Assembly: GCA_039030395.1 (NCBI GenBank)
Contig: JBCCEF010000001.1
Location: 417,315 to 481,314, forward strand
From: Acidobacteriota bacterium
GTDB lineage: Bacteria > Acidobacteriota > Thermoanaerobaculia > Multivoradales > JBCCEF01
DNA: 64,000 nucleotides
Reading direction: 5' to 3'
The translations under genes were made by a program, and so were the position numbers. A model generated the notes under the pieces. The model searched no databases, was not told the DNA's origin, and saw only the letters and a program-made list of their open reading frames with translations. Below are positions 1 to 64,000 of the stretch, piece after piece. The stretch's first letter is position 1. Each line of letters starts with the position of its first letter.

Positions 1-323
1 TCGCCGCCACCCTCATGCGGCGGGTCCTGGTGGACTACTCCCGCCGCCGCTCGGCGGCCAAGCGCGGCGGTGGCGGGCAACCGGTCACCCTCGCCGAGAT
101 CGACCTCCCGAGCCAGCCGCCCCCCAGCGTCGAAGCCCTTGACGACGCGCTGCGCGCTCTGGCGGATCTCGATCCGCGCAAGGCCCAGGTAGTCGAGCTG
201 CGCTTCTTCGGCGGCATGACCATCGACGAAACGGCGACCTATCTGGACATTTCCCACGCCACCGTCGAACGCGACCTGAAGGTCGCCAAGGCGTGGCTAT
301 CGAGGGAGATGCATCCTGCCTGA
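1..323 (+). CDS. ECF-type RNA polymerase sigma factor, C-terminal part (5' end outside window)
   Basis: ORF 15..323 runs off the window start. It shows a sigma-70 region 4 helix-turn-helix (RFFGGMTIDETATYLDISHATVERDLKVAKAWL). It lies immediately upstream of a Ser/Thr kinase, an arrangement typical of STK-associated ECF families. Confidence 0.65.
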   Translation, partial: AATLMRRVLVDYSRRRSAAKRGGGGQPVTLAEIDLPSQPPPSVEALDDALRALADLDPRKAQVVELRFFGGMTIDETATYLDISHATVERDLKVAKAWLSREMHPA

Positions 324-330
324 GGAACCC

Positions 331-2970
<2,640 letters not shown>

Positions 2971-2985
<15 letters not shown>

Positions 2986-3555
2986 CTCCTCGGCAGTGTC
3001 GATGGCGAGGGCGAAGAAGAGATCTTCCTGGACCCAAAACTCGATCACCGTTCCTTCGCGCGGACGGCGTTGGCCAGCGAGCGGGTCGAGAGTCTCGGAG
3101 CGCTCCGTGACGTACAGAGTGGCCCGCTTCCCACGCCCATCGACCAGCTTCACCTGTGCCGCGAGCTGCGCCTGAATGGAGCAATAGCGCCCCCCGAGGA
3201 GTCCGAATCCGGCCAGACGGTTCCCCGGTGCCCGCGGACCTTCGAGGGTAAAGGGCAGCCGGTCGAGGCCTTGATCGAGAGCCGCCCAGGTGGTCGCCTC
3301 GAAGTCCGAGGCGAGATTCTTCTGGTGGTTGAGGAGCACTTCGGCGGCCACCGCATCCGCCCGGTCAATCCCCGGGAACCACCACAGCAGACTGGTGACC
3401 ACAGCGGTCACCGCGGCGGCTGCGGCCAACCGGAGAACGCGACGGCGGCGCCGACTTCGGCCGCCCCTTACCATGGCAGCGAGTCGCTCGTCGTCGAGCT
3501 TCTGGACGCGGTAATAGCGGCGCACCTGATGGTCTATCGACTGCCGCTCCTTCAT
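2971..3555 (-). CDS. Putative membrane-anchored anti-sigma factor
   Basis: 194 aa. Its start overlaps the stop of the upstream ECF sigma gene by 4 nt (ATGA). It has an Arg-rich cytoplasmic N-terminus, a single TM helix (LAAAAAVTAVVTSLLWWF) and a C-terminal extracytoplasmic domain. No recognisable zinc-binding anti-sigma motif is present. Confidence 0.45.
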
Positions 3556-4016
3556 CGCGCCTCCCCTCGCATCGGTGAATCGGCAGCCGCTGACAGCTTG
3601 CGACGGGCGCGGAACAACAAGCTGAGCACAGTCCCCCGACTCTGCTCCGTCAGAGTCGCAATCTCAGCCGCCGTCCAGCCTTCAACCACCTGCAGGAAGA
3701 GGGCCTCCCGTTCGGCCCCTCGCAGGCTCGCGAGATGGCGTTCGAGGTCGACCCGCGCCAGAACCGGCACCGCGAAGGATTCCGGTTCCTCGACAGCCTC
3801 CTCGAGGGGCACGAACTCAACCACCCGGTCGCGGCGATAGCGATCGATGAACAGGTGGCGCAGGGTCGGGAACAACGCCGCCAGACGACGACCTTTGCCG
3901 TACCGCTGGTAGATCTGCAGCCAGGCTTGCTGCACGAGGTCTTCCGCCTCAGCAGGCTCTCCACACAGGGAAAGTGCATAGCGGTAGCCTCGCTGCAACA
4001 AATCCTGGTCGTTCAT
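3552..4016 (-). CDS. ECF-family RNA polymerase sigma-70 factor
   Basis: 154 aa. Region 2 (LVQQAWLQIYQRY, FIDRYRRDR) and region 4 HTH (REALFLQVVEGWTAAEIATLTEQSRGTVLSLLFRARRKL) are both present. Confidence 0.85.
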   Translation of the reverse strand: MNDQDLLQRGYRYALSLCGEPAEAEDLVQQAWLQIYQRYGKGRRLAALFPTLRHLFIDRYRRDRVVEFVPLEEAVEEPESFAVPVLARVDLERHLASLRGAEREALFLQVVEGWTAAEIATLTEQSRGTVLSLLFRARRKLSAAADSPMRGEAR

Positions 4017-4076
4017 CGTGCGTGTTCCCCTGTGTCCAACACGGTCAGAGCGTTGCCGCAGATTACGGAATCGTGG

Positions 4077-4478
4077 CTAGCTCGCCTCGAGCTGGCGCAG
4101 CAGCTCGGCACCCATCTCCTTGATCGACTGATCTGCTGTCAGCTTGACCAGCGGCTTGCGGGTCGCGCCGTCGAGCAGCAGAACAAAACCGGTACCGGGG
4201 TGCGCCGCATAGGCGTCCCCAAATCCAAGGGCCGCGGCCAAAAACTCCGCCTGGGCGCGGGTGGTGCCATTGGTCAGATCGAGGGTTACAAAGAGCACCG
4301 ACTTGCCGTCGTACTTGTTGCTCAGATCCTCGAACAGTGGTCCCATCTTCTTGCAGCTACCGCACCAATCGGCATGGAATTTGACCGCCACAAGCTTGGG
4401 CTCAGCCGGTCCATCGGCCGCGCCTACCGGGACTGCAGCCACCAGCAACAAGAGGGAAAGAAGAATCGATTTAGCCAT
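4077..4478 (-). CDS. Secreted thioredoxin-like protein
   Basis: Signal peptide MAKSILLSLLLLVAAVPVGAADG, then the thioredoxin active-site motif WCGSC. ORF 4077..4559 was trimmed to the internal ATG at 4478, which precedes the signal peptide. It lies 60 nt upstream, on the same strand, of the ECF sigma and anti-sigma pair. Confidence 0.7.
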   Translation of the reverse strand: MAKSILLSLLLLVAAVPVGAADGPAEPKLVAVKFHADWCGSCKKMGPLFEDLSNKYDGKSVLFVTLDLTNGTTRAQAEFLAAALGFGDAYAAHPGTGFVLLLDGATRKPLVKLTADQSIKEMGAELLRQLEAS

Positions 4479-4732
4479 GACAGCCTCCTGGCAATGCCGA
4501 GTTGGGCGAGGGATGATCCCCTCTTCGGCAAAACGAACCGAGGCGCCGTTTGATTGCAAGATACCGCTGCCGCAAGATCTTCACAGGAAGCAGCTCGTGT
4601 TTGGCCAGACGGTAGAGGGCACCGCGGACCGAGAGGGCTTGGAAATGGAGCGATAGGCCATGCACTAGGTCCTCAGTTGATGGCATCTGCGGTCCAGCAG
4701 ATCGCTCACCGATTCCTACAGATTCCACCGAA

Positions 4733-5185
4733 TCAAGGGGGTGATCCGTCGTCCATCACCACTTCACGCCATGCCATAGAGTCCCCCGCGAAATGAGGCG
4801 CCAGGGTCACCACCATCGCAGCGGTGGCGACCAGCACCAGAGCGGCGGCGAGGTAGGGGATGGGGTGGCGACGGTGGGCGCGATAACCGAGCCACAGCGC
4901 GAAGATCGCCATCAAGTGGACGAGGCACAGGACTTTCGCCACCGAGACCAGCGGCAAGGGTTCGAGAGCCACCAAGCCGAAGTGATCGACCGTCCAGGGC
5001 AAAACCGCCCGCAGCCATAGAGCCACCAGAATCTCGACACCGGCCAGAATCCAAACTCCCGAGAGCCAAGTCATTCTCCTGCGCTCCAGCAGGCGTCTCT
5101 TTTTCGCGCTCCATCGGACCCCTAGCGAAGAACTCTTCGGCATGGAGGGATCGACAAAGGGCTCGAGGATGGCGTGATCGGTCAT
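4733..5185 (-). CDS. Hypothetical integral membrane protein
   Basis: 150-aa ORF with 3-4 predicted hydrophobic helices (WLSGVWILAGVEILVALWL; VLCLVHLMAIFALWLGY; AAALVLVATAAMVVTLA). It is transcribed divergently from the peroxidase gene. No recognisable domain. Confidence 0.4.
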   Translation of the reverse strand: MTDHAILEPFVDPSMPKSSSLGVRWSAKKRRLLERRRMTWLSGVWILAGVEILVALWLRAVLPWTVDHFGLVALEPLPLVSVAKVLCLVHLMAIFALWLGYRAHRRHPIPYLAAALVLVATAAMVVTLAPHFAGDSMAWREVVMDDGSPP

Positions 5186-5305
5186 GGTGCAATCCTCCGT
5201 CGATGAACTGAGTGAACCTTGAGCGTTCGGTGATTGCGCTCACCTCCCATACGGCTTCTCGCCGTCGTTTGTTCCTCGAGGCGGCTTCCGAATTGTCTCG
5301 CAATA

Positions 5306-5317
5306 TGCTAATTAGCA
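5306..5317. promoter_or_regulatory. Perfect 12-bp palindrome TGCTAATTAGCA in an AT-rich divergent promoter region
   Basis: The intergenic region 5186..5437 is markedly AT-rich (aattgtctcgcaatatgctaattagcaaataattatgaaatgaataaaat) in a ~68% GC genome. It contains a perfect dyad, TGCTAA/TTAGCA. Confidence 0.5.
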
Positions 5318-5437
5318 AATAATTATGAAATGAATAAAATATCCTTTCGGCCCGTCTGTACCGTCAGCGGCCCATCGCACAATTTCCCAGCGCCGCCGGG
5401 GCAACTTTGAGCCGATCCATCGATTCTGGGAGGATTC

Positions 5438-6880
5438 ATGAGCGACAAGCATCACGGAATGATGGCCTTCGAGGACCAGGAGCACCTTTGCCGATATCGG
5501 CGGGAGTTCGTGCCGGGCCGCTTTGCGCGGCTGCTGGCGGAGCTGCCGCCGCTCTATCTTGATCCGGAGGATCTCCACACCCTCGGCGCCAAAGGCGGGC
5601 CGATGGAGGACAAGGGGGCTCCCAATCTCACCAAAACGGTGCCCGCCGGCCTGATCTTCTTCGGGCAGTTCTTGGATCACGACATCACACTGGACGTCAC
5701 CTCCTCGCTGACCGGGATCCACGACCCCACCAAGATCGAGAATGTGCGCACGCCCACTCTCGATCTCGACGGCATCTACGGCGACGGCCCGAAGGCTTCG
5801 CCGCATCTCTACAACGGCGCCGGCAAGCTGTTGACCGGCGAGGACTATGCCGAGCCGATCAATCCCAACGACCTGGCGCGCCAGGATCTGCCCCGAACAC
5901 CCACCGGCACGGCGATCATCGGCGATCCGCGCAACGACGAAAACCGCGTGGTGTCACAGCTCCAGCTCGGCTTTCTGCGCCTCCACAACAAGGTGGTGGA
6001 GGCGATCTCGGACAAGTACTCCGGCGCGGAGCTGTTCGAGGAGGCGCGGCGGATCGTCACCTGGCACTACCACTGGGTGGTGCTGTTCGATTTCCTGCCG
6101 GCGATCTGTGGCGACTGGATCGTCGACGACATCTTGTCCAACGGCCGCAAGATTTATCGCCCGGCCCAGTGCAACGCCTTGCCCTTCATCCCCATCGAGT
6201 TCTCCGTCGCCGCCTACGGCTTCGGCTACACCATGGTGCCACCGAAGATGCGGGTGCAGACGAACGGGCCGCAGCACAACCTCTTCGGTCCGGTTCTCGG
6301 CGGCGGATTCCGGCCGGTCCTGAGCAAAGACGAGGTGGTCGAGTGGGCGGCGCTGCTCGACGATCGGAGCGGCAGCGACAGCTTCGAGCGCGCCGGCAAG
6401 GTGGAACCAAAGCTCGCCAGTTCGCTCCTCGATCTGCCCTTCATGCCGCCCACGACCCCGCCCTTCCTGCGCTCCCTCGCCACCCGCAACCTGCTCCTCG
6501 GCCAGAGTTTCCTGCTGCCCTCCGGCGAGCAGGTGGCGCGGCACCTGCGCGAAGGCGGCGCCGACGAGGTGGAAGAGGACGGCATCGAGGAGGTGCGCAA
6601 GCGGGCCGAGGCCATGGGGCTTCCGAAGGCCACCCCGCTATGGATCTACTGCCTCATCGAAGGCCGCTGGATCGGCCGCCAGCGCAACGCCGGCGCAGCG
6701 GAGAAAGGCGAAGGCCTCGGACCGGTGGGCGCCCGTCTGGTGGCGGAGACCCTCATCGGCCTGATGGAGGAGGATCCGCGGTCATTCCTCAGCTCGAACC
6801 GTAGCTGGTCACCGGCGGAAGAGGCGCACAACCTCGGCGCCGAGGGCGTCGACAACCTCTACCGATTGCTGACCTTCTAG
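5438..6880 (+). CDS. Haem peroxidase of the animal-peroxidase (peroxidase-cyclooxygenase) superfamily
   Basis: 480 aa. It carries the distal-His signature FGQFLDHDITLD and the proximal-His region LRLHNKVV (compare REHN in animal peroxidases). An RBS-like run, gggagga, sits upstream. Confidence 0.75.
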   Translation: MSDKHHGMMAFEDQEHLCRYRREFVPGRFARLLAELPPLYLDPEDLHTLGAKGGPMEDKGAPNLTKTVPAGLIFFGQFLDHDITLDVTSSLTGIHDPTKIENVRTPTLDLDGIYGDGPKASPHLYNGAGKLLTGEDYAEPINPNDLARQDLPRTPTGTAIIGDPRNDENRVVSQLQLGFLRLHNKVVEAISDKYSGAELFEEARRIVTWHYHWVVLFDFLPAICGDWIVDDILSNGRKIYRPAQCNALPFIPIEFSVAAYGFGYTMVPPKMRVQTNGPQHNLFGPVLGGGFRPVLSKDEVVEWAALLDDRSGSDSFERAGKVEPKLASSLLDLPFMPPTTPPFLRSLATRNLLLGQSFLLPSGEQVARHLREGGADEVEEDGIEEVRKRAEAMGLPKATPLWIYCLIEGRWIGRQRNAGAAEKGEGLGPVGARLVAETLIGLMEEDPRSFLSSNRSWSPAEEAHNLGAEGVDNLYRLLTF

Positions 6881-6953
6881 CCACCCGTGTTTGGGCTGCT
6901 CGCAACGAGTCACGAAGGGCGAAGCGGCGGCGAAGCTGCCGAGGATGGGGTGA

Positions 6954-6997
6954 GCCCGAAAGACCTGCCTTTCGGGCGAGGGGGCGCCTAGCCCCCT
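6954..6997. terminator. Tandem GC-rich hairpins between convergent genes
   Basis: Hairpin 1 is gcccgaaag-acctg-cctttcgggc. Hairpin 2 is aggggg-cgcctag-ccccct. A further long imperfect hairpin at 7022..7055 overlaps the ABC-F stop codon. Confidence 0.45.
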
Positions 6998-7051
6998 GGA
7001 AAGGAAAAAGAGCTAGCTGGAGTGATGAAAAGATCGGCGAAGCCGTCTTCA

Positions 7052-8977
7052 TCACCCTGCTAGCTCCTCCAGCTCGGCCCATCGCTCATAGAGGCGTTCG
7101 AGCTCCGGCTCAATCTCAGCCAGGCGGTTCTGGAGGGCGGTAACGCGATCGCCGCCTTCTTTGTAGGTCTCAGGGCTCGCCAGATCGGCGTGGATCTGGC
7201 GCTGTTCCTGCTCCAGCGCCTCGATGCGGGCCGGCGCCGTGGCGAGGTCTTCGCGCTCGCGATTGCTCAGCTTGCGTCGCCCGCCGGGCGGCGGCCCCGG
7301 CGGACGGGCGGCGGTCTTTTCCGCAGGTTTCGCCTCCACCACCTGCGGCGCCCGCTGGCGCAGCCAATCGCTGTAGCCGCCGGCGTACTCCCCCACCCGG
7401 CCGTCGCCCTCCATCACCAGAGTGCTGGTGACCACGTTGTCTAGGAAAGCGCGGTCGTGACTCACCACCAACAGGGTGCCCGAAAATTCCACCAGCAGGG
7501 CTTCGAGCAGCTCCAGCGTCTCGATGTCGAGGTCGTTGGTCGGCTCGTCGAGCACCAGGACGTTGGCCGGCCGGGTGAAAAGGCGCGCCAGCAGCAACCG
7601 GTTGCGCTCGCCGCCGGAGAGTGCCTTGACCGGCCCACGAGTTTGCTCCGGAGTGAATAGAAAATCCGCCAGATAGCTGATGATGTGCCGTGTCTTGCCG
7701 CCAACGGTGACCTTGTCGCTTCCCTCGGCGACGTTGTCCGCCACGCTTTCCTCGTCGTCGAGCTGTTCGCGATGCTGGTCGAAGTAGGCCACGTCGAGGC
7801 GGGTACCCCGCCGCACCCGGCCGGTGGCCGGCTCGAGGTCGCCCAGCAGCAGCTTCAGCAGGGTGCTCTTGCCGGAGCCGTTGGGGCCGAGAATCCCCAC
7901 CTTGTCGCCGGAGAGGATGGTGGTGGAGACATCACGCACCACCGGCTCGGCGGTTGCGCCGGAGCCGTAGGTAAAGGTCACGCCCTCCGCCTCGAAGACG
8001 ATCTTGCCGGAGCGGCCGCCGGCCTCCACCCGTAGACGCGCCGTGCCGGTCGTCGCGCGGCGCGCCCGACGCTCTTCGCGCAGCCGTTCGAGGGCCCGCA
8101 CCCGCCCTTCGTTGCGGGTGCGCCGCGCCTTGAGGCCCTGGCGAATCCACGCTTCTTCCTGCGCCAGCTTTTTGTCGAACTTGTCGGCGTGGCGCGCCTC
8201 CACCTCCAGTCGCTGCCGACGCTGCTCCAGAAAGTGCCCCCAGTCCCCCGGTGAGTCGGTCAGCCGGCCGCGGTCGAGTTCGACGATGCGGGTCGCCAGC
8301 CGCCGCAGGAAAGCGCGGTCGTGGGTAACGAAAATCAGCGCTCCAGCAAAGGCCAACAGGCCCTCTTCGAGCCACTCGATAGCGGGAATGTCGAAGTGGT
8401 TGGTGGGCTCGTCGAGGAGCAGGACATCCGGTTCCGCCACCAGCGCGCGGGCCAGGAGCACCCGCCGCTTGAGGCCACCGGAGAGGGTCTCGAACCGGCC
8501 CGAGTGCGGTAGGTTGAGGCGGGTGATCACCGTTTTCACGCGGCGCTTGATCTCCCAGCCTCCGGCCGCCTCGAGCCGATTCTGCACCTGCTCCATGCGG
8601 TGTAAATCGCCGGCGCCGCCCTCCAGTTCGAGGCTCAGCCGGTGATACTCCGCCAGCAGGGCGCCCAACTCCGCCACGCCGGAGGCCACCAGTTCGTAGA
8701 TCTCACCGGTCAGGTCCTGCGGCACCTCCTGGGTCAGGCGGGCGACCCGCAGCCCGGCGGTCCGCAGCACCTCGCCTTCGTCCGGCGGCAGCTCCTCGGC
8801 CAACACCTTGAGCAAGGTGGACTTGCCCGAACCGTTCCGGCCCACCAGGGCGATCCGCTCGCCGACCTCGGCGTGGAAGGTCGCGCCGTCGAGCACCGGC
8901 GCACCGCCGAAGGCGACGGTGACTTTGCGAACCCCGATGCGCTTGGTCTCGGCCATGGCGCCGATCCTACTCGCCAC
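7052..8977 (-). CDS. ABC-F family ATPase with two ABC domains and a C-terminal coiled coil (Uup-like)
   Basis: 641 aa. Two Walker A motifs (GRNGSGKST, GPNGSGKST) and two ABC signature motifs (LSGGLKRRVLLARAL, LSGGERNRLLLARL). There is no transmembrane domain. The C-terminus is a charged coiled coil. Confidence 0.85.
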   Translation of the reverse strand: MASRIGAMAETKRIGVRKVTVAFGGAPVLDGATFHAEVGERIALVGRNGSGKSTLLKVLAEELPPDEGEVLRTAGLRVARLTQEVPQDLTGEIYELVASGVAELGALLAEYHRLSLELEGGAGDLHRMEQVQNRLEAAGGWEIKRRVKTVITRLNLPHSGRFETLSGGLKRRVLLARALVAEPDVLLLDEPTNHFDIPAIEWLEEGLLAFAGALIFVTHDRAFLRRLATRIVELDRGRLTDSPGDWGHFLEQRRQRLEVEARHADKFDKKLAQEEAWIRQGLKARRTRNEGRVRALERLREERRARRATTGTARLRVEAGGRSGKIVFEAEGVTFTYGSGATAEPVVRDVSTTILSGDKVGILGPNGSGKSTLLKLLLGDLEPATGRVRRGTRLDVAYFDQHREQLDDEESVADNVAEGSDKVTVGGKTRHIISYLADFLFTPEQTRGPVKALSGGERNRLLLARLFTRPANVLVLDEPTNDLDIETLELLEALLVEFSGTLLVVSHDRAFLDNVVTSTLVMEGDGRVGEYAGGYSDWLRQRAPQVVEAKPAEKTAARPPGPPPGGRRKLSNREREDLATAPARIEALEQEQRQIHADLASPETYKEGGDRVTALQNRLAEIEPELERLYERWAELEELAG

Positions 8978-9102
8978 TCGCTCTCCGGTGATGCACGCGT
9001 GAACTCCATCGGTGGCGACTGCGCCGGAAGAACATCGCCATTCCTCAATGGACTGCTAGGCTTCGGCCCTGCGGCGGATCCCTCCGCCCGGAGGGCCGAG
9101 CG

Positions 9103-10230
9103 ATGAATCAGGAAAACGCAGGACCCGGCGCGACAGCCTCTTCGACTCCCGGCTCCGAACCGGATCTGGCACCGGTCCGGCAGCGCCTGGCGGAGATCGA
9201 CCGCGAGTTGATCCGCCTGGCCGCCGAGCGGGTGCGACTGTCCGGCGAAGTGGCGGCGATCAAGCGCGCCGCCGGCCGGGCGACGGTGGACTACCGCCAA
9301 GAGAAGAAGGTCCTGGAGCGGGCCACCTCGGAGGCTCGACGGCAGGGTCTCGCCACCGAGGTGGCAGAGGATCTCGTGCTGCGGCTGATCGAAGCCTCGG
9401 TCACCGCCCAGGAAGAAGACAATCTGCGCACCGCCGCCACCGGCGCCGGCCGCATCGCAGTGCTGGTGGGCGGCGCCGGCCGCATGGGCCGCTGGATGAG
9501 CCGCTTTCTACAGGCCCAGGGCTTCGCCACCTGGGCGATCGATCCGGCGGCCCATGCGGAAGAGGACGCCCGCGGCCGGGAGCTGCTGCCGCTGGCGGAT
9601 CTGGTGGTGTGTGCGGCGCCGCCGCGGGTGGCCGTGGAGTGGTACCGCCAGTGGACCGAGGAGCCGCCGCGCGGCCTGGTGGTGGACATCGCCTCGATCA
9701 AGACCCCCCTCATCGAGCCCATCCGCCGACTCCAGCAGGCCGGCGCCCGGGTGGCCTCCCTCCACCCGATGTTCGGGCCGTCGCGCACTCTCCTGCGCGG
9801 CGCCGATGTGGTGATCTGCGACACCGGCGACGAGGAGGCGACGGACCAGGTGTCGGCGCTCTTCGCTCCCACCACCGCCCATCGGGTGCGTTTGCCGCTG
9901 GACGAGCATGACCGATTGATGGGCGACCTCCTCTCCCTCTCCCACGCCGCCGCCATCGCCTTCGCCCTCGCCCTGCCGGAGGACGACCATCCGGTGAAGA
10001 GCACTACCTTCCAGGCCTTCGAGGCCCTCGCCTCGGAAGTGGTGCGGGAGAGCCCGGAGGTGTATTTCGAGATCCAGGCGGACAACCCGCACTCCACCGT
10101 CGCCGTCGAGCGCCTGGCGCAGGCGGTAGCGCGCATCGTCGAGGTGGTGCGCGCGCGCGACGCTGGAGCCTTCACCGAGCTGATGTCCGAAGGGCGCCGC
10201 CACACCCGTCCGGCTCCGCCGACGCAATGA
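9103..10230 (+). CDS. tyrA: Bifunctional chorismate mutase / prephenate dehydrogenase
   Basis: 375 aa. An N-terminal AroQ-type chorismate mutase helix (LAPVRQRLAEIDRELIRLAAERVRLSGEVAAIKR) is followed by an NAD-binding Rossmann fold (IAVLVGGAGRMGRWMSRFL) and a prephenate dehydrogenase body. Confidence 0.75.
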   Translation: MNQENAGPGATASSTPGSEPDLAPVRQRLAEIDRELIRLAAERVRLSGEVAAIKRAAGRATVDYRQEKKVLERATSEARRQGLATEVAEDLVLRLIEASVTAQEEDNLRTAATGAGRIAVLVGGAGRMGRWMSRFLQAQGFATWAIDPAAHAEEDARGRELLPLADLVVCAAPPRVAVEWYRQWTEEPPRGLVVDIASIKTPLIEPIRRLQQAGARVASLHPMFGPSRTLLRGADVVICDTGDEEATDQVSALFAPTTAHRVRLPLDEHDRLMGDLLSLSHAAAIAFALALPEDDHPVKSTTFQAFEALASEVVRESPEVYFEIQADNPHSTVAVERLAQAVARIVEVVRARDAGAFTELMSEGRRHTRPAPPTQ

Positions 10231-10269
10231 ACGGACCCTTGATAGGCTCCCCCTCGGCTTCGACAGCGT

Positions 10270-11901
<1,632 letters not shown>

Positions 11902-11903
<2 letters not shown>

Positions 11904-11956
11904 AAAAGGCCTGGACCGATCCGGCTGGAGCCGGCGAGGGAGAGGCCATTTTTTTC
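11902..11956 (+). terminator. Putative terminator after thiC
   Basis: A GC hairpin, ccggc-tgga-gccgg, lies inside an A-run...T-run context (taaaaaaggcc...ggccattttttt) directly after the thiC stop codon. Confidence 0.4.
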
Positions 11957-12208
11957 CGCCTCGGTTTTCAGGACTCCCCCGCCGGACGATGCCCACTGGC
12001 GCGGGACTAAATCACGGGCTCTCCCGTAGAGCGAAGTAGGACGCTTCACTAGCGAGAAGGTCGAACGGCATCCTGTGGGCCGAAACGTCTCGGAATATGT
12101 TTCATCCCGGAGACGTTTCCGAGATCGAATCAACACCCAACAGGCTCGTTCCGAGACATCGAACGGCCCAACAACCAGTGACGCGGCCACCGCGTCCGGG
12201 AGAACAGC

Positions 12209-12937
12209 ATGAAGAAACTGTTGAGTGCCCTCGTTTGCTTTCTGTTAACCGCCCCGCTGTTCGCCACAGCTCCGGATCCATCGGTCGATCACAGGGTCGC
12301 CCAATGGCAGCAGACCATCGAACGGGCCAAGGAATCCATCCGCGCCGGCAAGTACCGAAAGGCGGACCAAACCCTCGGGCAGACCATCGATGAAGTCTGC
12401 AACGCACTGACCGGCGGCGACGAGGCGAGCCGAATGATCGGCCTGCTGCTCACGCTGCGGGCGCTGGCGGAGGCCGGGCAGGATCAGCAGACGGACGCCC
12501 TGTGGTCCTGGCACCTCGCCCAGCAGTTCGAGCCCAACCTGGCGCGGGTGGACCTGTCCGAGTTCGGCTCCCCCAGCGAACTGCTGTCACAGCACCGAAT
12601 CGTGCCGACGGAGGAATCCGAAGGCGAGAGCGACGAGAGCGCCAACGAGGAGGCGCAGGAGGTGAGGGAGTTCACGCCCCCCAAGGTGAGCAAGGCACCG
12701 GTCAAGTTCCCACGCGGCGCCCGGTGGGATCAGCAGGCCGGTCAGGTGATGGTCCTGGTGACGATCGAGGAGGACGGCGCGTTGTCCAATCCGAAGATTC
12801 TCGAGAGTCTGCCGAATCCCGCCCTCACCCTGAACGCCCTCGAGGCGATGAAGGCGACATGGGGCTTCAAGCCGGCTGAAGTCGACGGCAAACCCGTCGC
12901 CTCGTACTACAACCTCCAGGTCAACTACATTCCCTGA
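12209..12937 (+). CDS. Secreted protein with a TonB C-terminal-like domain
   Basis: Signal peptide MKKLLSALVCFLLTAPLFATAPD. The C-terminal ~90 aa match the TonB C-terminal domain pattern (VMVLVTIEEDGALSNPKILESL...ALEAMKATWGFKPAEVDGKPVASYYNLQVNY). It is a paralogue of 54555..55265. Confidence 0.6.
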   Translation: MKKLLSALVCFLLTAPLFATAPDPSVDHRVAQWQQTIERAKESIRAGKYRKADQTLGQTIDEVCNALTGGDEASRMIGLLLTLRALAEAGQDQQTDALWSWHLAQQFEPNLARVDLSEFGSPSELLSQHRIVPTEESEGESDESANEEAQEVREFTPPKVSKAPVKFPRGARWDQQAGQVMVLVTIEEDGALSNPKILESLPNPALTLNALEAMKATWGFKPAEVDGKPVASYYNLQVNYIP

Positions 12938-12984
12938 GGGGCGATTGGCCGGGTGCTGAAGGAATCCCAGCACCCGGCTGGCGC

Positions 12985-13578
12985 CTAGAAACTGAAGGCG
13001 AAGCCGGCGTTGACCGCCAGGCCGCCCAGGTCGACGTCGAACTGGTCCTCATCGATCTCGACATCCGGGAAATCGTCACGGTCGAATTCCACCGTCGCCT
13101 CGACGGTGCGGTACATCGCCTCGGCGAAAAAGCGGCCACCGGACTCGTCCCCGATCTCGAAGCCGAAGACGCCGTAATAGCCGCCCTCGTCGTCGAGCTC
13201 GCCGACGTCCGTCTCCAACAGGTAATAGCTCACCCCAGCGCCCAAATAGGGGCGCAATCCCGAGGGCCGGCCGAGATTGAAACGCAAGCCGGCCTCGACG
13301 GGAACCACCTGGATGCCGTTGTCGAGGGTCGGGTCCTCGCCGTCGAGAATCAGGTCGAAGGGATCGTCCGCCGTCTCCTCGTAATAGGTCACCCGCAGGT
13401 CGATGTCGACCGCCTGCGTCAAGCCGAAGCCAAAGCGAATACCGGCGCCGAGGTTCTCACCGGTGTCCTCCGTGTCCCAGTAGGAACCGTAGATCGAGAT
13501 GCCGCCGGCTTCGGCCGGCAAGGAAACGAAGGACAGGCCCACCAGGGCCGTGAGTGCGATCAGAAGGGTCTTTTTCAT
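12985..13578 (-). CDS. Small outer-membrane beta-barrel protein
   Basis: Signal peptide MKKTLLIALTALVGLSFVSLPAEA. The body has alternating amphipathic strands and ends in a C-terminal aromatic, AGFAFSF. Confidence 0.6.
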   Translation of the reverse strand: MKKTLLIALTALVGLSFVSLPAEAGGISIYGSYWDTEDTGENLGAGIRFGFGLTQAVDIDLRVTYYEETADDPFDLILDGEDPTLDNGIQVVPVEAGLRFNLGRPSGLRPYLGAGVSYYLLETDVGELDDEGGYYGVFGFEIGDESGGRFFAEAMYRTVEATVEFDRDDFPDVEIDEDQFDVDLGGLAVNAGFAFSF

Positions 13579-13687
13579 CGTGGGTCTCCGTTGACAGTGC
13601 GAGCGGAGTCTACCGGAAGGAACTCCGCCTTCTTCCGAGCTACAATCTTATTCGCGCAATCCTTATCACCACCCCTTCGGACTCTCC

Positions 13688-15019
13688 ATGAAAAACATCC
13701 TCATCCTCGGCGCCGGGCAGAGCGCGCCGCTCCTGATTCGCGACCTTCTCCACCACGCCGGGGAGCATGACTGGCGGGTGACCGTAGCCGATTTGAACCG
13801 CGAGGCCGCGGCGGCGCGGCTGGAGGGGAATCCGCGCGGTCGCGCCATCACCTTCGACGCCGAGGCGGGGGGTGACGAGATCACCGCGGCGGACCTGGTG
13901 GTGAATCTGCTGCCGCCGAGCTTCCAGGCGCCGATCGCCGAGCAGTGCGTGGCGGCCGGCCGGCCGATGATCTCCGCCTCCTATACGGCACCGGCAACGC
14001 GCGAATTGGACGCCGCGGCCCGGGAGCGCGGGGTGCTGATCCTCACCGAAATGGGCCTCGACCCGGGCATCGACCACATGTCCACCATGGAACTGCTCGA
14101 CCGCCTAGCCCGGGAAGGAGCCGTGGTGGAGAGCTTCGAGTCCTACGGCAGCGGCGTGCCGGCGACGGACTCGGTGGACAACCCCTTCGGCTACGCCATC
14201 ACCTGGAACCCCAGGAACGTGGTGCTGGCGGCACGCGACGGCGCGCAGTTCCTGCGCGGCGGCCGAGTGCAGGTGGCGCCCTGGATGCGCATCTTCGAGG
14301 AGTCGTGGACCGTGGAGGTACCCGGCGTCGGCCCGATGGACGCCTACCCCAACCGCGACTCCCTGGCCTATCGCGAGATTTTCCGCTTGGGCGACGCCCG
14401 CACCTTGATCCGCGGCACCCTGCGCCACGCCGGCTACTGTGCCCTGTGGCGCCACGTGGTCCGCATCGGCCTGGCGAACGACGCCCTGGAGATTCCGGGA
14501 CTAGCGGAGCTGAGCTTCCGAGAGCTGACGGACATGTTCCTGCCCGACGGCCTGCCCGGCCGCAGTGTCGAGGAGCGCGCCGCCGCCTACCTCCGACTCG
14601 ACCCCGACGGCGGCGAAATGGCCGGCCTAAGGTGGCTGGGGCTGTTTTCGTCCGACGAGCCGGTGGCGGTGGACGGCACCGCCGTCGACGCTCTGGTGGC
14701 GCTCCTTTACCGCAAGTTCAAACTGCCGGAGGGCGGCCGGGACATGGTGATCTTGCAGCACCAGCTCGGCGTCCGCCGTGAAGACGGCCGTCGTGAGCGC
14801 ATCACCTCCTGGATGGTGGAGCACGGCGAACCCGGCGGCATCACCGCCATGGCCCGCACCGTCGGCCTGCCGGCGGCGATCGCGGCGCGGCTGGTGTTGA
14901 CCGGGCAGCTCACCGAGACGGGGGTTCACATCCCGACGACGCCGGCCTTCTACGAGCCGGTGCTGGCGGAGCTGGACAAGGCCGGGATTCAATTCACGGA
15001 GAAGAGCGAGTCGGGCTAG
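13688..15019 (+). CDS. Saccharopine dehydrogenase family NAD(P)-binding oxidoreductase
   Basis: 443 aa. The N-terminal Rossmann motif ILILGAGQSAP matches the saccharopine dehydrogenase family, and the length and architecture fit that family. Confidence 0.6.
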   Translation: MKNILILGAGQSAPLLIRDLLHHAGEHDWRVTVADLNREAAAARLEGNPRGRAITFDAEAGGDEITAADLVVNLLPPSFQAPIAEQCVAAGRPMISASYTAPATRELDAAARERGVLILTEMGLDPGIDHMSTMELLDRLAREGAVVESFESYGSGVPATDSVDNPFGYAITWNPRNVVLAARDGAQFLRGGRVQVAPWMRIFEESWTVEVPGVGPMDAYPNRDSLAYREIFRLGDARTLIRGTLRHAGYCALWRHVVRIGLANDALEIPGLAELSFRELTDMFLPDGLPGRSVEERAAAYLRLDPDGGEMAGLRWLGLFSSDEPVAVDGTAVDALVALLYRKFKLPEGGRDMVILQHQLGVRREDGRRERITSWMVEHGEPGGITAMARTVGLPAAIAARLVLTGQLTETGVHIPTTPAFYEPVLAELDKAGIQFTEKSESG

Positions 15020-15530
15020 TGTGCGGCTCCCGGTCCGCGTGCCGAACGAAGACTGCGCGCACCTCGTCTCGCTTCCTGGGTAAGGCCATGTCGACCGGAA
15101 GTTGACCGCACGCCTCGGCAACCGCCGGATCGGCGCCGTAGGCCAGGAGAAGCTCAATCACCCTGACGTAGCCGTGCGCCGAGGCCTTGTGCAAGGCGGT
15201 TTCGCCCCCGTCGTCCGGCCGATTGGGATCGGACCCGGCTTTCAGCAAGGCGCGACAAACGTCCTCGTGCCCGAGCTGCGCCGCGTTGTGTAGTGGTGAA
15301 TCGTCGCCCGCAACTCCTTGAGGGTTCGCGCCGCGAGCAAGGAGCCAGTTCACGACATCAATCTGGTTCTCCACGGCAAAGAAATGCAGGGCGGACTCCG
15401 AATCGCCGTAGACGGGATAGTCGATCAATCCCGGATACCTCTTGAGCAAACGTTCAGCCTTCATGCGATCGCCGATCAGCGCAGCGCGAAACGCATGGGC
15501 GTTGTCCTTCATGCTCGTTTTCTCTGACAT
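14994..15530 (-). CDS. Ankyrin-repeat protein
   Basis: Three to four ankyrin repeats (SPLHNAAQLGHEDVCRALLKAGSDPN; ETALHKASAHGYVRVIELLLAYGADP). Confidence 0.7.
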   Translation of the reverse strand: MSEKTSMKDNAHAFRAALIGDRMKAERLLKRYPGLIDYPVYGDSESALHFFAVENQIDVVNWLLARGANPQGVAGDDSPLHNAAQLGHEDVCRALLKAGSDPNRPDDGGETALHKASAHGYVRVIELLLAYGADPAVAEACGQLPVDMALPRKRDEVRAVFVRHADREPHTSPTRSSP

Positions 15531-15549
15531 GACTTTGGCTTCCCCTCGA

Positions 15550-16005
15550 CTACGGCGTCACGCAGCGCCCCGCTTCACAGACCGCCGATTCCGGCGGCGC
15601 GGCGCAGCGGCAGACGCCGCCGGAGCATTCGAGGTCCCGAAACCGATCGACCAGCGGCCGCTTCACCGCTTCGGTGACCTCGACGGACACCGCGTAGTAG
15701 CAACCGCCCAGGCCCACGGCGCAGTCGCCGGCCACAACGTGGCAATCTTCGTCCGCCGAACAGGCGGATTGCTCCTCCATCAGCTCGCCGTAGGACATGG
15801 CCACGGCTTCGCAGTCGTCCAAGGCGGCGGCCTGCTGCGCGACCGAGGCTTCGGAAGGCGGGTTCGACGAGGCGGACTCCGACTCATCGGCCCGAGGCGC
15901 TGCCCGGGAGACCCCGCCACAGGCGACGGATAGGCCGAGCCACAGCGCCAGGCCCGCGGCGACGGTCAACCGGTTGAAGGATGGGGAAACACCAGAATTC
16001 TTCAT
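15550..16005 (-). CDS. Cysteine-rich putative lipoprotein
   Basis: Signal peptide with a lipobox-like LSVAC. The mature part is acidic with about 10 Cys. The opposite-strand ORF 15797..16063 does not look protein-like. Confidence 0.4.
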   Translation of the reverse strand: MKNSGVSPSFNRLTVAAGLALWLGLSVACGGVSRAAPRADESESASSNPPSEASVAQQAAALDDCEAVAMSYGELMEEQSACSADEDCHVVAGDCAVGLGGCYYAVSVEVTEAVKRPLVDRFRDLECSGGVCRCAAPPESAVCEAGRCVTP

Positions 16006-16063
16006 TCGCAGAGTCTACCCGGCTCGTCAAATCGACGCGTCCCGCTGGGCTATCATCCCCGCC

Positions 16064-16720
16064 ATGAATCTCTTGCATACATCCCATATCCCCGCCGGTT
16101 CCGGTCCGTTTCCCACCCTTATCGCCCTCCACGGTTGGGGTGCGAGCGCTCACGACCTCCTCGGTTTGGCCCCCTGGCTGGCCGGCGGCAAAGCGCTAGT
16201 TCTCTGCCCCCAGGGCCAGGTCACGCTGCCCCTCGGAGGGGGCGTCGAAGGCTACGGCTGGTTTCCCCTCGTCCCCGGCCAGCCGCCGTCTGAGGAGGTC
16301 TTCGATCAGGCCCGGCAAGCTCTGCACACCTTCGTCACCGAAGCGCGCGACCGTTACCCAATGGATCCGGAGCGCACCGCCGTCCTCGGCTTCTCCCAGG
16401 GAGGGGTGATGGCCTACGACCTGGTGCTGCGTTCGCCGGAGGAGTTCAGCGGCCTGGCGGCCTTGTCGTCCTGGCTGCCGGAGCCGCTGGCCGAGGCGGT
16501 GGCGCCCCGGCCGGAGCACCGCGAGCTGCCGACTCTGCTGGTGCACGGCATCGGCGACGCGGTGATTGATATCGAACGCGCCCGCGAATCGCGAGAGACC
16601 CTCCGCCGCTTCGAAGTGAGCCTCACCTACCGTGAGTTCGAGATGGAGCACGAGATCCGGCCGGAAGCGCTGACGCTGATCGGCGATTGGCTGATCCGGC
16701 GGGCCTTCGGGCAGGTCTAG
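16064..16720 (+). CDS. Alpha/beta hydrolase, phospholipase/carboxylesterase family
   Basis: Begins MNLLHTSHIPAGSGPFPTLIALHGWGAS. Contains GFSQGG (nucleophile elbow, GxSxG) and a catalytic Asp/His downstream (HGIGDAVID...MEHEI). The track ORF 15797.. was trimmed to the ATG at 16064. Confidence 0.7.
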   Translation: MNLLHTSHIPAGSGPFPTLIALHGWGASAHDLLGLAPWLAGGKALVLCPQGQVTLPLGGGVEGYGWFPLVPGQPPSEEVFDQARQALHTFVTEARDRYPMDPERTAVLGFSQGGVMAYDLVLRSPEEFSGLAALSSWLPEPLAEAVAPRPEHRELPTLLVHGIGDAVIDIERARESRETLRRFEVSLTYREFEMEHEIRPEALTLIGDWLIRRAFGQV

Positions 16721-16765
16721 CCTGCCTTGAACGCCGCCCCAGGGCGGGCCGTACAATAGAGCAGT

Positions 16766-17440
16766 ATGAACGTACCTCTCGTCACCTTCGGATCGCACCT
16801 CCGTCACCGGACCGCCGGCGGCCTGGCGCTGTGCCTGCTTTTGGGTCTTCTGATACCCCTCGCCGGCTGCCGCAGCGCCGAGTTCAAGCAGGCCGATGCC
16901 GCGGAGGTCCACCTTCTGGTGTCGGCCTTGGGCCTGAAAGAAGGCGACGTGGTCGCCGACGTGGGTGCCGGCTGGGGTGAGTGGGCCGAGGCCCTGGCGC
17001 AACATGTCGGCCCCACCGGCCGGGTGTACGCGACGGAGCTCGACGACGAGCAGCTCCACGGCATCCGGCGCCGCTTCGTGGCAGCGGGAATCCGCAACGG
17101 CGAGGTGCTGCGCGGCACGGACCGCGAAACCGGCCTGCCGGCCGGGTGCTGCGATGTGGTGCTTCTCCGCCGGGTATACCACCACTTCGTGGACCCGACG
17201 GCGATGAACCTGAGCCTACGCCGGGCGCTCCGCCCCGGCGGCTTGCTGGCGGTGGTGGACTACAGCACCTACGACGGTGCCAGCGTTGCCGGGGTGCCGG
17301 AGAACCGCGAATCCCACAGCGTGCGGCCGGACATCGTCGTTCGCGAAACGGCGGAGTTTGGCTTCGAGGAAGTCGAGGTGATCACGCCCTGGAACGGCCG
17401 TGATGACGTCTACTGCCTGCTCCTGAGGCGAACCGAATGA
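16766..17440 (+). CDS. Class I SAM-dependent methyltransferase (signal-peptide bearing)
   Basis: Motif I VADVGAGWGEWAE. The N-terminus is hydrophobic (LALCLLLGLLIPLAGC). Confidence 0.6.
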   Translation: MNVPLVTFGSHLRHRTAGGLALCLLLGLLIPLAGCRSAEFKQADAAEVHLLVSALGLKEGDVVADVGAGWGEWAEALAQHVGPTGRVYATELDDEQLHGIRRRFVAAGIRNGEVLRGTDRETGLPAGCCDVVLLRRVYHHFVDPTAMNLSLRRALRPGGLLAVVDYSTYDGASVAGVPENRESHSVRPDIVVRETAEFGFEEVEVITPWNGRDDVYCLLLRRTE

Positions 17441-17898
17441 CCGAAGCGTCGACGGTCGCCGAGGTCGAAGTGCGCGAGGTTCGGACGCCCGCTGAGCTGG
17501 AAGAGGCCTTGGAGATTCGCCGCCAGGTGTTCGTCATCGGCCAGGACTGCCCGCCGGAGGAAGAATTCGACGAGTTCGAGGAACTCGCCCGCCAGTTCGT
17601 CGCTCGAGTCCAAGGCCAACCGGCGGCAACCGCCCGCTGGCGCCGGGTGGAGACGGCCGACGGAGCAGCCGCCAAACTCGAACGCTTCGCGGTGCTGAAG
17701 GAGTTCCGCGGCCACGGCCTCGGCCGCCGGATGGTCGAGCACCTGATCGCCGACGCCCGGCGCCTCGGCCACCGGCGAATGGTGCTGCACGCGCAATCGC
17801 ACCTGGCCGGCCTTTACGGCTCCTATGGATTCGAACCGCAGGGCGAGGAGTTCGAGGAAGCGGGCATCCCCCACCTCAAGATGGTTTTGGCGGGGTAG
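17437..17898 (+). CDS. GNAT family N-acetyltransferase
   Basis: Acetyl-CoA binding motif RGHGLGRRMVEHLIADARRLG. It overlaps the upstream methyltransferase gene by 4 nt. Confidence 0.7.
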   Translation: MTEASTVAEVEVREVRTPAELEEALEIRRQVFVIGQDCPPEEEFDEFEELARQFVARVQGQPAATARWRRVETADGAAAKLERFAVLKEFRGHGLGRRMVEHLIADARRLGHRRMVLHAQSHLAGLYGSYGFEPQGEEFEEAGIPHLKMVLAG

Positions 17899-17904
17899 GA
17901 TCTC

Positions 17905-18285
17905 TCAGCCGCCGACCACCGCATCGGCCTCGATCTCGATCAGCATCGCCGGATCGATCAGTGCCTTCACCTCCACCATGGTGGTCGCCGGAGGATGGTC
18001 TCCAAAGGCTTCCCGATGCGCCCGGCCGTACTCTTCCCAGCGGCGGATGTCGGTGACGAACATGCGGGTGCGCACCACCGACGAGAGATCGGCCTCGAAG
18101 CCCTGGAGGGCTCTGGCGATCAGCTCGATCGAACGGCGAGCCTGCTCGTAGGCATCGCCCGGCGCGTGGACACCGCCGCCCTCGGCCACCGGCGCGGTGC
18201 CGGTCACGTAGATGTGGGGGCCGGCCTTGACCGCGCGGCAGTAGCCCACGATCTCTTCCCAGGGTGCGTGCGAGTAAACCCGTTC
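17905..18285 (-). CDS. RidA/YjgF/L-PSP family protein
   Basis: C-terminal RidA signature (RTRMFVTDIRRWEEYGRAHREAFGDHPPATTMVEV). ORF 17905..18330 was trimmed to the MERVYSHAPW start. Confidence 0.6.
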   Translation of the reverse strand, partial: ERVYSHAPWEEIVGYCRAVKAGPHIYVTGTAPVAEGGGVHAPGDAYEQARRSIELIARALQGFEADLSSVVRTRMFVTDIRRWEEYGRAHREAFGDHPPATTMVEVKALIDPAMLIEIEADAVVGG

Positions 18286-18443
18286 CATGATCAACATCCG
18301 TCCTCGGCCGTTCAAAGACACTGAAATCATATCCGGCCAACCCCTCCAGGACGCCGGCAGCCGGAGGCGGCGGGGGAAACCTGAAGGACGGCCTATACAA
18401 TCAGCACGACCGAACAGTTCTCATACTTCGGGAGGCTCCTCGC

Positions 18444-20906
<2,463 letters not shown>

Positions 20907-20912
20907 CACCCC

Positions 20913-21443
20913 GTGAAACCGCTCTACCCGCGGCGTCGACTCGGCCGCAAGCGCTATTTCGTTCTGCTGCTGATCATCGGCGTTGTCTGGCTGATATCGG
21001 AGGCCGGCTCGCTTTGGAAGGGTCGCTCGGCTCCCGCACCGGCCCCGGAGCCGCTCGAAGCCCCGCCGCCGGGCACCCGGCAACCGGCGGATCCGACCGC
21101 ATCGATGAGCGTGCCGGAGCGGCGGGCCGGCGCGGCGCGGATCGTCGAAGCCTTTGCCTCACGGGAGTCCGGCGTGTGGGTGGAGGCCGCCGGCCTCATC
21201 GTCCGCCACCTGCCGGACGATAACGACGGCTCCCGCCACCAGCGTTTCATCGTGGAGGTCCGGCCCGGCCACACCGTTCTCTTGAGCCACAATATCGACC
21301 TCGAACCGCCCCTCGACGCGGGGGTCGGCGACTCCCTCGTCTTCCGTGGCCGCTACGAGTGGAACGACCGCGGCGGTGTGATCCACTGGACCCACCCGGA
21401 CCCCCAGGGGCGTCACGGCGGCGGCTGGGTGCGGGTGGAGTAG
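20913..21443 (+). CDS. DUF3465-like protein (N-terminal TM anchor)
   Basis: 176 aa with a TM helix (YFVLLLIIGVVWLI). The C-terminal block is HQRFIVEV...GDSLVFRGRYEWNDRGGVIHWTH. The family assignment is from memory only. Confidence 0.45.
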   Translation: MKPLYPRRRLGRKRYFVLLLIIGVVWLISEAGSLWKGRSAPAPAPEPLEAPPPGTRQPADPTASMSVPERRAGAARIVEAFASRESGVWVEAAGLIVRHLPDDNDGSRHQRFIVEVRPGHTVLLSHNIDLEPPLDAGVGDSLVFRGRYEWNDRGGVIHWTHPDPQGRHGGGWVRVE

Positions 21444-21507
21444 GCGGACCCGCAGTGGAGAGGTAGCAGAACTTCAATTTACGCCCTATTTACGCTAATA
21501 TCGGGCA

Positions 21508-24500
21508 ATGAAGGCCTTCCCCTACGCCGAACTGCGGGCCGCTTCCAGCTTCTCTTTTCTGGATGGCGCTTCGCCGCCGGAGGATCTCGTCGCCCGGGCG
21601 GCGGAGGTGGGTTTGGGCACCATGGCGCTGGTGGACAAGAACGGCGTCTACGGTGCGCCGCGCTTCCACAAGGCGGCGCGGCAAGCCGGCCTGCGCGCCC
21701 TGGTGGGAGCGGAGATCGCCCTCGACGAGGGAACCACGGAGAGGGAGGACGATCCGCCGCGGCTCACCCTCCTGGTCAAGGACCGCGCCGGCTACCGCAA
21801 CCTCTGCCGCCTGCTGACGGCGGCGGCGCGGGATCGGCCGAAGGGCCAGGCGCGGGCGAGCTGGGACCTGGTCGCCGAGCACTCGGGCGGCCTCCACGCC
21901 CTCTCCGGCGGCGAGGAGGGACCCTTCCAGCGAGCGCTGGCGGCGCGCGGTGCGGACGGCGGGCGGGACGGCGGCCGCCGAGTGCTGGAGAAAGTCGCCG
22001 GCATCTTCGACGGCCGCCTGCACGTTGAACTCCAGCGCCACTTCCAGCGCGACGAAGAGCACCGCAACGAAGCGGCCGTCGATCTCGCCCGGCGGCTGCG
22101 GTTGCCGCTGGTCGCCACCAACGGCGTGCGCTACGCGCGGCGCCGGGACAAGGCGCTGCACGATGTGCAAACGGCCATTCGCCTGCGCACCCCGCTCGAT
22201 GCCGCCGGCCGCCGCCTGGCGGCGCAGCGGGAGCGCCAGGTGGTGGGGCCGGCGGAGATGGCGCGGCGCTTCGCCGACCGGCCGGCGGCGGTGGCAGAGA
22301 GCGCCGCCCTCGCCGCCGAGATGAGCTTTACTCTCCGCGATCTCGGCTACCGCTTCCCCAACTATCCGCTGCCCCCCGGCGAGAGCCTGGCCAGCTACCT
22401 GCGCCAGGTCACCTGGAACGCCGCCCGGGCGCGCTTCCAACCCCTGACCGGCCGCGCTCAGGACCAGATCGCCCACGAGCTGGCGCTGATCGAGAAGCTC
22501 GACCTCGCCGGCTACTTCCTGATCGTGTGGGACATCGTGCGCTTCTGCCAACGCGAAGGGATCCTCGCCCAGGGGCGCGGCTCGGCGGCCAACAGTGCCG
22601 TGTGCTACGCCCTGTCGATCACCGCCGTCGATCCGGTGAAGATGGAGCTGCTGTTCGAGCGTTTTTTGTCGGAAGAGCGCGGCGAATGGCCGGACATCGA
22701 CCTCGACCTGCCCTCCGGCGAGCGCCGGGAGCGGGTGATCCAGTACGTCTACCAGCGCTACGGCGCCCACGGCGCCGCCATGACCGCCAACGTCATCACC
22801 TACCGGGAGCGCTCGGCGGCGCGCGAGGTGGCCAAGGCGCTGGGCTTCTCGCCGGCCCAGGAGGATCGCCTGGCGCGCCGCCTCGGGAGCTGGCGGCGGG
22901 ACGTCCACGCCGGTCAGCCGAAGGTGCTGGCCGAGGAAATCCGCGCCGCCGGCCTCGATCCGGACGAACACCGGGTGCGGCTCTTCGCGGACCTCTGGCA
23001 GCGCATCCAGAACCTCCCCCGCCACCTCGGCCAGCACTCCGGCGGCATGGTGATCGCCGCCGGCCGCCTCGACGAGGTGGTGCCCCTGGAGCCGGCGGCG
23101 ATGCCCGGTCGCGTCGTGGTGCAGTGGGACAAGGAGGACTGCGCCGACCTCGGCATCATCAAAATCGATCTTCTGGGCCTGGGGATGCTCAACGCGCTGG
23201 AAGAGGCGGTGCCGACCATCCTGCGGGAAGAAGGCGTGCACTTGGACCTCGCCCACCTGCCGCCGGACGACCCGAAGACCTACCGGATGATCCGCGACGC
23301 CGACACGGTGGGGGTGTTCCAGATCGAGAGCCGGGCGCAGATGGCCTCCCTGCCGCGCAACGCCCCCGCCACCTTCTACGACCTGGTGATCCAGGTGGGC
23401 ATCATCCGCCCGGGGCCGATCGCCGGCAATCTGGCGAACCCCTTCTTCGAGCGGCGCCAGGGGCGCCAGGCGGTGACCTATCCGCACCCGGACCTCGAAC
23501 CGATTCTCGAGCGCACCCTGGGAGTGCCGATCTTCCAGGAGCAAATCCTGCGCATGGCGATGGTGGCGGCGGGCTTCTCCGGCGGCGAGGCGGAAGAGCT
23601 GCGGCGGGCGATGGGCTTCAAGCGCTCGGTGGAGGCGATGGAGCCCATCGAGCGGCGCCTGCGCGACGGCATGACCGCCCGCGGCATCACCGGGCAGGCG
23701 CAGGAACAGATCGTCCAGGCGATCACCTCCTTCGCCCTCTACGGCTTCCCGGAGTCCCACGCCGCCAGCTTCGCCTTGATCGCCTACGCCAGCGCCTACT
23801 TGAAGGCCCACCACCCGGTGGCCTTCTTCCTGTCGCTCTTGAATGCCTGGCCGATGGGCTTTTACCACCCGGCGACGCTGATCCGCGACGCCGAGCGCCA
23901 CGGGGTGGAGACCCGGCCGGTCGAGGTTGACCGCTCCGGCGTCCGCTGCCGCTGGGAGGACGGCGCCATCCGCCTTGGCCTCTGCTATGTCAAGGGGCTG
24001 CGGCGCGAGTCGGCGGAGGCCATCGAGGCGGAGCAACCCTTCCGGGACACCGAGGATCTCGCCCGCCGCGCCGCCCTGCGGAAGGGCGAGCTGGCGGCCC
24101 TCGCCGCCGTCGGAGCGCTCAGCGTCTTCGGCCTCACCCGCCGCCAGGCCCTGTGGCAAGCCGCCCGGGCGAGCCGCGACGCCGGACCGCTGTTGACCGC
24201 CCTGCCGGACGATGCGCCCTCGCCGCTACCGGAGATGACCGCTGTCGAGGAAACCTTCGAGGACTTCCGCATCGCCCGGGTCACCACCGGGCCGCACCCG
24301 ATGAAACACCTGCGGCCGCTCCTCGACCGCGCCGGCATCGTCGCCGCCGCAGAATTGCCGAAACGGCAAGACGCCACCCGCGTCACCACCGCCGGCTCGA
24401 TCATTGTCCGCCAGCGGCCGGGCACCGCCAAGGGGCTGCTGTTCATGACCCTAGAGGACGAAACGGGCATGTCCCAGGCGATCATCAGTCCAGACCTGCT

Positions 24501-24687
24501 GGAGGAATACCGCTCCCTGATCGTCGGCTCCACAGGCCTGATCGTCGAAGGCATCCTGCAGCAGCGGGACGGCTCCGTCTCCGTCAAAGCCGAGACCTTC
24601 CGGCCGCTGTCGTCCCTACGGGAGATGCAGCGGCAGGGCGAGGGCGAGCCGAAACTGGTGGCGGCGCCGAGCCATGATTTTCGCTGA
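21508..24687 (+). CDS. dnaE2: Error-prone DNA polymerase III alpha subunit
   Basis: 1059 aa. N-terminal PHP domain with the DnaE2-type start (YAELRAASSFSFLDGASPPEDLV). Shows the Pol IIIalpha palm, fingers and OB architecture. The length fits DnaE2 rather than DnaE1. Confidence 0.8.
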   Translation: MKAFPYAELRAASSFSFLDGASPPEDLVARAAEVGLGTMALVDKNGVYGAPRFHKAARQAGLRALVGAEIALDEGTTEREDDPPRLTLLVKDRAGYRNLCRLLTAAARDRPKGQARASWDLVAEHSGGLHALSGGEEGPFQRALAARGADGGRDGGRRVLEKVAGIFDGRLHVELQRHFQRDEEHRNEAAVDLARRLRLPLVATNGVRYARRRDKALHDVQTAIRLRTPLDAAGRRLAAQRERQVVGPAEMARRFADRPAAVAESAALAAEMSFTLRDLGYRFPNYPLPPGESLASYLRQVTWNAARARFQPLTGRAQDQIAHELALIEKLDLAGYFLIVWDIVRFCQREGILAQGRGSAANSAVCYALSITAVDPVKMELLFERFLSEERGEWPDIDLDLPSGERRERVIQYVYQRYGAHGAAMTANVITYRERSAAREVAKALGFSPAQEDRLARRLGSWRRDVHAGQPKVLAEEIRAAGLDPDEHRVRLFADLWQRIQNLPRHLGQHSGGMVIAAGRLDEVVPLEPAAMPGRVVVQWDKEDCADLGIIKIDLLGLGMLNALEEAVPTILREEGVHLDLAHLPPDDPKTYRMIRDADTVGVFQIESRAQMASLPRNAPATFYDLVIQVGIIRPGPIAGNLANPFFERRQGRQAVTYPHPDLEPILERTLGVPIFQEQILRMAMVAAGFSGGEAEELRRAMGFKRSVEAMEPIERRLRDGMTARGITGQAQEQIVQAITSFALYGFPESHAASFALIAYASAYLKAHHPVAFFLSLLNAWPMGFYHPATLIRDAERHGVETRPVEVDRSGVRCRWEDGAIRLGLCYVKGLRRESAEAIEAEQPFRDTEDLARRAALRKGELAALAAVGALSVFGLTRRQALWQAARASRDAGPLLTALPDDAPSPLPEMTAVEETFEDFRIARVTTGPHPMKHLRPLLDRAGIVAAAELPKRQDATRVTTAGSIIVRQRPGTAKGLLFMTLEDETGMSQAIISPDLLEEYRSLIVGSTGLIVEGILQQRDGSVSVKAETFRPLSSLREMQRQGEGEPKLVAAPSHDFR

Positions 24688-24703
24688 GGAGGTTGCCGCT
24701 GGC

Positions 24704-26455
24704 CTACTCCGCCCGCTTCGCCACCCGCACCGTCGAGCCGCCGGATTCTCCGGAATCGTAGTAGTCGAGGATGCCCTGGACGATCGCTTCGGCCACGGTC
24801 TGGCGGAAGGCGCGGGTCTGGAGGAGCTTGCGGTCCTGGGCGTTGGCGAGGTTGCCCACCTCGAGCAGGATCTTTCCCGGCACGGAGTTGTAGCGCAGCA
24901 CCGCCGGCACGAAGGAACTGCGCTTGCGGATGATCTTTTCGCGGATCGGCTTGGTTGGGTGGATCGCCAGATCACTCCGCCGGAACTGCTCCAGTACCGC
25001 CTCGGCGAGCTGCCGGGACAGGCCCTCGCTGCGCACCCGCTCACGGCTGGAGAAGGACAACCGCGGCTTCTCGCGGTATTCGCGGCGCGCCTTGTAGACC
25101 TCACCTCTCTTGCCGAAAGTGCCGCCGGTCATCGAGGCCGCCGGAATGTACACCGTGGCGCCGCGCAGCGAAGGGTGGAGCGAGTCCGCGTGGATCGACA
25201 AGAAGATGGTCTTGTCGGCATCGCCGGTCGCTTTGATCGCCCGGCGGTGGATGCTGTTCGCCAGGTACCAGCGCAGATTGGCGCTCACCCGCGAGTCAAC
25301 GATTTTGTAGGGCGGGCTGGTCTGCACCGCGTGGGAGCGCGAAAAAGGCAGCACATCTTTATTGTGGATGTGGAAGTGCTCGCCGTCGCGGGTAGTGAGC
25401 TCCACCTTGGCGGCGGTGCGCTCTTCGAGCAGCCGCCGCACCCGCAAGGAGATGTCGTAGACATAGAGGCTCTCCCACACGCCGTGGAGCGAGGCCCCCG
25501 GGTCGCCGCCGCCGTGGCCCGGATCGAGGATCACGGTAATGCCCTGAAGATCCCGCGCTCGCACCCGGTTGCTGAACCGCGCACTGGCCCGCAATCCCGC
25601 TTCGTACTCGCGGCGCCGCGGGTCGTCCGCCGGCAGGAATTCCGGCAGCAGGAGGTCGGTGGGAATCTTCACCGCGTAGTCCACCGGAATGTCGGTGACG
25701 TCGGCGATGCCGCTGCGGCGGGCGATGTCCTCCGCCAGGGCGTTGACGTCGGCGGCGAGCAGGCGGCCGGTGAAACGCACCACCACGCTCGAGTAGAGCG
25801 CCTCGCCCGGCTGCAGCCGATAGACGGCGTAGCTCCCCTTGCTGTCGGCACCGAAGGTCAAGCCGAAGTCCTCCGGCGAGCGCTGCTCAATCGCCGGCAG
25901 GACGGCATCGAACGGCGGCCGCAGCAGCTCCGCCGGGATGGTCACCGTCTGACCGGCGGCCAACTCTGTGTCGGAGAGCCCGTTGTGGCGGCGGATCTCC
26001 CGGAAGTTCTCGCCGGTGCCAGTGAACCACTCGGCGATGTGCCACAGGCTCTCGCGACGCATTTCGCCGTAGCCGCGGACGTGATGCTCCCAACCGTCCG
26101 GCCGCACCACATCCTGCGGGAAGAGATGCGCCGCCAGCCGCTCCTGGAACTCAGGGGAAAGGAGATCGAAGGGCACCCGGTAGCGCACACCCGCTTTCAG
26201 CTCCCGGCGGCCGTCATTGGCTTCGGCAATGGCCGAAGCGGCCTCCGAGCTACCGCACAGCCGCCGGCTGAAGGCGAGGAGGCCCTCTCCTTTCTCGGGC
26301 TGTGCCTCCAGGTACAGGCGATCCTTGTCCACCAGGGCGACAAAGCCGTCCCCCGCCGCGAAGCGCTCGGCAGCGGAGGCCTTCGCCAAGCCGAAGAGGG
26401 CACAGGCACAAAGTAGGGCGACGCACCATCCGAGTCGCCAGGCTCGCCGGGTCAT
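24704..26455 (-). CDS. N-acetylmuramoyl-L-alanine amidase (Amidase_3) with N-terminal LysM-like domains
   Basis: Signal peptide. LysM-like segments (LWHIAEWFTGTGENFREIRRHNGLSDTELAAGQTVTIP). Amidase_3 zinc-ligand motifs are present (ILDPGHGGGDPGA, FLSIHADS). Confidence 0.75.
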   Translation of the reverse strand: MTRRAWRLGWCVALLCACALFGLAKASAAERFAAGDGFVALVDKDRLYLEAQPEKGEGLLAFSRRLCGSSEAASAIAEANDGRRELKAGVRYRVPFDLLSPEFQERLAAHLFPQDVVRPDGWEHHVRGYGEMRRESLWHIAEWFTGTGENFREIRRHNGLSDTELAAGQTVTIPAELLRPPFDAVLPAIEQRSPEDFGLTFGADSKGSYAVYRLQPGEALYSSVVVRFTGRLLAADVNALAEDIARRSGIADVTDIPVDYAVKIPTDLLLPEFLPADDPRRREYEAGLRASARFSNRVRARDLQGITVILDPGHGGGDPGASLHGVWESLYVYDISLRVRRLLEERTAAKVELTTRDGEHFHIHNKDVLPFSRSHAVQTSPPYKIVDSRVSANLRWYLANSIHRRAIKATGDADKTIFLSIHADSLHPSLRGATVYIPAASMTGGTFGKRGEVYKARREYREKPRLSFSSRERVRSEGLSRQLAEAVLEQFRRSDLAIHPTKPIREKIIRKRSSFVPAVLRYNSVPGKILLEVGNLANAQDRKLLQTRAFRQTVAEAIVQGILDYYDSGESGGSTVRVAKRAE

Positions 26456-26675
26456 TGCGAAGTTCCCGCGGGGTGGGGTTGGGGGACCGCCGTCGGACAG
26501 CGGCGGAGGGAGCGGGAATCGAGGTACTCTAGATCGTAAGACATGGGAAGCCGAGATGGCGATTCGCCACAGGCCGAAAGGGAGCGTTTTTCCTTACCTC
26601 GTCAACAGTTAGCACCTTTTTCCTCAGGGCTCAGTTTAGCTTCTCGTCTGCCACAAGAGCAAACGTCGCGCCGCC

Positions 26676-27941
26676 ATGGACTCGTCCACTCCCGAGATTC
26701 TGCGTCTCCCCTGGCTGAAGGCCCTCGCCGAAGCCGCCGACGAGGATGAAATCCACCTGGTGGGTGGCGCCGTCCGCGACCAGCTCCTCGGCCTTCCCGT
26801 GCACGACCTCGACGTGGTCGTGGCCGGCGATGGAGGGAGAATCGCCGAAGCCTTCGCGGAACGCACCGGCGCCCGCCTCATCCTTCTGGGAGGAAAGGAC
26901 TTCGCCGCCTATCGGCTGATCGGAGACGGGTACGAAATCGACCTCTGGGACCGCGTGGGGATGCCCCGGCGGGACGACCTGGCACGGCGCGACCTGACCG
27001 TCAACGCCATCGCCCTCGACCTGCGGCCGGACCTTCCGGAGGCCGACCGCTGGGTCGATCCCTTCGGCGGCCGGCGGGACATCGAACAGAAAATCCTGCG
27101 GGCCACCACCGGGGGTGTCTTCGCGGAGGACCCTCTGCGGGTGCTGCGCCTTGGGCGTTTGGCGGCGAAGTTGCCGGATTTCCGGGTGGATCCCGACACC
27201 CTCGACCGCGCCCGCGCCGCCGCCCCGAAGCTGACCGCGGTGGCCCGCGAGCGGATCCGCGACGAGCTGACCCGCTTGTTCCATCTCCCCGGCGCAGGCC
27301 GCGGCGTCGAGGTACTGGGGAAGACCGGTGTCTACCCTCGGCTGTGGCTGGGAGAGAGCGAGCGACCCCAAGCTCTTGCGGCCGCGGCCGTTCGCCAGAT
27401 CGAGGCCCTACCGGAGGTCGCCGATGAGCTGACCGCCCAAGGCGCGCCGGGAGCCGATTTGCCGGCGGCGCGCTGGGTCCCTACCTTTGCCCCGGACCCC
27501 GAAGAACCGAGCGACACCGCAGCCCTCGACGCCTTCCACCAGGCCGGCTTCCTCACCGTCCGGCTGCGGGATCGCCTGCGGATTCTGCTGGCCGACGACG
27601 AGATCCCCGCCGAGCCGCTTGCCCTGCGCCGCTTTGTCCACCGTCAGGGCGACGCCTGGCCCACCGCCGCGGCCAGGATCGGCGCCCGGGCCGCCGCGCG
27701 GGATGAGTGGAGGGAGCGGGTGAAGGGCCTGCTGCAGCTCGTCGCGCAAGACGGCGACACCCTCATCGACCCGCCGACACTGCTCGACGGGATTGAGGTG
27801 CAAGAACTGTTGGGAGTGAGCCCCGGCCCCGCAGTGGGCGAAGCGATGCGCCTCATCCGCCAAGCGCAGGTGGACGGCGAGATCCGAACCGCCGAGGAGG
27901 CGAAAGGACTGCTGCGGGCCGGGCGCTCTACACGTCGATGA
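26676..27941 (+). CDS. CCA-adding enzyme / poly(A) polymerase family nucleotidyltransferase
   Basis: Nucleotidyltransferase head motif HLVGGAVRDQLLGLPVHDLDVVV, plus RRDLTVNAIALD. Confidence 0.75.
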   Translation: MDSSTPEILRLPWLKALAEAADEDEIHLVGGAVRDQLLGLPVHDLDVVVAGDGGRIAEAFAERTGARLILLGGKDFAAYRLIGDGYEIDLWDRVGMPRRDDLARRDLTVNAIALDLRPDLPEADRWVDPFGGRRDIEQKILRATTGGVFAEDPLRVLRLGRLAAKLPDFRVDPDTLDRARAAAPKLTAVARERIRDELTRLFHLPGAGRGVEVLGKTGVYPRLWLGESERPQALAAAAVRQIEALPEVADELTAQGAPGADLPAARWVPTFAPDPEEPSDTAALDAFHQAGFLTVRLRDRLRILLADDEIPAEPLALRRFVHRQGDAWPTAAARIGARAAARDEWRERVKGLLQLVAQDGDTLIDPPTLLDGIEVQELLGVSPGPAVGEAMRLIRQAQVDGEIRTAEEAKGLLRAGRSTRR

Positions 27942-28800
27942 AATCCGCCACCACCCGCTCCGGCAGCAGGCCGGCCTCGTAGCCGCGGTCGAGAAGCTGC
28001 TGCACCGCCTTGCGGCCGGCCTCGCCGTAGCCGCGGGTCCACTCGTTGACATACATGCCCACGAAGCGGTCCGAGCGCTCCGGGTCGTCCTCGATGCCGC
28101 GGGCGTAGCGGATGGCGTAGGCCAGGGCCTCTTCGCGATGGTCCAGGCCGTAGGCGATGCTTTCCGTCAGCAGGTTGCACAGGCGCTGGGCGAGGGCCGG
28201 GCCGATGTCCTTGCGCAGGGCATTGGCACCCAGCGGCAACGGGCCACCGGTTTCCCCGTGCCACCACACCCCGAGATCGACCACCGAGTGAAGGCCGTCG
28301 TCGCCGTAGGTGAGCTGGCCCTCGTGGATCACCACCCCGGCCGCCACTTCGCCGGCGGCCACCACATCGAGGATCTTGTCGAAGGACACCAGCGTCGTCT
28401 CGACCTTTGGGTTCCAAAGCTTCAGGGCGAGATGGGCGGTGGTCAGCTCGCCGGGGATCGCCACCGTCACGCCGTCGAGGTCGTCGCGGGAGAGCGGCTC
28501 CTTAGACACCACGATGGGGCCGTAGTTGTCGCCGAAGCTGGCGCCGGAGGGCATCAGCCGGTAGCGGTCGTGGAGATAGGCGTAGCCGTGGAAGGAGATG
28601 GCGGTGATGTCGTACTTGCTCTCCTTGGCGGCCTGGTTGAGGGTTTCGATATCCCGCAAGACGTGCTGGATGTCGAGGCCCTCCACATCGAGCAGCCCCT
28701 GGGTGAGGGCGTAGAACATAAAGGCATCGTCCGAGTCCGGACTGTGGGCGATACGGATGGTCTGCAAGCCGCTCGCGGCGGCGTTCTGAGGCTTGTTCAT
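27928..28800 (-). CDS. MqnA/MqnD-family menaquinone (futalosine pathway) biosynthesis protein
   Basis: 290 aa with an SBP-like fold. The N-terminal IRIAHSPDSDDAFMFYAL pattern resembles MqnA/MqnD (HSPCPND..F.F.AL). The call is tentative. Confidence 0.45.
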   Translation of the reverse strand: MNKPQNAAASGLQTIRIAHSPDSDDAFMFYALTQGLLDVEGLDIQHVLRDIETLNQAAKESKYDITAISFHGYAYLHDRYRLMPSGASFGDNYGPIVVSKEPLSRDDLDGVTVAIPGELTTAHLALKLWNPKVETTLVSFDKILDVVAAGEVAAGVVIHEGQLTYGDDGLHSVVDLGVWWHGETGGPLPLGANALRKDIGPALAQRLCNLLTESIAYGLDHREEALAYAIRYARGIEDDPERSDRFVGMYVNEWTRGYGEAGRKAVQQLLDRGYEAGLLPERVVADFIDV

Positions 28801-28901
28801 GGCGCCGGGCAGGGTATCACCGTTCTCCCCACCCGGCGAAAGAGAACCACCCAGCGTTGGCCGTAGAATGAGCCTTCCACCTTTGCCCTGGAGGAACGAT
28901 C

Positions 28902-29981
28902 ATGAATACCACCCGGTATCGCCTCGCCCTCGCCTTCGCCGCCTTCCTCATCATTTTCGGCTCGCTTCCGACCCTGGCGACACCGACCGCCCACGAGACC
29001 GACGCAGCAGCCTCTCCCTCGCGCGCCGAACTGGGCTCCCTCGCCCACACTTACTCCATCGTCGCTCGCGACCCGGCCACCGGCCAGCTCGGCGTCGCCG
29101 TCCAGAGCCACTGGTTCCAGGTGGGACCGATCGTGCCCTGGGCGGAGGCGGGCGTGGGCGCCGTCGCCACCCAGTCCTTCGTCGATCCGGGCTACGGACC
29201 GAAGGGCTTGGCGCTGATGAAGCAGGGCAAGACCGCCCGCCAGGCGCTCAACGAGCTCCTCGGCCTCGACAGCCAGCAGGGGGTGCGGCAGGTCGCCATG
29301 GTGGACGCCAAGGGCACCGTCGTCGCCTGGACCGGCGAGCGCTGCATCGCCGAGGCCGGTCACAAGATGGGCGAGGGCTACTCGGTGCAAGCCAACTTGA
29401 TGGACCGGAAGACCGTATGGCCGGCGATGGCGGCGGCCTACGAGGACTCTGCCGACAAGCCCTTCGCGGAGCGCTTGCTGATCGCCCTGGAAGCGGCCGA
29501 AAAGCAAGGCGGCGACATCCGCGGCCAGCAGAGCGCCGCCCTGCTGGTGGTGGCCGCCGAGGCCACCGGCGACGTCTGGAAGGACCGGCTGGTCGACCTG
29601 CGGATAGACGACCACGCAGACCCGCTCGGTGAAATGCGCCGCCTATACAACCTCCATCTGGCCTACGAGGAGATGAACGCCGGCGACGAAAAGATGGCCG
29701 AGGACAAGGTCGAAGAGGCGGTGAAGCACTACACCGCCGCCGCGAAGATGGCGCCGGACATCGTCGAGCTGCCCTTCTGGCAGGCGGTCACCCTCTACGA
29801 CTCCGGACGCCGCGAGGAGGCCCTGCCGATCTTCCGCCAGGTGTTCGCCGCCGAGTCGCGCTGGGCCGAGGTGGTGCGCCGCCTGCCGGCCGCCGGATTG
29901 CTGCCGGACGACCCGGAGGTGCTGGAGGAGATCCTGTCGCAGGCCACCTCTCGTGTAGGTGGAGCAGGCGGCCGGAACTAG
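28902..29981 (+). CDS. DUF1028 (Ntn-hydrolase-like) family protein, secreted
   Basis: Signal peptide. The mature N-terminus is TYSIVARDPATGQLGVAVQSHWF, typical of DUF1028. The C-terminal region is helical and TPR-like. Confidence 0.55.
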   Translation: MNTTRYRLALAFAAFLIIFGSLPTLATPTAHETDAAASPSRAELGSLAHTYSIVARDPATGQLGVAVQSHWFQVGPIVPWAEAGVGAVATQSFVDPGYGPKGLALMKQGKTARQALNELLGLDSQQGVRQVAMVDAKGTVVAWTGERCIAEAGHKMGEGYSVQANLMDRKTVWPAMAAAYEDSADKPFAERLLIALEAAEKQGGDIRGQQSAALLVVAAEATGDVWKDRLVDLRIDDHADPLGEMRRLYNLHLAYEEMNAGDEKMAEDKVEEAVKHYTAAAKMAPDIVELPFWQAVTLYDSGRREEALPIFRQVFAAESRWAEVVRRLPAAGLLPDDPEVLEEILSQATSRVGGAGGRN

Positions 29982-30170
29982 CAGGGGGGCTAGGCCGGGC
30001 CGCGCAGGCGCCCCCTCGTCGCCAAGAAGTGCCATTCTTGGCGACTCACCCCACCCTCGGCGGGCTACGCCCGCCGCCTCGGTCTTCGACCTCCGTTGCG
30101 ATCTGCTGGAAAGAGCAGATCGCCGCTTCTCCGGACCAAGTCGTCAACAGAAATCCGCCCCTCCGCCGCC

Positions 30171-31403
30171 ATGCTCCGCAACCCCTACCTCCGGCTCCTC
30201 CGCAGCAACCGCAATTTCCGGCGGCTGTGGTGTGGCGAGATCGCCTCGCTGCTGGGCGACTGGTTCAACACCATCGCCCAGTACACCTTGGTGCGAGAGC
30301 TGACCGGCTCGACCCTCGCCCTAGGGCTCGTGTTCGTCACCAAGATGCTGCCCTTCGCCTTGATGTCGCCGGTCGCCGGGCTGTTGACGGATCGCTGGAA
30401 TCGCCGGCGGCTGATGATCGGCGCGGATCTCTCGCGGGCGGCGGTAGTGTGCGGCTTCCTGCTGGTCGACGGGCCGGAGGATCTGCCCCTTCTCTTCGCC
30501 CTATCGGCCCTGCAGGTGATGATCGGTGCCTTCTTCATACCGGCTCGCTCGGCGGCCCTCCCCAACATCACCACGCCGAAGGAGCTGCTGACGGCCAATG
30601 CCCTGTCGTCCGCTACCTGGTCGACGCTGTTGGCCCTGGGCGCCGCCCTCGGCGGCTTCGCCACCGACCGCCTGGGGACCGACACGGTGTTCCTGCTCGA
30701 CGCGGCCACCTACCTGATCTCGGCCTTCTTCATCTTCCGCACGGTGATCCCGCAAAAGACCGAAGCGGCGGCCGTCGGCCCGGTGATTCGCACCGCCTTG
30801 AAGGACATCGCCGCCGGCTGGCGGCACATGCGGCATCGGCCGCGCATCGGCCGCATCGCCTTGACCAAGCCCGCCTGGGCGCTGGGCGGCGCCGGCATCG
30901 TTTACTCGCTGGCGCTGGTCGGAGAAGAGCTGATGCCGGCGGCCCCGGCGGTGGGCATCGGCCTGCTCTACGCCGCCCGCGGGCTGGGCACCGGCGCCGG
31001 CCCCATCGCCGCCCGGCGCTTCCTGCCCAACGAGCGCACCTGGCCGACGGCGATCGCCGTCGGCATCATCGCCTCAGGACTGGTCTACACCGCCTTCGCC
31101 TACCTGCCCTGGACCCTGTGGATCCTGATTCCGGTGTTTCTCGCCCACACCCCCTCCGGCGCCAACTGGGTGCTCTCGACGGTCCTCCTCCAGCAGCGCA
31201 CCGAAGACCGCTTTCGCGGCCGCGTTTTCGCCACCGAGTGGTTGATCCTCACCCTGGTCGACACCGTCGTCATCCTCCTCGCCTCTCTCCTCCTCGAAGC
31301 CGATCTCGTCACCCTCCGCCAGGCGATCCTCGCTTTCGCCGCGGTGCAGATCGTCACCGGCATCGCCTGGTGGTTGGTCATCGCGCCGAAGGAACGGGCC
31401 TGA
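30171..31403 (+). CDS. MFS transporter
   Basis: 12 predicted TM helices. MFS motifs are present (LRSNRNFRRLWCGEIASLLGDW; LTDRWNRRRLM). The track ORF was trimmed to the ATG at 30171. Confidence 0.7.
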   Translation: MLRNPYLRLLRSNRNFRRLWCGEIASLLGDWFNTIAQYTLVRELTGSTLALGLVFVTKMLPFALMSPVAGLLTDRWNRRRLMIGADLSRAAVVCGFLLVDGPEDLPLLFALSALQVMIGAFFIPARSAALPNITTPKELLTANALSSATWSTLLALGAALGGFATDRLGTDTVFLLDAATYLISAFFIFRTVIPQKTEAAAVGPVIRTALKDIAAGWRHMRHRPRIGRIALTKPAWALGGAGIVYSLALVGEELMPAAPAVGIGLLYAARGLGTGAGPIAARRFLPNERTWPTAIAVGIIASGLVYTAFAYLPWTLWILIPVFLAHTPSGANWVLSTVLLQQRTEDRFRGRVFATEWLILTLVDTVVILLASLLLEADLVTLRQAILAFAAVQIVTGIAWWLVIAPKERA

Positions 31404-31543
31404 GGTCTCCCTCGTCTCGGATCTTTCCCTTCGACTCACTACTTAAAAGAGAGACCACAAGCTGTTCATTTGAAGCAACTTGGGAATACTGGGCCAGCGC
31501 TTCGGCAGCGGCATGATGGACGGTCATTTGGGAGGGAAGGGCG

Positions 31544-32755
31544 ATGGAAGGAAAGCCGAGAACCGCTGTCGAGTTCATCGCGTCTCGCGCCGAGAAAGAG
31601 CCCGACGACGACGCTCTGGTCGAAATCCTCGACTCGAATCCCTGGGTCTTTCCGGCGATTCAGAATCTCCATCCAGACTGGGATGTCCGAGATTCGACCA
31701 AGAACCTCCAGCAAGCGCTTCAGAAGAAGAGTTCGAGCGCCAGAATCCGCGCTCTGGTCGTTTCCCTCTGCGAAGCCGGCCGAAAGTTCGAGCTCCGGCG
31801 CGCCCTCGAGCTACAGAACGGTCGCTCCCCTTCGCCGGTCTACAGCGCCGTCGCCACGTTCTCGATGATCGTCGGCGTCATCGGTGTGCTGATGACCCTC
31901 ACTGCGGACGTGGCGGTCGGCACAGACGCCGCGCCACAGGAGTTCTTCGGCACCCGCACTCTCTGGTTGTCCATCGCCCACGTCGGCGTCATCATCATTC
32001 TGCTGGCCTCGACCTCGAAGATTTCTCTGGTGAAGAAAGAGGATCGAGACGCCGAGTACATCGGCACCGTCGCCCAGCTCACCAAGGGCTGGCTGGGAGT
32101 GTGGCTGTTGTGGCTCGCGCTCTACGGCTGGTTCACCGTTGCCGTCCTCTGCAAGTTCCGGGGATTCGAGATCCCAGGTGTTCTCTTCTGGTCCGTGGCC
32201 GACCTGATCAACATCGCCACCGGCACAGCTTTCTTCTATCTCTTTCTCGCCCTCCAGTTCCCCAGCGTCGACACGGACCGCGACAAGCACCGCAGCCGGC
32301 GGTACTACCACCACCGGTCCGTTGTACTGCTGGTTAGCCTGTTCGTCGCCGGGTTCTCGATCCTCGGTCGGATCTGGACCGCCAGCGTCGATTCGGAGCC
32401 GACCATCGTCGGCATCTTGGGGCTCTTCATCCAGTCGTCCTTCGTCGCCGTCAGCATGTGCTACTTCTTCGGTCGTCTGGACAGCCATTACCTGGGAACC
32501 AACCTGCTCACGCTGGCGCCGCTTTACGCTTATGCCGTCATCCAAATGAGCTGGGGCAGCATCGGAGAAGATCCTCAGCTCTCGGCGCCGCTCTTGATCT
32601 TCGCGCTCGTCTTCAAGGTTTATCTGTACGGCCTCGCCTTTTTCTGGATCTGGAAGGGAAAGCTGCGTAAATACCTAGAGTTGGCCGCCGAACACTACCC
32701 TCAGATTCAGGTCGAGCGCCGGGACCTCGAACCGGCCTCCCCCTCGCGACCCTAG
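31544..32755 (+). CDS. Hypothetical polytopic membrane protein with an N-terminal soluble domain
   Basis: 403 aa. A ~95-aa charged N-terminal domain is followed by about 8 hydrophobic helices. The GC content is lower (~57%) than the surrounding sequence. No recognisable domain. Confidence 0.4.
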   Translation: MEGKPRTAVEFIASRAEKEPDDDALVEILDSNPWVFPAIQNLHPDWDVRDSTKNLQQALQKKSSSARIRALVVSLCEAGRKFELRRALELQNGRSPSPVYSAVATFSMIVGVIGVLMTLTADVAVGTDAAPQEFFGTRTLWLSIAHVGVIIILLASTSKISLVKKEDRDAEYIGTVAQLTKGWLGVWLLWLALYGWFTVAVLCKFRGFEIPGVLFWSVADLINIATGTAFFYLFLALQFPSVDTDRDKHRSRRYYHHRSVVLLVSLFVAGFSILGRIWTASVDSEPTIVGILGLFIQSSFVAVSMCYFFGRLDSHYLGTNLLTLAPLYAYAVIQMSWGSIGEDPQLSAPLLIFALVFKVYLYGLAFFWIWKGKLRKYLELAAEHYPQIQVERRDLEPASPSRP

Positions 32756-32896
32756 CCGCTATCAGCCTTCCTGGGCATCCCTCCGAGAGGAGGAGTCGGC
32801 GACTTCTCGGACTTCTTGCTTGACAGGATTCGCTCTCTTCTCAATAATTGACCGGCCGGCCAGTTCATAACTTCTGCCGGAGAAGGAGAGCCCTCG

Positions 32897-33502
32897 ATGT
32901 CCGCCGCCAAACGCGATCCCGAAGCCACCCGCGCCGCCATTCTCGACGCCGCCGAGGCGGTGTTCGTGGAGAAGGGCTTCGCCGACACCGCCACCTCCGC
33001 CATCGCCCGCCAGGCGGGGGTGACCAAGAGCTTGATCCACCACCACTTCGGCTCGAAGGAGGCGCTGTGGGAGGAGATCAAGACCCGCCGCTTCTCGCGC
33101 TACGCCGAAGAGCAGCACGCGATGATCGAGAGATCGAGCCCGAGCGCCGAACTGCTGCGGCAGTCCCTGGAGTTCTACTTTCGCTTTCTCCAAGACAACC
33201 CGGAGCTGGTGCGGCTGATGTTGTGGCGGCACCTGGAGCGCGATCCGACCGCCGAGACCTTCGAGCAAATGACCCAGGCCGGCGTGCGCACCATCGAGGC
33301 GTCGCAGGAGGCGGGCGAGCTGCGCTCGGATGTCTCCGCTCGTTCCATCCTGTTTCTCTTCCTCGCCGCCTCGGAGCACTGGTTCCAGGCCCGAGACCCT
33401 TACCTGACCGCTCTGTGCTGCTCGCCGGCGGACGGCTCCGAAGACGAGCGCTACCTGCAAGACATGCTCAAGATTTTCTTCGAAGGAGTGCTGCCGCGAT
33501 GA
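32897..33502 (+). CDS. TetR/AcrR family transcriptional regulator
   Basis: HTH TRAAILDAAEAVFVEKGFADTATSAIARQAGVTKSLIHHHF. It is the first gene of an overlapping three-gene efflux operon. Confidence 0.85.
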   Translation: MSAAKRDPEATRAAILDAAEAVFVEKGFADTATSAIARQAGVTKSLIHHHFGSKEALWEEIKTRRFSRYAEEQHAMIERSSPSAELLRQSLEFYFRFLQDNPELVRLMLWRHLERDPTAETFEQMTQAGVRTIEASQEAGELRSDVSARSILFLFLAASEHWFQARDPYLTALCCSPADGSEDERYLQDMLKIFFEGVLPR

Positions 33503-34599
33503 AGCCTAGACTTTGGATTCCCTTCGCCATCCTGGTGGCCGCCGTGGCCGCCGCTATCTTTCTCGCCGACCCGGCCGCCACTCCGGCCCTGAGCGAGCGG
33601 CCCGGTAGCGGAGCCGCCCGAGTGCTCACCGCGCCGGTGGAGACCCTCTCGGCCGCCCGGGCGGTGCATCTGCCCGGCACCACCCGCGCCGGCCGGCGGG
33701 CTCACCTGGCCTTCGAATCGAGCGGCCGGATCGTCGAACGCCGGGTCGATCTGGGCGATGCGGTGCGCCGCGGCCAGGTGGTGGCCCGCCTCGACGCGAG
33801 TCCCTTCGAACTGGCCGTCAGCGCCGCCGCCGCCCGGCTGGTGGAGGCGGAAGAAAGGCTGACGCAGCTCCAGCGCGACCGCCAGCGGAGCGAGGAATTG
33901 GCCGCCGACGGCGCCGCGACGCGCGAGGAGGTCGAGCAGGTCACCGCCGGAGCGGCGGCCCTAACGGCGGCCCGCGACGCCGCCAAGACGGCCCTCGAAA
34001 ACGCCCGGCGGGCGCAGCGCGAGACGGTTCTCACCGCCCCCTTCGATGGCGTGGTGAGCGCCGTCAAAGCGTCCGCTGGCGAGCAGATCGGCGCCGGCTC
34101 GCCGGTGGTGACCCTCGACGGTGAGGGCGCCGTAGAGCTGCGCGCCGAGGCGCCGGAGACGCTGCTGCCCTACTTTGCCGCCGGCCAGGAGGTGACCGTG
34201 GAGCTGCCCCTCCAGGGGCGCCGGGTAGTCGGCGAAGTGCTGTCCGTCGGCACCGCTGCCGGCAGCTCGGGACTGTTCCCGGTGCGGGTGGACCTGCCGC
34301 CGGGCCCCGGGGTGCTGCCCGGAGTGACCGCCGAACTGGTGGTGGAAGCGGGCGACCCGCAAGCCCTTTCGGTACCGCTGGCGTCGGTGATCGACCCCAG
34401 CGGCGGCCGCCCGGCCCTCTTCCGGGTGCGCAACGAGGTCGCCGAGCGGGTCACCCTGGAAGTGGGAGGCCTAGTGGGCGACCGAGTGATCGTCGCATCC
34501 GCGAAACCGCCGCTCGCCCTCGCCGACCGGGTGGTGGTCGGCGGCCAGGGATCCCTGCGGGACGGTGACGGCGTGCGCCCTAGCGAGGTCGCGCCGTGA
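33499..34599 (+). CDS. RND efflux membrane-fusion (periplasmic adaptor) protein
   Basis: Start MKPRLWIPFAILVAAVAAAIFL, overlapping the TetR stop (ATGA). Coiled-coil and lipoyl hairpin region (VARLDASPFELAVSAAAARLVEAEERLTQLQRD...). Beta-barrel segments are present. The track ORF 32848.. is a frame extension. Confidence 0.75.
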   Translation: MKPRLWIPFAILVAAVAAAIFLADPAATPALSERPGSGAARVLTAPVETLSAARAVHLPGTTRAGRRAHLAFESSGRIVERRVDLGDAVRRGQVVARLDASPFELAVSAAAARLVEAEERLTQLQRDRQRSEELAADGAATREEVEQVTAGAAALTAARDAAKTALENARRAQRETVLTAPFDGVVSAVKASAGEQIGAGSPVVTLDGEGAVELRAEAPETLLPYFAAGQEVTVELPLQGRRVVGEVLSVGTAAGSSGLFPVRVDLPPGPGVLPGVTAELVVEAGDPQALSVPLASVIDPSGGRPALFRVRNEVAERVTLEVGGLVGDRVIVASAKPPLALADRVVVGGQGSLRDGDGVRPSEVAP

Positions 34600-37500
34600 G
34601 CTTCCTGCTCGATCTCCTCGGCCGGCGACGGATGATTCTCACTTCCGTCGCGCTGCTGGCGCTCGCCGGCGGCCTCGCCTGGGGCACCATGCCGCGGCAA
34701 GAGGATCCGGAGTTTCTCTCCTACTGGGGACAGATCATCGTGCCTTTCCCCGGGGCCGACGCGCGCACCGTCGAACGGCTGGTGGTGGAGCCCCTGGAGG
34801 AGCATTTGGCGGAGGTGAACGACCTCTACCTGATCGAGTCCTTCGCCCGCGCCGAAATCGCCGTCTTCGAGCTGGAGCTGCGGCCGAACGTCAAGGACGT
34901 CGACGAAGCCTGGGACGACACCCGGGAAGTGATCGCCGAAGCGCGGCGAGACTTTCCCGCCGGCGTCTTGGAGCCGACCTTCAAGGACGACACGACGGAC
35001 CAGGAGTCGGTGGTGGTGGCGATCACCGGCAGCTCTGATCGCTGGGCCCTCGCCCGCGCCGCCGAGCGGGTGAAGGATTCCCTTCTAGGACTGCCTTCGG
35101 TCTCCCGGGTGGAGATCGTGGGCGACCCGGAAGAGCAGGTGACGGTGGAGCTGGACGATGCCGCCGCCGCACGCCTCGGCCTGGCTCCGGGGTACCTCGC
35201 CCGGCAGCTCCAGGCGCGCAACGGCATCCTCGCCGGCGGCACCCTCAAGGTGGGCGACCAGCAGGTCACTCTGCGACCTCACACGGATTTCCGCGATCTC
35301 GACGAGATCGCCGCCACCCCCATTCTTCTGGTCTCCGGCGCGGCCATTCCCCTGTCCGAGGTCGCCACGGTGCGTTACGGCGCCAAGGAACCCACCCCCA
35401 ACCGCATGCGCTTCAACGGTGAAACCGCCGTCGGTCTCGGCGTGGTGCCGCGCAAGGGGATCAACGTGGTGAAATTCGGTGAGGCGGTGCGCGAGCGACT
35501 GGCGGGGATCCAAGCGGACATCGCTCCGCTGGAGCTGCACGAGGCGATCTTCCAGCCGGATCGAGTGGCCTGGCGCATTTCCGATCTCGGCCGGTCGCTG
35601 CTCCTATCGATGGTGATCGTCGCCTGTTTCCTGATCGGCGCCATGGGCGCCCGGCTCGGCGCGGTGGTAACGGTGATCGTGCCGCTGGTGGTGTTCTCGT
35701 CCCTCGCTCTCTATGCGCTGCTGGGCGGCCAGCTCCACCAGATCTCCATCGCCGCCCTGGTGATCGCCCTCGGCATGCTGGTGGACAACGCCATCGTGGT
35801 GGCCGAGAACGTCCAGGATCGCCTCGACCGCGGCGAGCCGGCGGCGGTGGCGGCACCCTCCGCCATCCGCGCCCTCGCCGTTCCCCTGGCCGGCGCCACC
35901 GGCACCACCCTGGCGGCCTTCGTGCCGATGCTCGCCGCCGCCGGGCCGACGGCGGAGTTCACCCGCGCCATCCCCCAGTTGGTGATGCTCACCCTCGCCA
36001 TGAGCTACTTGTACGCGGTGTTCGTGACCCCGATCCTTTCGCAGATGGTGCTCCGCCGGCGCGAGACCCAGAAGCCTCCCTGGCTGCAGTCGATCAGCCA
36101 CCGCTTCGGCGCCCTGGCCGTCGGCCGGCCGCTACTGGTGCTGGCCTGTGCCGCGCTGCTCGTCGGGCTGTCCTTCTATGCCTCGAGCTTCGTGCGGCGG
36201 GGGTTCTTCCCGCAGTCGGACCGCAACCAGTTGATGGTCGACCTGAAGCTGCCGGAAGGCGCCCACCTCGAAGCGACCAACGAGATCACCGCTCGCTATG
36301 AGCGCGCCCTGTTGGCGCGGCCGGAGGTGGCCGGCGTAACCACCCTGGTGGGGCGCTCGAGCCCGCACTTCTACTACAACCTGCCGCGCATTCCCCTGGC
36401 CCCGAACTTCGCTCAGCTCGCCGTCGAGACGCGCAATCTGGACGACGTGGAGACAGTCCTCACCTGGAGCCGGGAGTTCGTTGCCCAGGAGATGCCGGCG
36501 GTGGAGATCACCGCCCGGCGGCTGGAGCAGGGGCCGCCGGTGAAGGCGCCCATCGAGGTACGCCTGTTCGGTGAAGACCCAGAGCACCTGGAGGAGGCCG
36601 TCGGCCGGGTGGTCGCCGAGCTGCGGGGCATTCCGCAGGCCGTTGACGTACGCCACGATCTCTCCCTCGGCTCGCCGACGGTGGACTTCCGAATCGACGA
36701 CGCAGCCGCCGCCCGCCGGGGGATCAGCCGCGCCGACGTCGCCCACGCCCTGTTCGGGCGCACCCGCGGCCTACCCGCCGGCGAGTACCGGGCCGGCGAG
36801 GATCCGGTGCCAATCGTGGTGCGTTCGTCGGCCGGCGAGGACCTGCCGGTGGACTCCCTCGGCGGACTGCAGATCGCCACCGCCGACGGCGACACCGTAC
36901 CGCTAGAGCAGGTCGCCACCGTCGGTCTGGAGTGGCGGCCGGCGGCGATCTACCACCGCAACGGCCGGCGGGTCGTCTCGGTCACCTCGCAGCTCGCCTT
37001 CGGTGCCTCCTACAATCAGGTGCTCGCCGAGCTGCAGCCGGCTCTCGCCGAAATGACCCTGCCGCCGGGGGTCGAATGGGCACTCGGCGGCGAAAGCGAA
37101 GGCTCCGGCGACGCCAACGCCGCCCTGGTGCGGATGGTGCCCCTCGGCCTGCTGCTGCTGATGGGCATCCTGCTGGCGGAGTTCAACTCCTTCCGGCGCA
37201 TCGCCATCGTGATGGTGACGGTGCCGCTGGCGGCGGCCGGCGTGGTGCCTGGGCTGCTGATCGGTGGCCAACCCTTCGGCTTCACCTCGACCCTCGGGCT
37301 GATCGCCCTGGTGGGCATCGTGGTCAACAATGCCATCGTACTGCTCGACGTGGTGGAGAAACGCCGCCGCGCCGGGGCGCCCATCGCAGAGGCCCTCGCC
37401 TCCGCCGTCGAGCGGCGCACCCGGCCCATCCTGCTGACCACCGGCACTACCATCGCCGGTTTGCTGCCGCTGGCCTTTTCGTCCACCTCTCTGTGGCCGC

Positions 37501-39026
37501 CGATGGCCTGGTCGATGATCTCCGGCCTGCTCGCGTCGACGCTCCTCACCCTGTTGGTGGTGCCGGCCCTCTACACCCTGCTGTTCTCGCGCTGGAACGA
37601 TCTGCCCTTCCGGCGCGCCGCCACCGCGACCACCCTGGTGCTCGCGCTGTCGGCGGTCCTCGCCGCTCCGGCCCTGCGGGCGGAGGAGACCGACGACGAT
37701 CCGCGGACGGACCCGACCGTTGTCGCCTCGCCGATCGAAGTCACCCTAGCCGAGGCGATGGACCAAGCCTTCTCCCGGCCGGGCGCCGAGGCGGCCATGG
37801 AGCAGGCCATCGCCGCCGGCTGGAACGCCGAAGCGGAGCGCCGCGAAGGATGGCTGCCGCTCCTTGACGTCTTCGCCTCGGCGGTCACCCGCAGCCAGGC
37901 CCTGGCCTTCGACACGCCGATCGGCGAGCTGACCTTTGTCGAGCGCAGCAACGAAACGGCAGAGGTGGTGGTGAGCCAGCCGCTGCTCGACCTGCGCCGG
38001 CGCCGCTTTCTGGCGCCGGCCGCCCGCACCGACGCCGAGTCTCTCGGTTTCGACGCTCTGCGCATCGGCCATCAGGCGGTGGCCCAGGCGGGACTGGTGT
38101 TTGTCGATCTCCAAGGAGTGGCCGCCCGCCTCGAGACCACGGCAACGTTCATCGACAGCCTGGAGAACCGCCTGGCAGAAGCGAACGCCCGTTTCGACCG
38201 GGGACGAGCCCTCGAGAGCGATGTACTCAAGGTCCGCCTCGCCCTCGACAGCGCCCTTCAGGATCGCGTCGCCCTAGAGGCACAGCAAGAGGTGCTGCGC
38301 TTTGAATTGGGCCGCGCCATCGCTTACCAGGGCGGCGTCGCAGCGGCGTGGGATGGCGTGCCGGAACTGCCGTCACCGGCCTCCTTCGAAGTCCTCTTCG
38401 AAGCGGGGCTGGCCCACCGCCCGGACTACCGCACCTACACGGAGCGGGAGCGAGGCGCCACCCTGCGCCGCGAGGCGGTACGGGCGGAGCTGCTCCCCCG
38501 TTTGAACGGCTACGGTCGGTGGAGTTGGGACAGCGGCAGTCCCTTCGATCCAAAGGATCAGGTCGAAGGCGGCCTCCAGATCCGCTGGACCCCCTTCGAC
38601 CGCGCCACCCGCGGCCCGCGGCGGGTGGCCGCCGAGAGCCGCCTGGCGTCCATCCAGGCGGAGCGCAGGGAAGCGGAGCGGGTGGTGGAGATCGACATTC
38701 GCCAGGCGCTGGCGGCCATCCGAGTGGCGGACCAGGCCCTCGCCACCGCCATCACCGGGGTCGATCAAGCGGGCGAGACGCTGCGGGTGGAGCGGCGGCG
38801 CCAGGAGGCCGGCCGTTCCACCACCAACGACCTGCTGGAGGCGGAGGCGGCGCTCCGCGATCAGCGGACGAGGGAGGAACTTGCGCGGCTGGACATCGTC
38901 CGCGGCTGGGTGCTGCTGGGACTTGCCGTAGGGGATCCGGAACTGGTGCTGCGGGGAGGGGAACTGCTCCAGGGAGCCCCGAAGAGCCCCCTGGAGATCT
39001 ATCGTGAGCGCTTCGGCGACGGTTAG
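34596..39026 (+). CDS. RND (AcrB-like) efflux permease fused in-frame to a TolC-like outer-membrane factor domain
   Basis: Single 1476-aa ORF, GTG start overlapping the MFP stop. Residues 1 to ~1000 are a 12-TM RND permease ending ...LLVVPALYTLLFSR. A signal-peptide-like linker RRAATATTLVLALSAVLAAPALRA follows. The last ~450 aa are coiled-coil and beta-barrel in an OEP/TolC pattern (two repeats, leucine-rich heptads). Confidence 0.7.
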   Translation: MSFLLDLLGRRRMILTSVALLALAGGLAWGTMPRQEDPEFLSYWGQIIVPFPGADARTVERLVVEPLEEHLAEVNDLYLIESFARAEIAVFELELRPNVKDVDEAWDDTREVIAEARRDFPAGVLEPTFKDDTTDQESVVVAITGSSDRWALARAAERVKDSLLGLPSVSRVEIVGDPEEQVTVELDDAAAARLGLAPGYLARQLQARNGILAGGTLKVGDQQVTLRPHTDFRDLDEIAATPILLVSGAAIPLSEVATVRYGAKEPTPNRMRFNGETAVGLGVVPRKGINVVKFGEAVRERLAGIQADIAPLELHEAIFQPDRVAWRISDLGRSLLLSMVIVACFLIGAMGARLGAVVTVIVPLVVFSSLALYALLGGQLHQISIAALVIALGMLVDNAIVVAENVQDRLDRGEPAAVAAPSAIRALAVPLAGATGTTLAAFVPMLAAAGPTAEFTRAIPQLVMLTLAMSYLYAVFVTPILSQMVLRRRETQKPPWLQSISHRFGALAVGRPLLVLACAALLVGLSFYASSFVRRGFFPQSDRNQLMVDLKLPEGAHLEATNEITARYERALLARPEVAGVTTLVGRSSPHFYYNLPRIPLAPNFAQLAVETRNLDDVETVLTWSREFVAQEMPAVEITARRLEQGPPVKAPIEVRLFGEDPEHLEEAVGRVVAELRGIPQAVDVRHDLSLGSPTVDFRIDDAAAARRGISRADVAHALFGRTRGLPAGEYRAGEDPVPIVVRSSAGEDLPVDSLGGLQIATADGDTVPLEQVATVGLEWRPAAIYHRNGRRVVSVTSQLAFGASYNQVLAELQPALAEMTLPPGVEWALGGESEGSGDANAALVRMVPLGLLLLMGILLAEFNSFRRIAIVMVTVPLAAAGVVPGLLIGGQPFGFTSTLGLIALVGIVVNNAIVLLDVVEKRRRAGAPIAEALASAVERRTRPILLTTGTTIAGLLPLAFSSTSLWPPMAWSMISGLLASTLLTLLVVPALYTLLFSRWNDLPFRRAATATTLVLALSAVLAAPALRAEETDDDPRTDPTVVASPIEVTLAEAMDQAFSRPGAEAAMEQAIAAGWNAEAERREGWLPLLDVFASAVTRSQALAFDTPIGELTFVERSNETAEVVVSQPLLDLRRRRFLAPAARTDAESLGFDALRIGHQAVAQAGLVFVDLQGVAARLETTATFIDSLENRLAEANARFDRGRALESDVLKVRLALDSALQDRVALEAQQEVLRFELGRAIAYQGGVAAAWDGVPELPSPASFEVLFEAGLAHRPDYRTYTERERGATLRREAVRAELLPRLNGYGRWSWDSGSPFDPKDQVEGGLQIRWTPFDRATRGPRRVAAESRLASIQAERREAERVVEIDIRQALAAIRVADQALATAITGVDQAGETLRVERRRQEAGRSTTNDLLEAEAALRDQRTREELARLDIVRGWVLLGLAVGDPELVLRGGELLQGAPKSPLEIYRERFGDG

Positions 39027-39562
39027 CCCGCCGAAATGGTGACCGGCACCTGGGTCTTGACCCAGCGCAGCACCAGTTCGTCGCCTTCGATCACGAAGTC
39101 CATCGCTTCCACGTGGTCGCCGCCGCGCGGCTCGACCTCGAACCGCACCACGTCCTCCGCCTCCGCATAGTCGTAGGCGCCCCACTGCTCCGCCACCTTG
39201 TTGAGGATCACCGTCCAGGAGCCCTCGCCGGGGATGGTGAACAGCGAGTACGTGCCCGCCGCAACGGCCTTGCCGCCGACCTTCGCAGCGGAACCGAAGG
39301 TCACCGTGGTGGCCTCGTCGGCGCCGGTGCGCCACACCTTGCCGTAGGGCACCAGAGCGCCCCAGATCTCGCGATCGCGCACCTGCGGACTGCCGTACTC
39401 CACGGTCACCGCCACGCCGTCGACGGTGCCTTCGACCTTGCCGTTCTTGCTCTTGCGGCTGCTGTCGTCGCCGCGTTCGGCGAAGGCCGGCGCCACCGCC
39501 ACCAGCACCATCAACAGACAGGCGATCAGCGCAAAGGTGCTCTTCGAAAGCTTGAAGTTCAT
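39023..39562 (-). CDS. DUF2911-like secreted protein
   Basis: Signal peptide MNFKLSKSTFALIACLLMVLVAVAPAFA. Motif YGSPQVRDREIWGALVPYGKVWRTGADEATTVTF. Confidence 0.5.
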   Translation of the reverse strand: MNFKLSKSTFALIACLLMVLVAVAPAFAERGDDSSRKSKNGKVEGTVDGVAVTVEYGSPQVRDREIWGALVPYGKVWRTGADEATTVTFGSAAKVGGKAVAAGTYSLFTIPGEGSWTVILNKVAEQWGAYDYAEAEDVVRFEVEPRGGDHVEAMDFVIEGDELVLRWVKTQVPVTISAG

Positions 39563-39754
39563 TTCAGAATCTCCTCCGGGTGTTGTCTCGCTCCCGAGAG
39601 TCGGGATGCGTAGGGTTCTATTGCAATACGTCTCCTACAATCATAGTAGATCCCCCAAACCCTTCCGGATCTACGGTGACTCCCCTACGGAGTCGCCTGG
39701 AGACGACCAGGCGCAAACGCTTGCAATCCTCGGGCCGGGAGCGACAGCCTGCAC

Positions 39755-39796
39755 CAAGAAGAAAAGGCCGGTCACCCGCGGGGGGGACCGGCCTTG
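39755..39796 (-). terminator. Rho-independent terminator downstream of the FAD-oxidase gene
   Basis: On the minus strand there is a perfect 10-bp stem aaggccggtc/gaccggcctt with a G-rich loop. It is followed by ttttcttctt. Confidence 0.75.
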
Positions 39797-39816
39797 GTGG
39801 CTCCGATGCCGGAGGG

Positions 39817-41271
39817 TTAGGCGTCCAGCATGAAGAAGCCCGGATTCAAGATGCCGTCCGGATCGAAGCGCTTCTTCGCCTCTTTGATGGTCCCCCACAA
39901 TTCACTGCCGAAGTGGTTCTCCCACTCCTCGACGGTCTTGAAGCTGATCCAGCCGGAGAGGTACCGCTTGCCGCCGTAGGCGACGGTGAGTTCGTGGAAC
40001 ATCTCGAGCTGGGAGAGGGCCTGGTCGAGGAACTGAGTCGGCACCGCCGGCAGGATGCCGAAGCCCATCAGGTTCTTCGACTCGCTCTCCGGATACATAA
40101 AGAGCGGCACATCGGAGTTGTCGTTGCGCGCCGGCCACAGCAGGATGTGGCCGCCGGGCCCTAGAGCCTGCGGCGGGAAGCCCGAAAGCACCGTCGGAAT
40201 GAGCTCCTTGGCGACGTCCCAGGTGAGGGTGGTCTCCACCCACGGGTGGTGCATTTCCCAGTTGCCGGAGCGGTGCCAGAGATCGAAAATCGGCACCAGG
40301 CGGTTGCAGAACTCGAGCTGCGTGTACTCCTCGTCCCGCAGGTGCTTGTAGTACTTGAGGCCGTCGAGAATCGCCGCGTCGTCCGGATCTTCGCCTTCGT
40401 TGTATTCCACCGTCAGGAACATCGGATACATCCAGTGGGCATAGAGCTGCATGCCCTCACCGAGGGTCAGGCCCTCGCCGATGCGCTGGGTGAAGATGGG
40501 ACACGGCGCGCAGCGTGACTCCAGGGTGTGGAAGCGGTCGTGGTTCTCCGGCTCCATCACGAAGGAGGCATCCTCCATGAAGGTCTCCAGGTCGTCGTAG
40601 AGAAGGTGGTACATGCGCACCTTCTCTTTGCAGCGGCGGAGCATCACCTTGGCGCGGGTGATGATGCCGAACTGGCCGAAGCCGCAGCGCACGGCGTTGA
40701 ACAGATCGGTGTTCTCCTGCCGCGAGCAGACCACGATCTCACCAGTGCCGGTGACCACTTCGAGTTCGATGACGTTGTCCGCCTGGGTGCCGTAGCGATA
40801 GCTCGCCACCCCCAGGCCGGCCACCGAGATGGTGCCCGCCAGGGACACGCCGAGATTGTTGGTCAGCACCCGCGGCACGAGGCCCAAGGGCACCGTCGCC
40901 GCCACCAGTTCGCGCCACACCAGCCCGCCGTCGCAGTCGGCGTAGTTGCCCTCGTGGGAAATCTCATGGATGCGCTGCATGGAGGCGGTGTCGATCACCA
41001 CGCCGCCGTCGGTGGTGGATTGGCCGGTCTGGGTGTGGCCTTGGCCGCGGGCCACCACCACGATGCCGTGGTCGCGGCAGAAGCGCACGATCTCCGCCAC
41101 TTCTTCGGCCGAGGCGCAGCGGGCGACAGCACCGGGCATCTGGCGCACGACGCGGCCGAAATCGGTATCGAATTCGCGCCGCACTTCCTCGTCGAGAAGC
41201 AGGGCATCGCCCAGCTTCTCTTTCAGCTCGAGCAGAGCCTCGGTCTTGTCGATGGGTGAATGAACGGCCAT
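39817..41271 (-). CDS. FAD-linked oxidase (PCMH-type FAD-binding domain; cytokinin-dehydrogenase-like)
   Basis: 484 aa. FAD-binding region VVARGQGHTQTGQSTTDGGVVIDTASM. The C-terminal motif RFDPDGILNPGFFMLD resembles the CKX/FAD-oxidase C-terminus. Confidence 0.65.
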   Translation of the reverse strand: MAVHSPIDKTEALLELKEKLGDALLLDEEVRREFDTDFGRVVRQMPGAVARCASAEEVAEIVRFCRDHGIVVVARGQGHTQTGQSTTDGGVVIDTASMQRIHEISHEGNYADCDGGLVWRELVAATVPLGLVPRVLTNNLGVSLAGTISVAGLGVASYRYGTQADNVIELEVVTGTGEIVVCSRQENTDLFNAVRCGFGQFGIITRAKVMLRRCKEKVRMYHLLYDDLETFMEDASFVMEPENHDRFHTLESRCAPCPIFTQRIGEGLTLGEGMQLYAHWMYPMFLTVEYNEGEDPDDAAILDGLKYYKHLRDEEYTQLEFCNRLVPIFDLWHRSGNWEMHHPWVETTLTWDVAKELIPTVLSGFPPQALGPGGHILLWPARNDNSDVPLFMYPESESKNLMGFGILPAVPTQFLDQALSQLEMFHELTVAYGGKRYLSGWISFKTVEEWENHFGSELWGTIKEAKKRFDPDGILNPGFFMLDA

Positions 41272-41376
41272 GGGAACCTCCCTACGTCGGGGAATCTACT
41301 CGGAAATGGCGACCGGAACGGACGGCTGCCGAAGTCATGCATCTGCTGGCCGAAGAAGCCGGCCGGAACCTCGATT

Positions 41377-42429
41377 CTAACGCATCGCGAAGGCCGGCTG
41401 GGGCTCCGGAACGATGTGCCCTACTTCGAGATTGCGATGGTTGGAGAGCACCGGCCAGCGGAACGCGGAAAGCGCTTCCACCTCGGCTGCGGAAAGGAAG
41501 CCATGGGCCAGGAGCAACTCGATCGCCACGCCGGCCCACGCCCGATCCGCACCGTCGACAACCTTGAGGGCGATGCCGCAGGCCGGAGACTGGTCGGAAG
41601 GCTGCCGAACGGCCATGGCGTACATCCCTTCGGCTCCCTCTTTGCCGATCACCCGCCCACCGGTGACCTCGATCAGGCGGGTGGTGAAGCGCCCCGGCCC
41701 GGCCACCATCGCCGGTGCCCCGGCCATGGCGGAGAGAATCCGGTGGGCGGCCCGCGCCACCTTCGGCGCCAGGCCGGCGGTTTCCGGCTCCACCAGGGTG
41801 GCGTAGCCCACCGCCAGCGCCTCCAGCGGCAGGTGGAAGGTCGGCACACTACAGCCATCGACGGCGAGACCGAGATCCGCCGCGCCGACCCGGCAGAAGG
41901 TCGCCATCCAGCGCAGGATCTCCTGCTGAAGCGGATGCTCCGGCCGCGAGTAGCCTGCCGTCGGCCAGTTCTTGAGACGGCAGGTCATCAGCATGCCGGC
42001 GTGCTTGCCGGAGCAGTTGTTGTGGGCCGGGCCGGGTTCGCCGCCGCCGGCCCGCAGGTCCCGGGCGGCCCGGCGGTCGAGGGGCGAATGGGCACCGCAT
42101 TCTAAATCTTCCAACCCGCAGCCGGCCCGCGCCAGCAGCTCCCGCGCCCGCTCTTCGTGCTCCGGGAAACCGCCGTGGGAGGCGCAGATCAGCGCTAGAT
42201 CTTCCGCCGAGAGATCGAACGCTTCGATCCCGCCGGCCAGCACCAGCGGCAGCGCCTGAAAGGGCTTGGCCGAGGAGCGGGCGAAGGTGGTCCAGCGGGG
42301 ATCGCCGGCCGCGCCCAGGCGGGTACCGTCCGCCGTCATCGCCGCCGCCGCGCCGAAGTGCATGGACTCCACCAACCCACCGCGCAGCGTCCGGGCACAG
42401 AGCACAAGGTCGAGAGAGGAAGTTTCCAT
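41377..42429 (-). CDS. Asparaginase_II (L-asparaginase II, AnsA/capsule-associated) family protein
   Basis: 350 aa. N-terminal pattern VESMHFGAAAAMTADGTRLGAAGDPRWTTFARSSAKPFQALPLV, plus GCGLEDLECGAHSP. Confidence 0.55.
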   Translation of the reverse strand: METSSLDLVLCARTLRGGLVESMHFGAAAAMTADGTRLGAAGDPRWTTFARSSAKPFQALPLVLAGGIEAFDLSAEDLALICASHGGFPEHEERARELLARAGCGLEDLECGAHSPLDRRAARDLRAGGGEPGPAHNNCSGKHAGMLMTCRLKNWPTAGYSRPEHPLQQEILRWMATFCRVGAADLGLAVDGCSVPTFHLPLEALAVGYATLVEPETAGLAPKVARAAHRILSAMAGAPAMVAGPGRFTTRLIEVTGGRVIGKEGAEGMYAMAVRQPSDQSPACGIALKVVDGADRAWAGVAIELLLAHGFLSAAEVEALSAFRWPVLSNHRNLEVGHIVPEPQPAFAMR

Positions 42430-42625
42430 GGCAGAGATCCCACAACGAAACGGGGCGCCGGGAGCGTAGCACGGAGCTTCGCCGGTTCGATTCGGTTCAA
42501 CGCTATGCTTGGCGCGTTATGAAGGCGAAGAATAAAGACCCGGTCCCTATCGGGAAATTCTCCCGAACCGCGGGCTCCGAGCCGCAGGAACGAGAGGGGG
42601 AGCGCCCGCTGGCGCCGCCGGGGCC

Positions 42626-43084
42626 ATGAAGATCGGCGTCCTCTCCGACACCCACGGCCTGCTCCGCCCGGAAGTTCCGGAGCTGCTGGCCGGCTGCGAC
42701 CAAATCTTGCACGCTGGGGATATCGGCGAGGCGGAGATCCTGGAGCGTTTGCGGCAGATCGCGCCGGTAGCGGCGGTGCGCGGCAACAACGATCGCGGGC
42801 CGGCCTGGGCTTCCCTGCCGGACGTCTTGACCGGCGAGTTCGACGGCCTGGCCTACCGCATGGTCCATCGCCGGCAGGACGTCGAGGAGGTCTGGACCCG
42901 ATCCGCCCGGCTGATTGTCTTCGGCCACTCCCACCGGCCGGAGATGGAGTGGCGCGGCTCCTGCCTGCTGCTCAATCCGGGGGCCTGCGGGCGGCGGCGC
43001 TTTCAGCTTCCGCTCACTCTCGCTATCCTGCACATCGAGGACGGCCGGATCGAACCGGAATTCCGCACCGTGCCGGACGCCTGA
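42626..43084 (+). CDS. YfcE/MJ0936-type metallophosphoesterase
   Basis: MKIGVLSDTHG...HAGD...GNND...GHSH metal-ligand motifs, 152 aa. Confidence 0.75.
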   Translation: MKIGVLSDTHGLLRPEVPELLAGCDQILHAGDIGEAEILERLRQIAPVAAVRGNNDRGPAWASLPDVLTGEFDGLAYRMVHRRQDVEEVWTRSARLIVFGHSHRPEMEWRGSCLLLNPGACGRRRFQLPLTLAILHIEDGRIEPEFRTVPDA

Positions 43085-43127
43085 TCCAACCGAAAAACCC
43101 CGTGAAAATCCACCTGCCGGAGACTTC

Positions 43128-44423
43128 ATGCCCATCGCCCGCGCCTTGATCGTTGTTCTCGTGCTCATCACCACCACCGCGCCGGCCTTCGCGTCGGGCT
43201 TCTACCGTTTTCAACACGGCGGCCGCGCCACCGCTCAGGTGGGCGCCATGACCGCCCGCGCCGACGACCCCTCGGCGGTGTTCTACAACCCTGCCGGCAT
43301 CACCCAGCTCGACGGTTTCCAACTCCTCGGCGGCCTCGACTTCAACAACGCCACGGACGACTATTCGAGCGCGACCTCCGGCATCCAGTCGGCGGATCAC
43401 GTGATCAATTTTCCGCCGGCGATCTATGCCACCTGGACGGACCGCTCGCGCTTTGCCAACCTGTCCTTCGGCCTGGGCATCGACACCGCCTACTGGTACC
43501 GGGTGGATTGGGATCCGGTGTTCTTCGAGCCGCGCTTCCGCAACCGGCTCACCGAGCTGCGCCTGTGGGAGGTCCATCCGGTGGTCGCCTGGAAGGTCAA
43601 CGAAGCGTTCAGCGTCGGCGGTGGAATTCGCTACCAGTTCGGCTCCTTCGACCAAGGGGCCAATACCCGCATCGTGTTCGGCGACGACGAGGAACCGGGC
43701 ACCCTCGATCCCGCCGAGATCACCGCCGACGCCGAGGCGAGCGTGGACGGCCTGGGCTTCGATCTCGCCGCGCACTGGACCTCCAACCTGTGGGGTTGGG
43801 GCGCCGTCTACCGCAGCGCCATCGAACTCGAGGGCGACGACCGCGTGAGCCGAGCCGTGCGCGACCAGCCGTTTTCACCGGACGCTCAAGCCCTTCTCGC
43901 GATCCTCCTCGACGACTTCGGCGGCGAGAGCTTCCGCCAGACCCTCGACCTGCCGGCGGAGCTGCGCGGCGGCGTGTGGTTCGCCCCGTATCCGGAATTG
44001 AAGGTCGAGATCAACGCCTCGTATCAGGCCTGGTCGGATTTCGAACAGCGCTTTGACGCCGAGCTGACCCCGGTCTTGCCCGCCTTCTTCGGAGACCGCG
44101 CCGGCTGGGACGACACGGTGTCGATCCGCCTCGGTGCCGAAGGGCGCCTGACCGATGCCCTCACCCTCACCGGCGGCCTCGCCTACGAGCCTTCGCCGGT
44201 GCCCGAGGACGAGGTGGATCCCGGCTTTCCGCGCGGCGACGCCATGGTCTACGCCCTCGGCCTCTCCTACGAGTTCCCCAAGGTGATCTTCGATCTCGGC
44301 TATTCGATCCACGATCACGACTCGGTGACGGCGAACGGCCAGGAACCGCGCTTCCCCGACACCCGCGGCACCTACTCGGCGGACGACCAGGTGTGGTCCG
44401 CCTCGGCCCGCTGGAAGTTCTAG
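43128..44423 (+). CDS. FadL/TodX-family outer-membrane transporter for hydrophobic compounds
   Basis: Signal peptide MPIARALIVVLVLITTTAPAFA. N-terminal hatch GFYRFQHGGRATAQVGAMTARADDPSAVFYNPAG. Beta-strands throughout and a C-terminal Phe (ARWKF). Confidence 0.65.
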   Translation: MPIARALIVVLVLITTTAPAFASGFYRFQHGGRATAQVGAMTARADDPSAVFYNPAGITQLDGFQLLGGLDFNNATDDYSSATSGIQSADHVINFPPAIYATWTDRSRFANLSFGLGIDTAYWYRVDWDPVFFEPRFRNRLTELRLWEVHPVVAWKVNEAFSVGGGIRYQFGSFDQGANTRIVFGDDEEPGTLDPAEITADAEASVDGLGFDLAAHWTSNLWGWGAVYRSAIELEGDDRVSRAVRDQPFSPDAQALLAILLDDFGGESFRQTLDLPAELRGGVWFAPYPELKVEINASYQAWSDFEQRFDAELTPVLPAFFGDRAGWDDTVSIRLGAEGRLTDALTLTGGLAYEPSPVPEDEVDPGFPRGDAMVYALGLSYEFPKVIFDLGYSIHDHDSVTANGQEPRFPDTRGTYSADDQVWSASARWKF

Positions 44424-44654
44424 CAGGTTGCTGAAAAAGGGCTTCGCCCTATGATCTCAGCTGCCCTGCTAGATTTTTTCGCCAGGGGCTGGACGCCCCC
44501 TCACCTGAAAAGATTCATCTTTTCAGGCTCACCCCGCCCACGGCGCCAAAGGCGCCGCCTCACCCTTCGGGCTCGGAACAGTGTGCAGATAGGTTTTTCA
44601 GCAAGCGGTCAGCCACCTTCCCTCCACCGGCCTCGCGATAGAGTTCTTCCAGCC

Positions 44655-46070
44655 ATGCTTGTTCGCTCCTTCACCAAGGTGCGCCGGTCGGCCCTTACTG
44701 CCTTTGCCTTGTTGGTGGGGACCGTCAGCGCGGCCGCCGCCCAGAGCCCTCCCACCCTGCCGCCGGAGGACTGCGTGCGGATGCTGCGGGAGGCCCGCTT
44801 CGAGACGGATCCCGCAGGCGAGCTAGCCCACCTGCGGGCGGCGCGCGAAGCGTTTCCGGACGAGATAGCGGTACTCGCCGCCCTGCTGGGCTACCACCAG
44901 CGTCACGCCCTGCCGGCAGCCGAGCACGCCGCGCTGGTAAAGGCCCTCGGTCACCGGGTGGAGAACCGGGACCTCCCTCTGCCGGTAGCCATGCTCGCCC
45001 AGGTGGCTCAAGACCGCCAGGTCGCCAAAGGGACCGCCGAACTCCTCGCCGAGCGCCTGGCATCCCGGATCGCCCGAACCGACGCGGCGCCGGAACCCGA
45101 GGCCCTCGGTCTCCTCGCCCGCTACCAAGCCCGCCTGGACGACCTCGAAGGCACCTTCGAGTCGCTTTCGCAACAGTGGGAACTGACCGGCGATCCGAAG
45201 GTGCGCTGGCAGTTGGCGACCGCCGCCGAGCGCCTGGAGCGCTGGTCCGTCGTTCTCGACCTGCTCGCAGAGATTCCGGACCGCACCGTCGCCCTCGAAC
45301 GGCGGTATCTGAAGGCTCTCGGCAAAGCCGGCTCCGCCGACCGTTTCCTCGCCGCCATCGACGCCCTGAGCGACCCAGCACCGGCCTCGGAGCCGCCGGC
45401 CGACCAGGCGGCGGAGCAGCCGATCAACCTCGATGAACTCTTCGGAATCGAACGTAGCGTTCCCGCCATCCTTCAACAGGCCGCCTGGGATCTGTGGGAT
45501 CGCGGCCTGGAAGCGGAGTCCGAGAGGGTCTTTCGCCGGCTCCTCTCCCTGCGGCCGAAATCCGAGGTCGCCAACGCCGCCATCCTCCACCTGTTCGCCA
45601 GCGACCAAGAGATCGTCGCCCGCACAGAGGCGGCCGAGGATCGGTGGGCGAAGGTGACCGACGCGCAATCCCTCTTCGACGAAGGCACCCGGCGCATGAC
45701 GACCGGCGATGCCGCCGGCGCCGTCGACCTGCTGCGGCGGGCCGCTCCCGGCCTGCCGGACCTGGAAGCCGCCTGGTACAACCTGGGAATGGCGAGCTTT
45801 CGCCTGGAGCAATGGGATGAGGCGGCGGGAGCCTTCGGCCGCGCCGCCCAGCTCAATCCACGGCGCGCCGAAGCCCACTACTTCCTGGGCCTCGCCCTCC
45901 ATCGCCTGGCTCGCTGCGGCGAGGCGGTCACCTCGCTGGAAAACGCCATCGGCCTCGCCCCCTCGCGCACCACGGCGCACTACTACCTCGCCGAGTGCTA
46001 CGCCACCCTCGGCGACGCGGCGGCGGCCAAGGCCCACCGCGACGCCTACGAAGCCTCGAAGGAACCCTGA
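44655..46070 (+). CDS. Secreted TPR-repeat protein
   Basis: Signal peptide. The C-terminal half has three canonical TPRs (AWYNLGMASFRLEQWDEAAGAFGRAAQLNP; AHYFLGLALHRLARCGEAVTSLENAIGLAP; AHYYLAECYATLGD). Confidence 0.65.
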   Translation: MLVRSFTKVRRSALTAFALLVGTVSAAAAQSPPTLPPEDCVRMLREARFETDPAGELAHLRAAREAFPDEIAVLAALLGYHQRHALPAAEHAALVKALGHRVENRDLPLPVAMLAQVAQDRQVAKGTAELLAERLASRIARTDAAPEPEALGLLARYQARLDDLEGTFESLSQQWELTGDPKVRWQLATAAERLERWSVVLDLLAEIPDRTVALERRYLKALGKAGSADRFLAAIDALSDPAPASEPPADQAAEQPINLDELFGIERSVPAILQQAAWDLWDRGLEAESERVFRRLLSLRPKSEVANAAILHLFASDQEIVARTEAAEDRWAKVTDAQSLFDEGTRRMTTGDAAGAVDLLRRAAPGLPDLEAAWYNLGMASFRLEQWDEAAGAFGRAAQLNPRRAEAHYFLGLALHRLARCGEAVTSLENAIGLAPSRTTAHYYLAECYATLGDAAAAKAHRDAYEASKEP

Positions 46071-47446
46071 TGAGCCGCAAACATCCCCTCGATCCCTCGA
46101 TCCTCGCCCGCAAGATGGCGATCATCCTGGCGCTCGGCCTCTCGGCCGGAGCCTTATGGAGCCCCGCTCCGATGGCGGCCCAGGACGCTCCGGGAGTGAA
46201 CCTCTCCCCGATGCTCATCGAGAGTTCGTCCCTCTACGCCCCGATGGAGGCATCCGGCACGGACATCCGCCCGGAGCTCAAGGTGCGGGTGCAGGTGAAT
46301 CCTCGCGGCAAGGTGTCCGAGGTGGAGATCTTGGGGATTCAGCCCACGACGGCCTACGACCACCTCTTCGTCGACCACACCCGCTCGCAGCTCTCCCGCT
46401 GGCGCTACGCTCCGGCGCTGGAGAACGGTGAACCCGTGGCAGCAACTCTCGAGTGGACCGTCTCCTACAAGAGCTTCGACGAAACCTCGCCGAGCCCGCC
46501 GCAGGTCCTGGGCGGAACCCACCTTTCGCCCTGGGCCACTTCCGAAGCGCAGTCGATCGCCGAGCTGGATCGCAGCGAACGCCTCGCCTTCCTGCGGCGC
46601 CACGCCGAGTACGCAGAAACCCTGCTCGATCCCCGTTACCGCTCGCGTTTCGATACTCCCCGGTTCACCGTGGTCACCGACGTGCCCGACGAGAAACTGG
46701 CCCGTCAGCTCGCCACCGAGATGGAATCGGTATTCAACGCCCTCGACGCCTTTGTCGGCGATCGCATTTCCCCGCGACCGCAGGACGGCAAGATCGCCGT
46801 CTTCGTGTTCGCCAACAAGGACCGCTCCAAGAAAGTTCGGCGGCAGCTACGGAGTGGGGATTCCATCGGCGGTACCTACTCCAAGTCGGGCCTGATGGTG
46901 CTGGACACGGACGTGCTGGATCCGGACTTCTTCCAGCGCATCTTGCTCTTCCAAACCACCCGCGCTTACCTCGACCGTCACCTCGAACGGCGAGGGGTTG
47001 TTCTGCCGGCGTGGATCGAACAGGGCTTCACCTGGTACATCAGTAACGCCCGGATCAAAGAGGGAGCGATCGTGCCGGGCAAGATCCAACCGAGCCGCTG
47101 GGCCCTGAGCCCCTTCGGCGGAGCCTACCGGGCACGGTCGCTGGCGGAGAGCGATCTGGATCGGGTGAAAGGGGCCGTGCGCGACGGCAGGGGGATCTCG
47201 CCCGCGGACCTACTGGACATCGACTCCCAGACCAACGCCGAGCGGCCGCGCCTCTACTTTCCCACCGCCTGGCTGTTCAGCCACTACCTGTGCCACGGCG
47301 AGAAAGACTGGTTCCACAAGGAGTTCCCGCGCTTCCTGCTCTACGCCGTTGAAGGCTACCCGGCGGACGTCGCCTTCGAGCAGGTCTACGGCCGGACTCC
47401 GGATCAGGTCGCCGAAGAGTTCGAGCGGTACGTGAAGCGGCTCTGA
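46070..47446 (+). CDS. Secreted hypothetical protein with an N-terminal TonB-C-like domain
   Basis: Start overlaps the TPR gene stop (TGATG). Signal peptide. Residues ~60-130 fit the TonB C-terminal pattern (KVRVQVNPRGKVSEVEILGI...SRWRYAPALENGEPVAATLEWTVSY). The C-terminal 300 aa were not recognised. Confidence 0.45.
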   Translation: MSRKHPLDPSILARKMAIILALGLSAGALWSPAPMAAQDAPGVNLSPMLIESSSLYAPMEASGTDIRPELKVRVQVNPRGKVSEVEILGIQPTTAYDHLFVDHTRSQLSRWRYAPALENGEPVAATLEWTVSYKSFDETSPSPPQVLGGTHLSPWATSEAQSIAELDRSERLAFLRRHAEYAETLLDPRYRSRFDTPRFTVVTDVPDEKLARQLATEMESVFNALDAFVGDRISPRPQDGKIAVFVFANKDRSKKVRRQLRSGDSIGGTYSKSGLMVLDTDVLDPDFFQRILLFQTTRAYLDRHLERRGVVLPAWIEQGFTWYISNARIKEGAIVPGKIQPSRWALSPFGGAYRARSLAESDLDRVKGAVRDGRGISPADLLDIDSQTNAERPRLYFPTAWLFSHYLCHGEKDWFHKEFPRFLLYAVEGYPADVAFEQVYGRTPDQVAEEFERYVKRL

Positions 47447-47452
47447 CGCCCC

Positions 47453-49522
47453 CTACGCCAGCACCGGCTCCTCCACCCGCGCGAACATCCCCGGAGTGTA
47501 GGCGGTGATCTTGCCGGTGAAAGCCGAGGCGGCGACGGTGAGGGGCGAGGCCAGGTACAGGCGGCCCGGGCCGGAGCGGCCCTTGTAGTTGCGGTTGATG
47601 GCGGAGACGGTCACCTGGTCGGGATTCTCGGAAACGCCGGGACCGCAGCCGATGCAGGCGCCGCAGCCGGGACGGATGAGAGTGACGCCGGCGCTCTCGA
47701 AGGTTTCGATCATCCCGCGCTCCCGACAGTGCCGCTCCACCGCTTCCGAACCGAACTGGATCAGGAAGCGCACCCCCTCGTGCACCCGGAGGCCGGCTTC
47801 GGACGCCTCTTCCGCCACCAGGTGGTAGAACTCCAGGTCGTCGATCTTGCCGGCGGTGCAGCTTCCGCCGTAGGCGATCTCGACGGCCACCTCCCCCATC
47901 TCCTCGATGAAGGCGCCGTTGGTGGGGTCCGACGGAATGCCCTGGTCTGGGTCCCCCGGATGGGCCACCATCGGCCGCATCGCCGACAGGTCCAGGGTGT
48001 GCACGCCGCCGGCGTACTCCGCCCCCGGATCCGGCGCCACGGTGCGGGCGCGTAGGCGCTCGATATCCACCTCCGGCCGCCACTCGGCAAGCCAGCGGAA
48101 GGTCTCCTCATCCGCCAGGCAGATGGCCGTGCGGGCGGCGCACTCCGTCGCCATGTTGGTCAAGGTGGCGCGCTCGTCCATCGACAGTTTGGACAATCCA
48201 GGACCGGTGAACTCCATCACCCGGTTCAGGGTTTTTTGGGGTTTGGCGTATTCGAGCAGGATGTAGAGCATCAGGTCCTTCGCCGTCACTCCCTCGGGCA
48301 GTTCACCCAACAGCTCGAAGCGGATCGACTCGGGTACCTCCACCTGGGTGAAGCCGGCGTAGATCAGGTTGGCGTACTCGGTGGCGCCCACTCCCCAGGT
48401 CAGCGCATTGTTCACCCCACCCATGCAGGTGTGGCTGTCCGTCGCCTGGATGAAATCGCCGGGCTCGATCAGCTCTTCCCGCGCCACCTCGTGGCAGATG
48501 CCCGGCGACACGTTGTCCGTGGCCGAGAAGTCCTGCGTCTCGGTGTGGCGCTGGAAATCCCGCTGGAGGTCCCGCAGGGTCTGGATCTTGCCGACGAAGG
48601 GACGCATTTTGGGCACGTCGTCGGCGTAGATCAGGTGGTCCTCGAACACCGCGAACTTGGCGGGATTCTTCACCCGGTAGTCGTCGCCGTATTCCTGCTC
48701 CAGGAAATAGTGCACCTGAGCCGTGGTGAACTCGTGGGAGTAGCCGCCGTCCACCTCCACCACCACCGCGTCGCCGGGCTTGACATAGCGCTGGCCCTCC
48801 TCGGCGCCTACCAGATGGCGGGCGAGGACCTTCTCGGCCATGGTCATCGGCCGCGGCCCGGTCGCTAGTTCCGGCAGATCGATCTCGCCCTTCGACAGCG
48901 CCTTCGAGAAGGAAAACAGGCCCCCCGAGCGCACCACACGCTGGGTGATCGGGTCATAGTCCCGATAGAACTCCTCCAGCGCAATGCCCTCGCCGCGCTG
49001 CAAGCGCGACAGCATCGAGTGGTCGCCCATCAGCACGCCCTGGTTGATGTTGTTGCGGGCGTGGATGGGGGCGAAAGAGGCGGCGATGGCGAGGCGAATG
49101 CCGCACCACTTCTCCGCCTGCACCGCCGTCTCCCGGGAGCTGCCCACGCCCTTGCGCAGGCCGGAGACGATCACCTCAAAATTGCCGTCCCGCAGCGAAT
49201 CGCGCTCGAACAGCCGCTCGCCGTCCACGATCAGGCCGGCATAGGCATCCCGCGCAATGTCCTCGGGCTTGTGCGAAAAGCACACCCAGGCGGGGGTCAT
49301 GGCATCCGTATTGATGTCGTCCAGCAAGTCGTCAACAGACAGAGAGTCCATCTGAAGATCCAGCTCCCCGGCAAGCTGCCGCCGGATGAGGTCCGGATCC
49401 TTGGTCAAAAACAAAACCCGCTTTCCGGGCGTCAAATGCAAAATCTCGGGAGGCTTCATGGCCGCTCCGATCGGAAAAATCGATGAGGTAAGAGGCCCGA
49501 CGGGAAAGGCCGGGAATGACAT
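47453..49522 (-). CDS. Aconitase-family (de)hydratase with LeuD-like swivel domain N-terminal to the LeuC-like catalytic domain
   Basis: The N-terminal half has the GVGSSRETA swivel motif. The C-terminal half has Fe-S cluster ligand motifs (SHTCMGG; GSCTAGKIDDL; PGCGACIGCGPG). The start may be the internal MKPPEILHL. Confidence 0.6.
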   Translation of the reverse strand: MSFPAFPVGPLTSSIFPIGAAMKPPEILHLTPGKRVLFLTKDPDLIRRQLAGELDLQMDSLSVDDLLDDINTDAMTPAWVCFSHKPEDIARDAYAGLIVDGERLFERDSLRDGNFEVIVSGLRKGVGSSRETAVQAEKWCGIRLAIAASFAPIHARNNINQGVLMGDHSMLSRLQRGEGIALEEFYRDYDPITQRVVRSGGLFSFSKALSKGEIDLPELATGPRPMTMAEKVLARHLVGAEEGQRYVKPGDAVVVEVDGGYSHEFTTAQVHYFLEQEYGDDYRVKNPAKFAVFEDHLIYADDVPKMRPFVGKIQTLRDLQRDFQRHTETQDFSATDNVSPGICHEVAREELIEPGDFIQATDSHTCMGGVNNALTWGVGATEYANLIYAGFTQVEVPESIRFELLGELPEGVTAKDLMLYILLEYAKPQKTLNRVMEFTGPGLSKLSMDERATLTNMATECAARTAICLADEETFRWLAEWRPEVDIERLRARTVAPDPGAEYAGGVHTLDLSAMRPMVAHPGDPDQGIPSDPTNGAFIEEMGEVAVEIAYGGSCTAGKIDDLEFYHLVAEEASEAGLRVHEGVRFLIQFGSEAVERHCRERGMIETFESAGVTLIRPGCGACIGCGPGVSENPDQVTVSAINRNYKGRSGPGRLYLASPLTVAASAFTGKITAYTPGMFARVEEPVLA

Positions 49523-49646
49523 ACCCGTGACATTCTAGCATCGGGAACTCTTGCATCGGCCGATGCGAAACCGGAACCGCGACTCACCCTGCGGTACAGT
49601 CCGCCACGGTCAGCCCCTCCACTCCCGAGCGACCCGAGACCGACCC

Positions 49647-52232
49647 GTGACCGCTTCCTCCACCCTCGCCGACCACCTTCCCGCCGACCGGCTCACCGAT
49701 CCGGACGAGATCCTCGTCCGTTTTCTGGACTGGGTCGGCGCCGTGGGGTTTGAGCTGTACGAGGCGCAGGAGGAAGCGATTCTGGAGTTGGTGGCCGGGC
49801 GGCACGTGATCCTGAACACCCCCACCGGTTCGGGCAAGTCGCTGGTGGCCCAGGCGCTTCACTTCAAGGCGGTGTGCGAGGGGCGAACATCGTTCTACAC
49901 CAGCCCGATCAAGGCGCTGGCGTCGGAGAAGTTCTTTTCTCTGTGCGACGACTTCGGAGCGGACCGGGTGGGGATGCTCACCGGCGACGCCTCGATCAAT
50001 CCGGAGGCGCCGATCCTGTGCTGCACCGCCGAGGTGCTGTCGAACATGGCGCTGCGGCGCGGCGAGGAGACGGACGCGCCCTATGTGGTGATGGACGAGT
50101 TCCACTACTACTCGGATCCGGAGCGCGGGGTGGCCTGGCAGGTGCCACTGATCACCTTGCCGCACACCACCTTCCTGCTGATGTCCGCCACCCTCGGCAA
50201 CACGGCGCCGATCGCCGAGCGGCTGGAGGAGACCACCGGTCGCAAGGCTTCGCATGTGAGTTCCGACGAGCGACCGGTGCCGCTCGACTTCGACTACCGG
50301 GACACACCGCTGACCGAGACGGTGCAGGAGCTTCTCGATGCCGGCAAGGCGCCGATCTACATCGTCAACTTCACCCAGCGCGAGTGCGCCGAGCTGGCCC
50401 AGAGCTTGACGTCTTTGAAGCCCGCCGCCCGGGAGGAGCGCGACATGGTGTGGGAGGCCTTGGGCGATTTCCGCTTCGACACGCCCTACGGCAAAGAGCT
50501 GAAGCGCTTTCTCGGCTTCGGAGTCGGCGTGCACCACGCCGGGCTGCTGCCCAAGTACCGGCTGACGGTGGAGCAGCTCGCCCAGCAGAGTCTCCTCAAA
50601 GTGATTTGCGGCACGGACACCCTCGGCGTGGGGGTGAACGTTCCCATCCGCACGGTGCTCTTTACCAAGCTGGCGAAGTACGACGGCCAGAAGGTGGGCA
50701 TTCTCTCGGTGCGCGACTTCCAGCAGATCGCCGGCCGCGCCGGCCGCCGCGGCTTCGACGAGCGCGGCAGCGTGGTGGCTCAGGCACCAGAACACATCAT
50801 CGAGAAAGCGCGCATCGAGCGCAGCGACGCCAGCGCCAAGGCCAAGCGCAAGAAGTTGGCGAAGAAGAAAGGTCCCGGCAAGGGCGACGTGTCCTGGACG
50901 AAGGAGACCTTCGAAAGCCTGATGAACCGGCCGCCGGAGATGCTCCAGTCGCGCTTCCGCATCACCCACGGCATGGTGCTGGATCTGGTGCAGCGGGACG
51001 CCGCCCTCGACGACCCGGAGCGCGGCAACTTCACCTCCATCCGCGAGCTGGTCGCCGCCAGCCACGAAGACGACGGCTCGAAGCGCCAACACCTGCGAGA
51101 CGCCGCCGAGCGCATCCGCTCCCTGGGACGGGCCGGCGTCCTCACGATGCAGCGCGACACGGACACCGACTACCTGTGGGCGGTGGTGGACGAGGAGCTC
51201 CAGGAGAATTTCTCCCTCCACCAGGTACTCTCCCTGTATCTAGTGGAAGCCCTCGGCACGCTGGATCCCGAAGAGCCCGAGTACCCGGTGCTGGTGTTGA
51301 CCTTCGTCGAAGCGATTCTGGAAGATCCCCGGGCGGTGCTCTACAAGCTCCAGGACAGGGCGCGCGAAGAGGCCGTGATGCGCATGAAGGCGGAGGGCGT
51401 CGACTACGACGAGCGCATGGAACGGCTGGAGGAGATCACCCACCCGAAGCCCGACGCCGAGCGCATCTACCAGACCTTCAACGCCTTCCGCGAGATCCAT
51501 CCCTGGGTGCGCGGCGAGGCGATCAAGCCGAAGGCCGTCGGGCGGGAGATGTTCGAGCAGTACATGTCCTTCGCGGACTTCGTGCGCCGCTACGGCCTGG
51601 CCCGCAGCGAAGGCGTGCTGCTGCGCTACCTGTCGCAGCTCTACAAGACCCTCGCCCAGAGCGTGCCGGAAAAGTACAAGACCGAAGGGGTGCTCGACGT
51701 GCAAAGTTTCTTCCGCACCATGATCGAGCGGGTGGACACCAGCCTGATCGAGGAGTGGGAAAGCCTGATGCACCCGGAGCTGGTGTACGACGCCACCGGT
51801 GAGCACGCCGAAGAGCGCGTCAAGGCAAAGGAAGAACTCCGCCTCTACGAGCTGTTCCACGATCCCAAGGCCTTCACCGCGCGGGTGCGCGCCGAGCTGC
51901 ACCACCTGGTGCGCGCCCTGTCGCAGGAGGATTGGGAAGCCGCCGCCGGCTGCGTGAAGAGTGCCGACCCGGAAGAACCCTGGACCGCCGAGCGCTTCGA
52001 AGAGACCCTCGCCTTCTTCCTGGCGGACTACGAAGAGATCCTCTTCACGCCGGACGCCCGCCAGGCCCACTGGACCCGTATCGAAGCCGAAGGCCCGCGC
52101 CGGTGGAAGGTGGAACACACCCTGATCGATCCCGAAGGCGACAACTTCTGGCACCTCGCCGGCGAGGTCGATCTGCGCGATGAAGAGAGCCTCGACGGGC
52201 CGCTGATCCGGCTGGTGCGTATCGGGGAGTGA
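49647..52232 (+). CDS. DEAD/DEAH-box (Ski2/Lhr-like) helicase with a long C-terminal extension (DUF3516-like)
   Basis: Walker A TPTGSGKSLVA and DEAD-like VMDEFHY. Shows SAT and helicase-C motifs. A ~350-aa C-terminal helical domain follows. A GTG start at 49647 is proposed (the track ORF starts at 49551). Confidence 0.6.
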   Translation: MTASSTLADHLPADRLTDPDEILVRFLDWVGAVGFELYEAQEEAILELVAGRHVILNTPTGSGKSLVAQALHFKAVCEGRTSFYTSPIKALASEKFFSLCDDFGADRVGMLTGDASINPEAPILCCTAEVLSNMALRRGEETDAPYVVMDEFHYYSDPERGVAWQVPLITLPHTTFLLMSATLGNTAPIAERLEETTGRKASHVSSDERPVPLDFDYRDTPLTETVQELLDAGKAPIYIVNFTQRECAELAQSLTSLKPAAREERDMVWEALGDFRFDTPYGKELKRFLGFGVGVHHAGLLPKYRLTVEQLAQQSLLKVICGTDTLGVGVNVPIRTVLFTKLAKYDGQKVGILSVRDFQQIAGRAGRRGFDERGSVVAQAPEHIIEKARIERSDASAKAKRKKLAKKKGPGKGDVSWTKETFESLMNRPPEMLQSRFRITHGMVLDLVQRDAALDDPERGNFTSIRELVAASHEDDGSKRQHLRDAAERIRSLGRAGVLTMQRDTDTDYLWAVVDEELQENFSLHQVLSLYLVEALGTLDPEEPEYPVLVLTFVEAILEDPRAVLYKLQDRAREEAVMRMKAEGVDYDERMERLEEITHPKPDAERIYQTFNAFREIHPWVRGEAIKPKAVGREMFEQYMSFADFVRRYGLARSEGVLLRYLSQLYKTLAQSVPEKYKTEGVLDVQSFFRTMIERVDTSLIEEWESLMHPELVYDATGEHAEERVKAKEELRLYELFHDPKAFTARVRAELHHLVRALSQEDWEAAAGCVKSADPEEPWTAERFEETLAFFLADYEEILFTPDARQAHWTRIEAEGPRRWKVEHTLIDPEGDNFWHLAGEVDLRDEESLDGPLIRLVRIGE

Positions 52233-52380
52233 TCCGCCGTCTCACTTTGTGCCATCTGCTACATTCCATTCGGATTAACTTGGTTTCTATCTAGCCAACG
52301 GCGGAACCCCTGGGCTCCCAATAGAACCCGTTTTCGTCAGATCGTGAAAGCCGCCCAGGAGAGGGGAGGAAAGGAGCACC

Positions 52381-53124
52381 ATGGCTCCCGAGGAATCGTA
52401 TGTTCCCGGCACCGAACATCCAGTAGAGGTGGCAGAGGCACCACCGGCGGAATCCATTGACGACATCGCGCGCCAGAGGGGTCATCGGCTAACGGGCCTA
52501 CTGATCGCCAACCTAGTCGTCGGCTCGCTAGGAGTCCTGACGGGCCTGGTTCAATGGGTCCTGGTTGCGGGCATCCGGGAGGGAAGGGACTTCTCCAATC
52601 ATCTCCTCACCGTCTCCGACTGGACGTCTATCGGCATCGACCTGATCCAAGGCGTTCTCTTTCTGGTCACCGCAATCTTCTGGCTGCGATGGCTCCATGC
52701 CTCGTACAAAGCGCTGGAGCGAAGACAAGGCGAAGCGTTGAGATTCACGCCGGGATGGGCTGTCGGTTATTGGTTCATCCCGCTGGTCAACCTCCTGCGA
52801 CCGTACCAGGTCATGGAGGAACTGCGAGCCCAAAGCCAGTCGATCACCGACGAACCCTTCGCCAAAGCCCAGGCTTCCACTATCGGATTCTGGTGGGTTC
52901 TGTGGGTGGCTAGTCACTTCGTCAACCGAACGGATACTCGACTCGCCCTCCGTGCGGAGACCTTTGAGCAGATCACCTTTTCGACCGTCTTCAGCATCGG
53001 TGCCGACGCCCTGATGCTCGGACTGACCGCCATCGCACTCATGGTGATTCGGCATCTGGTCGCACTCCAGCTCCAATGGCAGCCGTTCGAAGAGGACATC
53101 GCGCTCGAGGTCGACAACGATTGA
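52381..53124 (+). CDS. DUF4328-like membrane protein
   Basis: Four TM helices. Motif GWAVGYWFIPLVNLLRPYQVMEEL. The family assignment is from memory. Confidence 0.4.
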   Translation: MAPEESYVPGTEHPVEVAEAPPAESIDDIARQRGHRLTGLLIANLVVGSLGVLTGLVQWVLVAGIREGRDFSNHLLTVSDWTSIGIDLIQGVLFLVTAIFWLRWLHASYKALERRQGEALRFTPGWAVGYWFIPLVNLLRPYQVMEELRAQSQSITDEPFAKAQASTIGFWWVLWVASHFVNRTDTRLALRAETFEQITFSTVFSIGADALMLGLTAIALMVIRHLVALQLQWQPFEEDIALEVDND

Positions 53125-53199
53125 CGAGCCAACACTAGGTCGAACAGAAAACCCAGACGTTCGTCTTCTTCCTCAGGGCCGGCCCGCTAGAATCCCGGC

Positions 53200-54483
53200 A
53201 TGCGCAATTCATACCGGATTCTCGCCTTTGTCCTCGTCTTCATCGCTGGAGTCCCGGCTTTGGCCGGTACCGAGGGCATCCCCCTCCTCGTCACCGTCGA
53301 CGATCTGCCGATGTCCGGCAGCCTCCATCGAGATCCCGAGGAGCGTCTGCGCCTCACCCGGGAGATGCTCGCCGCCCTCGAACGGCACGCCGTTCCGGCC
53401 GTCGGCTTTGTCAACTGGGGCCGCCTGCAGGAGGGGGACGAGGCGGTGCTCGCGGCCTGGCTCGAGGCCGGTCATGAGCTGGGCAATCACACCGCCAACC
53501 ATCCGAGCCTGCACCGGTTGACGGCGGCAGAATTCATCGCCGACGCCGAGGCCGGTCGCGCGGGGCTGGCGGAGTTTCTGCGTCAGCGCGATCCCGCATC
53601 GACGGTGCGCTTTTTTCGTTTTCCCTACCTGCGCGAAGGTGACAGCCAAGCGAAACTCGACGCCGTGCGGGCCTACCTGGACGAATCCGGCCAACGTAAT
53701 GTGCCGGTGACCCTGGACAACCAGGACTGGAGTCTCGCCCTTCCTTGGCTGGAGGCCGGCGACGACGAGACCGCGCAGGGCCGTATCGCCGAGTCGTACC
53801 ACGAGTCGATGCACGTCTCGATTCGCTCCCAATGGAAACTCTCCGAGCGCCTCTTCGACCGCCCGGTGCCCCAGGTATTGCTGCTCCACGCCATGGCGGT
53901 GAGCGGCGCGCAGTGGGATCGGTTGTTCGAGTGGCTCAAGGAGAAGGGCTACCGCTTTGCCGCAGCGGACGAGGTGCTGGCCGATCCGGTGTTCGCCGAA
54001 GCGCCGGGCTACGTTGGATCCCACGGACCGGGCCTTTGGCACCGGGAGCAGCACGAGCGCCGCAAGGCCGAGGCGGTGGCCGAAATCAAGACCTTCCTCC
54101 TCGAACAGGCCGAGGCCTGGAATCGCGGCGACCTGGTGACCTTCGCCGACTCCTACGCCGAAGATGCGCTCTTCGTCTCGCCCACCGGCCTCACCCGCGG
54201 CCGGGCGGAGGTGCTGGCGCGCTATCAGCGGCGCTACCCGGACGGCAAGGCGATGGGGCACCTCACCTTCGAGTTCCTCTCCGTTGAGCCGGTCACCGGC
54301 ACAGAGGTCTCCCTCCTCGGCGACGCCGTGCCGAGCGCCGTCCACGGCGCCACGGTGGTGGCCCGTTGGATGCTCGGCTACCCGGACGAGTACGAACGGG
54401 AAGACGCCTCGGGACTGACCCTGATCGTGCTGCGGCGGAAGACCGGTGGAGGATGGGAGGTCACCGAGGACGCCTCGATGTAG
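53200..54483 (+). CDS. Polysaccharide deacetylase (NodB homology) fused to a C-terminal SnoaL/NTF2-like (DUF4440-like) domain
   Basis: Signal peptide. NodB motifs TVDDLP, GNHTANHP. The C-terminal domain is ...AWNRGDLVTFADSYAEDALFVSPTG... Confidence 0.65.
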   Translation: MRNSYRILAFVLVFIAGVPALAGTEGIPLLVTVDDLPMSGSLHRDPEERLRLTREMLAALERHAVPAVGFVNWGRLQEGDEAVLAAWLEAGHELGNHTANHPSLHRLTAAEFIADAEAGRAGLAEFLRQRDPASTVRFFRFPYLREGDSQAKLDAVRAYLDESGQRNVPVTLDNQDWSLALPWLEAGDDETAQGRIAESYHESMHVSIRSQWKLSERLFDRPVPQVLLLHAMAVSGAQWDRLFEWLKEKGYRFAAADEVLADPVFAEAPGYVGSHGPGLWHREQHERRKAEAVAEIKTFLLEQAEAWNRGDLVTFADSYAEDALFVSPTGLTRGRAEVLARYQRRYPDGKAMGHLTFEFLSVEPVTGTEVSLLGDAVPSAVHGATVVARWMLGYPDEYEREDASGLTLIVLRRKTGGGWEVTEDASM

Positions 54484-54554
54484 ACCAGACTTGTGACAGC
54501 TTCGAAATACCGGTTGGAACCGGCGGCGGGTTCGTGCGAGCATAGGAATCGACC

Positions 54555-55265
54555 ATGCGAATCGGCTGCCTCCTTCCGCTCGTCCTTCTCTCGTTCGCCG
54601 CTCTCGCCCCGCCGGTGTTGCCGCAGGGCGGAGACTCCAACATCAACGCGATCGAAAGCGCCCTGGAGAGCCGCTCACCGCTGCGCGCCCTGCGACTGGC
54701 CCGCCGCGCCCTGGAAAGGCTCACCCAACGGGTGTCCGATGACCCAGAGGGCGCCGCCCAGATCGCCCGCCTGCTGGCCCTCCAAGCGGTGGCCGAGGCG
54801 GGCATCGACGACCTCGACTCCGCCCGCTGGAGTTGGGCCCTCGCCCTCCACCTCGATCCGGAAGTTCAGGACCTCAACCTGCTGCGCTTCGGCCCCACCG
54901 GCACTCTGGTGGCCTCCTGGGAGGAGCGCCCGCTGGCGGTCGACGGCGAGATCACCGACGAGCGGTTCGCCGAGCGGCCTGGCGGCCCGGCAACTCTGTT
55001 CTCCGTCGATGGCGACTCCATCCTGCCGGACCGCAAGAGCGGCAAGGATCCGCGCTACGGACGCGGCTCGTCGCCGCGGCCGGTGATCCTCCAGATCCAC
55101 CTCGACCGGCGGGGCCGGCCGACGCTGCCGCGAGTGGTCGAAGCGCCTTCTCCGTTACGCGCCTACCTGGCGACGGAAGCAGTGCGCGACTGGCGCTTCC
55201 AGCCGGCCCGCATCAACGGCAACGAGGTGGCCGTGTACATCAACTGGCGGGTCGACTTCCGCTAG
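54555..55265 (+). CDS. Secreted protein with a TonB C-terminal-like domain (paralogue of 12209..12937)
   Basis: Signal peptide MRIGCLLPLVLLSFAALAPPVLP. Shares blocks with the 12209 protein (WSWALALHLDPEV...LLRFG versus WSWHLAQQFEPNL...LSEFG). TonB-C pattern LPRVVEAPSPLRAYLATEAVRDWRFQPARINGNEVAVYINWRVDF. Confidence 0.6.
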   Translation: MRIGCLLPLVLLSFAALAPPVLPQGGDSNINAIESALESRSPLRALRLARRALERLTQRVSDDPEGAAQIARLLALQAVAEAGIDDLDSARWSWALALHLDPEVQDLNLLRFGPTGTLVASWEERPLAVDGEITDERFAERPGGPATLFSVDGDSILPDRKSGKDPRYGRGSSPRPVILQIHLDRRGRPTLPRVVEAPSPLRAYLATEAVRDWRFQPARINGNEVAVYINWRVDFR

Positions 55266-55336
55266 CGCCCGCCTGCCCCAGACCGAAAGATCAGGGTGGT
55301 ACCATCTCCCCGCCCCACCGCGAGGAGAACAGAATC

Positions 55337-56575
55337 ATGGCGAGCCACTTCGACAACGCCCTCCAGTACTTCACCGACGCGGCGCGCGTCATGGACGTGA
55401 GCCCCTCGATCGAAAAACTGCTGGTGACGCCGGCACGCCAGATGAAGGTCGAGGTGGCGATCGAGAGGGACGACGGCACGGTGGCCGTGTACGACGGCTT
55501 CCGGGTGCAGCACAACGCCGCCCGCGGCCCCTTCAAGGGCGGCATCCGCTTCCATCCGGAAGCGAACGACGACGAGGTCAACGCGCTCGCCAGCTTGATG
55601 ACCTGGAAGACCGCCGTTGTGGGAATTCCTTACGGCGGCGGCAAAGGCGGCGTGATGGTCAATCCGCACGAGCTGAGCAACAGCGAACTGCAGCGCCTGA
55701 CCCGCAAGTTCGTGGACCAGATCCACTTCATCATCGGCCCGAACATCGACATCCCGGCGCCGGACGTCAACACCAACTCCCAGACCATGGCCTGGATCGC
55801 CGACCAGTACGGCAAATTTCACGGCTTCGAGCCCGGCGTCGTCACCGGCAAGCCGATCGAGATCTACGGCTCCCAAGGTCGGGACGAGGCCACCGGCCGC
55901 GGTGTGGCGCTGTGCTCGAAGTGGGCGCTCGAAAGTCTCGGCCGGAGCATCGAAGGGGCCACCGTCGCCATCCAGGGTTACGGCAACGTCGGGAGCTGGG
56001 CCGGAAGGATTCTCGACTCCTGGGGCGCCCAGGTGGCGGCCGTGGGCGACCACGCCGCGTATCTCAAAAACCCCGAGGGCTTCGATGCGGCGGCCCTGGC
56101 GGACCACGTCAAAGCCAGTCCGGAGCGCTCCATCAAAGGCTTCCCGGGCGCCGACGACAGTTCCGAAGAGGAACTCTTCGCAATGGACGTGGACGTGTTG
56201 ATTCCGGCCGCCCTGGGCGGCGTGATCACCGATGAGGTGGCCGCCACGGTGCGGGCGCCGGTGATCGTCGAGGGCGCCAACGGCCCGACGGTGCCCTCCG
56301 CCCACCGCTCGCTGGTAAACCAGGGCACGCTGATCGTGCCGGACATCTTGGCCAACGCCGGCGGGGTGAGCGTGAGCTACTTCGAGTGGGTGCAGAACAC
56401 CCAGCGCTTCTACTGGGAGCGCGACGAGGTCAACGAAAAGCTGGAGCGCCTGCTGCGCAAAGCTTGGGACGCGGTGACCACCATGGCCGAGCGCCGCAGC
56501 CTCGACCTGCGCACCGCCGCCTTCGTGCTGGCGATTCGCGAAGTGGGCAAGGCCACGGTCCTGCGCGGACTCTGA
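55337..56575 (+). CDS. gdhA: Glutamate dehydrogenase (Glu/Leu/Phe/Val dehydrogenase family)
   Basis: Catalytic region GPFKGGIRFHPEANDDEVNALASLMTWKTAVVGIPYGGGKGG. NAD(P)-binding GYGNVGSWAG. Confidence 0.85.
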   Translation: MASHFDNALQYFTDAARVMDVSPSIEKLLVTPARQMKVEVAIERDDGTVAVYDGFRVQHNAARGPFKGGIRFHPEANDDEVNALASLMTWKTAVVGIPYGGGKGGVMVNPHELSNSELQRLTRKFVDQIHFIIGPNIDIPAPDVNTNSQTMAWIADQYGKFHGFEPGVVTGKPIEIYGSQGRDEATGRGVALCSKWALESLGRSIEGATVAIQGYGNVGSWAGRILDSWGAQVAAVGDHAAYLKNPEGFDAAALADHVKASPERSIKGFPGADDSSEEELFAMDVDVLIPAALGGVITDEVAATVRAPVIVEGANGPTVPSAHRSLVNQGTLIVPDILANAGGVSVSYFEWVQNTQRFYWERDEVNEKLERLLRKAWDAVTTMAERRSLDLRTAAFVLAIREVGKATVLRGL

Positions 56576-56597
56576 CCAACGATCCGGAGACATCGAG

Positions 56598-57101
56598 ATG
56601 AACTATCGAGCCTTTCCCCTGTTCCAGGATCTCCCCGAGACCGAACTGGCCGAATTCGTGGCCGCCTGCCGGGAAGAAACGCTGGCCGCCGGCGAGGCCT
56701 TCATCGAAGCCGGCACTTCCAGCGACACCCTGTACTTCGTGCTCGCCGGCACCCTGGAAGTCTTTCAGGAGCTGGACGGCGAAGACGTCCAGCTCGCGGT
56801 GCTCGAAGCCCCGGCAGTGGTCGGCGAAATGGAGGCCCTGACCGGCGATCCCCGCGCCGCCTCGGTGCGCCCGCTGGAGGAAACCCGCGCCCTGGTGCTG
56901 CCTTGCGCCACCCTACGCGAGCGTTACCTGCAGGGCGACCGGCCGACCCTGAAGGTCTTCCTCCACATCACCCGCGTCCTCGCCCGGCGGCTCCACGCCA
57001 TGAACAAAAAGTTCGTCGAGCTGCAGAACGAAGACACCGTCCCCCAGGTCCACGACCTCCAGCGCTTCCAGCAAAAGCTGTTCGCCGAGTGGAGCTTCTA
57101 G
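56598..57101 (+). CDS. Stand-alone cyclic-nucleotide-binding (cNMP/CAP effector) domain protein
   Basis: 167 aa. Beta-roll with GEAFIEAGTSSDTLYFVLAGTLEV and the phosphate-binding cassette VVGEMEALTGDPRAASVRP. No DNA-binding HTH follows. Confidence 0.7.
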   Translation: MNYRAFPLFQDLPETELAEFVAACREETLAAGEAFIEAGTSSDTLYFVLAGTLEVFQELDGEDVQLAVLEAPAVVGEMEALTGDPRAASVRPLEETRALVLPCATLRERYLQGDRPTLKVFLHITRVLARRLHAMNKKFVELQNEDTVPQVHDLQRFQQKLFAEWSF

Positions 57102-58915
57102 AGGGAGCCCAGGCTGTCAGCACTTCATTCTTCGGCCCCGACCTTCTCCTAACGGCTGGCGCCCTCGCGGTAGGCGTAGTCGGTCTCTACATAGCGGTTG
57201 GGCGACTGGCCGCGGCCTGGATCCCGATCCTCAGCGAGCATCGCTCGCGGAAACTACTCGAGAATCGACTTGCCCGCGGCCCCTTTGATTCCGACACGAT
57301 CAAATTCGCCACCCGGCGCTACATTCGCCCGCGATACACCAACATCGATCCAGGACAAGAAGCGACCCAACGGCGAATGCCCGTCGCCGCGTCCGGTGAC
57401 CTCTTCGAGGCCGTCGATGATTTCTTGGCCGAGGGGACGTCGCGACGTCATCTTTTGCTCTTGGCTGGACCTGGAACCGGCAAGACCTCCTTTGTCCTGA
57501 ACTACTACGCCTACAACGCAACGAAGCCTTCCAAGCGAAGGCGAACACTGCATCTCGTGCCCCTGGGTCGAGACGATGTCGAAGAGAGAATCGCCGCGGC
57601 CGAGTTTCCCAATGAGACCGTGCTGTTTCTCGACGCGCTCGACGAAGACGTCCAGGCAGTCGAGGACCACCGAGCCCGAATCCGGGACCTCATGGAATTG
57701 TCGAAGGACTTTCGAGCCGTGGTCATCACTTGCCGGACCCAGTTCTTCAGCCGAGATGAGGAGATCCCCACCGAGACCGGCATCACCAAGATCCAACCGC
57801 GTGGACTCGGGGAAGGCGCCGTATACGAGTTCTGGAAACTGTACTTGGCGCCTCTCAACGATCGGGAGGTACGTCGATACCTTCGACGGTGCTTCAAACC
57901 TTGGCAAGTCAAGGCGCGTCGCAGGGCCAAAGGTCTTCTTCGGAAGTCCGCGGACCTCATGCTACGCCCCATGTTGCTCAGTCATCTTCCGGAGCTGGTG
58001 GAACAGGACAGCATCAGCACGAGAGCGCAGATCTACGAGGCCATCGTCGCGGGCTGGATTGAACGAGAAGATGGATGGGTGAACAAAAACACCTTGTGGC
58101 AGTTCTCAGAGCGGCTCGCCGCGAACTTGTACCTGGAACGCGAACGGCGGGGCATGGAAGCAGTGCATGCCGATGAGCTCTCAGAACTCGCAAGCCGGTG
58201 GGAGATCGACATTCAGCCCTGGCAAGCGCGTGGCCGGGCGCTCCTCAACCGAGACGCTGTCGGCAACTACAAGTTCTCTCATCGATCCATCATGGAGTAC
58301 TTGTTCGCGAAGCAATGGGGAAATGAGGAGTTCATAGCTGAAGTTCCCCGCGACTCGTTCATTCCACTAACGGATGCGATGAGCGCGTTCATCCTCGACT
58401 CCCCACACAGTCAGATTGAGACAACTGGCATAGCGAAAGGCGTTACGAGAAATCCAGCAATGATATCGACGCCCTTCCTGCCCAACGGCATCAGACTGCC
58501 CAATACCAAAGCATTTCACACACCCATTGACGTCCCACACACGACCTTCAAGAATGAGCGTCTGGGCACTGCGGCGCGGAGCTTGGTCAACGACATCACA
58601 GCGTTTGGTGCGAAGATCGGCAAGGATGAACTTCTTACTGACGATGAAATGTCTCACTTCACATTGGGACTAGATTTCAGGGTCCGAAAAGAACAGTTCA
58701 AGGCGACCTTCTACTTTGAACAAACTCCTCGAAGAGCCAAAGCGCGGCTATCTCAGACCTTCATCCTCAAGCGATTGGGTATCGCTTCCGACGGTCTTTA
58801 CTTCCGGGTTTCACAGGAGAGATCTACCTACTCTGCATACTGGAAACACCAGGGACTCTTGTACTTTTCGCCGTCAAGAGAAGGCGTCTTTATAGTCATT
58901 AACCACGTAAGATAG
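57089..58915 (+). CDS. Membrane-anchored NACHT-family STAND NTPase with an unassigned low-GC C-terminal domain
   Basis: A GTG start at 57089 is proposed (in frame; it overlaps the cNMP gene stop). N-terminal TM helix LLLTAGALAVGVVGLYIAVGRLAAAWIPIL. Walker A LLLAGPGTGKTSFV; NACHT-type Walker B VLFLDALDED; sensor VVITCRTQF. The last ~190 aa have markedly lower GC. Confidence 0.6.
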   Translation: MELLEGAQAVSTSFFGPDLLLTAGALAVGVVGLYIAVGRLAAAWIPILSEHRSRKLLENRLARGPFDSDTIKFATRRYIRPRYTNIDPGQEATQRRMPVAASGDLFEAVDDFLAEGTSRRHLLLLAGPGTGKTSFVLNYYAYNATKPSKRRRTLHLVPLGRDDVEERIAAAEFPNETVLFLDALDEDVQAVEDHRARIRDLMELSKDFRAVVITCRTQFFSRDEEIPTETGITKIQPRGLGEGAVYEFWKLYLAPLNDREVRRYLRRCFKPWQVKARRRAKGLLRKSADLMLRPMLLSHLPELVEQDSISTRAQIYEAIVAGWIEREDGWVNKNTLWQFSERLAANLYLERERRGMEAVHADELSELASRWEIDIQPWQARGRALLNRDAVGNYKFSHRSIMEYLFAKQWGNEEFIAEVPRDSFIPLTDAMSAFILDSPHSQIETTGIAKGVTRNPAMISTPFLPNGIRLPNTKAFHTPIDVPHTTFKNERLGTAARSLVNDITAFGAKIGKDELLTDDEMSHFTLGLDFRVRKEQFKATFYFEQTPRRAKARLSQTFILKRLGIASDGLYFRVSQERSTYSAYWKHQGLLYFSPSREGVFIVINHVR

Positions 58916-58931
58916 TCGGACGAGAATCTCT

Positions 58932-59852
58932 TTGCCTGAGCTGCCTGACGTCGAGCTGTACCTTCACGCCCTGACGACCCGGGTGGTCGGCCGACGGCTG
59001 GAGCGCATTCGCCTGGCGAGCCCCTTTCTGTTGCGCAGCGTTCGGCCGCCGATCTCCACGGCGGAAGGCAAGGCGGTCACCGGCCTCCGAAGAATCGGCA
59101 AGCGGATCGTCTTCGAGCAGGAAGATGAACTGTTCCTGGTGATCCACCTGATGGTCGCCGGGCGATTCCAGTGGAAGCCGCGGCACGAAGGTGACCCGCC
59201 GGCCAAGATCCCCGGCCGGCTCGGATCGGCGGCGTTCGACTTTGCCGCGGGCACGCTGCTGCTGACGGAGGCCGGCTCGAAGAAGCGGGCATCGCTCCAT
59301 CTGGTGGAGGGCGAGAAGGGCCTACGCTTGCACGATCCCGGCGGCATCGAACCGTTGACCTCGCCCGACGAGGCCGTACTGGCCGCTCTGCGAGCCGAGA
59401 ACCACACCCTCAAACGAGCCCTGACCGACCCGCACATCCTGGCCGGCATCGGCAACGCCTACTCGGACGAGATCCTGCACCGGGCTCAGCTCTCGCCTTT
59501 CAAGCAGACCAAGCACCTGACCGACGACGAAGGCGATCGCCTACTCCAGGCGATGCGGGCGGTCCTCACGGAGTGGATCGAGCGCTTGCAGACCGAGACC
59601 GGCGACGGCTTCCCGAAGAAGGTCACCGCCTTCCGCCCGGAGATGGCCGTCCACGGGCGCTACCGCGAGCCTTGCCCGGAGTGCGGCGCCCCGGTGCAGC
59701 GCATTCTGTACGCGGAGAACGAGTCCAATTACTGCGCCCCCTGCCAGACCGGCGGCAAGCTGCTGGCGGACCGGGTGCTCTCCAAGCTCTTGAAAGGCGA
59801 CTGGCCAAAGACGCTCGAAGAGTTGGAGCGGCGTAAGGACGCTGCCTCCTGA
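58932..59852 (+). CDS. Fpg/Nei family DNA glycosylase/AP lyase
   Basis: N-terminal catalytic MPELPDVE, an H2TH region and a C-terminal zinc finger CPECGAPVQRILYAENESNYCAPCQ. Confidence 0.8.
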   Translation: MPELPDVELYLHALTTRVVGRRLERIRLASPFLLRSVRPPISTAEGKAVTGLRRIGKRIVFEQEDELFLVIHLMVAGRFQWKPRHEGDPPAKIPGRLGSAAFDFAAGTLLLTEAGSKKRASLHLVEGEKGLRLHDPGGIEPLTSPDEAVLAALRAENHTLKRALTDPHILAGIGNAYSDEILHRAQLSPFKQTKHLTDDEGDRLLQAMRAVLTEWIERLQTETGDGFPKKVTAFRPEMAVHGRYREPCPECGAPVQRILYAENESNYCAPCQTGGKLLADRVLSKLLKGDWPKTLEELERRKDAAS

Positions 59853-60113
59853 AGCTTCCTTCCGCCCCGGTGAGGGGATCGTTCGCCGTTTTGCGCATTC
59901 CTAAATAGAACCTCGATCGCTGAGAAGCCATCGCGGCCGGTAGCTTGGGCACCGGCCGGTGCGTCGCGGATCCATCCGCCGGCGCCCCGGTGGAGGTGTC
60001 TCCGGACCGCATCGCTCCCGGCGATCCCCTTTCCAATCGCTGGCGACCGCTCGGTATTGGAGCTTCTGGAGTTCCGGCGGACTGCCGGCAGGCCACAAGG
60101 AGCTTGCGCTTTG

Positions 60114-60596
60114 ATGAAGTCTTTCGGATCTCGATGTTGCTGGATCGGAATCTTCGCCCTCCTCTTCACCCTCTTCACCTTCCCCACCTTCGCCGAACGA
60201 GCCACGGGCTCGCAATGCACGCCCATCGCCGTCGACACCACCTCGGACTCGGTCGCGGCCCTGCTCGCCAGGGGCGTGGTGACCCCCCTCGGCCAACCGT
60301 TGGTCGAGCGCTCCCGGCAGGGCGAGGTCAACGTCAAGGAATCCCGGCAGAACTTCGTGATCCGCGACAAAGACGGCTACGCCATCGGCGGCGGAACCAC
60401 CACCTGCACCGCCACCTGCACCGGCGGCTGCGGCATTTCCGGTTGTGACCCGGACGATGGCGGCTGTACCGGCTGCATCTGCCGCGACAACTGGGACTGT
60501 CCGTCCTGCACCTGCAAGAAGTCGACAACCGCCGAGACCGCGCCAAACCAGCCCAGGCCGCGGGACGACGTTCCGCGCTCCCCTTCCTTCGACTGA
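60114..60596 (+). CDS. Secreted cysteine-rich small protein, paralogue 1 of 4
   Basis: Signal peptide MKSFGSRCCWIGIFALLFTLFTFPTFA. Blocks CTPIAVD; FVIRDKDGYAIGGGTTTCTATCTG; 9-Cys core ending CTCKK; tail STTAETAPNQPRPRDDVPRSPSFD. Confidence 0.65.
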   Translation: MKSFGSRCCWIGIFALLFTLFTFPTFAERATGSQCTPIAVDTTSDSVAALLARGVVTPLGQPLVERSRQGEVNVKESRQNFVIRDKDGYAIGGGTTTCTATCTGGCGISGCDPDDGGCTGCICRDNWDCPSCTCKKSTTAETAPNQPRPRDDVPRSPSFD

Positions 60597-60614
60597 ACCG
60601 GAAAGGAAACTGAA

Positions 60615-61070
60615 ATGAAGAAAATCACCGTCCTGTCCGCGCTGATCCTGCTCACCCTCTCGCCCTTCGCCCTGGCCGAGGCACCGGTCGACTGCAAGCC
60701 CACCGCCATCGACGCCACGGCACCGAACATCGCCGCCCTGCTGGCCCAAGGCCAAGTGCAGGCCCTCGGCGCTCCGGTTACGCGCCTCAACACCATCGGC
60801 ACTCGCGTCGTCAAGGAGTCCTCCCAGCCGTTCATCATCCGCAATAGGGACGGCATGGCGATCGGCGGCGGAACCACCACCTGTGAGGCCACCTGTACCG
60901 GCTCCTGGTGCGGCGTCTCCGGTTGCGATCCAGACGAAGGCGGCTGCTCGGCCTGCTCCTGTAACGGTAACTGTAGTTCCGAGTGCACCTGCAAAAAGAC
61001 CACGACGGCGGAGACCGCTCCCACCCCGGTCAATCCGCGCAACGTACCGCGTGAGCCGAGCTTCCGTTAG
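60615..61070 (+). CDS. Secreted cysteine-rich small protein, paralogue 2 of 4
   Basis: Signal peptide MKKITVLSALILLTLSPFALA. Blocks CKPTAID; FIIRNRDGMAIGGGTTTCEATCTG; Cys core; tail TTTAETAPTPVNPRNVPREPSFR. RBS aggaaa. Confidence 0.7.
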   Translation: MKKITVLSALILLTLSPFALAEAPVDCKPTAIDATAPNIAALLAQGQVQALGAPVTRLNTIGTRVVKESSQPFIIRNRDGMAIGGGTTTCEATCTGSWCGVSGCDPDEGGCSACSCNGNCSSECTCKKTTTAETAPTPVNPRNVPREPSFR

Positions 61071-61142
61071 GTGCGCCCTTCCCCAACGAATCTCAATCCA
61101 GCTTCGTCGGCGTACACCGCCGGCGGAGCTCTAGGAGGACCG

Positions 61143-61613
61143 ATGAAGAAACTCTCTTTTGCCATCCTGCTGCTGGCCTTGGTCGCCGGCCCCGCCCTCA
61201 CCATGGATCTTCCCGACCCGCAGGGGACCGAGTGCAAACCCCTCGCCATCGACCTCACCGCACCGGCGATCGCCGATCTCCTGCGCACCGGCGATCTTCT
61301 TGCCTTGGGCACTCCACAGGTCGAGTGGAAGGCCGGCGGAGCGGTCAAAGTCGAGCGACAGGACTTCGTGATCCGCGACAAGGACGGCTACGCCATCGGC
61401 GGCGGAACCACCACCTGCACGGGCTCCTGCGCCGGCAGCAGCGACTGCACCGTCAGCGGCTGCAAGGCCGAAACGGCGGGCTGCTCCCACTGCTCGTGCA
61501 GTGGCATCCATTGCGACTACGGCTGCACTTGTAAAAAGGAATCCAGTTACTCGCCGGCTCCGGCGGAACCCGGCAACGTGCCGCGGGACCGCACGCCGAC
61601 GCCCTTCTTCTAG
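61143..61613 (+). CDS. Secreted cysteine-rich small protein, paralogue 3 of 4
   Basis: Signal peptide MKKLSFAILLLALVAGPALT. Blocks CKPLAID; FVIRDKDGYAIGGGTTTCTGSC; Cys core ending CTCKK; tail SPAPAEPGNVPRDRTPTPFF. A 58-nt stretch is nearly identical to paralogue 1. Confidence 0.7.
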   Translation: MKKLSFAILLLALVAGPALTMDLPDPQGTECKPLAIDLTAPAIADLLRTGDLLALGTPQVEWKAGGAVKVERQDFVIRDKDGYAIGGGTTTCTGSCAGSSDCTVSGCKAETAGCSHCSCSGIHCDYGCTCKKESSYSPAPAEPGNVPRDRTPTPFF

Positions 61614-61649
61614 CCAGCCATTTCGTGCACTTTCTTACGGAGGAACTCA

Positions 61650-62102
61650 ATGCGCAAAGCACTCGTACTCTGGATCGCAGCGGCGCTCTTTGCCACCGCC
61701 GCCTACGCCGAGCGAAAGGCCGGCTGTGAGGCGGTCGCCGTGGACGACAGCTCGCCAACGGCTCTCGATCTGCTGGCCTCCGGGCGGGCGGTGGCGACCG
61801 CCGCCCCGAGCACCCGCCACGAGGTGGTGAACGGTAAGGACACGAAGATTTCCAGCCTGCCGTTCGTCGTGTTCAATACCGAAGGTCAAGCCATTGGAGG
61901 CGGCACCACCACCTGTACCGCCACCTGCTCGGGAGCTTGGTGCGCCACCCGCGGCTGCGATCCTTCTGCCACCGGCTGCTCACCGTGTAGCTGCGACGGC
62001 GATTGCTATACGGTTTGTACCTGTAAAAAGAAGACCACCGCGGAAACGGCTCCGGCCCCAACCAATCCGCGCGGCCCGAACGACCGGCCCCGCAGCTTCT
62101 GA
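61650..62102 (+). CDS. Secreted cysteine-rich small protein, paralogue 4 of 4
   Basis: Signal peptide MRKALVLWIAAALFATAAYA. Blocks CEAVAVD; FVVFNTEGQAIGGGTTTCTATCSG; Cys core ending CTCKK; tail KTTAETAPAPTNPRGPNDRPRSF. RBS ggagg. Confidence 0.7.
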   Translation: MRKALVLWIAAALFATAAYAERKAGCEAVAVDDSSPTALDLLASGRAVATAAPSTRHEVVNGKDTKISSLPFVVFNTEGQAIGGGTTTCTATCSGAWCATRGCDPSATGCSPCSCDGDCYTVCTCKKKTTAETAPAPTNPRGPNDRPRSF

Positions 62103-62179
62103 TCGAAGCACCCCTCGGGCGATCGAGATCCCTCGGTCGCCTGTTCTCTTCCTTGCGTTGTTCGGAGGAAACGCTCGAT

Positions 62180-62560
62180 TCAACGAGCGAAGAAGACCAG
62201 CACGTCCAGGTCCTCGGTGATCGAGTGAAAACGATGCTCCACCTCGGCCGCCACGAAGATCACCGCTCCACTCCCTACCGGCCGGTCCTCGCCGGCGATG
62301 GAAATCACCGCCTTGCCGCGAAGGACGAAGTAGATCTCGTCCTCGGCGTGGGGGTTCTGGAGGTCCTCGGATCCAGCCGGCAGCCGATAGAGGCCGGTAC
62401 GCAGGTTGGCATTGGCGAAGAACTCGAGCCAGGGGCCTTCGGTGCCGGCGAGGCGATGGCGGAGTTCTTCCAACTCGAAGACGGCGCCGGACACTGTCGC
62501 CGAGGCACCGCCGGGGAGCAAAGCGCCTAGCGCTAACGCCGTCGCCAGTGCACGCCTCAC
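62180..62560 (-). CDS. Secreted cupin-domain protein
   Basis: Signal peptide MRRALATALALGALLPGGASA. Cupin motifs HAEDEIYFVLRG and GAVIFVAAEVEHRF. Confidence 0.6.
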   Translation of the reverse strand: MRRALATALALGALLPGGASATVSGAVFELEELRHRLAGTEGPWLEFFANANLRTGLYRLPAGSEDLQNPHAEDEIYFVLRGKAVISIAGEDRPVGSGAVIFVAAEVEHRFHSITEDLDVLVFFAR

Positions 62561-62838
62561 CGCCGGTCCGTTCCAGGAGGCGTCACGTTCTTCGGGCGCC
62601 GCCGGTGGAATCCATCGTCGTGGTCGTCGTCCTGGGCGGCCTCCGGCCGCCGCAAGCGACCGAGGAAAACGGTCAACAGGCCGAGCATGATCTCGTCCGC
62701 AAAGGGGATCATGTCCGGCAGGACGAGGTCGATCAAGAAGACCGCCGCCGTGACGAAGAACAGCTGTGGATACTTGAGTCGGCCGGCGAAGTTTTCGATG
62801 AAGCTCTTTCGCCGGGTGTCGCTGGGAGAGTGAGCCAT
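62557..62838 (-). CDS. Small hypothetical membrane protein
   Basis: 93 aa with a hydrophobic core (LFFVTAAVFLIDLVLPDMIPFADEIMLGLLTVFLG). It overlaps the cupin gene start by 4 nt. Confidence 0.35.
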   Translation of the reverse strand: MAHSPSDTRRKSFIENFAGRLKYPQLFFVTAAVFLIDLVLPDMIPFADEIMLGLLTVFLGRLRRPEAAQDDDHDDGFHRRRPKNVTPPGTDRR

Positions 62839-62879
62839 GAAGTGAGTATAGCGCTCAGCGGGCCGCTCCCCAGGGGCGA

Positions 62880-63173
62880 TCAGGTGAACACGGCTTCGTA
62901 TTCGATGCCGTCACCCTTCGGCCCAAGGGGCACCAGGAACAAGCCCATCTCGCCGAGACCAGCGTGCTCCAGGGAGTAAATCGCCTGTTCCAGAACCGGC
63001 TCCGCCGGACCGCGGAAGAGCACCGAGAAGGGCTCCCGCGAGGAATCCGGATTCTTCACCATGGCGGTGACCTCGGTGATCTCGAGGTCGATCGCCGGAT
63101 CGCCCTCCAAGGTCAGTCGGGCCTTGGAACCGACGTGCTCCTGGAAGGTGGAAAGCTGTAGTTTTTCGAGCAT
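62880..63173 (-). CDS. Hypothetical small protein
   Basis: 97 aa, acidic, no recognisable motif. It has the same orientation as neighbouring small genes. Confidence 0.3.
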   Translation of the reverse strand: MLEKLQLSTFQEHVGSKARLTLEGDPAIDLEITEVTAMVKNPDSSREPFSVLFRGPAEPVLEQAIYSLEHAGLGEMGLFLVPLGPKGDGIEYEAVFT

Positions 63174-63219
63174 CGAAAAATTCTCCGCTGAGTCCAGAAA
63201 AAAGGAAAAGGATGGATGC

Positions 63220-63693
63220 TTACGGTTCCGGCACCCACTCCATCAGGTAGTAGACGCCCTGCTCCTCAATCATGCGAAAGCCGAGGCGTTTGTACAGGGT
63301 CATCGCCGGGTTATTCTGTTCGACGTGAATGCGGACGAGCAGGCCGGCCTCGCCGGCCTCCGCCAGCAGCTCCTTCACCAACCGGCCGCCGATGCCGCCG
63401 CGCCGATGCTCCGGCAGAAGAGCGATATCGATCAGGCGAATCTCGTCCTCGCGCCGATCCACGTACAGCCGGCCGACCGGCTCGCCATCGGCCTCGATCA
63501 CATCGAAGGCGGCATCCGCAAAGTGCTCTTGGTAGTAGGTGTGCTGGGCGTGGAACTGCATATCGAGAAAGGCCTGCTTCTCTCCATCACTCCAGGGCAC
63601 CTGAGCCAACTCCTCTACCCGCGTGCCGGCATAGACCCGCCGCATGAACGGTAGGTCCGCCTCGGTCATCGGTCGCAATGTGATCTCGGACAT
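63220..63693 (-). CDS. GNAT family N-acetyltransferase
   Basis: Motif A RRGGIGGRLVKELLAEAGEAGL, plus LYKRLGF. Confidence 0.7.
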   Translation of the reverse strand: MSEITLRPMTEADLPFMRRVYAGTRVEELAQVPWSDGEKQAFLDMQFHAQHTYYQEHFADAAFDVIEADGEPVGRLYVDRREDEIRLIDIALLPEHRRGGIGGRLVKELLAEAGEAGLLVRIHVEQNNPAMTLYKRLGFRMIEEQGVYYLMEWVPEP

Positions 63694-63752
63694 CGGATGG
63701 AAATTCTAGCGAGAGATCTTGGGAGGTACAGGACCTCCCAAGATTCAGCCCA

Positions 63753-64000
63753 TCAGTCCCAGGGCTCGACCTTGACGTTGGTCTCTTCGCTGACGTTGAA
63801 GACCCGAATCACCTTGGGCACATGTTCCATCTGGTGCTCCGTCGTACCGGAAGCGATCACATAGGTGCGGCTGCCGTCACGATACGGCGGCTTCTGCACC
63901 AGCAGGCGCCACTCGTCGGGCCGGTCGGCCTGCGGCACGATCATGGCGGTCCAACCGCTGTCCGGAAAACTCATCGTAGCGATGACGTACAGCACACCAT
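63753..64000 (-). CDS. Hypothetical protein (5' end probably beyond the window)
   Basis: ORF 63753..63995 continues in frame to the window edge. No recognisable domain. Confidence 0.25.
   Translation of the reverse strand, partial: GVLYVIATMSFPDSGWTAMIVPQADRPDEWRLLVQKPPYRDGSRTYVIASGTTEHQMEHVPKVIRVFNVSEETNVKVEPWD

Follow-up and report, generated by a model that had tools for sequence, protein, structure and literature searches.

An RND efflux permease and its TolC-like exit channel encoded as one conserved protein, probably a precursor cut in two after export

Results

An efflux operon ends in a single ORF for permease and outer-membrane factor

The window, by which we mean the whole 64,000-nt stretch of DNA analysed here, carries an efflux operon on its forward strand. 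The first gene encodes a 201-aa TetR-family regulator (32897..33502, +; Pfam TetR_N, E 6.5e-18, and TetR_C_21, E 2.6e-12), upstream of which lies a sigma-70-like promoter that agrees with the consensus at 11 of 12 positions (TTGACA-17 nt-AATAAT; 32820..32848, +). This was the sole promoter-like site in a scan of 32600..39700. Its -10 hexamer is overlapped by a 20-nt palindrome at 32846..32865 (AATTGACCGGCC/GGCCGGCCAGTT, an unstranded inverted pair with 83% complementarity), a putative TetR operator. The second gene encodes a 366-aa membrane-fusion (periplasmic adaptor) protein of the HlyD family (33499..34599, +; Pfam HlyD_3, E 2e-17, and HlyD_D23, E 4.5e-13) and adjoins, in the same orientation, the gene for the RND permease. 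The 4-nt overlaps that a first-pass annotation of this DNA had reported are real, with ATGA joining tetR to the adaptor gene at 33499-33502 and GTGA joining the adaptor gene to the RND gene at 34596-34599. The adaptor and RND genes are arranged likewise at loci L001-L004, where a TetR_C_21 regulator also lies ahead of the fused gene and the order of the tetR-MFP-RND::OMF cassette is identical. That the host has an outer membrane follows from FadL and a TonB-C protein, both likewise encoded in the window.

The third ORF (34596..39026, +) starts with GTG and encodes a predicted RND::OMF precursor of 1476 aa, plus stop, in which aa 1-999 form an RND permease and aa 1048-1476 a TolC-type outer-membrane factor (OMF), with a 48-aa linker in between. 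The anatomy proposed in the first-pass annotation, namely an RND pump followed by a signal-peptide-like linker and a TolC/OEP domain with two repeats, was borne out by matches to Pfam ACR_tran, to two OEP stretches and to TIGR01844. The stretch LLVVPALYTLLFSR, which had been cited for the 12th transmembrane (TM) helix at about nt 37590, occupies aa 986-999 (nt 37551-37592). The signal-peptide-like segment RRAATATTLVLALSAVLAAPALRA is likewise present, although its coordinates had been off by about 10 nt; it spans aa 1006-1029 (nt 37611-37682).

The permease module (34596..37592, +) is HAE-1-like, falls in the MexK/TriC group and probably has 12 TM helices. Its match to ACR_tran (PF00873) covers aa 12-996 with an E-value of 5e-147 and extends over profile positions 10-1020 of 1021, which amounts to a full-length match to the AcrB/AcrD/AcrF profile. 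Among solved structures, the module is closest to MexK (E 4e-134) and 6vej (E 2e-124), each aligned over aa 8-998. Judged by the hydropathy profile alone, peaks occur where TM1, TM2-6, TM7 and TM8-12 are expected, with the TM12 peak at aa 978-996. The best NCBIfam match, NF033617, reached 392 bits against a curated cut-off of 1250, and the module therefore belongs to a divergent RND subfamily and is no equivalog of a named pump.

The OMF module (37737..39023, +) matches PF02321 (OEP) in two stretches, which correspond to two tandem repeats (E 7e-36), and NCBIfam TolC TIGR01844 over aa 1050-1446. It falls short of the curated cut-offs both of TIGR01844 (67.8-71.7 vs 225 bits) and of TIGR01845 (NodT; 18.3 vs 210), and is thus a distant OMF. 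The AF2 model has a mean pLDDT of 88.9 and places helices and strands in full TolC order, in agreement with a protomer fold of four barrel-forming strands, two long helices, stacked short helices and an equatorial domain. In a Foldseek search against the PDB, TolC 1ek9, ST50, OprN, CmeC and CusC all had probability 1.0, and their target TM-scores were 0.71-0.81. According to this model, the module folds as a complete TolC. Given the domain E-values, the assignment of the two modules to the RND and OMF families is far beyond chance.

The fusion is conserved across phyla

The fusion is real and both modules are complete. A protein deposited from an Acidobacteriota MAG (P0001) is 100% identical to the window protein, and a fused orthologue (P0002) is 70% identical. 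The fused architecture is shared by at least 120 clusters at the 90% identity level: the best 120 homologue clusters are all fused, at 1408-1684 aa and 46-70% identity, with query coverage that is mostly 96-99%. At the 50% identity level, the junction is spanned by ~94 of the 150 best cluster representatives, down to 27% identity. In all, the fused form recurs in >200 diverged clusters from Acidobacteriota, Myxococcota, Desulfobacterota, Gammaproteobacteria and Leptospira. It lies on long-read contigs of 3.4, 5.2, 9.3 and 9.4 Mb, 13 GTDB species genomes from several phyla contain it, and its cultured carriers include Leptospira langatensis (WP_135646827.1), L. semungkisensis and Salinisphaera japonica (WP_123658943.1).

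The first-pass annotation had raised the possibility of an assembly or frameshift artefact, to be recognised by orthologues that encode two separate genes. We found the opposite, in that orthologues and distant homologues are consistently fused, and this excludes the artefact reading. An error of assembly, a frameshift, a lost stop or a pseudogene in the window MAG would fit with the exact window protein being present on one contig only. However, the 70%-identical orthologue comes from a different assembly and has the same architecture and neighbouring genes, and isolate genomes and megabase contigs carry the fusion as well. GC3 stays at 0.73-0.97 in one frame throughout the junction when measured in 60-codon blocks, so there is no hint of a frame change, and both modules are conserved as well as complete. 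We therefore rejected this explanation, which is extremely improbable. The comparisons instead indicate that encoding pump and exit channel as one protein is a conserved design and not a sequencing error, and that the fusion is ancient.

Split relatives show how the two genes are arranged when they are separate. At L015, L018, L039, L044, L048 and L049, the ATG of the OMF gene overlaps the RND stop codon (ATGA), and several split relatives have a GGAG-type Shine-Dalgarno (SD) sequence within the RND tail. Their OMFs begin with an N-terminal signal peptide at the position of the linker, ending just before 'LTLEEA', and stand-alone relatives such as P0265 have MRRTLILLALLTPLAARA directly before EELDLEAAM. 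The overlap and the signal peptide in this position support the earlier suggestion that an ancestral separate OMF gene was joined to the RND gene by loss of the upstream stop. In an unbootstrapped NJ tree of RND domains, several of whose 'unfused' leaves, L034 among them, may owe their state to truncated contigs, L016 and L018 are placed within a mostly fused clade. On the basis of this tree, we would argue that L028 and L038, whose linkers have the same signal-peptide form, are separate fusion events and that split or unfused lineages sit among fused ones. The fusion has thus probably arisen more than once.

The linker has the form of a signal peptide

The linker begins with a short, positive n-region, WNDLPFRR (aa 1000-1007; 37593..37616, +), predicted to be cytoplasmic. 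All 120 homologues have K/R here, and the region is net positive in 113. The h-region that follows, AATATTLVLALSAVLAAPAL (aa 1008-1027; 37617..37676, +), is predicted from hydropathy and the AF2 model to be a 13th TM helix or signal-peptide core; its 19-residue Kyte-Doolittle mean peaks at 1.87 over aa 1009-1027, AF2 places a helix at aa 1006-1022, and a hydrophobic core is found in the linkers of 120/120 homologues. A rule-based -3/-1 scan predicts a signal peptidase I site (37668..37688, +) either between APA and LRA (after A1026) or between LRA and EE (after A1029). The remainder is an acidic, proline-rich spacer, EETDDDPRTDPTVVASPI (aa 1030-1047; 37683..37736, +), which AF2 predicts to be disordered (pLDDT ~53-57, without secondary structure across aa 1023-1046) and which differs in length among homologues. 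The window linker thus fits a Sec-type signal peptide (RR / AATATTLVLALSAVLAAPAL / APA or LRA), a form common to 118-120 of the 120 homologues. Linker sequence is unconserved, yet this form is kept: K/R, a hydrophobic core, small-x-small and then polar residues.

We compared the linkers with TM1 and TM7 of the same proteins, which served as N-in/C-out controls. With a strict rule (Ala at -1 plus A/V/S/T at -3), an AXA-type site was found in 88/120 linkers vs 19/120 TM1 and 32/120 TM7 helices, a contrast that has to be read with the linkers being Ala-rich, the scan being rule-based and the Fisher tests overstating independence for 120 related sequences. The initial scan had placed a -3/-1 site in 118/120 linkers. 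In the comparison with the controls, a loose -3/-1 site was present in 114/120 linkers but was nearly as common after TM7 (109/120), so only the strict rule discriminates. The apolar run was also shorter in the linkers, with a median of 16 residues compared with 20 in the control helices.

Cleavage by another protease, or a cut within the acidic spacer, could also release the OMF. Consistent with this, the site that adjoins the spacer in the window protein has the less favoured Leu at -3, and the disordered spacer should be accessible. Against it, the only feature that very different linkers conserve is the n-h-c form with a small residue at both -3 and -1, and many linkers are almost spacerless, with 5-10 residues ahead of the OMF fold. 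We consider this alternative very unlikely. A lipoprotein route, as in the NodT/OprM subgroup, was dropped because neither a Cys nor a lipobox is conserved in the linkers: any Cys occurs in 14/120 and a lipobox-like motif in one, with none in the window linker. The OMF module is accordingly TolC-like by sequence, and not of lipoprotein type.

The tether is short and no internal start is conserved

The distance from the hydrophobic core to the first residue of the OMF fold has a median of 12 residues (IQR 10-21) and is 24 in the window protein; it is at most 25 residues in 100 of the 120 homologues and at least 45 in six, with lengths that reach >200. From published structures of TolC and AcrAB-TolC, we estimate that well over 100 A separate the inner membrane from the N-terminus of TolC, which would lie in the equatorial domain. 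On this estimate, a 12-residue tether is too short for a TolC in the outer membrane, and we therefore infer a polyprotein.

The short tether bears on the possibility that the fusion stays uncleaved, the linker serving as a permanent 13th TM anchor that tethers the TolC-like domain in a single-chain trans-envelope machine. In favour of this, the hydrophobicity of the h-region would suffice for a TM helix, AF2 models the region as a helix, and the long tethers of 45 to >200 residues in a few homologues could cross the periplasm uncleaved. However, the typical tether would not reach, strict AXA sites are enriched relative to the signal-anchor-like helices of the same proteins, whose apolar runs are longer, and in split and stand-alone relatives, the N-terminal segment that corresponds to the linker has the form of a cleavable signal peptide. 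A permanently tethered channel is thus unlikely.

A separate OMF could alternatively be made mainly from a start within the long ORF, which would render the fusion incidental. In keeping with this explanation, the n-region of about one in eight linkers contains a Met, as in MGKR.. of L002 and MSRR.. of P0097. A DNA-level scan of 17 fused loci, however, found no conserved in-frame ATG/GTG/TTG or SD in the linker, so the internal initiation signals that the first-pass annotation had suggested looking for did not emerge; the L007 linker has no start codon of any kind. In the window linker, the sole candidate is a GTG within the h-region, which has no SD and would drop the charged n-region if used. 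The promoter scan described above found no promoter-like site before the OMF part, and split relatives, which keep a GGAG-type SD and an ATG, provide a picture of such a signal in use. Internal start codons were rejected on these grounds, and such a route is most unlikely indeed.

A proposed route from precursor to pump

Four observations make post-translational cleavage, one of the readings offered in the first-pass annotation, the best-supported mechanism: the linker has a conserved signal-peptide form, AXA-type sites are enriched over the control helices, the tether is short and no internal start is conserved. It is likely that the gene encodes a polyprotein precursor for two parts of one tripartite efflux pump, from which signal peptidase I releases the OMF; the pump-channel precursor would then probably be cut in two after export. 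Cleavage, its exact site, the enzyme, the insertion topology and the benefit, as set out below, are our inferences.

In the polyprotein scheme, the RND permease would be made first and would insert co-translationally into the inner membrane, so that the C-terminus after TM12 would be cytoplasmic. The next ~30 residues would act as the OMF's own Sec signal peptide, minus its initiator Met: the positive n-region would stay in the cytoplasm, the h-region would insert N-in/C-out as a 13th helix with a small-x-small c-region, and the ~430-residue OMF part would be threaded into the periplasm. Signal peptidase I would cut after APA or LRA (aa 1026 or 1029), so that the pump would keep the signal peptide as an additional helix at its C-terminus. 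Once freed, the TolC-like protein would follow the normal chaperone/BAM route to the outer membrane and trimerise, and pump, channel and the adaptor encoded just upstream would assemble as in AcrAB-TolC. Such a gene probably originated in an operon in which the OMF start overlapped the RND stop (ATGA), where a 1-nt indel would merge the frames. Fusion would fix pump and channel output at 1:1, as in the 3:3 complex, under one TetR-controlled promoter.

Discussion

Textbook tripartite pumps consist of three separate proteins, and how the amounts of pump and channel are matched and how they are paired is still debated. A conserved pump-channel precursor would show that 1:1 co-production has been selected in many lineages. 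It would also be a rare bacterial case in which an internal signal peptide splits a polyprotein between two membranes, and RND pumps that have a 13th helix are to be expected. With the fusion present in cultured Leptospira and Salinisphaera, it also provides a tractable system for studying how OMFs leave the Sec translocon, reach the outer membrane and find their partners. The fused genes are at present labelled either 'RND permease' alone or 'TolC family protein' alone, and OMF counts in these phyla are therefore underestimated.

A broader reading, which we offer tentatively and regard as possible rather than likely, is that a large, old lineage builds its trans-envelope machine by the polyprotein route via one translocon, with the cleaved signal peptide serving as a functional 13th helix and with fusions and fissions recurring. 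If so, TM13 could be a built-in accessory helix, or could pair each channel trimer with the pump trimer that was made with it, and this would be an undescribed way of assembling envelope complexes in cis. A full-text literature search, with most subscription journals and TCDB/InterPro notes outside its scope, returned no description of a natural RND-OMF fusion. Text searches of a 2021 Chem Rev review, a Myxococcus copper-operon paper and the TXSScan preprint likewise returned none.

Among solved structures, the closest relatives of the window RND module belong to the MexK/TriC group of Pseudomonas aeruginosa (MexJK-OprM/OpmH and TriABC-OpmH), systems that are likewise tripartite, with an upstream adaptor gene and a TetR-type regulator. 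There, a gene at another place in the genome supplies the OMF as a protein of its own, whereas in the window the OMF forms the C-terminal 430 residues of the RND ORF. The three components recur in AcrAB-TolC of E. coli, and the window OMF is predicted to share the fold of TolC (target TM-score 0.79 to 1ek9 at probability 1.0). Pre-TolC is laid out as a signal peptide, AXA, one residue (x) and L.L..A, and the window linker and OMF start are laid out in the same way, except that the signal peptide in the window is internal and would remain attached to the pump. TolC is moreover the product of an independent gene that serves many pumps, while the window gene provides one dedicated channel per pump polypeptide. 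Split RND-OMF operons (mexAB-oprM type order) have RND followed by OMF, as in the fusion, but there each has an ORF in a frame of its own and the two meet in ATGA; the fused form has lost that stop, start and SD.

A parallel in layout is FbcH, the cytochrome b-c1 polyprotein of Bradyrhizobium japonicum, one ORF that is reportedly processed into two subunits, as Thony-Meyer et al. are said to have described in 1991. In FbcH too, a polytopic inner-membrane protein comes first, and an internal signal peptide then leads into a second component of that complex, which is exported. The families are unrelated, however, and neither FbcH product leaves the inner membrane, while the window OMF must cross the periplasm to reach the outer membrane. 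SecDF of Thermus thermophilus is a natural single-chain fusion of two RND-superfamily pump subunits that other bacteria encode in separate genes (PMC8277102, section 5.7.6.3). Its halves are inner-membrane domains of one fold that stay joined, without a change of membrane or a signal peptide, in contrast with the permease and the TolC-like channel joined in the window gene.

Both modules are complete within a single open reading frame

A single open reading frame of 1476 codons with a GTG start (34596..39026, + strand) encodes an AcrB-type RND permease followed by a TolC/OEP-type outer-membrane factor (OMF). Both modules are complete. The permease matches PF00873 over aa 12-996 (Pfam, E 5e-147, profile positions 10-1020 of 1021) and can be aligned over its whole length with the solved structures of MexK and TriC, while the OMF part contains two OEP repeats (PF02321, E 7e-36) and is covered by the NCBIfam TolC model over aa 1050-1446. 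TM12, ..LLVVPALYTLLFSR, ends at aa 999 (nt 37592), the segment RRAATATTLVLALSAVLAAPALRA occupies aa 1006-1029 (nt 37611-37682), and the OMF fold starts with EVTLAEAM at aa 1048 (nt 37737); the first-pass annotation had placed the end of TM12 and the signal-peptide-like segment correctly to ~10 nt. An AlphaFold2 model of aa 960-1476 (mean pLDDT 88.9) contains TM12, a lower-confidence helix across the linker core (aa 1006-1022), disorder over aa 1023-1046, and an OMF part in full TolC order, namely short helices, a strand pair, and helices of 69 and 35 residues, the whole set occurring twice. Foldseek matched the OMF model to TolC, ST50, OprN, CmeC, CusC, and OprM, all with a probability of 1.0. 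Both modules score under the NCBIfam curated subfamily cut-offs and are therefore divergent members. The parts themselves are ordinary: a MexK/TriC-like RND permease, an HlyD-type adaptor, and a TolC-like, non-lipoprotein OMF. The TM4 motif LVDNAIVV (aa ~398-402, window ~35790) and the TM10 motif VVNNAIVL (aa ~911-915, window ~37330) show almost no variation across the family (columns 417-418 and 955-956 of alignment A1, respectively) and, judged by eye only, are unlike the D407-D408/K940 relay of AcrB.

The tetR gene (32897-33502, + strand) overlaps the adaptor (MFP) gene (33499-34599, + strand) by ATGA, which in turn overlaps the fused ORF by GTGA, bearing out the overlaps reported earlier. 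The only sigma-70-like promoter within 32600-39700 (TTGACA-17 nt-AATAAT, 11/12 consensus) lies upstream of tetR and is directly followed by a 20-nt palindrome, AATTGACCGGCC/GGCCGGCCAGTT (window 32820-32865 for both elements), a plausible candidate for an autoregulated TetR operator of the cassette. The order tetR(TetR_C_21)-MFP-RND::OMF and the 4-nt MFP/RND overlap recur in 4/4 loci of relatives examined (L001-L004).

A 403-aa ORF (31544-32755, + strand) with several hydrophobic segments and no Pfam match separates tetR from an MFS_3 transporter gene (30096-31403). Other genes encode a FadL/TodX-type outer-membrane transporter (43125-44423, + strand, E 8.5e-42) and, at 46067-47446 (+ strand), a TonB C-terminal domain protein. 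Both point to a diderm host, which fits the Acidobacteriota label of the identical database protein. An FAD-linked oxidase (39817-41271, - strand) contains PF09265 (E 1.2e-15), a binding domain of the cytokinin-dehydrogenase type, which is an unusual annotation in a genome of this phylum.

A conserved, widespread fusion rather than an artefact

The first-pass annotation had raised the possibility of an assembly or frameshift artefact, in which case orthologues would be encoded as two genes. Instead, orthologues and homologues share the fused architecture. GC at the third codon position is 0.73-0.97 in one frame across the junction, although the comparative evidence is stronger. With the full protein as query, PF00873 and PF02321 occurred together in 120/120 best clusters (90% identity level). 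These proteins are 1408-1684 aa long and 46-70% identical to the query, and most cover 96-99% of it; in four with long inserts in the linker, a single BLAST segment covers 66-68%. When aa 801-1476 were searched against every 50%-identity cluster representative and the best 150 matches were classed by RND and OMF profiles, ~94 were junction-spanning fusions, with identity down to 27% (64 full length, 61 of them new and 3 from the 120-cluster set, plus 30 cut by contig ends). The rest included 22 unfused RND proteins with a length of 950 aa or more, usually ~1000 aa, and 9 OMF-only proteins. Contigs of 3.4, 5.2, 9.3, and 9.4 Mb carry the fused gene, as do 13 GTDB species genomes (Holophagae, Thermoanaerobaculia, Myxococcota, Arenicella, Salinisphaera, 'Eisenbacteria', and others) and the cultured isolates Leptospira langatensis, L. 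semungkisensis, and Salinisphaera japonica. The 70%-identical orthologue (L001), from a different assembly, has the same neighbours as the window, including a convergent DUF2911 gene (39023-39562, - strand, E 2e-47, sharing 4 nt with the 3' end of the fused ORF) that is absent from the more distant loci examined.

The linker takes the position of an OMF signal peptide

In split relatives (L015, L018, L039, L044, L048, and L049), the stop codon of the RND gene and the ATG of the OMF gene share bases as ATGA; a GGAG-type Shine-Dalgarno sequence sits within the RND tail of several. Their OMFs carry an ordinary N-terminal signal peptide ending just before 'LTLEEA' (e.g. MKKLTLLFLALAAPLLA/LTLEEAI, the slash marking its end), and stand-alone OMF relatives are alike (P0265, MRRTLILLALLTPLAARA/EELDLEAAM). 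Since split and stand-alone OMFs start with a signal peptide there, the linker of the fused proteins is, judged by position, a putative OMF signal peptide minus its Met. This agrees with the earlier proposal of a separate OMF gene whose upstream stop was lost, for which a 1-nt indel at the ATGA overlap would be enough.

Most fused proteins form one large clade in an unbootstrapped neighbour-joining tree of RND domains. Nested in this mostly fused clade are unfused or split Marinobacter, Halomonas, and Marinicella groups and the Nannocystales loci L016 and L018, whose separate OMF shares 30% identity with the OMF part of a fused protein (P0179). Two fused loci, L028 and L038, fall in distant RND clades, suggestive of three or more fusion events and of fissions or losses afterwards. 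The Nannocystales keep RND and OMF as two overlapping genes (L016 5850-7322, L018 6156-7655), and their OMF has a Cys-/Gly-rich insert of ~100 residues also found in fused P0169, P0179, and P0242.

Although the linker is the least conserved part across 120 homologues (the 70%-identical orthologue shares almost nothing with the window protein there), its form is constant. K/R is present in 120/120 linkers (net positive in 113/120), with an uncharged stretch (13-31 residues, median 20) containing a strongly hydrophobic core. A -3/-1 small-residue site (118/120) is followed by acidic or polar residues and then the conserved OMF start 'L-T-L-x-E-A-M'. Neither a Cys nor a lipobox is conserved across these linkers. 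Low-GC members have textbook sites (e.g. PLSAQ/T, PQASA/RE, SSSFA/QI, and NPLEA/KN). TM1 and TM7 of these proteins, likewise N-in/C-out ahead of large periplasmic domains, served as control helices for the same rules. A strict site (Ala at -1, A/V/S/T at -3, and a polar stretch after) was present in 88 of 120 linkers compared to 19 for TM1 and 32 for TM7, and the median apolar run was 16 residues compared to 20 for both controls. However, the loose -3/-1 rule (114, 64, and 109 of 120, respectively) failed to separate the linker from TM7 and the sequences are related, so the strict-site enrichment is supporting evidence, short of proof. In some fused homologues (P0054, P0112, and P0099), the linker reaches ~90-240 residues through Pro/Gly/Gln-rich, repeat-containing inserts (..PHPPDQQGEG.VSPYRSAGGNE.LAS..) located after the predicted cleavage site and ahead of the OMF fold. 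Cleavage would leave such inserts as an extension at the N-terminus of the mature channel.

Signal peptidase I probably separates pump and channel

The C-terminus of RND permeases is cytoplasmic after TM12, as established for AcrB, so an n-h-c segment there is oriented exactly as a signal peptide. The n-region would lie inside, the h-region would span the membrane, and the c-region would lie outside, where signal peptidase I could cut the linker to release the mature OMF and leave a 13-helix pump. Among three fates weighed, we consider this cleavage the probable one because the tether is usually, by estimate, too short for an uncleaved fusion and there is no conserved internal start. If uncleaved, the OMF would stay tethered to the pump, but the hydrophobic core lies only 12 residues (median; IQR 10-21; 24 in the window protein; at least 45 in only 6/120) from the first OMF-fold residue. 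Fully extended, a 12-24-residue tether would reach an estimated ~40-85 Å. By estimate from published structures, the TolC N-terminus lies in the equatorial domain, about half-way up the 100 Å helical barrel, whose tip is roughly 130 Å above the inner membrane in AcrAB-TolC, and would thus be out of reach. Internal re-initiation, for which the first-pass annotation had suggested a search, could also yield the OMF, but no in-frame start or Shine-Dalgarno sequence is conserved at the DNA level among 17 fused loci: L007 is without any start, and the sole candidate in the window is a GTG inside the h-region. The likely benefit would be that pump and channel are made at a fixed 1:1, the same proportion as the 3:3 of the complex, with a single TetR-controlled promoter driving a dedicated channel.

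Comparison with known systems

Fused proteins are labelled in databases as 'RND permease', 'TolC family protein', or (JGI) 'AcrB/outer membrane protein TolC', and no description of natural RND-OMF fusions was found in the literature searched; as far as we could see, the architecture is thus catalogued but apparently not studied. Its unusual feature is a covalent RND::OMF precursor with an internal signal peptide. To our knowledge, the closest functional precedent is the cytochrome b-c1 polyprotein FbcH of Bradyrhizobium, although both FbcH products stay at the inner membrane, unlike the OMF here, which would go to the outer membrane. In SecDF fusions, the two halves that are joined both belong to the inner membrane (PMC8277102).
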